The position numbers and the translations under genes are program-made. A stretch of 60,632 nucleotides of DNA, counting the filler, from Bipalium vagum (Eukaryota), in NCBI GenBank assembly GCA_037834085.1. It is 3 parts of 3 records of this genome, joined end to end, with 100 filler letters (N's around TTAATTAATTAA, not from the genome) between each part and the next. Parts side by side here need not be neighbours in the genome. Positions count along the whole stretch, not along the records: positions 1 to 20,543 come from JBBMKC010250586.1; 2 more parts are not named here. One strand, 5' to 3'. How positions within the stretch are numbered: position 1 is the stretch's first letter; each line of letters begins with the position of its first letter. Shown here in pieces: positions 1-60,632 of the stretch. The notes under the pieces were generated by a model. The model did no database searches. It saw nothing but the letters and a program-made list of their open reading frames with translations, and was not told where the DNA came from.

Positions 1-429
1 GTTACGTTTTTTAAATTTTTAAATAAATGTTGGTTAATTTTAAAAAAAGTAAATAATTTAATTTTAATAAAAGGTGAAGTCCAAGTTTGAAAAGTTTGTT
101 TGGTTAATCGGATTTAATGAAATATATTATTATTGCTTCGACTTTGAATTCATATTTACAAATGACTACACAAGAATATAACTATGTTTAAACTTTTTAG
201 AGATAAACATAATTATTTTATTGGCCCATATTTAAAAATTGAATTTGTTTAAGCCAACTTAATAATAAGTATCTTTTGTATATGAAAATAGTACGGTACC
301 TCTTTTAAATACGTATAAATAATACTTATAAGTAGTCTTAACTAAGTGAAGGCCATTAAATGGTAACAATTATTTATAATTATTTAACAAAAATAATCTA
401 ATAAAAGATGTGAAACTCAAACTCTCTCT

Positions 430-885
430 CTCAAGGCTTTTTCTATTTTTTTTAAGTGATCATTTACTGTTGATTTCGGTGTTCCGATGGCTTTTGCAAT
501 TTCCTCAAGACTTTGTAGTGGATCCGAGTCCACTATGGTAGATGGCCTCCCAGATCTTGGGTCATCTATGAGATCTATATTTTCATTTTTAAATTTTGAA
601 AACCATCGCTGAACTTTTTTCGCACGACCAGGGCATTAGAATAGACTGGATAATATTTCCAGTAGCCAATTCAAATAACATGCAATTCTGGATATGGTCT
701 TCTTTTGGCTGGTCAGACATTTTTTTCAGTAAACGATCTAGAAAAATGATTTCCGATATCAATCAACTATGATATATGTCCTTTAATTACAAATAAAAAT
801 CTGTTCAAATACTCGAAGGGAAATTATATAATAATGTATTACAAGTTTGTTTTAAAAAAATGACATTACTTTTCAGAAAACCTAA
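430..885 (-). mobile_element. mariner 5' fragment (one TIR plus HTH-region remnant)
   Basis: Minus-strand QRWFSKFKNENIDLIDDPRSGRPS...PKSTVNDHLKK; TIR-like TATTAGGTTTTCTGAAAAGTAATG near 865-887. Confidence 0.75.
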
Positions 886-935
886 TAATTAAATATCAAG
901 TATAATATTTCACTTTAACTGCTTAATATATAATA

Positions 936-1183
936 CAGTACCAAGTCATTGAAAAAGACTCGAGTATTACTTTAAAAAATAGTATAACCATAGGGTATAA
1001 GTTAACACGACCATGATAAAGAGGATACTAAAGTGGGAACTGAAATACAAACAATATGGAAACAAATTTTGGTCAAAAGTAAATAAAAATAATACTACGA
1101 AACGCTTTTCATTAAATCGGGTTAATTTCTTACGTTAAAAAACGATATTTTTGGTTTGAGTCTATTTCAATGGCCAAGTACTG
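936..1183. mobile_element. Tc1-like MITE, about 250 bp
   Basis: TA-flanked imperfect TIRs CAGTACCAAGTCATTGAAAAAGACTC / GAGTCTATTTCAATGGCCAAGTACTG; a related end occurs at 32270-32326. Confidence 0.7.
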
Positions 1184-2899
1184 TAATATATAATTTTAAT
1201 CAAATAATTATATTTTATAGTTAAATTAAATCAATAAATTTTAAAAATAAATAAAAGATTGAAAATTCTGTGACTTAATAATTAATTTTGTTTTAATATT
1301 CAGATTTTTGAAAGAAAAAATAGATTTATTATAAACGTATTTTGTTTGATCAACAAATCTCCAAAATCTATTATTCTTTTGTTTTCATTTTGAACACTGA
1401 AGAAAGTTCTATATTTCAAAATCCTAATAGAATATAATAGAAAATAAAATAAAACTTCGACGAAACATTTTTATTATTGCAAATTAAAAATATTAGGGTG
1501 GAGGTTATTAATCTTTCAAATGCCATATAAATCAAGGTGACCGTGTTTAAATTGATCATAATTTAATTAATTAAAATATACGTTCGGAATAATATAATTA
1601 ATTAAATCATAATATTTATTATGATTTCTCTATGACATCTCAGAGAAAAATATAAAATATGCTGAAGTATTATTATAAAAATATAAATATAATTTCTTAA
1701 ATATATTATTGTTTTTTTAATTAAATGAAGTGAAATAAATAATTATTTTAAGTCTGCATTGCTTGAAATTCATACGATTTTAATTGAATATGTTTTATAC
1801 TGTAAAAATAGGTTACAGCCAATTTTCACAATAAATCAAGATTTGTGTTGGGACTGTAATTTTTTAAATAATTAATTTCCTTTAAAATAATAATCAAAAA
1901 TTATTTTAAAATTTCGAAGTTAATTTCCGTAGTAATTGTTTTTAGACTTATTTCCTCTAATTTTTCATAATTTATTTCAATACAGACTTTAAGTAGTATT
2001 TTCCTTAGCAATTTTACTAAATGAAACTGTATTTATAATAAAAGTTTTAATTTAAGATAACTTTAATAACTAATTAAAACAATAAAGTATTGTGATTTTA
2101 AAAGAATTACATTGCCTAAATTTGCAAGCCTTTTGGGAACGGGTTTTGATAACACAATAATTAAATAAACTTTGCTGATATAAACTTCAATTGATTTAAA
2201 AATGATTTAAGTTCTAACGAAAATTTTGCCTGGTACACCAAATTAGTCCTAAATCTTTGATAAGTGGAAATTGAATTATTTAACAAACTCTGCCTTTCTG
2301 AGGAGTTCGAAGATAGGGAATGGTTGAGTTTATTAGTAAAACAAATAAAGTTTTATGAGATAATTTATTGAATTTTTCATTGATGTGAAACCGCTTGAAT
2401 ATTATGAGACAAATGACACGCCTTGAAGTGAGATATATACTCAGACCTATTTATTAAAATAGATACCGTGCAGTTCTGAAAACAGTAACCCTCCAAAAAA
2501 AGTACTTTAATAAGAAAGTTTTTCATATTAATATACCCCGGGTACATTGAATGTATTTTTAATTTTTTAATAAATAAAGGGTGTCTCAAAAAATGTACAC
2601 ACACTATAAATATAAATCGTTAAGTAATTAAAAGTCTTTCTTACTTGTTTTATAGTTAAATAAATAGTTTAATAATGATTAATAATACTCCAGAAACTGG
2701 TAAGAAATTACCCCTATTTTAAACCTATAAATTTATTGTTAAAGGTTGAATCATGAAAGATAGGTTGAACTTTGAGTAGCAAATATTAATGAAGATTTAT
2801 CCCTTGAAGATGCAAAATGAATTGGACAAACAATGGACAAAAAACAATTGAACAAAAAAACAAAAGGCTTTAATGGAAGAAGATACGCGAACAACAAGA

Positions 2900-3602
2900 A
2901 GAAAAATTGTCAAAAGTCTAGATGTCAGTATTGGAACCGTCTCCAATCATATGAAGCAAATAGGTAGACAAAGAAACTGGGCACGTGTGTGTCACATGAT
3001 CTAAACATAAAAAACAAAATGAAGCAATATGAAATATTCTCAGAACTCCTTTTGAGGATGGAAACTCGTTGCTATATAATAATTGTAAACGGTCAACACA
3101 GTGATTAGACATTCGGTAATATCCCAAGTCCTTCCCAAAACTGAGTCAACGTAAAAAAATATAATAGTTGCGGTATGGTGGTGCTCAAAAGGAGTGATTC
3201 AATACCATTGTCTGGAAAAGGAAGAAATGATAAAAGGCCCAATTCTATAGCATGACGATATCCGTCCACACATAACAAAGCAAACCATGGATAATCTGAA
3301 AAGCCAAAATTATGAATTTCTACCACATCCATCGTACTCGTCCGATCTCACCCCAACTGATTTTCATTTTTCAAATATTTAAAAAAATATTTGAATGGAA
3401 AAAGTTTTGAGAACGAAGAGGTGCTGAAAATGTTCATTGTCTCCAGGTCTAGAAAATAGGAATGGAAAATCTCCCAATTCGTTGGCAAAAGTGTGCAAAC
3501 GCTAATGGTTTAATTTTAATCAAAAAACTTTTTAATCGGCTGATTTATACGGTTTTAAAATGAATATTCAAAAAACATGCAAAACTTTGTGAACAATCTA
3601 TA
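2900..3602 (+). mobile_element. Degenerate mariner transposase remnant
   Basis: HDDIRPH...EFLPHPSYSSDLTPTDFHF (YSPDLAP-D-type motif); multiple stops; TIR-like end near 3575-3602. Confidence 0.8.
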
Positions 3603-3605
3603 CAC

Positions 3606-3657
<52 letters not shown>

Positions 3658-3670
3658 GTATTATTATTAT
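3606..3670. repeat. (TTA)n microsatellite
   Basis: About 20 consecutive TTA units; source of the spurious poly-Ile ORF. Confidence 0.95.
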
Positions 3671-4629
3671 TGATTCCAATGTTCCATTCATTATTTATAG
3701 ATATATTAAATTACAAAATAAATTTTTATAAAATTGGCAATTTTGCGATTTGGAAAAAATAAAAAAGTGTAATATTACAAAAATAAAATAATTAAAAAAA
3801 TTAATTTTTCATTTTAATTTCTTTTCTGATTGGTGGTATGTAAATATTTTGCAAAATATAAGTGAATTATGATTATTTTTACTGAAATCCAAGCCATCAT
3901 TTTCAGTTTTGGCAGAGCTCCAGCATAGTTTAATAAAAAATTAGATATGCAAGAATTTCACTCATCAAAGAATAATTAAATATTTGATTTATTTCACTTT
4001 TGAAGCTCGGTTCAATCATTTTTTCGTGGATTTTAAATTGACCAAGTGAAATAAAAACAAAATTGGGCGTTTTAAAAGTCGCATTTAAATTTTTATTAAA
4101 AAAAGACTTTTTTATAAAGACACTTTGGAATCAATTATTATTGCCATTGCAGAACAGTTCGGGGAATAATGGTGAGCACAGAATCGTGGATTTTAAATGT
4201 TTACTTACTTTATAGAAATTATTTTTTCTATTATTTATTTTATAATTATTTAAATATTTTAAATAAAAAATATTTAATAAAGCATCAAAAAAGCAGTTAT
4301 CAAATAAATTTAATATTATTGAAACGGAAAATCAATAAAATAATCAATACTATCTAAGAAACTGTGTTTATATTTATTAACGATCAATTTTAAATTTAGA
4401 TTATCAACTATAAGAAATAAAGAGAATATCATTGTAAAGCGGTATTTATTTCAGATCTATGGATTTTTACATACTTAAGCAATAAATATTATTATAATAA
4501 TTAATATTATTATTTTTTTAGTGATATTAATTAGTGATCCATTTTATTATAATAAAAAATAAAAAAAATTTTGTGTCATTTTGTCTTATGTAAAAACAGG
4601 AAATTCTAAAATATAAAGAATTTAAAATT

Positions 4630-4670
4630 CTAACAATTATCAATATTATCAATATTATCAATATTATCAA

Positions 4671-4705
<35 letters not shown>

Positions 4706-5352
4706 GTTTTATGATTATTATTTTTATTTTCATTATTATTGTTATTAATACTGTTATTTTTATCATTATTTCTATTATTTTTATTGTTATTACCATTATT
4801 TTTATTTTTATTATTGTTTTTATTATCATCTTTATTATTTTTATTATTTCTTATATTACTATTATTCTTATTATTCATGTTATTATTCTTATTATTAGTT
4901 TTATTGTTTTTCTTAATATTGTTATTATTATTTCTATTTAGTTTTTTATTTTTATTATTATTATTGATATTATTCTTAATGGTACTATTTCTAATTTTAT
5001 TTTTATTTATCTTATTATTGCTGTTATTCAGAAGTTTATAATTATCCTTATTATTAATGATTTCAGTATTATTATCAGTAATTTTATAGACTTTATTAAT
5101 ATTATTTGGTATTGTTGAGTTATTATTTCTTAGCTTATTGATGACCAGTGAGTAATCCAATAACCCATTCTTAAATTTTGAGTCTCTTTTAATTATATTT
5201 TTTATGATTGGAGTGCCGTAAGGCCTAGATCTTTGGTGGAGGTATGGATTAGTCACTAGGGGAAGTGGAGAAGGAAAGTTAGGGTTAAACAAAAGAGCTA
5301 AGCGAGTGGGGGGTTGGATATAGAAATTAGCATTGTTATTATGAGGAAACAC
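4630..5352 (-). other. Pro-rich then Asn/Lys-rich low-complexity ORF of an unclassified repeat family
   Basis: NPYLHQRSRPYGTPIIK matches DPYYLNQRSRPNDTPIIK read on the minus strand at about 40420-40480. Confidence 0.45.
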
Positions 5353-5599
5353 AGGATAAATATGGGTAGGATTATTATACGGGGAAAAAGGAAAAAAATA
5401 AGGATAAAGATTTCTACTATAGTTATTATTTAAGTTCCTATTTAGTGATTTTAAAGAAAAAAAATATTCCTGTGATTATATATGGTATTATGATTTGACC
5501 TTAAGATTTTGCTTATAACGTTAAATTTATTAGAATTTTTATTTATTACATTATTTAAATTAATAAATAAAATATAGTAAACGAAAAATAAGTCCATCG

Positions 5600-6110
5600 C
5601 GGTATCCATCCTCAGATCCAACCAGGGCTCATTCTTGGATGGTTGGGGATTGGACCCATGATCAATCGGGAGGGGATAAGTGCTCCTTGCTTGAGTTTGT
5701 ATTATATCAGGGGGCTCTTTTCCCGAGAATAATAGATCCTGGGCATCACTGCAGGACCAAGACTGGACCTAAAAAGTTGTACTCATGACATTCGAAACGA
5801 CTGATTCAGGGTGCTCATTCCCTGAGATCAATTCCGTTTTGATGTCAACTGCATCACGGGGCTCATTTCGTGTAATCAGCGCCTGTACCGGGTCACTGTG
5901 ATCAGTGAGTGACCGCAGTAAATCCTGAGGCTCAATGCAGGATTTTGACAGAGTAAAAATAAAAATAGAGAAAATGATCGCAAAAGAATCTGATCTCAAA
6001 CTGTGTATAGTTTTCTCAGATACCTGGGGCTCAATCCAGATACTCGGGTATTGACTTACGGAGATGACCGCGTAATGTCAATAGATCCTGGAGATAACTG
6101 CAGGATCGCG
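5600..6110. repeat. Array of stem-loops with shared loop GGCTCAWT
   Basis: Loops at 5626, 5713, 5812, 5860, 5929 and 6028, each closed by different complementary arms; two related TCCTG-N10-CAGGA hairpins at 5738 and 6084. Confidence 0.7.
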
Positions 6111-6981
6111 GCTGAGGTCCAAGATATATAAAAATGCAATAAAAGATACACCTTCTGCCGTTTTTGCATTCCCGTCGGCCACGGGATAAAGAGTTGGCGT
6201 GGGTACTTTAACCTCTGCACGTTCCCTCAGAGGGGTAGTTTTTGGATCGGTGGATTCCGCACTGTTTTGTTAGGGTGAATTGTAATTTATAAATACCCAC
6301 AATAAACCGTCTTCACCAAAAAACTAGTTTTACGTCCGCCTGTTAGCTTGGACGGATCCTTTACGTCTGGATCTCCTACGGGTATGGTGCTTCCATATAG
6401 ACAATATCTTTGATGATAAAAAATAGATTTTCATTTTAATGTTAACCTTTTTTATATAATCAGGCGAAGTATTGCTAATATAGTAAGTCAAGAGGCTTTA
6501 ACATCTCTAGCTTTTGATAAATTTTCATGAAATAACAAAACTAATACATTATGAAAACAAAATACTGATTTGAAACTGATTTTTAGGTTAGAAATTTTGA
6601 TAGAGATAAATAAAACTTCGAATTATAATTTTATCAAATTTAATTCAGACAAATGAAGAAAGTAAACAAATATTTATTGTAAAACTTCATTACAGCAGGT
6701 TACATAAGCAGTATATGAGAAGTCGGTCCTTGTTTATGGTCTGTTATAAAAAAACGTATACAAAATAAATAACGACACCGACAGGGCGGCTTCAATGTAA
6801 ATATTACTAATTGACTCGCCCTGGTAAGCATTCATTAAACAAAAAAGCAGTATCATTGTCACATAACATTCAACAATCACAATCAAGCATTCTAAAATAA
6901 TAAAATTCCTATCACCACCAAATACTATTAGATAATCTCAGGTCGACTAGAAGATCACAATACTGGCAGTCTTCTTGAAAA

Positions 6982-17303
<10,322 letters not shown>

Positions 17304-18121
17304 GCTGGCTCAAAATCTAAATAATAAATTACGGTACAATAGCATGAAAAATAAGCCAAATCATAAATTTATCATTTCGCAAATATTTTGGTAATATTTA
17401 AAAATTGTCCTTGAACGTAATATTTTGAGGAAGAAAAAATAACCAATCATCATTCGATAAAGAATTTCCTTTCATCAATTTCATTGATTGTGTACAACAA
17501 TATATGGAAAAGAAATCGATAAATGTTGAGATGTTGAATTTATAAACAAGCAGTTTAATTACAATTCCAAATAATTGAATTAATTTAATCAAGAATCTTA
17601 CCTATAAAATGTTGAATAAAATAATAAAAGTCTAGTGACATTTTCCAAATTTCAAAATTATTGATATAAAAATGAAGTAAAAAATAAGGATTACTATATT
17701 TAATTTTTAATAACACACTGATTTTTTTTGTAAAGAACTACTATTACCAAATAAAATGGTTTAAAATAAACATAATTTAATTAAAAAAAATAAAATAAAT
17801 GAAATTTTAAAAATTGAAATCAAAATTCTATTATAATATTTATAGAAAAATTATAAATATAAAGAAAACAGAATTATAAATATTTTTGACAAATAATATA
17901 CAACATACAAATTTTACCAGAAAATCAAATTTGAAATGATAACAGTAAATAACCGAAGTGAATAAACAAATATTGGCAACCGTTATTACAACATATCAAT
18001 ATATATTAAATTAATTTTTATAAAATTAAATTATACTAATATAATAAAAATATTAGAATAATGATTTTTATTATATTGTACATTTGAACATAAAATTTTA
18101 GATATTTATTGATTGAAATAA

Positions 18122-18739
18122 AATGATTTTATTTTTTTTATTGAAAATTAAGTTAGCAAATTCTTTGTTTTACATTATTCAATCTCAATGGAGATTATTA
18201 TAGTAATTAGACTTTCAGAATGTACTATATAGTCTGATACATTAAATTGTCCAGTACAACAATTTCCAATTAAATAAATTTGTTTATATATCAGATTATT
18301 TCTAGTTGTCAATTCTAATTTAAAGTTTTGTAATTCATTTTGTTAAACCATGTAAGTGTTTTTTGCTTTAGCAAAAGGATGTGAAGTTCATTTTCCTCAA
18401 AATAATTCACTAGCTAATTTTTATGGTTTGAAATCAAGATGTATACTGAAGGAATTCATTATTCTAAAAAAGTTAATATTTCAAATATAAATAATATTAT
18501 GGTAGATTGTAATGTTGTAAATGGATCATTTTTTAATGGTAAAAAAAACAAATATCATTTTTGATTTCCCAGCAAGCACTGTTAGAAGAGGATATAAAAT
18601 TATAGAAAGACCAAATTTTCCAATTTATTATCCCGTACTTGTAAGGATGATTGATGATATAATTTTTAGAATTGTAGATGATAATGAAGAGTTAATAAAT
18701 TTTAATGGAGAATATATTACTTTTAGAATTCATTTATAG
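18122..18739 (+). pseudogene. Maverick/Polinton (adintovirus-like) minor capsid protein (penton), frameshifted
   Basis: KVNISNINNIMVDCNVVNGSFFNGKK/TNIIFDFPASTVRRGYKIIERPNFPIYYPV...IIFRIVDDNEELINFNGEYITFRIHL fits the Polinton penton C-terminal pattern. Confidence 0.8.
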
Positions 18740-18773
18740 CAGGTGTAAATTTTCATTTTATTTTTTTTTAAAA

Positions 18774-19484
18774 ATGAAGCTTTATTGTGATGATTTCTTA
18801 AATAATAATTCTGTAAAAATAATTCTAATTTACCAGAAATTTTTAGAATGTTAATTATTGGTCCTTCTGGATCTGGTAAAACAATGTTATTGTATAATGT
18901 TATTAAAGAAAGATTATATGGATTATAACAATTTGATTATTTTTACTAAAACTGCTTTTCTTCAACCGGCTTTAAAATATATTAAAGATTGTTTTGATTA
19001 TAGATTATCTAAAGAAGTTTGTCAAATGTTTAAAAATGAAAAAAATATATAAATTTGATGAAAAAAATTACACATAAATCCGAGAAATTAAAATTACATT
19101 GTCAGATAAAGCAAATGAAATTCAATCCCCAGATAAATTGGATAAAACTAAAAAATATTTAATTATTTTTGATGATGTAATAAATGAAAAAAATCAACAT
19201 ATTATGGAAATTTATTTACTAGAGGAAGACATAATAAATGTTCAGTAATATATTTATCTCAATCATTTTTTGATTTACCATTAAGATCAATAAGAAATAA
19301 TACAAATGTCTTAATTTTATTTGAAATTTCTCAAAATAATAAATCTCAAATTTATACGAAAATGTTATCACATTTTATTGATAAAGAAGAGTATGATTAT
19401 TTATTCAATTTTCACATGAATCAAAAATATAATTATTTTTTTATAAATTTAGAGATTAAAAAAATAGAATATTCAGCTTTTTAA
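18774..19484 (+). pseudogene. Maverick/Polinton A32/FtsK-like DNA packaging ATPase, frameshifted
   Basis: RMLIIGPSGSGKT (Walker A, 18860-18883), LIIFDDV (Walker B), YFTRGRHNKCSVIYLSQSFFDLPLRSIRNNTNVLILF. Confidence 0.9.
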
Positions 19485-19523
19485 AAGCAAATATATTTTC
19501 TAAAAATTTTTTTTCTTAAAAAA

Positions 19524-20484
19524 ATGGAAGAAGTATTAAATTACCATAGATACTCGAATATAAGTCGACCTCGTGTATGTCGAGGGGGAAAAATGGGAAA
19601 TTATGTGAAAAACCGTATGACTCTTATATAAGTCGAGGTAAAAATATGTCTGAGTAGTTTCCTCTTTCGTAAATTTGGAAAATAACATAAAATAACAAGG
19701 AAAAATGTCAATCTTTTGATACTTTTTTGCAAAATATTCGTGATAATATTTATATTTTTATTTACAAACATAGCATCATAGGTAACATTTTTTCAAAACC
19801 ACAAAATTCGGAATCCGAGTCTGATTGAAGAAGTTGCAATGCCTGCTCATTAGTCATATGGTCTGAATAGAAGTCTTCATCATCCGATTCGTCATAATCT
19901 TCGGCAGCGTTGGTGTCATGTATCCAGAGTATGTGGTCTTCATTTCCGTCCACCTTGTTTGATATCCCGGTCTTCTTGAAGCTGTATGAGATGAGTGGGG
20001 CCTCTATCGTCTCCCAGGCTGTTTTGGTCCACCCAGTGACTGTCAAGAGGTCTGGTCGTTTCAGGTTTCTAGCTTTGGTAGTCTGCGCTTGTCCAATGGA
20101 CATCCACGATGTCCATTGGTCTCTTACATGACACTTTAATGGTCGGTTGATGCTGACACCAAGTAGCTGGAGTATAGAAGTGAGTCCACCTGGAATGACT
20201 GCATAACGAAACATAAATGATAACCAGTATTCAATTATGAACACAACGTGATACATTGCATAAATACAGCCATTACATTTGTTAAAACTGCTGACTCTTA
20301 TATAAGTCGACCCCATTTTTTTCATCAAATTTTATATTCGAGTTTCTACGGTACGATAAAATTTATTATCATCGAAAAACAGCCTATGAGAAAACAGATT
20401 ATTATGAAGTAACTTTAGATCCAGAAACAATTACAAATTTAAATGATAATGGAAATTTAACATTTACACTTTTTTTCTAATTAA
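19524..20484 (+). pseudogene. Probable major capsid protein N-terminus, interrupted by a pogo insertion
   Basis: Removing 19544-20353 restores MEEVLNYDKIYYHRKTAYEKTDYYEVTLDPETITNLNDNGNLTFTLF; follows penton and ATPase; E..P...NLN..G pattern. Confidence 0.5.
19544..20351 (-). mobile_element. Internally deleted pogo/Tigger-family element
   Basis: TA-flanked TIRs CCATAGATACTCGAATATAA / TTATATTCGAGTTTCTACGG; VIPGGLTSILQLLGVSINRPLK...AWETI...SFKKTGIS. Confidence 0.9.
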
Positions 20485-20543
20485 GACTACGTCTCCGGCT
20501 GTAAACTTCCTTCTGGTTTCTTGACTTTTCAAACTTCGTGATT

Positions 20544-20643
20544 NNNNNNNNNNNNNNNNNNNNNNNNNNNNNNNNNNNNNNNNNNNNTTAATTAATTAAN
20601 NNNNNNNNNNNNNNNNNNNNNNNNNNNNNNNNNNNNNNNNNNN
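20544..20643. other. Assembly gap with TTAATTAATTAA spacer
   Basis: N runs flanking a six-frame-stop linker; identical structure at 40740. Confidence 0.95.
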
Positions 20644-22189
20644 TAATCAAGATAGCCATTATTCTTAAAAAATTTTTCTCTATTTATTTCCGTCTTTGGG
20701 TAAACATGGAATATTAACCATGTAATACAAAAACCTTTCATTAACTCACAAAATAAAGGAAGAGAACATGTTTTGATAAATCTATATATATTTATGATCA
20801 CATAAACAATAAATAGAATGAAACGTTTGTACAACAGTTAAATTTGTTTCCAAGCTCGACTTGATTATATTTAATTAAACACATGAATTCTTACAGACTT
20901 AGGACATTCTAAATAGCCCTTAATCTTCACCAAATGATGAAAATGATTAAATTAGATCAAGAAAAGGTTATTTTTAATTATACTTAAGTGAAAGCAATTG
21001 TCCCTTGAGTATTTACTTAATTGTTAATGTCATTTTATTTAAGCAATCCTGTTAAACAAGAGTGTCTACGGAGACTTAAATAATAATAATATTATTATTC
21101 TGGTAAACTGGACAGTTTACGGACATAATTTAATTACCATATTTTAAAGTGATATTTCTTGATCAAAATTTTTATGATAAAGTATTGGATAAATCTCATT
21201 TATTTAATACTAATAAATTTACTTTCTTCAATTCATTTTAGATTTTCTAATAATTTCTCTTCCATTATATTGCAATAAAATTCTCTATTTCGCTAATCCT
21301 GTAATTATTGACACGTGACAGTTGAATAGAAATAATTTCTGCAAAATTGATTTTCGATTGCAATTGTTAAAAACTATTGTGTTTAGTTTCTGATAGAAAA
21401 TTTTGTATTTGTATGATTTTTGAAATTCTCTTATAGGGAGAATGACATGACAACAAATTTTAGGTAAAAAATATTTATTTTCATTAAATAAAAGATATTG
21501 TTCAAAACATGATGGTGAGCTCAAACATTTTGAATTACTAATGGAGCATTATAACAATATCTTGGAAATTGAACAATTGTTGCTAATAATCAATTGTGAT
21601 CCACCTGGAGATCCGCCTAAGGATGGTGTTAGAAGATATCCGCGTCGAACTTAATACGCAATACGTATATGTAACAATTGGTTTGGAGTAATACAAGTGT
21701 TAAATTAGTTTGTTTAGTTTATTTCAATTTTTTATATTTTCCTTTTATACTAACGACAGTTACTACTAATAACTTTTCTTTTTTTTAATTGTAGTTCTTA
21801 TTTATAGTGAGTTAATTTTTCAGCATTTATTATTTAAATTATTTATTAATTCTTTGAGTACTTTAAAATTAAATATTATTAAATTTTATTATCATTTTTT
21901 TTTATAATTTTTCTCTTTTTTGCTATTATTTATAATTTCAACAAAATAACATATTATCTTTAAAAGTTAAAATAAAAATAATAATAATTAATAATGATTG
22001 GTTATAAAATATTATCAATAATAATATAAAATAAAAAAAAATAATTAAATTTTCTCCTTGTAATTTTTCTATTTTTCTAACAGGCTTACATTCTTCATGA
22101 CAACAATTTTTATTTTCACAAGAATCATCAATAAATATACAATTATCAGTATCACAATAAATTTTTATAAACTTCATCATTATTATAAA

Positions 22190-22490
22190 AATTTAGACAA
22201 CCATGAAAATAACAACCATTAAATTCATAAGTATAATAAGTTTTGTTCATCATAATAGAAAACATCAACTTTATATGTTTTATTATTAGCTCTAATTATT
22301 TTTCTCCTCCTCTTTTAGCATGTTGAATTTTTATTTTATCAATTTTATTTAAATATTCTAACCAATGAATACATATATAAAAATACATATCTCCAAAATT
22401 ACTTAATCTCGGTATTCCAATTTCTTCATTATTTATCATGGACATAAATATTTTTGTACAATTTTGTGCAATTGTTATATATTAAAAAAT
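22190..22490 (-). pseudogene. Protein-primed family B DNA polymerase fragment (Maverick/Polinton)
   Basis: ITIAQNCTKIF...CIHWLEYLNKIDKIKIQHAKRGGEK/...YKVDVFY...YEFNGCYFHGC; the IQHAxxGGE and YEFxGCxxHGC motifs are typical of Polinton pPolB. Confidence 0.8.
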
Positions 22491-22829
22491 CTTTTTTTAA
22501 ACTCATAACATCTGTTTAACAATAATAAAAAAATTGAATTTGAAAATTAAATATTTCGTTATTTTATATTTTTTCATCATGCCATTTTTTTAATTTTTTT
22601 TTCTTTATTATTAACGCTCATATAACTATAACCATAACGTTCTAAATCTGTATATTTACTAATGTATTAGGTTGTCACATATGAAATATCCGGTTTTAAA
22701 ACTAATTTTTAAAACTACTATAATTCACGTAATATTTAACGTTTGTAACTTATTTAAATATCATTTTGAAGCGTTAAATCTGGAGAATCAATATATATTT
22801 GTTTTAAAAAGTGAATTATTTAAAATACT

Positions 22830-23220
22830 TTTAGACCGCATGGGAATGATATTAAAAGAAATGCTAACAATTTTTTATACGAATGGAAATTAATACATAA
22901 TACATCATAAGCTGCCCGAAACATCAATTTCGCATCAATTAAGGAAAGAACTATTCGGAGGTTGTTCAAAAAATTCCAAAATGGTGATCTGACCAGGGTA
23001 ATTGAATGGTCGTCAATACAACGACGATTTATGAAAACAGGTAGTGCTAAAGGAATCAGTTCGAAAACTAGGAAACACGTTAGCCATTAGTCGTCAGACC
23101 ATTTTCCGACATTTGAATGAAAAAAAGTTCAATGGCTTCCTCATTTATTGAGTAATTCTCAAAAATCGCAGAAATTGAAAATTTGCCAAATACTGCTGGA
23201 TCGAAATGAAAAACACGTCT
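22830..23220 (+). mobile_element. mariner 5' remnant
   Basis: TIRRLFKKFQNGD...ISRQTIFRHL...WLPHLLS. Confidence 0.7.
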
Positions 23221-24297
23221 CCTAATGTGCAGGAAATGTAATATGCATGTTATAGGTTACGATGTGGAAATTAACTTAAAACCAATAGAACTCAAAAATA
23301 CAACTGACCTTATTATTAGAGACAATTTCAATAAAAAATTTCATGTACTTCATATGAAAGTACCATACTATATGGAGATTAATTTTTAAAATATTAGAGA
23401 TAAAGTTATATTAAATATAAGGACCTGAGCTTTCAATTTAGCTAAACCACAAGATTTTGGACATCACAACATAACTTACAAAGATAACGATAATAATATT
23501 AATAATTATAACATTAATAAAAATAATAATTTTACTACTACTAATAACAATATATTAATGCCACTAATAATGTAATATTAATAAAACAGTGATAATGATA
23601 ACGACAATTAAATTTAACTAATAATTACGATAAAATTAATATTATTAAAAATATTAAATGATAATAATGACAATAATAATGATAAGAATAATAAATAATT
23701 ATAATAATTAAAATTAAATTATTGCAATGCTCTGGTCAAATGAATACAATTACAACTTTATTACTCTTCCTTTTATCTCGGTATGTAAGCCGATTAGCTT
23801 ATACTTAATTAAGATCTTTTGATAGTAGACTACAGTTTTTATTCTTGTTTTGATTTTCTCTCGGTTTGCAAGCCGATAAACAAGTATAGTGTATGTGTTA
23901 TTTCACTGTATTCTTACGGTACTGTGGATACTACAACCAAGCCTATATCAACCAAACCAAGAGCCAAATCAGGAGTAACTATTTCAAAAATCCGAACTAC
24001 CAACCCGGATCAATCCAAGTCAAGGAAGCTAATCTTTGACACTGTGTATTAACATTATTTGTGACATTGTGTAATCATGATTAACTTCCTCCTTTAAATT
24101 TTATTTTCTCAGTGCAAAAATATATGTATTACATTAACATTATTCTTGATATTATGTGATCATTATTTCTTTTCATGTTGTGTATAATATTAGAAAAATC
24201 GAGATAAAATTAGCAAAATATATTTGCCTAAAATAAATATTCGCTGACAAGCGTTAGCAATATTAGAAAGAGCGATAAAATTGGTAATTAATAATCA

Positions 24298-24410
24298 AGC
24301 CAATCAGGAGAATCAAAGGCTGAAAATAGGACTATATAAACCCCTGTTTTCAGTCATAAAATCAGACAAAACTTTTATTCGGAGCGAACTGAAAAATTTT
24401 ACAAGGTAAT
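24298..24410 (+). promoter_or_regulatory. CCAAT plus TATA-in-hairpin module, copy 1
   Basis: CCAAT at 24300, TATATAAA at 24333 inside a 13-bp inverted repeat (24318-24330 / 24343-24355), donor-like AAG/GTAAT at 24406. Confidence 0.5.
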
Positions 24411-24889
24411 AACCCTTCGTAAAAAAAATATAAATTCAAAAGAAAATATAAATAAAATACAAATCAAAAGGACAAATTAATATATATAAATAAATATAAA
24501 ATTAATAATTCAATATAATCCTTTTAATATTACTTCGGCAATTAAAGAAATCATCGAAATTTTTTAATAATTTCCAATTTTTATTTTGTTGTTTACTGAT
24601 CAATTCTACTCTACTAACCTCTAGGGTTTAGAGTCAGATTTATTATAATTTAGGTCTCTTCGATTTTTCTATAATCAAGAGAGAGAATAGTAGTTTTTCA
24701 AATAATAATAATAATACCAATTATAAAGGAAATAAAAGGTGTGTTTTTCATAAGAATTTGGTGTACAAACTGTGATAAATTTAAATATATATATTTTTTT
24801 AAAATTGTTATTTTAGTTCTTTTCGTATTTTCCTATTATATTCACTTCTTTCTGAGAAGTTGGTGAGCTCTAGAAATCAAACGTCGTAA

Positions 24890-25695
24890 TTAAACTAAAC
24901 ACACCGAGGTAGTTTAAATACCCAACAGTAACAAAAAGAAAGTTGGCCGCAAAAATAAAATTAATAAGAGAGAGAATTTGTCAATAAAACGTTAAATAGC
25001 GCGTTTGAATGATCAACAAGAAAAGGTAAATTCCACAAAATTGATGAGAATTTTAAATGTTGACGTTTTACAAAGAAGGGTACGTTGTCACCCATCAAAA
25101 TCAGGTTACAAATACAAGAAAGCGACAAATCAAATAATTCTTTCAAAGAAGCACAAGCAGCTAAGAATAGGAACCACCCATGTGAAAACACAATCTTCAC
25201 AGATGAAAAAAGATTTACATTAGACGGACCAGACAACTGGATGACATACATGTGCCAAAAAATTTGAAATATATCCGTCAGAGGAGGCAATGTCACAGTG
25301 GTGGTTTAATGCTGTGTCTAATGAATTTTCCGAATGGTTTTTATTCATATAATAAACAATAAAAAAGACAAAACATAATTGATTTATATGGATCACTGAG
25401 AGCTCGTCTTTGCAAAGTCTTAACTTCCAAAGGGAAATTGTATAATATGTAATATTTTGTTGATAAATAAAAGGTGTGCGAAAAATTTTGTCCTTTCCTA
25501 ATTTTCAGTAATTGCATTTCTAACTTTATATATATATATATCAATATTACAAATATTATTTAAATATTACTTACTTTAAATTTATATAACTAATGTCTAT
25601 TACTAAATATCGCTTATGGATAGATTTCATTTCATACACACAGTAAAAAAATTCATATAAAATAGTAAATGTGCGAAAAATTTTGTCTGGCAGTA
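24890..25695 (+). mobile_element. Tc1 remnant with IR/DR-type end
   Basis: IFTDEKRFTLDGPD; GTGCGAAAAATTTTGTC occurs at about 25475 and again in the terminal repeat at about 25671. Confidence 0.75.
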
Positions 25696-26249
25696 TAGTT
25701 GTTAGATTTCCTTTTTTACTTCAGCGTGTTGATTGAGTTCTTTTTTTAATTAAATATTGTCAGTTCGATCAGTTATATTATGAAATGTTTTCATTTTCGT
25801 ATATTGTCATAAAAATAAATATTTGAAAAAAGCTTGAGTTATTTATAATATCTAAAATCTTTTTGTGATTGGTACATTACCTTCACATATACATTAGCGG
25901 AGTCAGAAAAATATTACCCTACCATCTTCAAAACCCAACACAATATTTTATAAATTTCTAAAATATACCTGTCAATATTTATTTATAATATATATTTCTT
26001 GTCAATATTTAATAATGAAATGTTATCAATTGTTATAAGTGTATTTCTATTTTCTATTTCAATTTATAAAAGAATATAATTTTGTTATAACTGATCGATT
26101 AATGAACTAAAATTTTAATAATTTTCAAACTGTCGAATATTTTAAAAATAGATTGCAGTAAATTTTGTTGTCATTTAAATATTTAGAATGTGAGTCAATT
26201 TTTAAAATTCAGAATTTTAACTGAATATTAGATAAAGAATATTAAATTT

Positions 26250-26500
26250 TGTACATTAAGGATAAAATTCAAAAGAAGAGAAAGTTTATTTCCATTGCAG
26301 AAAGATTAATATTTTATATTCCTAGAGACTGATCGCACACGCCCAATAATAAATGAAAAGATGGAAAGAGCTCTAATGATATGGATAGAAGATTGCAACG
26401 CCAAAGACATGCCCAGAGATAGAAACATTAATTAAAAGAAAGCACTGGATGTTTATGATAATTAAAGAAACTTGAAAAATCATCAGTTCAACAATCACCT
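26250..26500 (+). mobile_element. Tigger/pogo CENP-B HTH remnant
   Basis: MERALMIWIEDCNAKDMP...KKALDVY. Confidence 0.65.
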
Positions 26501-27457
26501 TTCGATTTCGCTGTTTTAGAATATTTGAGTAACGTATAGGATTATAGTAGAACCACACCATATAAAAGATATCGAATGAGTTTGATTAATATTGGTTGGT
26601 TTGCCAAAGGAACAAGAAATAATAATAACAATATTAAAATTATAAGATTTCATTTTTTTTCATTTTGTTGGGATTGTCAAAGACATGATTTCTTCAATTT
26701 AGAATTATGAGGTCAATAATAATATAATAATTATTAATAATAATATTGTGGAATATTCCAAAATGATGAATTTTTTTAGACAAATCTTTTTGTGATTTTT
26801 TATTTTTAAAAGATTTTTGTAATATAGGATAATCAAGCTAAAGACTCATACAATTATAATTAGTTTTTTATTATTTACTATTAATTAATAATTATGAAGT
26901 TAACAAAACAAAATTACCAAAAAACAAATAAATAAAGAATTTGTATATAAAATAAATATAGAAAATGCTATAAATAGAAATTAATGTAGATAAAAATAAA
27001 AGAAATCCTAAAATTTAATGTATATAAGCCAACAAAAAATAGTTAAAACAAAATTAAATTGTACAAAGAACACAAATAAATTGTACAGAGACATTCAAAG
27101 AAAACCACTAGTGATACAAGATCTTCAAACACAAGATGCTGAGGACAACAAACAGATTAATTTAATTTTAAATTATATTATCAATTTTCAGGAAATCTTT
27201 ACCGATTCACTTGGTAATATTATTAACAAACTCTTATAAGTAAGTGCTTGAAGCTTTTTCCAGAATCAAATAAATTTTTATTTCCCTTCCATTTTCTTCT
27301 TTTTATTTTTATAATTTACACAGCCGCTAGCTGGTAAATTGCTGCGAATTTTTGTGCATTAAACAAAGTGTGTGCCAAAAGCTTTTTTTACTTGATCATC
27401 CCATAAGAGTTCAATTGTAAGAATCAGAATTTCAAATAAATATTTTGAAACCAAAGA

Positions 27458-27640
27458 TTACTATATTACCATTACTATAATATGTATTACTATATTACTA
27501 TATTACCATTATATAATATAGTAATATATATAGTAATATATATTACTATATTACCATTACCAAATATTACTATATTACCATTACTATACTATATTACTAT
27601 ATTACCATTACCAATATTACTATATTACCAAATATTATAT
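27458..27640. repeat. Minisatellite (TATTACTATATTACCA-like unit) with an inverted segment
   Basis: Many repeated units; reverse-complement units at about 27520-27540. Confidence 0.85.
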
Positions 27641-28479
27641 TATTATATATAAATATTTATTTGATCGGTTATATTTTGCATTGTGATAATAAAATTCAGT
27701 CTTCGTGCTTGAACGTTCATGCGTAATTCCTTCTGATTACAAAGATATTGTTGAGTTACCAAAAGCCTCTCAATCGATTTTCTTAACCCCATTTAATTTA
27801 TATTTTATATAATATTATAACTATTATATTAATATTATAACGATTGAAATTCTAATACCTTTAATTCTAATTCATTTTTGTTTATTTATTCTAAATAGAA
27901 TTTTATGTAACTATGTAACATTTAAATAATTCAGAAAAATTTTAAATATACTAAATTTACGATAAATGAAATTATAATTTTATTAAAAATATAATAAAGT
28001 AACAAATTAAAATAGAAATATTCATAATGCAACTTTTACATTTACTATTTTAATATTTGTATAACCTGCTTAATGTTCAAAATATTTGTTTTTATCCATA
28101 GTCACAAAGATATTTTCATAATCACTAATAAGAAATGACTTTATATAAATTCTGTTATTTCTTAACATAAAAATAAATAACTTCTCTAATCTATAATGAG
28201 TTTTATTGATTTTCTAGGTAAGCTGAAATCTTCCTTTTTTATTAAATTACAATGAGTCTAAATGTACAACGTACATAAAAATAAGATATTTCATCATGAG
28301 TAAAAAAATTCAGATATATTTTATCACAGAAGAAGACCAAAGTCTTATGAAATTTGACAAAAATATTAAGGTCTTTTTGTAGTGAGCGAAATAAAAACCG
28401 ATGAAAGTTATAAATAATCGATATCAACACAATCTTATTGATTTTTTTTAAAAACTTAATGAAATAACTTTTCGGTGAA

Positions 28480-29400
28480 TAATATTTCAAAAATCTGTGG
28501 TTAAAAAATCGTTCCAGAATTGTCATTATCTATCAAGTGAAACTGTATGATAAAATTCTTTACAAAACTCCACTGGAAAACATTGGTCACAATAAACAGC
28601 AGAGATCCATTTGGTCGTTCTTTTTGCAAGTGCCTGATAAATCGATTCAGATGGAATGAAAAAGAATTGGTAAGCTGTTGAACATTTCCGTTTGTTGGCA
28701 TCTCTGATAAAGAAACCACACCGAAAACCTATTGAAAAAAGACCCCGAGAAGTGTTTTGCAGTGAAACACTATATCTGCTCAAAACTGTCGGCATGCATA
28801 AATTTGTTCAGAATACCAGAAATTTTCGTTGTTTTTTGACTCATCATTTTCATATATTTTTGAATTTTCCAAATCGTTCAAAAATCGATCACATTTAAAA
28901 TTGTAACCACTGATATCAGAAGATATTTTTAAACCCAAGAAGATACTATTCATTTTCGGAATATTAAGATGAGGTGGATTCTAAGTTGGTACTGAAATTC
29001 TAGTTCCAATCAGCATCAACTAACCATGACAACGATTCTGTTGTGCACTCGAGAATGTCGTAAACATTTCTTATATTATAAGTTAAAAAAGAGACCGATG
29101 CTAAATTGAATCCAATATAGCAATACTGTGATCGGGATCCCTTTAGCATTATGCGAGTGAAAGACATTTTGATTGTATAAATCTCCAGACATAAAAAGGC
29201 AGTGATTGCAAATAATAAGGAAAAGATAAAGAATGGCGATTCGATTTAGATTTCATACAAAGTACTCTAAACGCTATACACGGATCAACGACTGCATTCA
29301 CCAATGCTTCTCTACACTCAACAATTCTTCCATTGGACTGCAAACGATCACAGACATTTTAATCGAAGAAACGTTTATATTGCTTGGTTTTCCCCATAAT
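28480..29400 (-). pseudogene. Sec24-like (COPII) C-terminal pseudogene fragment
   Basis: DRLQSNGRIVECREALVNAVVDPCIAFR...FPYYLQSLPFYV and VFGVVSLSEMP...LNRFIRHLQKERP...LFIV resemble the Sec24A/B helical and gelsolin-like regions; several stops and frameshifts. Confidence 0.7.
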
Positions 29401-29759
29401 GACAATCATCAATTGTTCCCATCAAATTAAATCTTGACCTGTTTATCTATCATAAATAAGCAGCCAGGATTGCCACAATCGTAAATTTTCTAAATTCCTT
29501 TATTTAATTCTGAAATATAAAATTTTATTTTGAATATCTAATGAGGATAAGTTTTGCAAAAGTTTTTTACTTGTTGAAGCTAAAACTTGAATTACATCTA
29601 TAAAAGTTTTCATTTAATATATTGTAACTAAATTAAGAAATTATAAAGATATTAAAATTTTAAAAAAATCTTTGATTAAAAAACTGTAATGATAAATGAT
29701 TATATTAAAAAAATTAAAACAAGCCTCACTTTGAGGGTACGAGAACGGTAAAATATACA

Positions 29760-29762
<3 letters not shown>

Positions 29763-29805
<43 letters not shown>
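29763..29805. repeat. (TAA)n microsatellite
   Basis: About 14 units. Confidence 0.95.
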
Positions 29806-30229
29806 TTAATTTTAATTAGAAGAATGTTATTATAATATTATCTCGCTGCCGAAATAATGATAAATATAATAATAAAAAGAATGATTTATAGTATTATTAT
29901 TTTTATAATAATAAAGGTAATTTTATGTCGTCGAGATATTAAAAGTAATATAGATTAATGCGAATAACCTTAATTCTAGTGAGTTTAGATTTTTGTAGTT
30001 AGTTAGTTTAAGTAAAACTGCGTAAGAAAAGAAGAGTTAGTGAAGTTCGAGCTAAATTTACATATTTCAATTAGAGAAAATAGTAAACATTTTAGTGGAA
30101 AACTTTTAGCAATGTCAATAGTGAGTGATGTCACGTCACAATCTATTTTTCTTTTCATAATAATAAAAAAAACTCTATTTCCACTTGTTGAAGCTGGTTT
30201 TTTAATTCATCCAATATTTTAGAATTACC

Positions 30230-30740
30230 AATACAAGACCGTAACTGAATACATAACATCCCACACACATTCAATATAAAATAAATTTGGTGGATATGCA
30301 AGCCAATTTATTGTTTCAAATTCTCATCTTTCCAAAAGCTATTCTGTTATATCGGCCGTATGCGATCAATTATTGTTTTATTGATAAATATTGCCTCGAA
30401 GTGTGTCCATTAACGGAAGTAACATGATTCCCAGAATTTAATCGATGAATCGAAAAGCATTCAAATTGCCTCTGACAAATACAAAGGATAACAGGAATTA
30501 TAACTCCCGAGTAAATTGATAACATAATGTCAATATTTTATCGTTAACCACATTAATAATTTACGCTCAAACTTCCATCACTTTGAAATAAAAAATCTTG
30601 ATTCATCAATGAATATGATGGGAGTTCATATATCACTCTAACATTGTTTTTCTTGACACCAGATAATTCTTGCAGCTTTATGATGTCATTTCAATGATAA
30701 ACATCACTTCGGACGACATAATCGCCATTTTCATTAAAAT
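30230..30740 (-). mobile_element. Tc1 transposase remnant
   Basis: IIFIDESRF...GNLNAFRFID...WLAYPPNLFYIECVWDVM. Confidence 0.7.
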
Positions 30741-31889
30741 ATGAAGAAAATTTTAAGAATATATTCATCTTTGTGAAAATTTTAAGATGAATTTGAAGAT
30801 AAAAAAATATAAAAAGCAATATGTTTAAAATCAAAATATTATAATAACAAAACGAACTCTGAGAACATCATAAACGTAAGAAGAATAACAAGAGCGACTC
30901 AAAATAAATATAATTATAAAATCTTTAATAAATAAATAAATGCTTAAAAAATAGAAAAATATTTATTTCTGATAATTACAAAGTCAGAGTAACATAATAT
31001 GTATTTAGTGAAAGAAAATAAATTTCATTAGATTCTCTTTATTACAAAAGTATTATTTCAAACGAGATACAACTTTTCCATTTAGACATTTTAATTAGGA
31101 AATTTTTAAAAATTTCAAAATATAAAAGATATTTGTAAAACAAAATTTCAAAAATATAAAATACTAATCTAAAATACTGTTAACCTTTCCTAATTACTCA
31201 CTTTATTTTATGTTAGTTTTATATCATTACTTATATTTTTATGTATTTAGAATGGATAATATAAATGATTTAAATGCTGAGTTAAATTATATAAGAAAAT
31301 TAATCCGAAATCAAAATCGTTAATATCAAACTCCAAACGATGTGAGATGACAAAATAAAGAGAAGAGAGAAGAGAGGAGATTATTATATATTAAAAGGAA
31401 AAAATAAAAACAAATCAGAGGGAAATGTCTTAATTAATATTAGAAGTTGATATGTTTTGTATGGTTTTCATATATTTTATGAAATCTTATATTTTTTAGT
31501 ATTTTTCCTATTATTTCTCTAAAATAGAATTTTATAAAATAAACGAAAAGTATTAATATAAAATTGATAGAATTAGATAGATTATGTTTTAAATCAAAAT
31601 AAAGAAATTGGATATTATATGATACACATAATAATAAACATAAAAAAATATATTTCTATTATCAAAATTTATTATTATCAAAATAAAAAAAATATATTTC
31701 TATTATCTATATATATCAAAATTTTTTATAAACTTCAACTTTCAAATTTTCTGTGATTTCATGTTTTGAATTTTTTTCAATATACAAATTATAAATTGTT
31801 AAAAGAGATTGATTAATGCTTCGATTTGCCCTTATTCTGTTAAAAACATTTTATTACCTTATATATTTCCTTCAATAAAAATTATTATT

Positions 31890-32326
31890 TAATTTATTTA
31901 ATTTACGATGCGCTGTTTTGTTTTGTACATATGAAAAAGATGTTACAACTATTGATTTGGCAAATACGAAAGATTCTACTGCTGAAGATTTTTAGTTATC
32001 AAATGTTTAAGTATAGTTAAAGACTACAAATGTGAAATGAGAGAGAAAATATTTTTGGCATAACAACAAAAATGTTCAGCAGACAGCCATAAATTCTGTT
32101 AAAAGCATGCAATCAAAAGTGCATCTATTTCGTAAAAATAAAGGAATGTAGACCAAATATTAATTTCTTTTGTGCAATAGATCTGTATAACAATGTATTA
32201 GTGTTTTCAGATTAATAAATCATTATTCTTGTATTTAATTATAAATTACGTAAAAACCATTTTAAATTGAATTTACGATAAAAAACGATATTTTTTGTTT
32301 GATTCTATTTAAATGGACAGATACTG
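31890..32326 (+). mobile_element. Tc1 3' remnant with TIR related to the MITE at 936-1183
   Basis: NSVKSMQSK...KG.TKY C-terminus; end ...GATTCTATTTAAATGGACAGATACTG followed by TA. Confidence 0.6.
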
Positions 32327-32993
32327 TAGATGTAAGCTAAAGCAACTTACCTCACCCATTTCAATTTTATTTTTTAAATGTTCTAGTCAATGCATAAGAG
32401 CTTACAATTTTTAAAAATATTTGTTGCGATCCACAGTGAAATCCACAGTAAAACTGGTATAAAACCAGTCAGATCAAAATCAAAATCAAAAGAAACGAAT
32501 TCCAGAGATCGCTTACGAACCTCAGGAGCCGATGGAGAGCGACGATAGCTCTCCGAAACTAATGATCGACATTTGATTTGATACTTGATATTTGAATTTA
32601 AATTTACATTTATTTTACATTCTACATTGATATGCATGAAAAGGCTTCGTAAGGCCTACTATATTTATTTTTATATCTCTGAATAAAGGATGAGTTTGTA
32701 TTTTATAATATTTAAATAATTAATAAAATTATAAACAATAATCATTTAAAAAATAAATTAAAAGTGGAGTTAGATATTAATTAAAATATTAACCCACATG
32801 ATTAATCATTATTATTATTATAGAAATTAAATAACTTTCCATAAATAAATGTTGTTGAAGTAGGGTTACTAAATATAATAAGTTCTATAGTATAAGAACT
32901 TAATTAAAAAAGTAACTACCTGCGCAAATTCTATTATTAGTTAGAAAGCTTACTTAAAATAGAAACCGTCCATAAATGAATTTATATTTAGTA

Positions 32994-33142
32994 AGCCAAT
33001 GAGAAGCTCTAGAATGTGGAAAACCGGAGTATATAAGGTCCTGGTTTTCACATTCAAAACGCCCTTAAAAAATCATAGAATACGCTTACAGCTATTCGAA
33101 TTAAAGATATTTTTAAGACGCCGATAATAATAATAGGTAAGG
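32994..33142 (+). promoter_or_regulatory. CCAAT plus TATA-in-hairpin module, copy 2
   Basis: CCAAT at 32996, TATATAA at 33030 inside a 15-bp inverted repeat (33012-33027 / 33041-33055), donor-like TAG/GTAAG at 33137. Confidence 0.5.
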
Positions 33143-36100
33143 AATTTGTATTAATTCCAAGTGTTTAACCGATTGAGTTATGCTTAAATTATTAATTAAC
33201 ATTTATTTAGTGATAGAAGGAAAAACTTATTAATATTTTCTTTATTTTTTTCTATTGTTCTCTCGCTAATTTGATTCTGCTTCGCTCTAGGCGACAAAAT
33301 ACGCATTTTGTTATCAGGGCTTCTTTGACTATCGTAAAGATAAGAAGATATTTTGTTAATTAAATAATGGTTTGTATTTTGAATATAGTTTATTGATTGA
33401 ATAGATTTCATTTCTATTTTGTTAATCGCTTTGTTTATTCGTGAATTTTCTATTATTTACACTTCCTTCAACGGAGTTGGTGAGCCCATTTGTAATCACC
33501 CCTTGTTTAGCTTGCGACCTAGACCGTCATATATTAGTGAATGTTAAAAGTTTACATTTGTACCTATTTAAACCATATTTTCATTTTTTTACATATTTGT
33601 TTAAATAACATTTATAAAATCAAAAGTACTTTTAATAATCGTATTTTCAGGTATATTAATGCACACAAGTATATAAAACGCAAGTTGTTTTCTTTTAATT
33701 TATTTCATGTGTTATAAAATTATTGTATAATACACTTGTGGAGACTACGACGACCAACAACAGCAGAACCATCAATAAGAGCAATGTCAACCAATTCAGA
33801 CACCCAATCCTGAAAAACTTTATAACATTGCGTTATCCTGAAAAAACTTTATAACATTGGTGTATCTGATTCGCTCTTTTTACTTATATGCGTGTTTATC
33901 ATGACAATTTTTATCAAATTATCCTTTTCTGTATATATTGAAAATTGTGTTTTAAAAGAAAAAAAATATATATGTTATATACATGTACATGTACATGTTT
34001 TGAAATAATGTAAACCAATTTTGACCAAAAAATAATAAAGTGATAATTAAATAATAATTAAATATTATTAATAATAAAAAACGATGAGTAAATAATAAAA
34101 AATTAAAAGTAGATCATATAAGAAACAAAATATAGTATAAAAAAGTAGATTAATATGTAAGAAGTATTATTAATATTATTCGGATATAGTTTATTATTAT
34201 TATTATTATTAATGTTATATATTTAGATTTATATAAGAAAACTTTAAGGTAACAATAAGTTACTAGAAATAAAAATTTGAAAAGAAATTTTATAGGAAAA
34301 TGATACAAATAGAAGAAAAGTAAATTAATAAAATTATATACAGAAAAAGAGACTTACTAAAAATAAAAAAAAGGAAAAAAGAATTATATTAAAGAAAGTT
34401 AAAATTTAAAAAACACACACACATTTCAAATTCAAAGACAACATACAGCAGACTTTCAAAGACAACAAACGTCACGAATTATAACAGTCAACGTTCCGAA
34501 TTCGGGTATTAACAGCAAATAACAAAATTAATTAAACAAAATAAAAAATTTTAATTCTCAAATATAATTTCAAGCAGAGTTTAATTGGAAGCTGTAGACA
34601 GCAAGATCAATATTTCAATCAGAATTTAATTGGAAGCTGTATGCAGCAAGATCAATTTCAAAGACTCAAAGTCAACAGTATCAATTCTCAATTAAAATAA
34701 AAGCAAAACAAGCTGCGAACATCAACGACCAGAAAGCATATATAAACCTCTACAAAGGACAAACAAGAAGAAGAAAACTCAAGCAAAAAATTCCCCGATT
34801 AAACGAATCAATATCGGATCTCCAAAATATCCAAATCTCAAAAGTTCAGTCAATAGTGAAACCTTCGAATTCCTATCACGACGTCAAGTTCACCAGTTGA
34901 TTCCAAAACGTCATCGAATATTTATATGCTTTGTTGTTAGAGTAAACCTTCTTTTATAATTTCACTTGATGCTGAATAGTATCAAAGTTTAATATTAAAT
35001 AAAAAAATTTTCTTAAGTGTATTGGTTTCATAGTTTTGGTCTTAAGTAGTTGTTTTTGATATAATTTAAGTTTAACAGTTTTTGTCACAGTTTTTATTAA
35101 CCGTTATGTATCTTTATAATATAATACATTCATATTTCTCTATAATAAAATACATTTATATATTATATAATCTCCTAATATAATATAATACCGGCTTGAA
35201 ATCTAAAATTTCCAAGACTGGACTCGATTTTTAATAACATTTATTATTTTTTTATATACATTTACATTTTTAACTAAGCAGGCGTGTCTTGTTAGACAAG
35301 ACAGTTTGTATAAATTAATAGTAATTAAATACTCAGGCCAGGACCTGAGGATCAAGTAATTTTTTAAATTCATATTTCTCATTTACCTTTTGTTTTTTTT
35401 GTTCATATTTCACACTCTAAGTAGGGCGGTGAAGTATATTTGTTTTTCTTTACTGAGGACCTTTGAGCCTAAGTGCGAGAGGATTTTTATAAATATTAAT
35501 TATAATTAATAAACTCACATTAATCGGTCAGAATTGGTATCACTCATTTGTAGTATCAAACTTTAATTCGATTTCAATAAAAGTATTAAACTTACATCGT
35601 TATTTCAGTTTATTTGGTAATTTTAACGAACAAAACCTTACGCAACCTTCAACCGTTGAGACCTAAGTTAAACTCAAGCTCCATATTTTAAGATCACTTT
35701 AACCACCCTCTTAGGATCTTAACAAATTATTAAATATAAATAAAATCTATTATCATTATTTTTAATATTTACTACATAAGAATATCTTATTGGTAATTTT
35801 ATATAAGTAGGTAAGGAAACGCGACCGCTTTTTGTTTTTGAGTTGTTGTTTGCATTTATTACTTCCTACTTAATTAGGTTTAGCGGAAAATAATTGCGGT
35901 TTAAAGTCGTTAACTTTAAAACATTTAACTCAGCTCCGAAACAACTTTAATTAAAATAAGAAGTATCAAAATTGATACGATCTTGCAAATGAGATGAATG
36001 TTTATATGTTTCAATAAATAGAGATTCACGACACGGGTACCCATTGTTGATCTTGGTTGGGTTATTTTAGATTTCTCTTTATTATTTTTTTGTGATTCTT

Positions 36101-36540
36101 TGTTTTGAAATTCTTTGAAATTCATTTTATTTTTAATCATAAATTGTTTTAGCATTCATTTGAGTCAATATTATATTTTGTTCTTATTCATTCATTTGTG
36201 ATAATTTGCAATTAAGGAGGGTTGATTTTTGTGGACCTTGGATCAGTTGAACGTGATTTTTAGACATTTGACTAAAATTGATTATTGAATTGATTGCGAT
36301 TTTTTTGATACGTGTAACGGTACAATCTTTTGTTTTAATAAAGTTTTACGGTGATTTTTTTATTCGATTTTGGTTGCGAATAAGGATTTATTGTGGCAGG
36401 TTTGATTCAATTGGGTGTAGTGATATTAATAATAGAAAAACGAAATAACATTGAATAGTGAGGAGTTATTGATTTCGAGCTAAAGTTATTCATTTCAGAT
36501 TAAGGATAATATTAACTGTGAGTTAAATTGAAAATTAGTC

Positions 36541-36590
36541 GGGGAATGTAGCTCAGCGGTCAGACCAGTCCATGCGCATGTGAAAGGTCT
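36541..36590 (+). pseudogene. tRNA-Ala-derived pseudogene or SINE head, 5' part
   Basis: GGGGAATGTAGCTCAGCGGT (A-box-like) ...CATGCGCATGTG; no T-arm. Confidence 0.6.
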
Positions 36591-36964
36591 GATAGATTGT
36601 TTTGTCCTTGGAATATTCTAAATAAACATTGAATTGCTTTTGTTTACTCCAAGACTCATCTAATTTCTTTTTATTTTGATCCACTTCAATCTCCGCTTAT
36701 CCCTGATTATGTAGAAAAACAGGTGTCAAAATTACTGATTGTCAACTGAAAGCAAATAACAAGACAATGGCTACGATTTTCAACTAACAGTAACATTTTT
36801 TAAAATATAATTTTAATTTTTTTAAAATAAATTCCTTAGATCCTCCTATTTTCTTATTTTTTAATCACTTATACCGAAACATTACCAATAATAAAAATTA
36901 TATTTTTATATTCACTGGATTTAAAATTTGATTTAAATGTTAAAGTCTTCTAAAATTATTCATT

Positions 36965-37610
36965 ATGATTTGAAGAAACCTTAAATAATTTTATATGAAG
37001 TAATATTTGGTGTATTTCGAGCTTACATCACACCATTAGTTGCAATTATCGGAATAATCTGAAATATACTTGTTATTCGAATTTTCTACTTTGAAACGAA
37101 ACTGTCCAGATTTTCAGTCTACTGTATAAGTTTAAGCTTAATTCAACTGATCGCTCTCATCATAAATTCTTTCATGAATGACTTTTTAGGCCGTGGCTTA
37201 TCATGTTTTTTGATATTATATAAAAATTTTCAAATAGGATACTTGTTCGGATGCTAGTTGCAAATTAATGGAATATGTTCCAAATACAATGTTCTTTATA
37301 TCTTCATTTATTAGTCTTATTTTCTGTTGACCGTTTAATAACCATTCATCAACCTTAGATTTCATTCGTCATTCTACATAAAATATTCTGTGGCAGCATG
37401 TATAACATTTTTTATTGGACTTGTTATTAATATACCATTATTACTAAGCTATGGACTAGTAAAGCAAGAAACAAGTTTTGGTGATAATCTTAAATGTACA
37501 ATCATTGAATTTAATGAACAGAATTTAATAGGTGATTTCGCTATATACATAACTCTATATATTATACCGATTTTCATTGTTCTCATATTAAACGAATTAA
37601 TTTATATTTA
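36965..37610 (+). pseudogene. Flatworm PROF1-like rhodopsin-family GPCR pseudogene (TM1-TM5)
   Basis: FRAYITPLVAIIGII*NILVI (GN mutated to stop at 37060), SRFSVYCISL, NDFLGRGL, CKLMEYVPNTMFFISS, SVDRLITIHQP; frameshifts; ends at a mariner insertion. Confidence 0.8.
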
Positions 37611-37628
37611 TAATTATGACTTTATATA

Positions 37629-38123
37629 TAGGTTGCTTGAAAAGTTCTGAAAGCGAAAAAGAAGGAACGTAAATTTTTTATTTAAATTCATATTATTATA
37701 TAACAGTCTCCTAGCAATTCAACACATTTAGTCCAGTTGTTTTCCACCAATTCTAAGCCATGTTTAAAGTGAGATTCCGGAAGGTCTGGAAAATACTGGT
37801 CTACGGATGCCATAGCTTCTTCATTTGATTTAAAATGCTTACCCCGGAGAAATTGCTTTAGGTTTTTGAAAAGGTAGAAGTCGCTAGGAGCCAAATCTGG
37901 TGAATAAGTTGGTTGTTCAAGTACGCACGATTTTCTAATTTTTCCATACTAAAAAAAATGGCTAATCAAATTAAATGGTGTGTCATATAATAATAATAAA
38001 GTGATCTATTAAAACAAAATATTTAATGTGTTATGCTAGAATATTGTATATTAAAATAGCATAGAAATATTTGACCTTACATTGTTTTATATTTGCTGCT
38101 TTCAGAACTTTTCACGCAACATA
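37629..38123 (-). mobile_element. Internally deleted mariner
   Basis: TIRs TAGGTTGCTTGAAAAGTTCTGAAAGC / GCTTTCAGAACTTTTCACGCAACATA; YSPDLAPSDFYLFKNLK. Confidence 0.9.
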
Positions 38124-38757
38124 TATATTATTTGTTTCTTAAATAGAAATTTTTAATTTTGGAATTCAATATTAAACATGTTTCAATAATTTGTAATCAT
38201 TATAATAAGAAAAATGCAAGTATTAGTACAGAAAATTGAAAAATAAGTAATTTGGAGAAAAATAGAGAAAAGCCCTTATAATTAATTGGAAATATTTATT
38301 AATCAATTTTTTAAAAAAATTATAACTATGGAATAAATTAATTTAATAAAACAAACTGGAAACAAGTAAATATAGTCCTTTAAGTATTTACATTCGTTTC
38401 TATTTGGTATTAATTGTTTGTATTTAGATTTCAGGAATATTTTTCTAAGAATAAAAGGATACTATTAAATTATTTTGGAAATCCAAAAATTAGAATTTTT
38501 ACCATTAAACAAAGTTTGTCAATTTATTTTTATGATTTTTGAAATCAGTTTACATATTTTCTGTAAAAAGCTTTTTATAATATCTAAACTTAATAAGACA
38601 ATTTTTAACTACTTATCAAATTGTAATTTATTCTGATAAAAATGTTCGTAAACTAACTGATTATGAAAATGTTTTTTTTACTTTTAAACATTTTTTTTCT
38701 GAAAGGCGTTGAAAATACTTTAATTAAACATTTAACATTTAACAGTTTCACAGTGTA

Positions 38758-39600
38758 TCAACTAATGTTATTCATATCATCTTTCAAAATAGTATAGGAT
38801 TTACTAGAATCATTATCGTACAAAATAGCATATTTGTATTCATTTGTTCCAACTGCTTCTTCGTGTTTATCTGTATTAGAGAAATAGTTCAGAGATCCAT
38901 CATTATTCCAATTAGAAGATGGCCAGTAAGGCAGAGAGCTAGAAGCCGGAGTGCAATGATCGATGATTTTTACATTTAAAGAATTTAGCTGTTCAGGTAT
39001 TAATGAATTAGTATGTTCTTTAAGTATTGCAACATTTACTGATACTGTACTTGGATTTTCTATATATGTAACACCTGGTGGTCTATAATCGTAGTAGTAA
39101 AAATCATCATTTTCATTACCCTTTCTAGCATATTTTCCAGATCTAACATATTTTCGACTTGAAAATTGTTGATCTTGATTCAAGCGTCGATCTTTACCTC
39201 TTCGATTTTGAAACCAATTGCGTACCTTTTCTATTGGTAAATGTAATTCTTCAGCAATTTCTTCTCTTCTTTTTCGGTTAATAAATGTTGACGATTGATA
39301 AATACTTTCTAATATATCTACAACATGTTTTGATAGTCTATTAGTATCTCCAATTACAGGACTGGGTAAATTCTTTTCAAATTTAACATTTGGATCCTTA
39401 GATGATGTTGACATCTCTCTCTCCTTTGCTATCTGTTCCTTTGATATTTCAATTAAGTACTTTACTGATTCATCGATGCTATAATTTTTTGATTCTGATT
39501 CCAAAGAATAAAAATCTCTTTTATTTGGTTGTATTTTTATGGAATCATAATACTCAGAGTAATCCGGGTATAAATAATATTCTTCATAAATGAAATTCAT
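38758..39600 (-). CDS. Divergent homeodomain transcription factor, single-exon 280 aa (homeodomain about 39178-39357)
   Basis: Open 280-codon ORF in very AT-rich DNA; LESIY...RREEIAEELHLPIEKVRNWFQNRRGKDRR. Confidence 0.88.
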   Translation of the reverse strand: MNFIYEEYYLYPDYSEYYDSIKIQPNKRDFYSLESESKNYSIDESVKYLIEISKEQIAKEREMSTSSKDPNVKFEKNLPSPVIGDTNRLSKHVVDILESIYQSSTFINRKRREEIAEELHLPIEKVRNWFQNRRGKDRRLNQDQQFSSRKYVRSGKYARKGNENDDFYYYDYRPPGVTYIENPSTVSVNVAILKEHTNSLIPEQLNSLNVKIIDHCTPASSSLPYWPSSNWNNDGSLNYFSNTDKHEEAVGTNEYKYAILYDNDSSKSYTILKDDMNNIS

Positions 39601-40665
39601 GTCAGAATTTTAAAAATATTATGATTGATTTATTTAGTTTAAATATTCTAAGTATTAGTAATTATTATTTTTTAATCATATATCACTTTTTACATAAAAT
39701 AACTCAGAAATTCTAAATATATTTCTGTTGGTATTGATGATCGTAATAAACTTAAGATTGATAATAAAAATAAATTTGAAGTAAATTTGTATAAATAATT
39801 ATTATTATTTCCGAGGCCACTTTGTAAATTGGTAATTATTTCAATAATTTATTTAGAAGAAATTTAGGATCATGTTTTTTTTACCGGTCTGTTACATCAA
39901 GTCTCTTTTTTGACCGATCTCAATTTGTTCATGTTAATATTAAAGAAATAAATATTAAATGAATAAGCAGCATGGTGATGGGTATTCCATTTGATGAAAT
40001 TATGTTTCAAGAGAAAACAGTCGGTTATTCCTATTAGGTAATTTATAATAATATTTATATTAATATAATAAATTAATGTATCCATTAAAAAAAGCAACAC
40101 TATTTAACAAAACACTTCTTGACCATCTTCGTCGGAATATTTGATATTTCCACTTCATTTAAGTTTATCTTGGACATCATTGTGTATTTTCCTTTTCCTT
40201 AGTATTCCTATTTCTGTTATTACCTTTACTCTTATTCTTATTTTTTTGTTATTCTTAATATTATCATTTTTATTAATTTTATTTAGTTAGGATCGACCCG
40301 TATTACTTGAATCTTGGTTATTTAAAGTTAAATGAGGTTGTTTCTAATTAAAATTGTCAATTTTAGCTGCAGAAGCATAGCTCTTTTTCAACTTTTTTGG
40401 AGTTTGATCCCAAAAACCAGATTTTATGATGGGAGTATCGTTAGGTCTCGATCTTTGATTCAAATAATATGGGTCGATATTAATTAATTGAGAAAGAGAG
40501 GAAGTGGAGAGTTATAGTTGAAGAAAGGTGTCACATTTATGGGCCTTGGAAGATCACAAAAGTAAGTTACTGAAGACACGGTCGTTTCAAGGTCTGTTGT
40601 TATTAATTTCTATGTAGAAATGAGGAAAAATTGTGACATTTTTTTAAATTATTGAGTTGTAGCAA

Positions 40666-40673
40666 TAATAATG

Positions 40674-40739
<66 letters not shown>
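40666..40739. repeat. (AAT)n microsatellite at gap edge
   Basis: More than 20 units. Confidence 0.95.
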
Positions 40740-40839
40740 NNNNNNNNNNNNNNNNNNNNNNNNNNNNNNNNNNNNNNNNNNNNTTAATTAATTAANNNNN
40801 NNNNNNNNNNNNNNNNNNNNNNNNNNNNNNNNNNNNNNN
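40740..40839. other. Assembly gap with TTAATTAATTAA spacer
   Basis: N runs with linker. Confidence 0.95.
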
Positions 40840-41312
40840 GAGATGTTCATTTTTATTGAATTGGATATCCATTTTGAATTTCATGTAAAACTAAATTAAA
40901 AACTAATGAGTTAAAAAAACTATTAATAAATAACAAACACGTGATCTGTCTATTTAAATATTAAATTAAATTAATAATAGATGCATCTAATTTCATTCAA
41001 AACGACATCGAAAAAAAACGGCACGAATTTATTAGACAACCTTATATATTGCCGTAAAGATATGTTCAATGTCAGCCAGTGGTAAACTAGAGCGAGGTTC
41101 GTCTTCAAGATTGGTTTCGTCACACTACAGCCACGCTTCTCATACTGTGAATGAAAGAAAGCACGATTTTCAATTTTCGTTACAGACATCTCGATTTTTA
41201 TATCAAAAATAAAATAATTTAAGCTAAAGTACTCATTATTTAAAATGATTTTTTAATTTTTTTAGTTTATTATTCATGATTAATTAGTTTCAAATTTTTA
41301 ATCAAAGAATGA

Positions 41313-41857
41313 GACTTTTTAAATAACCTTGTACAATGAGGTTACGACATTACTCAGGTTTTCTAACAAGCTTTAAAAGCTGCATGGATATTTTATCAGT
41401 TTTTAAAAATTTAAATTACCTCTAACTTCAAGATTCTAAATCTATTTTGTTTTAATTATTCATAACCAAAAAACAGAAATACGTAAATTGTAATTTGTTT
41501 TAGAGACAATTTGGTTATTTTTCTTTTAACTTGCAAACTTAAACTTATTATTGTTCAGCCGCTTGCATTGGTATGTGTAGTTTTTTTTATATTTATTTTC
41601 CATTGTCACATATTTGGAACGTTCAAGCAGACAATAAAGCACAAGCTCTACAAATATTACCAATAATTTATGACCAAGCGTATTTAAATAACTGATGCCA
41701 TTTTTTACACGTGAATCATATTAGTATATTTTTCATCTTTCATATACTTGGTTTCTTAAACAAGTTATTAAAATATTTATAGGAGTTTTATTTGAATTAA
41801 ATAAGTAAAAATTGGTATGAATAATTCTTGATTAATCATAAAATGAAATAAAAGTAA
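41313..41857 (+). repeat. About 545-bp direct repeat, copy 1 (copy 2 at 50148-50710)
   Basis: Near-identical by eye from AAATTACCTCTAACTTCAAG to AAATGAAATAAAAGTAA. Confidence 0.93.
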
Positions 41858-44449
41858 GCAGTAAAAAATAATTTATTTATATATGTGTTGTGATTAATAA
41901 GAAAATATTTTACCTAAAAAATGAAAAAAAAATTACAATGTTTTTTCTGATAAAACACCTTTTCGCATAAAAATATAATATTTGAATACATAATGTGTTA
42001 TGGTTAAACAATGTCTAAATCTACAACATTTAGACATTCTTGCTGACATTCCAGTACCTACTTCATTACAAGAACGGTTAATTTGGTTTATAGACTTATA
42101 AGTTGATGATCTTTTCATTTCACATTTAAGATGTTTCCTGAAGATAATCTTTTCGTTCTTTTCATATTCAATTTTATCTAAGAAATTACTTTTTTCCAGT
42201 GTTTCTTCACTTATAAGTGTTCATGATCTTTTCATGGACATCTATTAGTCTCAATTTTTAAAATGTTTTTTTTATTTCGCTTATAATTTTTATAATTGTG
42301 TTAATATTCTAAAGACTATTAATCAGTTTTTATTTTTATACCTGGTTATCAAACTGTCTATTATTTCCTAACTATATTTTCTCAAATGTTTTTCTTTTGG
42401 TTCATTCGCCAGCAAAAATAAAAACTAATAGATATTAACAAAATTTCATACAATTTATTCGATAATTATTGAAGTGAAACAAAAGTAACAAATCTGAAGT
42501 AATCACATGAAGGGTCGACCACTTTTGATTTTGCGAATTTTTTATTCCGTTTTGCTCAATTCACCTCCGAATTTGATTCTATCTTTTCTTCAATTTCTTT
42601 ATAATTTCAATTCCTAATTTCGACTGACTCCCGTGTGTTTATGGAGATACTGCTACTCAATTATATATAATTCATATAAGTCCATTGTTCTCTTAGTTTT
42701 CCAGGGTCTTTCTTTTACTTCAATATATATAATAAGCCCCTCAGTTTTCGAATATTTCTTTATTTACATCTGAAGTTTGACATATTTCTTACAATGTAGA
42801 ATAGTTTTGTTTCACCTTTTCCATTTCGAGTAAGTCTCTCATTATGTAATAAAAAGAATATTTTATTACAATAAAGCAATCGTTTACTAATTCAATTTTA
42901 CTCAAAATGTACTCAACACAATTAAATTAGATTTTAAATAAATGTTAATCAATTTTTTATGCGATGGAAATGATAACAATTTTTGATTTGATTAAAATTA
43001 GTTTAACAATTGGGTTTTAAAATATTGTTATAAGATAAACAATTTTTAAATGTTGTCTATAATTGTCATTTTAATTAAATATATTTCTTTCTAAAAGATT
43101 AATTGATTAAAAACACAAAAGTAATGTCAAAGTTTAATCAAATTGACGATACAAATTTATTTCTTTATTATAAAATAATAAATTAATAAATAGCAAAAGG
43201 TAATCCATCAATCAATCTGTTTCAGACTATTTTTTATTTTCTTGTTGATAAGAAACTTTTCCCAAGGAAAAAGAATCAGTAGTTTTTTTAGTCAATTGCT
43301 TCTCATTTTGAAACAAATAATACACATGATATTATACTTTTGTTTTATAGTAGGTATGTCTATTGTATTATGACATGATTTTTCTGATTTAATTGAAAAA
43401 GATTGTGTTTAGGAAATGATACGAAAAATAAGTAATTCCAAAATTAAATTAAAATTAGAATAATAGATGAAAAAAAATTTATTTTTGAAATTAAATTTAT
43501 AAGTATTTTTTAATGGAATGGGAAAAAAATTGTGTCGTACTTTATATATTGGGTTCGGAAATAAATTTTTGTTGCCATTACTCTGTCTATGTAGAGTAGA
43601 TTCTGCTCGTAGATGGTTTTCAGATAACTTGAATCAGTCTTTACTAATCTATCGGAGCAATAAGGGTCATCTATAACGAAAAATAGTCTATTCTTGGCAA
43701 TAAGTTTTTTGTGTCTGATGATGTTCTTACTCTTTTCAAAGTAATATATTTGTTGTGATGGTCAAAGGTACACCCCTTCAAATTATAAAGATCGCTAAAA
43801 AGTCTGAAGTATGGATATAATAATTATATATAATTATAATTAATAATTAATAAAAGTCCCTAAGGTTAATACTGATATAATATTTTTTATTTTTGATTCT
43901 TATCTTGACAAAGTCGAATGTCGAATTGCCAAGATTAGATCAGGGTCCGCAATTAGGAACCGATTTAGTATTATACACCTAAAAGGGGAATTGGCATTCC
44001 CAGATATGAATATTATAATATTAAACTTAACCTTGTAAACTTAACATATTTAAAAATAATATAACACAATATAAAGAAAATAAATATTTACTATTTTTAA
44101 TTTGAATTTTCACATAAAAATTATATAAATTATACAACATCAGATAATATATATACTATATCAGATTCAACATTTTAGTTATGAAAAAATGATATAGAAA
44201 CTTAAAAACTAACAAAATCTAAAAGCTTTATTTTCGCTTCCTTAAAAGTATTAATAAATTTAACTGCAAAAATATTTTTTTGAGTTTTGAGTTTCTTACG
44301 ATGTCAAAACTTTACTTTTTCAACCATTTCAAATTTAATTTATTCAATAATTAGTAATTAGAAGAATATTAAATTTATAATGTTCGATAGGTTTATCAAA
44401 TATTTTAAATATAAATATTTGTTTTCATTTGCATGTTAGAAAATGTCAA

Positions 44450-45355
44450 TAAGTAACAGGATCAGAGAAAAAGAGGAAGATATGGCTGAAGCCTGTAAAG
44501 ATGTGTAATCTCTTTAGATGAATTGGAAATAATTTCAGAAGGTAGGATATCTCCATCCGATATTATTTTAAGAATATTAGAAGTGAAAAGAAGAAGAGTG
44601 GGTCGAAATAATAGCTCTCTAATGAAACAAAGAGATTAATTATCCATGAGGCACTTAATAAAGCAACCAATCTTGAAGATAAAGAAAGCGATTTGGATTC
44701 AAATGTTTCACAGCAAACCATTAGGCATGTTTTAAAGTTCTGTGAAACTATTCGTTTCAAAAAGGAAATGAAAGCGCAACAAAAAACGATTTCTCTGGGA
44801 TAAAAATAAAATGGATCAATGAAAAAATGCGATACTGACTGACGAGAAATTTAATCTAGATGAAACAGGTGGTTTTGCGTACTACTGGAACCATTGAGTA
44901 AAGAACAGTTGGTTCGATGGCGAGGGTTCTTTAATGATCTGGGCATGTTTCAATTTCTGGGGAAAGTCAACTCTAGTGTTTTTTTCTGGAAAGCAAAACC
45001 GATGATAAAATCATAGACATTTAACTGATTATCTTCATTTCCTGAATGAATACTATAGTGATAATTTCATTTTCAAGCAAGATAACTGATGTCACCTGAC
45101 CAGATAAAGAAATATTGAAGATATGCCCTGGCCCACATAATCATCGGGCAATAACCAGAAAGAATATTTATGGAGATTAGTTGTCCGTAAAGTTTTTGAA
45201 TTTGGAGGACAATTGTAGTTCATTAGAAAGTTGAAAGCTGATATCCTCTATTTTTGGAAGATTACGGGAAAGAAAATTTTGGAAAACCTGATGAATTCAA
45301 TGCCACAGAATTTTTAAAGTTAGAAATAATCACGGATGTGCTATTAAATATTAAC
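44450..45355 (+). mobile_element. Tc1 transposase remnant
   Basis: LTDEKFNLDETG..., LMIWACF, FIFKQDN, NLMNSMP...; many stops. Confidence 0.75.
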
Positions 45356-46542
45356 AATTCAATTTTAATAATTTTTTGCGTTCCGAGTTTAAAATCAGTG
45401 TGTTTACTTTAACTCAGTTTTTTATTTTTCTGAAATTAAAATATATAAATTAGGAATTTTTATTCTAAATTAGACAATATTATGTATTTATATGCGCTAA
45501 ACTTATTAAATTTTACTTAGAACATATAATTTTATATTTATGTATATATCTAGCTAGATATTTTGTTGTATTTGTAGATGCGGGATTAATTTGTGCCAAT
45601 TTTACAATACTACTAATAATAATTACATAGTTTGTGTCTAATATATAATTTTAAACATCAAAGCGATAAAGAAAACTGTATTAATAACTATTTTATTACA
45701 TTATTAATAGAGCTTCTCTTAATCGGTTTGACGTTTAAAATTATAGATAACTGTTGTTAGTATTTAATTTTTACTGGAGAATTAACGATTTTAAATTACT
45801 TAAAATTCAATTAATAAAAGGTGAAAATAAACTTTCATTTGGAATTGTATACAAAAATTTCTGGACTTCTGTCAATTACTATATCTATATTAAAAATTTT
45901 ACTGATTAATAAATAATGGTATCTGAATAATAATGAGATACATTTATCAACAGATACACTGTTATCTGTGAGAAATGTATATCCTTATCCGACAGAAAAA
46001 TTTTAAAAGGGATGTTTATTTTAAATTTGCAGATTTTATCTAGAGCATCGTTCACATCTATTAAAATGCTTAACTCCATAGTTTCAGATTTGTGAAAAAT
46101 TGATAAAATGATGAAATATTAAACAAGGTTCTTAAAGAAAAGCTACTTTAAATAACTCTTATTTATAATTTAACAATTTTCAATTACATTCAGTAATTCT
46201 AGAATATACAAACTTTCTAAAACAGTTTTTGTTGAGTGAATAAAGGAAATAAAAATGAGGATTTAACGTGAGATAAAAAATTATTGGTATGATTTTATTT
46301 GTATTGAATATTTTTATGAATCTTCTTTTGCTGGTAATTTTAAATCAAATTAAAGGAAAAATTAATATAACTGGTGTCTTTACATTTGTCGAATTCATGA
46401 ATTCTAATAGAGCTTTATGAAAATTCTTTTAATGAATCATTTTAATAATTATAATTAATTAATCTTGAAAATATTGGAGAAATTAAAAATTATATATTTA
46501 TTGTTACTTTTTAAAATATAATTGTTAGTTGAAAATTATTCA

Positions 46543-46603
46543 GAGATACCGGGATTCGATCCCGGACTGACACATGCGCATGGACTGCTTTGCTACATCC
46601 CCC
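46543..46603 (-). pseudogene. tRNA-Ala-derived pseudogene or SINE head
   Basis: Minus strand GGGGATGTAGC...CATGCGCATGTG...CCGGGATCGAATCCCGGTATCTC (T-arm/B-box and acceptor stem present, D-arm deleted). Confidence 0.65.
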
Positions 46604-47163
46604 GACTAATTTTCAATTTATCTCACAATAATAATTTAAATAATAATTATAAAGCATTTTAACTTTAAAAATTATAATAATCATGATGACTTAAAACTTA
46701 ATTTAAATATGAAGTGAAATTAAAGTTATACTTTATTAATAGCAAATTAAAATTTTATTTATATCATAATAACTTGAATACTTTTGGATACCTTTTTAGA
46801 TCACAATTTCCAATTATGATTTTTAATTTTAGGCTGAAAAAGCTTTGATATTCCAAAACCAATTATTATATAACCTAACCTGTTAGACCTGATTCCAAAA
46901 TTTAATAGTCGTGTTCACTAACTACCGAGCCTTTACAAGTCAAATAGGATACAAGTCTAAACTTTTATATCTTATCAAAAAGGTTTCAATATTGTCAAAA
47001 TCATTATGCCGAGAAGGATATGATATTTCCAATGCTTTTAATATTATAACCTTTTTTACACCAATGAGGCAAGAAAAACAATAAAATAAAATCAAATAAA
47101 TACAACTAAGAATGCTATCAATATGAATAGAATTGAATAATTAATAATAATAATTAAATAATA

Positions 47164-48425
47164 TTAGGAGTAACCATAAGTAATTAATTTCTTAAGTGGC
47201 AAAACAAAAAAAGAATTTAAATATATTTATTTCTATTTTTAATCGATTATATAATTTCCATCGTTGTCTAGGACCTTTTTTTTATCTTGTTAGTAGAGTT
47301 TCAATTTCCCGGCCATAAAATTCTGTATCCTTTGAAGAGAAATATGATTCTAGGTGAAGTTGAACGTCACCGGCATTTTTGAAATTTTGATTCTTCAGGG
47401 AATGTTCAATGGACCAGAATAAATGAAAATCCAATGGCCCTATGTCTGAAGAATTTGGGGGATGTTGTAAAACTTCCCAGTCTAGCTCACATATTTTTTG
47501 GGGTTAATTTTGCTGCATGAGGTCTTGCATTATCATGTTGCAATATTACTCCTTTTCTGTTAACCAAACCTGGTCGTTTTAAGAAAAATTGGTTTCGTAA
47601 TCTATCCAATTGTTGGCAATACAATTCAGCTGTAACTGTTTCTCCTGATTTCAATAGTTCAAAATGAATTATGCCACCATAGTTCCACCAAACTCACAAT
47701 AATACCTTCTTTAGAGTGATGGATGATTTCGGAATGGGTACGGCTAGTTGATTTGAAAAAAGCCATTGCTTGGTGCGCTTGTTGTTATTGTAAAAGACCC
47801 ACTTCTCGTCACCAGTAAGAATCCTTCTTAAAAACGCATCATTTCTTTGTCTGAACAAAAGAGATCTGCAAATTGTACGCCGTTGATCTTTATTCATCTC
47901 CGAGAATAGATGTGGGACCCATATACCTTGCCTGTAAACCTTCCCGATTTCATTAAGATGTCTTTGAACTGTTGACCAAGTAGCTTTAGGAGTTTTTACT
48001 AATTCCTGGATACTCATTTTGGGATTCGTTTCCACTAGTGATTTAGAGCGTCTTTATCAAACCTTATCTGACGTCCAGTTCAAGCGCTATCAGACAAGCC
48101 AAAATTACCATTTGAAACTTTTTTGGCACTTAATGACTTGTAATACGTCTACGTACCATTACAAATCTTCTTTGTTGCAACGGTTACATTAACACCGGAT
48201 CGAAAATGAAACAGTATGCAACGGCGTAAATGTTCCTCATTTGGTTGATTCTCCGCCATTTTATATCAGAATAATAAAAACGTTTGAATTTAGTTATAAT
48301 CAATACTCAATGTCAATGATTGTAATTTAACGTAATAAAACAAGTGTTTATATATTCAGGGTCTGAACTAGAATGAAGCAAACACTGCATACTAAAAATA
48401 ATTGATTAATTATGGGTACTCCTAA
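47164..48425 (-). mobile_element. Near full-length mariner (DD34D), inactivated
   Basis: TA-flanked TIRs TTAGGAGTAACCATAAGTAAT / ATTAATTATGGGTACTCCTAA; WVPHLF, ILTGDEKW, QHDNARPH, PPNSSDIGPLDFHLF. Confidence 0.93.
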
Positions 48426-49039
48426 TAATTATTATTATTTAATTCAATTATAATAATTGCAAAAGAATTGAACCGACTTCATCTCAATGAACAACTCTGA
48501 CCTATTAAAGAACCCCTTCTCCAAACTCTATAGGGGTGTGAGCATGATCCTTGAAAGGCACTGACTTCTGGACTGCTAACCTTTACAAAGACTAATCTTC
48601 AATATCAAATTCAAATTGACATTTTGTTTTCAATTAATTCTTTATTTTAATTTTCAACAAAAATTGTTAATATTTGGAAAATGTGATGTCGCTTCAAAAA
48701 TGTTTCCGAGATACGAGAATTTCTGTATTATATCTGCTTATAGTCTGAATATAAGGAAGAACGAATTTCAATTTTTGCTACAGACACCTAAATATAGATT
48801 TTTAATATCAAAAATTAAATAATTTTAACTAAAATATTTACTATTTAAAATTTCCGCATCAAGCGCTTTAAAATAATATATTAGGCTGTACCATATGAAA
48901 TATAAGTGTTAGATAATAATTTAAAGTATTTGTTTTATATAATTGATTTTTGATACATAAACAGTTTTTGAAAAGGTAGTTTACTGTTTTACATTTAATG
49001 AATAATTTAGAGAAAGAATCCATTCTACCTATCAATAAG

Positions 49040-49660
49040 AATAGATATTTTTTCAACACCAAATTAAAAATAATTTTTATTAACTAAAAATAGTTGCCAT
49101 TCACTGAAATTACATTTCTGCCAACTTAGACTTAATTCGGATAATAGAATTTCTCCTTTCTGGAATTTATAAAGTCGGAGATGGTGATTTTGATAGCAAC
49201 AGATCAGCAAAATTTTTTTACCTAAGAATTTATCTAAATGCTTTAAAAACTGATAATCCATTGGAGTCAAGTCTAGTGAATATTGAGGATGCTTCAAAAC
49301 TTTAATATCCAGTTAACTTAGCCTTTTCATAGTTTTCATGGGAACATATGGTCGAGCATTATCCTGGAGCAGAATTAATCATTTTCTATTGACTAATGAG
49401 GGCTGTGCATTTTTTGTGCATTATTTCAATTTCTCATCAAAATTTGTCTACTGTGATAGTTTCACCTGCATTTAGAAAAGAAAATGTATTAGATCAGCCA
49501 TTGACCACTGAAGGGTTATATTTGCCTTTTTGGGGTACAAGACGAGTTTTGGAGCCTCAGGAACATCCAGTCATTGAGCCGTTTTTTAAACAATTTTTAC
49601 AGTTCATCTTCATTATCAAACGACATTTTCTTTAAGGCATTAGAAAGTGAGCAAGAGAAG
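49040..49660 (-). mobile_element. mariner remnant
   Basis: LLQDNARPY...HPQYSLDLTPMDYQFLKHL. Confidence 0.8.
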
Positions 49661-50147
49661 GAAATCCAAAGAAGCGAGGTCAGGTGAACAGAGTAGATGA
49701 GGAATTATCTCCTATCCAAGGTCCTCCACAGCCATTTTTGTAAGCCTTGCTATATGTGGACGGGTATCGTCGTGTTGAATTAAACAAATCTTAAAAAGAA
49801 GTGTATATAAAAAAAGAAAATTATTTGACAACTTAATAATATTTCGGGCGGCTTCCGATGTCGCAATTTCCACTCATACAAAAATTATTCTCATTTCCTC
49901 TTTTGTAATGCTACACATTTTTAACTAAATTTTTTTTTGAATATTTGATTTATTTAAAAAAAAATAGATATCATACTGTTAAACTTGATCTTCAAAATGA
50001 GATATAAAATATTTTGCTAACTTAAATATTGCCCGATCTACGTTTTTTTCAAAATTTCATATTGTACAACCTAATATTTAAAATACATTATATATATACA
50101 TTTTTATATTAAACACATTTTTAAAAAGTTTTATCATAAAAAACTAG

Positions 50148-50710
50148 ACTTTAAATAACCTTGTAATAAGTACATACATCGCACATTAAAGTTACGACAT
50201 TACATAGGTTTTCTATCTAGCTTTTAAAAGTTGCATGAATATTTTATCAGTTTTTAAAAAATTAAATTACCTCTAACTTCAAGATTCTAAATAATCTATT
50301 TTGTTTTAATTATTCATAACCAAAAAACAGAAATACGTAAATTGTAATTTGTTTTAGAGACAATTTGGTTATTTTTCTTTTAACTTGCAAACTTAAACTT
50401 ATTATTGTTCAGCCGCTTGCATTGGTATGTGTAGTTTTTTTTATATTTATTTTCCATTGTCACATATTTGGAACGTTCAAGCAGACAATAAAGCACAAGC
50501 TCTACAAATATTACCAATAATTTATGACCAAGCGTATTTAAATAACTGATGCCATTTTTTACACGTGAATCATATTAGTATATTTTTCATCTTTCATATA
50601 CTTGGTTTCTTAAACAAGTTATTAAAATATTTATAGGAGTTTTATTTGAATTAAATAAGTAAAAAATGGTATGAATAATTCTTGATTAATCATAAAATGA
50701 AATAAAAGTA
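50148..50710 (+). repeat. About 560-bp direct repeat, copy 2
   Basis: Matches 41313-41857. Confidence 0.93.
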
Positions 50711-51833
50711 AATAGTAAATTAATTATTCTTTAGGTTTCCTAAATAATAGTTTTAAAAAATTTTTTTATTTTTAATATAGAAAAGAACTAATTAAAATCT
50801 TTATAAATTTTAATATATTATCAACTATTATTCTTATTATCAGTGATATTGTTATCATTATCACTAACCAAGTGCTATTATTATTATTATTATCGATAAT
50901 ATAAACATAACCATTAATTGTTATTATTTTTATTTTATATAAATTTTTTAAGTTTTATAAATTATATAATAATATTTATTATAGTAATATATATTATTAT
51001 ATGTTTTATTTATTATTATAGTTATTATTTTATTTTTATTATTCGTTTTTATTTTAAAATTTAAAACTTAGTAATTATATCATGTATTTTTTGTTATTAT
51101 ATATATTTGGCTTATGTATGGAAAGTGAACCTTTTTAAAATATCGTTTCTTTTTATAATAATAAGTAATGCAAATATTAAGTAAACCAAACAAAAAAGAT
51201 AATTTATTCAAAATATTTTCCAAAATTATCTTTTAAATGCAAATATCATGTATAAGAAATTGTAATATTTTATTATACAGATTATATTTAAGTAAAATTT
51301 TTTTCTTCACGTATGTCCTGAATTTGAATTTTATATTTGTTATTTATAATTTATAATGCACAATCATTAATATATTTGATTGATATGAAATCAGAACAGT
51401 AAAATAAGTTATTATATTAAGTATTATTTTTAAAAAGTAAAATCGTATGAAATGATATGATGTTATATGACCTGAATTCTAAAACAATAGATTTTTGTCA
51501 AATTGTAACATGCATAAGATAATTATGGGATTATATCGAATTTTGTTCTAAATAAAGTAAAGAATGTGAAATTTGAGATATTTGATTTATGTAATTAGTA
51601 ATTAGTAAAAAATATTTATAAAATACTTAAATATTGTTATGATATCTAAGAAACATTGAGATATGAAGTTTAATTTGAAAGATTTTGCTTTAATTTTGAT
51701 TACAAGAAATATCTTTTGGTTTAATAAAATATTTTATTGTTACATTTTTATGTAATATTATCATGAGAAAAAAATATTTTTGAAAATTTTTTTATTTTTA
51801 TACAAAAATTATTTATTTTATTAATGTATTTAG

Positions 51834-54800
51834 ATGCCATTTGGCATAGTGACCTGGATTTTTTATTTGATCCTGACAATTGGCATGAAACATATATCCG
51901 TGATGAAAGCTGGCGAATCACATGGCTACTACGACCGCAATATTTCAATCTTATATTTTGTTTGATATGTTTGATAATGAAATATCCTGGAGTCTTTTGG
52001 GATTGTCACAAAGCATTTGCATTTACATTTTCATTTTTAATAACACTGGCCAGTATTCATATAATCATGGATTATAGCACTACAAGTGTTCTTATTCGAT
52101 TAGCTGCGAATCGCGATTTTCTGGCGGATAAATTGCAAATTACTTTCATCTCACCAATTTTCTTAATGATGTTTTCAATGTTAGGATCAAGTATAATCCT
52201 CATAACTTTTTGGTGTGTATTTGAATTCGGATTTCAACAATTCCTTGATAATTTATCTCGTTACCGTCATTTAATGGACCTTCAATGTGATGATTCTCAT
52301 AATGGCAGTAATTTATCTGAGTTTGCTTGCTGTAAACGAAAACATCTTTATTTGCGAGGATATCTTCCACATGTTGGTGGGATTTGTGGATGTGCAATTG
52401 GTTTCAGTATGAAAATTCCTCTTTTTTATGCTGGTATAAATATCATCTATCAAAACACTGGTGATCCAATGATGATTATTAATCTAGTCGTCTCCATTAT
52501 CTTTATATGCTTGTGGTTAATAACATGGTTTGGGTTTACTCTGAAACCAAGTTGGAGATTTTTTGTAAGTTCAAATTTACGAAATTTATACTCTACATGC
52601 TAGTTATTAAATATTTAGAAAAATATTGAATTTATTTAATTTGGTTTTATTGGTTGCACTCGGAAATTTTATAAAAATATAAAGTTGTGACGAAAGCAAT
52701 AACCAATTTTAATAAATACTAAAATTCAGTAACTCAGTAAAAAAACGTTATTAATCAAAATATAATCCTTTGAAATCCAGAAACCTCTGACTAGGAGAAA
52801 TAAGTATATTGGTGGCAGTACATCTTTACCGCTATATTTTCACCAGCGTTTTGAATGTTTTGATTGATCAGGCCAATTATGGATCACCAAACTGTCAACA
52901 TAACTTTTATGGTGCTAAATTGGTTTTGGAATTGTTTAGAAGCGTTATCATGTTTCTTAATTTATTATAGAAACTCATTTCTCATTGCTCGTCATTTGTT
53001 GAAGAAATTGATCATTATTGTTGTGCAAAAGAAATGAATATGACACTTGAAAACTGCGATTCCTTTGTTTTTTACACAAATTTTTATCAGTAATAAGTTA
53101 ACTAATAATTATTTATTTTGGACAATAAATAAGCTGACCAGTCCAAGAGTTCTCATATAAGTAACGGTTTCATTATCTTATCTGCAAAAAAAACATTGAA
53201 AAGACTTGGATGGGAGGTTTCACATCACCCACCGTATTCATCAGACAAAGTTCTGACTTCCACTTGTTTCGATCCATTTAGCATTCTCTTGCTGGACAGG
53301 CTTTCAATTCCTATCAGGATGTCAAAAAAAGGATGGATCAATGGATTGCTTCAAAGGATCAAGATTCCTTTTACTGGGGAATCCGTTCTTTGATCGAAAG
53401 ATGCCAACGGAAAATATTTTGACTGAAATAAATATTTTGTTAATTTTAAGTAAATTACTTTTTTCATTATAAAACGATGGGAATTAATTCTCATACCTAA
53501 TATTTATCTAAAAATTTTCCGATTAACTGTTAAAAAATTATTATAAAGAACAAAATAGATTGTTGATAATAATTATTAGCTTGTCTTATAAAATGTCCGA
53601 TCACATGATAAAAAAAGACAATGAAGCACATATGGGAAATTTTTTATTTACTTAAAAATTAAACACATTTTTACCAAAGTCTTCATAGGTTTTGAATACC
53701 TTTTATATGTGCTTTCTAGAAGTGATAAAGTCTGATAGACTTGTTTCGATACCCTCCGATTTGTAAATATTTTCTTGGTCAAAAAATTTGGAGATGCTTA
53801 AAGAAATGGTAATCCATTGGTGTTCAGGTCTGAGAAATAAGTGGGATCTTGCGGACTTTCTATTCGTAGATCAATTAGTTTTCTAGTCTTTTTGTGATAG
53901 TATATTGTTATGCAACAGAAATACTAGTTGACCACTGAAGGCTTACTTTTTTGTACATTATTTCTATATCGGAGTTGCATTTTTCGGCTGTAATAGTCTT
54001 GTATTATTCTGATCCACAAATTTATTTCTTTCTTTCATTTTTAGTAGAGTTAGTTTGCATCGTTTAGATTTCTCAGCTTCATTTAAATGTGCTCTTAAAG
54101 ATTTAATATTTCATTATTTAAAATTTTTTTAATTTTTAAATTAACTTTAAAAGGAGGCAATTTTAAAATAAATGACAAATTTTATATTTAGGGTCTAAAA
54201 ATTTGACTGTTTAGAGAGGTATTTTTGTTAAAATCTACTTATATATATTTAAAAGTAATACAAAATGACGTTATATGGAGGTGACTTTATAAAGAAGTTC
54301 GACTGTAGTCAGAAAGAAAAATGATTTGCACGAGGACTCAGCCGAATCACAAAATTTATATTACCACAAATCAAATTGAGTGGTACAAAGGGAAAGAAAA
54401 CAATAATTGAATGGCTAAAATAATGGGAGCAATCTTCTGAGGAGAAGGGTTAGAAATTTCTTTTAGCTGTTTTTTATAAATACTTTTGTTTTAATAATTA
54501 CTTGAAATAAAATATTTTTCTATCTACATGTACCTATCAACAATGAAGAAAAATAGTTCGAAATAATAAAAAGTAATTTCTCTAAAATCCATTTATTTGT
54601 AGATATCTAGTTCTAAAGGATTTTCTGACATTACATCGACTACAATTGCTAATAGTATGTCAACTATGATGCAACAGCAAAAATTACAATCACGTGATCA
54701 GATGAGAAATGATGGAGTCAATCAAATTTATGCATGTTATCATGGCATGAATCCATGTTTGGTAATTGATGAAAATAGACTCCGAAGCGATGACAGCTAC

Positions 54801-57800
54801 AGTGAAGAAAATGACGTTCCTGGTAATTTTTCACTTTATCAGTAATTAATTTATCTTTTCAATATTAGCATGTAATAGTATAATAAAACGATATTCTTTC
54901 ATTAAACAGAACACTTAAAAATTATATATTGGGAAGCATAATAATAGGAAGACCCATATTTTTGATGAAAATAGCCGATCTAAAAAATGAATACAGTAAA
55001 TTTATGATTTTTAAATTGTATGGCAAGCATTAACAACGACAAAAGAAATTAACACTAATAAATATTTCGATATTTTTGGACGTTTTGTCAAAAATAGTCA
55101 AAATCAATAAGGCAAATGATAGGAATATTAAGGAAAAAATCAATATAAACGATAAATATTTATTAAAATAAAACATCTTGTAACTTGTACAAGCACCGTA
55201 TATGAATAACCTTAAAAATTCGATCTAGCATACTCTTAAAATAATTCCTAAAAGTACCTTGGTCCAGATTGTTCCGGGCGCGAGTGATGGCTTGTTTTAG
55301 CTCTTCATGCGTCGAAAACTGCATATTGTTGTTATATACAGCTCTTTTAATACAAGTTTTCGATGTGATTTAAGTCTGGAGAAAGAGCAGACCATTTTAA
55401 TCGCTTAATATTTTTGGTGGTTAACCAGTCCATAGTGCTTTCGAAAAACAAAGCTCATGTCAAGATATAATAAAGATCAATAAATTAAATTTTAATACCA
55501 CTTGGTAGCTTGTTGGAACGAAGACTATAGTTATTTTTCATATCATCGATATGGCACCCGAGACCATTACCGATCTCCCACCGAAGTTTCTTTTGTTTTT
55601 TGACAGCTCTTCATTCCTTAAATCCCTCCAATAATATGAAAACCATTTGGTCCATCTAGATTGAATATTTTTCTCGTCGCTTAATTACCTAGGCAAAACT
55701 ATAATGATAAAATAAATAACAAATAACATACCTTATTCCAGTCAAGTGACATGGATTTCCTTGCAAATTCAAAACAATTTTCTTTTCGTTTGGATTTTAG
55801 TGGCGGTAATTTCATGTATTGTGATATTATCATATCTCGATCCCGGGTTATAACCGTTCCAATTGTCCATTTTGAGACGTTGAGGCCTAAATCTTCGATA
55901 ATTTGAAGCATGGTTCACTGTGTGACGCTCAGATCGTTCTGATAAATTCTTATGACGACCAGGACTCTTGTTATGGAAATAATGAAACAGTTTTTTGAAA
56001 AACAATTGCAAGACGAGTCAAAGAATTGGGGTTTTCAAGGAAACCATTTTATTCAAAAAAGAATATTAAAGACAAATTAAATTTTTATAATCTGGTTCCA
56101 ATATGTGTTTTGGAGTGATGAATGTAGATTTGAACTTCATAGTGATACCCCTGAACGCTGTCTTCGAAGATCAACTGAAAAATATGTAATGGAATGTATT
56201 TCTATCTCAAAAAAATCGCGCTGGGGGAATTATGGTTTGGGGAATATTCTCAGCATCTGGAGTTGGTGAGCTTATACGATATACTGGGTCAATTAATGCC
56301 AAAGAGTACCAAAGGATATTAGATATTGGATTGCTTCCAAACATCAAGAAGTTATGCACGGAAAATGAAAGACAATGTGTTATTTTCCAACAGGACAATG
56401 CACCGGCGCACACAGCAAAAATAACAAAAGCATGGTTGAAGAATAAAAGGTGTACCGGTTATGTTTTGGTCTGGACAATCGCCAGATCTTAATCCCATTG
56501 AGAAAGTTAATTCGTTCTTCATAACAGTATAAAATATAACACGTGAAGGTGAAAAAGTATTTATTCAAACAAATCAATAATAAATAATATAACTCCCCGT
56601 TGTACAAGATTATTGGTATTTTTTCAACCACTCGATTCTCCTTAATTTCTTTCCATCTGAATCGCTAAGTTCGATCTGGTGTGGCGATATAAATTTGATT
56701 ATCTTATAGGGGCCGTCGTACTGGAATCCATTTTCTTTCTGTTCTGCGGTTGCCTTCTTACTAACTCTTCTTCACCAATTCTGAATTCTCGATGATCTCT
56801 GTTGTCCTTCTCAAAAACAATCATTTTGTCAGCTGCCAAATCTAGATTCACAGAGCTGTGATCTCTGTTTCTGGAACGACAGTTCCATTCCTTCCAGAGT
56901 GTAAGTTAACTCTATCCAAATACAATTTCGAACGGTGAAAATTTTGTAGTGCTCTACTGAGTTGCGTTGTTACTGAATTCCATTCTTGGAAGTAATTCAG
57001 ACCAGTTTCTTTCTAAACAACCTCCCTTCAGAGAAATACTTTACAGTATATATACAGGGTCTTCCAAAAGAAGCTTTAATACTTTAAGTCGCTATTTCTC
57101 CGTGCATAAAAATTAAAAAGCCAAGTAATTTTATTTAAACACAGATATTACAAAAATTTATATTTTAAATATGATGTCATGCCTCTGGCAGCCTTACAAG
57201 TTTGGGCTATTTTTATGGAATTTTGCAAAACTTTTAAGTCAATTAAGATCATAGCGATTTGTTCCAAAATGTTATCTTTGATTAATATAGACTTTATCTT
57301 TTAGATATCCCCATAAAAATAGTCTGGAGCTTTCAAGTCGGGAGATGTGGGAGGCCAATCAACATCACCGAAACTTGAGATCACGCCAGATGGAAAAGTT
57401 TCGTATAATAATGCAATTGTTTTTCTATTTGTATGGGATGTGTCACCATATTGCTGAAAGTAAATATTCTCCACATTAAAATCATTCAGATAAGGCTTAA
57501 GGAATATTTCTATCATGTGTCGATATCTCTCTCCCGTTACTGTAACTGTTTTACCTGCAGCATTTTCGAAAAAGTAGGGATCAATTAATCCTCTTGCCCA
57601 TATTCCACACCATACAGTAACTTTTAGCGAATGTAATGCTTCTTCCTTCAAAACATAGGGTTGCTTTGTTGCCCAAATTTGACAATTTTGTTTATTAAAA
57701 ACACATTCACTCAAGTGAAAATGACTTTCATCAGTCATAATGTTTTTTTTTCCAAAAATGAGGATCCGCAATTGATCTTTCTAACAACCAATTTCAATAA

Positions 57801-58365
57801 TTCAGGGACTTTGATGGTCTGATTCTTTAAGCTTCTGAACTACGGTAAGCTTATTTCATATGCAAATCTTCATCAATTATAAGTGACAAACTGGATTTTG
57901 AGAGTTTTAATTCCTGTGCTCTATGACTGATTGAGGTGCATATATTGTCTTCAATGCTTTCTCATTTACTTGCCATATTTTCAGGTATACGCGCAGATTA
58001 TATTATTATTATATACGCATTAATTAAATATTATATATATTGTTAAATAGGTTATAAATTTCACAGATATCAAAGTAAATTTTTAATAATTTATTTTTCT
58101 TTGTTTGCAGATAATCTGACAACTACTAATTATGTTTATTTACAAAGTTCAATGAACCCAGCAATTAATCAGTTCTTAGTCTCAAATAATATATCTCAGT
58201 CACAAAATGGAGAATCACCACTAATAGTGTCTTTTAATGACAATATTGATTCAAGGAACAATGTTTCCGAAAGCGAATCGTCCTATGATTCTGCATCAAA
58301 TATTAGAAATCAGATGATGATCTCTCTAGATCCGCACAATGGAAGATTTCCGCGATCAGTTGGGG
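51834..58365 (+). CDS. Tincar-like multipass transmembrane protein, partial; exons 51834-52564, 54603-54822, 58111-58365
   Basis: DAIWHSDLDF...MKYPGVFWDCHKAFAFTFS resembles the tincar RYPAVFW region; several hydrophobic helices; AG/GT boundaries with matching phases (0 then 1). First and last exons not located. Confidence 0.75.
52800..53500. mobile_element. Rearranged mariner remnants in tincar-like intron
   Basis: LGWEVSHHPPYSSD on the plus strand, HTH-like remnant on the minus strand, TIR-like ...TCTCATACCTAATA. Confidence 0.7.
55190..56000 (-). mobile_element. Tc1 transposase remnant
   Basis: SPGRHKNLSERSER, LNVSKWTI, DEKNIQSRW/DG, KWSALSPDLNHIE. Confidence 0.75.
56030..56510 (+). mobile_element. 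Tc1 transposase remnant
   Basis: FWSDECRF, GIMVWGIFSASGVG, FQQDNAPAH, SPDLNPIE. Confidence 0.85.
56620..57030 (-). mobile_element. Gypsy-type integrase C-terminal remnant
   Basis: LLPRMEFSNNAT..STTKFSPFEIVFG and YDGPYKII (GPY/F module). Confidence 0.7.
57055..57990 (-). mobile_element. DD41D (rosa/Visitor) Tc1-mariner transposase remnant
   Basis: TDESHFHL...VTVWCGIW...FQQ(Y)G, then 41 residues, then D in WPPTSPDLKAPD; TIR-like TACAGGGTCTTCCAAAAG. Confidence 0.85.
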
Positions 58366-58449
58366 GTAATCAAATTATATTTTATTGAAAAAGTATTTTA
58401 TTTTGTGTTTACCCATGAAGTTGCCGATTTAAGACAAAACATTTACTTA

Positions 58450-59010
58450 ATTTTTTTAAAAACAGAAAATCTAATTAATCCAAGTATTGACAGATATTGT
58501 CAATACACTTTTTTCCATTTAAAGGAAGCTATTTATAGGGTTACGATAGAAATTTTTAGATCTCGTCGAGATGAAGACACAAAATATCTAAATATCAAAT
58601 TTGCAATATTTCCTAAACTAATGAATTTATTAATATCTTTTTACATGTTATGCGTTGAAATATATACAAACACCAATAAAGATGTCTTAGATCTCTTCAC
58701 CTTGGCAGAATTTACGCAGGTTTGCCTTCATGTGTCTCAATAATTTTTGCACAGTGCTATTATCAAACATCTTACATTATTTCGAAAGAATCAATTTGTT
58801 CATTTGTTCGAGAAGTAACCTTTGCAATTTATGTAGATCATGCTGTTCTGTGTGTTGTAATCTTGATCCTTACAAAAGTTTTCCTCAGCCGGAAAGAATC
58901 AGATTATTTGTGCTTCAGCAGAACGTTTCAATTTCTGAGAAGTATCTTTACTCTTGTCAGACGATTTTGTTGTGCTTTTTGTGTAAGAAGTTGGGTAACA
59001 GTATAGAATC
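58450..59010 (-). mobile_element. DD37D/maT-like transposase remnant
   Basis: QLLTQKAQQNRLTRVKILL and FPAEENFCKDQDYNTQN (FSDEKNF..DQ..N.QN-type). Confidence 0.5.
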
Positions 59011-60632
59011 ACCTCCGTTCGATAATTTAAATATCAATATATCATCGGAAAGAGAATAAAATTCTTATTAAGAAACTAAAAATAATTTTCGAATTAACTC
59101 AATAAATAAAAAGTTATTAACAAATAAAAATAAAAAAAACTTGAAAAATTTTCAAAGTTAAGCGATAACCATAGTAACCTAAAAAATAATATAGTAAATC
59201 CAAAAAATTTTTAAAAAATTTTAAACCGTAAATCAATCCCTACTCCTAATTCTAATAATATTTAAAAGACTTTGTTAGCTATAACCATAACCATAATTCT
59301 AATTCAAATTAAATTTATCCCTAACCCTAATCTGATTGGGTATTGATTATTAATCTTAATTTTGATTGGCCGATTGTCCCGAGCCAAACCAAAAAACGGG
59401 AAAGATACTATACCATAGCCAAATTAAATTCAAGCGACAAAGCCCTATACCAAGCGATCTCAAACTTTTTCTGCAGATTATTCATGAAATTAGCAATTCG
59501 AGCGCAATCAGATTGTATGTTATATGTTGTCTTCTTCATGCCACAGTTTCTTAGACTCCATTGCACTATAAAACAGTTCATACTGATTTTTTTTTCACAT
59601 TTTTCATGAAGCATTGAACAGCAATCATAATCTTGGTACTTTATAGGTGCTTTATATTCATCATTTTTTCCGTGATTCAGGTGGGTTTCAGTTATCCATT
59701 ATCTTTTTCACCATGTATCTGAATTAAAAAAAGGGCTAAACTTTTACATGAAGCATAGTTTATGTAAATACCTTTAGATATATGTTTGAAAACAATTCCT
59801 TTTTATTGTCAAATGTAATCTTTAACACCATGTACTTAGGAGTTTGTATCCAATCTTGAAAATGCATCCAAAGAAATAATAATATTTTTCATTTTCTTCC
59901 TAAATATAATGTGATTCAACTTTTTGGAGTCACACTGACAATAAAACAAGTTTAAGACTTGTACTATTCTATACGTATGAAAATAATTTTCAATTTAAAA
60001 TGAAAAAATTTGAAATAACGAAGAATATTTTTTAATAAAGTTACAATGAATTAAAAATTATTATTAATGAAATTAGAATGAATCAGATTAATTAGAAAAT
60101 AATTCGAAATTTGTGATCTTTGATAATCTATACTACTAAAATTGCATATTTTTAAAGTTAAGGTTGGGTGTTCGTGTCATAAATAAATTTTTAATTATAT
60201 TTTTATGGCATTACCTAAAATATAAGTAGTATATAAATCGCAAAAAATTAATAAGTTACTAAAATTTATTTTAAAATTAGAACTAGTAAACTTGTATAAT
60301 AAAGATTATAGAAAAACTATCGTAAACTACAACATAATTACTGTAAACCATTGTAAAAAATGAATATTAAAATAATGCATTAGAATTGAATAAATATGAA
60401 ATTACCTAAACAACAGAATCACTAATTATTTTGGACAACAAATCCTAATAAGGTAAAATATTTATTTCAAGAATTTATAACTTCAAAAAATAATTAGCTG
60501 ATAATTGGTCATGATAATAATCGTAATAAGAATAAGAATTGAAATAACATACATAACTCCAATAATTATCCGTACGATGATATGTAAATATTTTCAAGAT
60601 AATTTTTGTATGGAAAATCAACACTTATGAAA

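Follow-up and report, generated by a model that had tools for sequence, protein, structure and literature searches.

A flatworm array of 11 small hairpins with a common loop and exchangeable stems

The genome of Bipalium vagum carries a real array of 11 small hairpins, under selection at the nucleotide level. It is multicopy, lies within a coding frame and has no known relative. The stretch studied (the window) comprises 60,632 nt in three joined parts with filler between them, and the array lies in the part at positions 1-20,543 (JBBMKC010250586.1). By analogy with described systems, the array most likely works like the known cis-acting RNA signals in transposon ORFs.

Hairpin inventory and form

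The hairpins lie within 5618-6107 and consist of 5-7-bp stems around a 10-nt loop (Table 1). The loop's minus-strand sequence is nAnUnAnCnC, with an A that never varies and four other positions that are constant in 10 of the 11 hairpins. The first-pass annotation had listed six arm-loop-arm strings, each of which occurs once (loops 5626, 5713, 5812, 5860, 5929 and 6028), with the spacing of 48-99 nt that it gave (measured 87, 99, 48, 69 and 99, all multiples of 3). It had set apart other hairpins as interspersed: one with GGTCACT/AGTGACC arms, which indeed spans 5891-5914, and two of the form TCCTG-N10-CAGGA, which exist but at 5737 and 6086, not 5738 and 6084, with a third copy at 5923. All of these belong to the same family, which reaches 11 with two more members (5674 and 6062). 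The loop, described there as 8 nt, is 10 nt in the common register, because the innermost "pair" is often G.G or A.G.

In this copy the 5626 hairpin, read in register, keeps 2 of its 5 core pairs, and in the local ensemble neither it nor the 5860 hairpin forms in the array register. When the 11 hairpins were made into a covariance model, it detected no second array in the window (best outside match E 0.82). Just within the right edge of the repeat, at 6330-6400, there are two or three more GC-rich hairpins of another loop class.

Table 1. Coordinates of the hairpins, reading frames and repeated sequence in the window
Feature	Position	Strand	Remark
Hairpin 11 of 11 in minus-strand order, core 5626	5618..5641	-	Weak in this copy
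Hairpin, second loop class, core 5674	5666..5689	-	Additional to the first-pass annotation
Hairpin, core 5713	5705..5728	-	One G-U pair on minus strand
Hairpin, second loop class, core 5743	5735..5758	-	
Hairpin, core 5812	5804..5827	-	Perfect 6-bp stem
Hairpin, core 5860	5852..5875	-	Out-competed in this copy's local folding
Hairpin, second loop class, core 5899	5891..5914	-	7-bp stem
Hairpin, core 5929	5921..5944	-	7-8-bp stem
Hairpin, core 6028	6020..6043	-	Forms on minus only, p 1.0 vs 0.01 (40-nt span)
Hairpin, second loop class, core 6062	6054..6077	-	Additional to the first-pass annotation; in this copy, out of the common codon phase
Hairpin, second loop class, core 6092	6084..6107	-	Codon phase differs in this copy
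Further hairpin, 5-nt loop, outside array class	6165..6185		Stretch 6158-6190 found again in some copies
Near-open reading frame holding the array	5460..6269	-	270 codons, 2 stops; intron-free
Downstream Asn-rich open frame	4630..5448	-	Listed ORF 4630-5352, 240 aa, 97 Asn
Multicopy stretch	5060..6430		Right boundary near 6400-6440; left boundary left of 5060
Distant broken paralog of Asn-rich part	40150..40630	-	Adjoins (AAT)n run and N filler; no array seen

Pairing beyond chance

Pairing exceeded that of dinucleotide-shuffled sequence, a comparison that the first-pass annotation had proposed. Between 5590 and 6110 we counted 5 hairpins that have a GCTC loop and pair at 4 or more of 5 core positions, compared with a mean of 0.001 (maximum 1) in 2000 dinucleotide shuffles, and a wider loop motif gave 9 hairpins compared with a mean of 0.057 (maximum 3; 2000 dinucleotide shuffles). 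Sites were also picked by the loop motif alone, so as not to select on pairing. At least 4 of 5 core pairs were present at 10 of the 13 such sites in the array, versus 15 of 500 elsewhere on the same strand; the sites without pairing were 5626, 5659 and 5825, of which only 5626 entered the alignment.

Because the 11 alignment rows are paralogs from one locus, and thus non-independent, the counts drawn from them are not probabilities, and the sites were partly chosen for pairing: 81.8% of 77 cells pair, versus 54.0% with the 3' letters redealt (0 of 500 shuffles) and 27-49% in slid registers, and all seven stem pairs show changes on both sides. RNAalifold recovers the same stem, with both-sided changes in 5 of 5 pairs.

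A reading frame over the array

The array had been placed in the leader of an element, a description that does not hold: it sits in a minus-strand reading frame that encodes the xEP peptides named in the first-pass annotation. Over 5460-6269 the other five frames contain 13-23 stops, and in 2000 shuffles of this stretch the best frame never had fewer than 3. Because the stretch was chosen after the fact, we scanned the whole window for near-open stretches and found only five places with 270 codons and at most 3 stops, namely the array frame, the Asn-rich frame next to it and three further long ORFs. A single codon phase is common to 9 of the 11 hairpins (loops 5626-6028; chance (1/3)^8 = 1.5e-4), and the hairpins at 6062 and 6092 are offset from it.

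The Asn-rich frame carries the motif YLxQRSRPxxTPIIK and in this copy is in a different frame from the array part. This copy is decayed, its frame holding two stops and shifting near 5450 and near 6045; other copies probably carry a continuous frame from the array into the Asn-rich part.

Two layers of constraint

To separate peptide from stems, we kept each hairpin's nine amino acids fixed and redrew synonymous codons in 20,000 rounds. The observed 50 of 55 core pairs compare with a resampled mean of 35.8 and were reached in 1 of the 20,000 rounds. One stem pair links two third codon positions. It is Watson-Crick in 10 of 11 hairpins, against a resampled mean of 3.1 (0 of 20,000), and in all 11 when G-U is counted; four types are used (C-G, A-U, G-C and G-U). 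Two third-position loop bases are each constant in 10 of 11 hairpins (1 and 0 of 20,000 resamplings), and the amino acids over the loop vary widely (N/I/T/S/K/G, E/D/Y/H and P/H/A/L). These results support the conclusion that the stems are not explained by the peptide and that selection acts on nucleotide pairing.

The first-pass annotation had named an xEP peptide repeat kept without compensatory stem changes as evidence against its structural reading. The region is coding, yet its stems still covary at synonymous positions, and therefore both layers are under constraint. The pairing is thus conserved beyond the needs of the protein, the property by which we judged likeness to cis-acting structured RNAs inside mobile-element ORFs.

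Could a peptide repeat (S-x-xEP-x-D) or a decayed tandem duplication pair by accident, with no functional structure? Ser and Asp codons do give a TC/GA pair for free, and three hairpins have ATCCTG/CAGGA arms in common by descent. This explanation is nevertheless largely refuted by the single resampling in 20,000 that reached the observed pairing and by the four pair types at one column; moreover, nine unrelated viral loci with three GGGCTCAWT copies each have no such array. Covariation, synonymous resampling and the sites picked by motif alone all bear out the earlier proposal that pairing was selected and is not a product of tandem decay.

Multicopy state and differences between copies

Contigs of sequencing run X1, possibly the source sample, supported the earlier suggestion of a multicopy element over 5060-6430. 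Their summed depth was 55-1489 in 20 bins across 5060-6439 and 22-38 in the right flank; summed depth is not copy number, and in this one run it corresponds to roughly tens of diverged copies at most. Among the 256 contigs aligned, 129 were less than 90% alike, and pieces of this locus matched without difference. Depth dips coincide with the AT-rich linkers between hairpin blocks, and the shared sequence ends sharply about 150 nt beyond the array frame. The broken paralog at 40.2-40.6 kb, about 35 kb further along the joined stretch and in another part, also has YLxQRSRPxxTPIIK. The multicopy state, sharp right edge, diverged copies and broken paralog fit a mobile element; this term rests on copy number and decay, because no mobility domain or terminal signature was found. 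In one X1 contig, whose depth (20.6) is that of a single copy, the sequence leaps from 6452 backwards to 5491; this may represent an arrangement in tandem or with terminal repeats, or an AT-rich match by chance.

Copies were compared over 5060-7100, where 40 of 161 differences were listed. Third codon positions of the minus frames hold 23 of the 36 listed differences left of 6040 (p 1.7e-4): 7 of 8 in the downstream open frame, 12 of 22 in the array and 4 of the remaining 6. For the array alone the excess is modest (p 0.03), and 8 of its 22 listed differences are synonymous, where a plus frame with 10 stops gives 10 of 22; the 4 listed differences right of 6040 do not decide a frame. The 12 listed of 24 indel rows amount to 6 events by depth, of which 4 net a multiple of three and the other 2 sit where this copy changes frame (near 5450 and 6045). 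Purifying selection acts between copies. Within the hairpins, a difference at 5636 adds a pair to the 5626 hairpin and several listed differences shift loops towards the common motif (5718 and 5928); a well-supported one at 5823 breaks a stem pair, unless its partner is among the 121 further differences.

Purifying selection between copies would also be expected of a host multigene family, intron-free, fast-evolving and Asn-rich, whose hairpins, with a host protein bound to them, serve as coding-region mRNA control elements for localisation, stability or ribosome pacing. The T-rich linkers between hairpins, which encode short hydrophobic runs, are in keeping with such a family, as is the failure to find a mobility enzyme or terminal signature. 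We consider it unlikely, given that this copy and the 40.2-40.6 kb paralog are both broken, that the shared sequence stops so abruptly past the frame and that the neighbours are transposon remnants.

Strand and molecule

The region 5590-6260 folds with z of -5.25 on the plus and -4.39 on the minus strand (20 shuffles each). With RNA parameters and a 40-nt span, 8 of 11 hairpins form on the minus strand at p>=0.5 versus 6 of 11 on the plus strand; with a 150-nt span the numbers are 6 and 5, and the strand asymmetry is weak. DNA parameters give 8 (minus) and 6 (plus) of 11 at 40 nt, and 5 and 4 at 150 nt.

The lower plus-strand z leaves some room for a non-coding structured leader, possibly on that strand and transcribed away from the Asn-rich gene, with the open minus frame incidental. 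The linkers are A-rich on the plus strand, as unpaired RNA linkers often are, and this copy has no long ATG-started ORF. Codon phase, stop depletion, third-position bias and frame-keeping indels are all unexpected for a non-coding RNA, however, and make this improbable.

Since the array lies in a translated frame, we prefer RNA over single-stranded DNA as the acting molecule. If the DNA were to act, the hairpins would be binding or nicking sites for a Rep, capsid or recombinase protein of an integrated ssDNA virus-like or rolling-circle element, an account that we regard as rather unlikely. To our knowledge, rolling-circle origins are single non-coding hairpins and not an in-frame array, which counts against it, and no similarity to Rep, helicase or capsid was found. 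On the other side, DNA parameters fold the hairpins about as well as RNA parameters do (8 of 11 on the minus strand, 40-nt span), the stem cores contain few G-U pairs, and contig joints hint that copies differ by whole hairpin blocks. Integrated virus-like repeats (PIVE and PEVE) are also described in planarians in the parts of the source consulted (PMC3198968). A comparison with the Rep/NS1 and SF3 helicase genes of that type found neither in the element.

Searches for relatives and element class

The array matches no described family in Rfam, in agreement with the first-pass annotation: Rfam 15 gave 0 matches at the gathering threshold in the whole window (ribozymes, IRE, SECIS, miRNA and snoRNA included), and the 8 matches in 4500-7500 (E 0.54-8.7) are all far under threshold. 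In Pfam, the element's frames returned nothing at E<=1, including no transposase, RT, Gag, capsid or RNA-binding domain. Residues 1-110 of the Asn-rich ORF were related to 0 of 397 candidates among longer proteins. A search of 1.84 billion representatives with the element's query (P0001) gave a sole match, a 1511-aa tandem-repeat singleton over 25 residues, which we rejected as a repeat artefact. The best PDB match had E 0.87, and an Atlas search with two segments gave no usable match.

In nucleotide collections, tblastn confirmed 0 of 586 metagenome and 0 of 199 viral candidate loci, DNA patterns of two hairpins had 0 viral matches, and blastn found none in phages. The nine viral loci with three GGGCTCAWT loop motifs were set aside as repeats without an array of stems. 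The 16 metagenome matches to one hairpin are isolated 21-27-nt stretches without tblastx support. A viral contig with a giant-virus-bin name (L008) contains a 15-nt tandem repeat, at least 7 copies of GGGCTCATT, unrelated to the array.

Several resemblances were examined and discarded. A YGDD and an SGCS...NS stretch on the plus strand, which we presume recall RNA-polymerase motifs, lie in different frames (9 and 10 stops) about 85 codons apart, with no Pfam support. The loop partly resembles, in our estimation, those of U1A, IRE or UnaL2; this resemblance is partial and not common to all hairpin copies. A recombinase-site reading, with an 8-bp spacer between arms, was rejected because the arms vary and the spacer does not. 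No tRNA was found; a hammerhead was absent by the TGAnGA...GAAA pattern on either strand of 4400-6700 and by Rfam, and an HDV-like core by pattern and Rfam.

At the element we recognised no terminal repeat, target-site duplication, primer-binding site or ribozyme. For a Penelope-like element, there was no Pfam match (E<=1) to an RT and GIY-YIG ORF, in a copy that may be a fragment, and no hammerhead in a pLTR. For an LTR retrotransposon (Gypsy/Burro-like), a comparison confined to the window showed no second LTR and no Pfam Gag/Pol domain. For a non-LTR retrotransposon (R2/NeSL, L2/CR1 or ORF1-only derivatives), a 3' simple-repeat tail was looked for: (AAT)n and a 9-nt repeat close the minus strand, but the frame runs through it; no RT, endonuclease or ORF1 domain matched, and the candidate target-site duplications are only AT-rich chance matches. 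For TIR elements and Helitrons, only AT-rich inverted matches of 7-8 nt were found between the presumed ends, with the left boundary beyond 5060.

Proposed function and comparison with known systems

The hairpins, their covariation, the near-open frame and the multicopy state are established, and the reading that we favour for them, at a probability of roughly 0.45, is a putative cis-acting multivalent protein-binding array that forms part of an unclassified mobile element's ORF and works in the manner of the 5' coding RNA of R2 or the stem-loop in the coding region of the I factor. A module of about 30 nt would have been duplicated several times, and only frame-keeping duplications would have survived, because the ribosome must read through to the downstream protein part. 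The in-phase spacing may thus exist because the module multiplied within a frame constrained to remain open. Over the array, the peptide is probably a tolerant linker, since the loop codons vary widely while single bases stay constant.

The 10-nt loop on any 5-7-bp stem would then be read by a protein, either an RNA-binding product of the element or a transport factor of the host. Because the loop is constant, the stems are exchangeable and there are 11 repeats, a loop-reading protein that needs only a helix below would be the simplest account. [quoted passage not shown] The element itself is the likely beneficiary, because the sequence is multicopy, decaying and intron-free.

A bolder version is possible, though we hold it more doubtful: an undescribed family of animal selfish elements whose first coding region doubles as a modular RNA scaffold, in which the hairpin unit of about 30 nt was duplicated in frame to at least 11 copies, varies in number between element copies and has its loop read by an RNA-binding protein that is new and sequence-specific. 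In effect, such an ORF would contain a natural counterpart of an MS2-style tag array.

Avidity through numerous hairpins that combine variable stems with a single loop motif is known from CsrB/RsmZ-type RNAs and MS2-type packaging signals, and Rickettsia palindromic elements show that palindromes are tolerated in frame within ORFs. These systems are bacterial or phage and have other loop motifs.

Closer parallels come from mobile elements, here as far as the consulted parts of each source describe them. In R2Bm of Bombyx mori, a 323-nt 5' coding RNA directs the R2 protein (PMC2346776). It is likewise a structured RNA inside a mobile element's 5' coding region, bound by the element protein; it differs in being one 323-nt fold with a pseudoknot and dissimilar hairpins, where the array has 11 copies of one loop motif, and we found no R2 protein similarity in the array element. 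The I element has a stem-loop in ORF2 that is required for oocyte transport and occurs also in G2 and jockey (PMC6719617). This stem-loop too lies within a retrotransposon ORF and acts in cis on RNA fate, but that account describes a single element per RNA and no in-frame fixed-loop array. Ty1 and Ty3 have Gag-binding and packaging signals in the first few hundred nt of translated RNA, with multiple sites suspected (PMC4974528). They show no repeated hairpin module, and no LTR, primer-binding site or Gag was found in the array element. The consulted parts of the R2Bm, I-element and Ty1 accounts contain no repeated in-frame module (PMC2346776, PMC6719617, PMC4974528).

Bdelloid Penelope elements have long Asn-rich open frames, and their nearest relatives are flatworm Perere10 elements, according to the sections consulted (PMC3846280). 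In contrast to them, no RT, GIY-YIG, pLTR or hammerhead was found in the array element, and the words "hairpin" and "stem" do not occur in the main text of that paper. Burro giants carry accessory ORFs, as the consulted portions state (PMC6431247, PMC11410931). The Asn-rich Penelope frames, planarian virus-like repeats and Burro giants are candidate contexts for the array element. Across the literature searched (main texts, with few subscription journals and Repbase outside the scope), no such array is described.

The cis-acting RNA signals known from transposon ORFs are single, unlike structures, and the arrayed in-frame design is unusual. Eleven loop-identical, stem-swapped hairpins in codon phase represent a natural case of two codes in one sequence, and comparison of its members is enough to define its binding motif. 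Should the loop be read by a protein, the pair of hairpin and protein would be new, and it would offer a route, open to testing, for an element to recognise its own RNA. The array also marks a multicopy protein family without a relative among the representatives searched.

Other features of the window

GC content per kilobase is about 20-37% across the window, which contains G-protein beta subunit exons, a homeobox ORF and many transposase remnants. A single-exon ORF of 278 aa with several hydrophobic segments lies at 51767-52603 (plus strand); it belongs to no Pfam family, and a search for homologs of similar length scored 0 of 359 candidates. The patterns at 20544-20643 and 40740-40839 are identical, 44 N, the 12-mer TTAATTAATTAA and 44 N, which we take to be an assembly joining spacer and not biology. 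A DDE_1 transposase remnant at 19762-20331 (minus strand; Pfam E 2.2e-06) is the window's only other GC-rich island. At 18830-19484 (plus strand) there is a broken ATPase gene that has GPSGSGKT as its Walker A motif and matches Pox_A32 weakly (E 0.028, under the cut-off), presumably resembling a remnant of a Polinton-type packaging ATPase. An open frame of 283 aa at 38758-39609 (minus strand) encodes a divergent homeodomain (Pfam E 8.7e-14). The G-protein beta subunit, whose matches place the host among animals, likely flatworms, is represented by two exons at 10034-10852 (minus strand); the best named matches of the exon compared are flukes and tapeworms at 88-89% identity, with 87% to an annelid and a cephalopod, and 91% to one further, unnamed protein.

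Follow-up and report, generated by a model that had tools for sequence, protein, structure and literature searches.

Results

Genes and features at the locus

Within the window, by which we mean the whole 60,632-nucleotide stretch of Bipalium vagum DNA (assembly GCA_037834085.1) that was analyzed, the region upstream of a G-beta gene holds the remains of a penton gene and of a packaging ATPase gene, followed by what is probably the beginning of a major capsid gene, into which a DNA transposon is nested (Table 1). The distance from the G-beta ATG at 17303 (-) to the ATG of the relic at 18124 is 821 bp in divergent orientation, which agrees with the figure of about 0.8 kb given in an earlier note on this DNA. 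The relic sequence continues up to the gap at 20544-20643, and the same 100-bp placeholder design (44 N, 12-bp spacer, 44 N) recurs in a second gap at 40740-40839.

Table 1. Positions of the G-beta exons, the viral relic and the nested transposon in the window.
Feature	Position	Strand	Evidence or remark
G-beta further exons	near 10037-11115	-	exon 10879-11115 matches G-beta-1, E 1e-39
G-beta first coding exon, ATG at 17303	17247-17303	-	Pfam WD40_Gbeta positions 1-20, E 2.9e-4
Candidate G-beta 5' non-coding exon (inferred)	17918-17991	-	GT donor at 17917; X3 contig block
Presumed penton 5' part	18124-18345	+	no profile match; summed depth up in bin 17987-18355
Penton (Polinton PX, minor capsid) pseudogene, 3' half	18346-18739	+	profile 61.3/37.6 bits; at least 2 frameshifts
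A32/FtsK-type genome-packaging ATPase pseudogene, full length	18774-19484	+	4 frameshifts, 1 in-frame stop
Presumed major capsid gene start, ATG	19524-19543	+	inferred from position, 40 bp past ATPase stop
Nested 808-bp DDE_1 DNA-transposon derivative	19544-20351	-	TIRs, flanking TA, Pfam DDE_1
Probable double-jelly-roll major capsid (PY) N-terminal piece	20352-20543	+	broken near 20470-20480; cut by gap
Gap placeholder	20544-20643	.	44 N, 12-bp spacer, 44 N

Packaging ATPase

The A32-type ATPase that had been recognized earlier from three motifs proved to be a full-length pseudogene. In the translation of 18000-20560, GPSGSGKT (about 18845-18868), LIIFDD (about 19160-19177) and RGRH (about 19221-19232) lie in three different plus-strand frames. 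The intact ENA protein P0001 (242 aa) matched the relic in four collinear tblastn segments (69-79% identity, E 1e-74), and a frameshift-aware alignment with this protein gave 166 identical residues out of 233 over 18774-19481; the frame is shifted near 18820, 18899, 19050 and 19217 and interrupted by a stop codon at 19075. Since these segments follow one another without a gap, in the DNA as in the protein, the interruptions are small frame breaks, and introns were ruled out as their cause, in line with the intronless reading proposed before. The Walker A piece passed the Pfam cut-off for Pox_A32 (24.1 vs 22.8 bits), P0001 is itself a Pox_A32 protein in Pfam, and five of the 40 candidates retrieved by the longest ATPase piece were Pox_A32 proteins, P0001 being the best. 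The A32/FtsK-type packaging ATPase by which Polintons/Mavericks are recognized is thus present in the relic. With P0001 as the query, neither metagenome nor viral contigs gave any locus, and the A2 and A4 queries found none in viral contigs. Weak ATPase-like matches at 3007-3105 (E 5e-4 to 0.02) were taken as chance, and the ATPase profile did not recover them.

Three of the four ATPase frameshifts are outside runs of at least five identical letters. Because only the fourth stands beside such a run (of 5), compared with 23% of background windows, the frame breaks and the stop codon are, as judged from the sequence, more likely to reflect real decay than homopolymer error.

Penton

Open reading frames (ORFs) of 230-270 aa beside the ATPases of fetched loci match the window at 18383-18745 (E down to 3e-13). 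A profile of 21 penton sequences matched 18356-18739 at 61.3 bits and, in another frame, 18388-18570 at 37.6 bits, covering profile positions 117-244 of 245, and hhalign returned a probability of 98.5% (E 3.6e-15). The penton carries at least two frameshifts, at about 18420-18447 and about 18541-18553, and one break is beside a run of 8. Of the penton proposed in the earlier note, the 3' half is accordingly well founded, while its supposed start near 18122 found no such backing, 18124-18345 giving no match to the 21-sequence profile (best score -1.8). Part of the latter interval is repeat-related, since the bin 17987-18355 has a raised summed contig depth. When the penton piece was used as a protein query, no homologues were found, and Pfam gave no match for this piece or for intact penton homologues. 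In the Atlas, the piece was near unnamed clusters (0.98) and the Sputnik minor capsid (0.93, 150 of 256 features, low recognition), which we treat as a lead only. By eye, the C-terminal motifs of the relic penton resemble the insect PX rows of Figure S2 in the available portion of PMC4028283.

The structural model of a penton homologue, L018 (pLDDT 79), had the mavirus penton 6g41 as its top match (E 3e-11), followed by the adenovirus and Sputnik pentons; the fold is common to all of these, with an identity of only 8-17%. The model also matched the minor capsids of PLVs, adomaviruses and MELD/adintoviruses. A fold like that of the mavirus penton, computed for L018, may be presumed for the relic penton, the 3' half of which represents the single jelly-roll PX penton of Polintons/Mavericks with its fold taken from the homologue. 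Matches of the pieces were to Polinton-type viral families (Pox_A32 and pentons) and not to cellular proteins.

Major capsid piece and nested transposon

To the right of the transposon, to which all capsid scores quoted here refer, 20355-20468 matched a profile of 13 Polinton capsid N-termini at 13.5 bits, or 16.8 bits together with the next piece, over profile positions 16-61. None of 2000 shuffles reached these scores, and the best of 6054 decoys from the same window had 11.9 bits. A profile of five full-length capsid sequences gave a non-significant match (E 3.6; hhalign probability 2.5%), and the piece found no homologue as a protein query. Because the matched positions are N-terminal and the strand and place are as expected, 20352-20543 is called, at most, a probable N-terminal piece of the double-jelly-roll major capsid (PY), the remainder of which is cut by the gap; the earlier suggestion of a probable capsid start therefore holds as probable and no more. 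All three frames of the module, for which frameshifts had been reported previously, were found to be interrupted, the probable capsid piece being broken near 20470-20480. The single strand proposed for these genes was also borne out, while their close packing does not simply hold for the third gene because of the transposon at 19544-20351.

This 808-bp element has 20-bp terminal inverted repeats (TIRs; 18 of 20 positions identical) with TA on both sides, and a Pfam DDE_1 fragment on the minus strand (19765-20331, E 2.2e-6) above the cut-off, so that a DDE_1 domain, short TIRs and a TA target duplication are all present. We take its subfamily to be pogo/Tc2-like. The transposon presumably sits inside the capsid start. 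It is missing from the earlier note, as are the gap end and the high abundance of the family. An internal 19-bp direct repeat occurs in the element (19618-19636 and 20292-20310).

Sequencing depth and abundance of the family

Contigs of three public sequencing runs were placed on 9500-20543 at 80% likeness, the summed depth of which is not equivalent to copy number. X1 includes contigs identical to the window, and the assembly itself may derive from X1. One X1 contig (14610-18255, depth 20.6, single-copy) joins the first G-beta exon to the first 130 bp of the relic without differences. The summed depth in X1 was 32-148 in the bins of 15035-17617, 5,597 in the penton bin and 35,616 in the ATPase bin, and that in X3 was 123,128 in the penton bin and 1,253,836 in the ATPase bin, with a G-beta contig at a depth of 326 that differs from the window at about 12% of sites. 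X2 contributed a small share only. Sequences related to the relic are therefore many in the organisms of both X1 and X3. The 808-bp element is abundant in X1, and its interior had no cover in X3, in which 20201-20543 had a depth of 5,240; this distribution agrees with a capsid piece that is part of the family and with a transposon that came in afterwards.

These contigs also bear on whether a collapsed repeat could have produced the broken frames or the junction during assembly, with the real copy intact or elsewhere, an explanation that we find barely conceivable. In its favor, the sequence runs into a gap, one penton break and one ATPase break adjoin the runs of 8 and 5 given above, and no X1 contig among the matches listed spans the whole relic. 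Against it, most breaks are outside long runs, in-frame stops are present, the relic contains a TA-flanked transposon, and host and relic are joined by an X1 contig that shows no differences.

Gene neighborhoods and kinship of the ATPase

An alignment of eight close ATPases retrieved at least 61 metagenome loci, and the penton alignment retrieved three viral loci. Among the matches listed for the 71 fetched loci, a penton was near the ATPase in 35, two or more of the three virion genes were present in 37, and an integrase-like ORF was found in 26, the rve domain being confirmed in L021, L042, L069 and L070. The neighbors in the penton-bearing public loci were A32 ATPases, rve integrases and double-jelly-roll capsids. 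The arrangement of the relic, in which the penton immediately precedes the ATPase on one strand, was found in none of the 35 comparison loci among the matches listed, the usual order being ATPase and then penton. In two Polinton-type viral contigs, a phospholipase A2-like ORF is beside the ATPase (L069:3411-4109 and L070:6857-7573), fused to DUF5679 in L069, and L055 and L030 contain repeated integrase/ATPase blocks within one contig, which are possibly tandem or rearranged copies.

The ATPase phylogeny that had been called for was inferred as a quick maximum-likelihood tree of 76 rows, which was midpoint-rooted, had SH-aLRT support values, no bootstrap and long branches, and left out P0004, P0007, P0013, P0020 and the matches beyond P0031. 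The relic paired with P0001 (99) and grouped with P0002 and P0006 (SH-aLRT 100), and this group was nested, separately from the IMG/VR ATPases L001-L007, in a clade of 60 rows (99) to which the loci carrying penton, capsid and integrase genes also belong. In this quick midpoint-rooted tree, the kinship of the relic ATPase is thus with integrase-bearing elements rather than with L001-L007. P0001, P0002 and P0006, the closest relatives among the sequences compared, are intact ATPases 60-71% identical to that of the relic; their frames are open, whereas those of the relic are broken, and these three relatives come without genomic context.

Discussion

Identity of the relic

We consider it highly probable that the locus holds the broken virion-assembly block of a Polinton/Maverick-type element, which was likely inserted just upstream of G-beta and has likely been inert since then. 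This reading builds on the homologies and frame breaks observed, on the TA-flanked transposon within the relic, on the unbroken passage from host DNA into the relic and on the abundance of related sequences in two runs, and the fossil Polinton virion module described in the earlier note thus stands, with its frames broken and its ATPase within an integrase-bearing clade. The relic has the PX penton, the A32-type ATPase and, probably, the PY capsid in common with Polintons/Mavericks (class Polintoviricetes), and the placement of the penton one gene from the capsid gene is the commoner one in the available text of PMC4028283. It differs from Polintons in being only approximately 2 kb of decayed sequence in which neither a protein-primed family B polymerase (pPolB), integrase, protease, TIR nor target-site duplication was found.

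The search for these genes covered a partial, gap-ended relic. No RVE integrase was found in the window using rve-confirmed ORF queries, or by Pfam on 123 ORFs (at least 45 aa) in 11200-33000, and the same 123 ORFs contained no Pfam match to a pPolB or a cysteine protease. The rest of the window likewise yielded no capsid, integrase or other Polinton gene. In 14000-26000, the relic is not flanked by a long inverted repeat, its ends being lost or in the gap; in the part of PMC10748475 available, Polintons are recognized by TIRs of 100-1500 bp and a target-site duplication of 5-8 bp. Since the integrase, polymerase, protease and terminal repeat were not found, Polinton membership rests on the virion module and the kinship of the ATPase. 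Split or fragmented Polinton copies are common (PMC4028283 Table S1), and fragmented Polinton ORFs are routine (PMC10748475), as far as the available portions of these sources go.

Adintoviruses (alpha/beta; cf. Starrett 2021) were also named in connection with this locus. Membership of that group depends on the type of pPolB, the integrase and accessory genes, and the relic is without those genes.

The missing genes also leave room for another origin, which we regard as improbable: the capsid block may have been spread to high copy by a non-autonomous Polinton derivative with internal deletions, or by a related integrating virus that lacks pPolB and integrase. Such a cassette would suit a relic that begins directly at the penton with no replication or integration genes nearby, an ATPase bin with 6-10 times the depth of the penton bin in X1 and X3, and a gene order unlike that of the 35 comparison loci among the matches listed. 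Against it, the tree places the relic ATPase with those of loci that carry an integrase, capsid, ATPase and protease genes tend to disappear together from non-autonomous elements rather than being kept in the available text of Krupovic 2014 (PMC4028283), and uneven depth can reflect better conservation of the ATPase at the 80% cut-off.

The history of the Polinton copy may be outlined as follows. It would have been integrated upstream of G-beta by its own integrase, after which the part upstream of the penton may have been lost; the DDE_1 transposon would have arrived later than the Polinton, the relic would have undergone neutral decay, and the remainder of the element may be in the gap or deleted. 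In an intact element, the ATPase would pump the DNA into a shell built of major-capsid trimers and closed by pentons at its vertices, according to the part of Krupovic 2014 (PMC4028283) available. Because all three frames are interrupted in the relic, no working protein is expected from it.

Elements of this kind are already on record, and in large numbers, in planarians and other animals. The four Schmidtea mediterranea entries Polinton1_SM, Polinton-1_SM, Polinton2_SM and Polinton-2_SM all have a penton and an ATPase, and three of them have a capsid (PMC4028283 Table S1), a likeness to the relic that concerns the listed gene content. A clear DNA/Maverick expansion was described for Dugesia in the available portion of a preprint (bioRxiv 10.64898/2025.12.11.693146), and the high-copy family of the relic in an AT-rich animal genome fits that expansion. 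The AT-richness of the window, its many mariner-like remnants and the high copy of the family suit a planarian host without proving one. A literature search that was not specific to this locus found no study of planarian Polinton lineages or of a relic beside G-beta, and the available main text of PMC11410931 makes no mention of Polinton/Maverick. The relic is most likely one inert copy of an abundant family and, as such, an ordinary find, which is useful as a marker of this high-copy family and for annotation of the G-beta locus and otherwise matters little.

Proximity to G-beta

The GT donor-like site at 17917 is one of two occurrences of GT[AG]A[GA] in 17306-18120, and an X3 contig with the depth of the X3 G-beta contig skips 17506-17920 and resumes its match at 17921. 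Since this X3 block starts beside the donor-like site, a G-beta 5' non-coding exon may lie at 17918-17991, approximately 130 bp from the presumed penton start. The X3-conserved blocks at 17393-17505, 17601 and 17918-17991, together with the two donor-like sites, mark one or two candidate 5' non-coding exons of G-beta. A sigma-70 promoter scan returned chance counts, its model being unsuited to eukaryotes.

The closeness of the relic to this likely exon would favor its being co-opted or incidental regulatory DNA for G-beta, either as part of a head-to-head promoter or as a piRNA/heterochromatin target, and SMEDWI-2 targets and silences the Polintons of S. mediterranea, with changes in chromatin, as stated in the part of PMC8532177 available. 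We nevertheless hold such a role to be highly improbable because the window is full of other decayed transposons, so that proximity to a gene is expected by chance, and the exon itself is only a candidate. A promoter-side position might change G-beta expression and, if this is true, would matter more than the marker value of the relic; in S. mediterranea, Gbeta1-4a is required for regeneration and survival according to the available text of PMC10078920, a fact on the gene of that species. We judge it very unlikely that the relic belongs to a lineage of animal Polintons that is little described, massively amplified and marked by a penton-ATPase-capsid order of its own and by members with intact genes, and that this copy, head-to-head with the first G-beta exon at about 130 bp, acts on G-beta transcription by way of common promoter DNA or chromatin guided by piRNAs. 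The lineage of the relic, which is set apart by the 60-71% identity to three ATPases and by the unusual gene order, might prove to be an undescribed group of animal Polintons with intact capsid genes, and would then bear on whether Polintons form particles.

Other features of the window

The first intron of G-beta (6 kb) contains decayed Tc1/mariner-like transposase pieces in 11200-15000, among which Transposase_1 was identified at 12033-12170 by Pfam and the others by eye, and depth is raised over 11200-15000 in X1 and X3. Two long open frames had no Pfam match, namely, an Asn-rich low-complexity frame of 281 codons at 4633-5475 (-) and a hydrophobic frame of 278 codons at 51767-52600 (+), for which there was also no Atlas match above 0.78. 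A Sec23/Sec24 helical-domain exon of another host gene is present at 29152-29358 (-; Pfam E 3.2e-6), and a divergent homeodomain is encoded in an open frame of 283 codons at 38761-39609 (-; Pfam E 8.7e-14).
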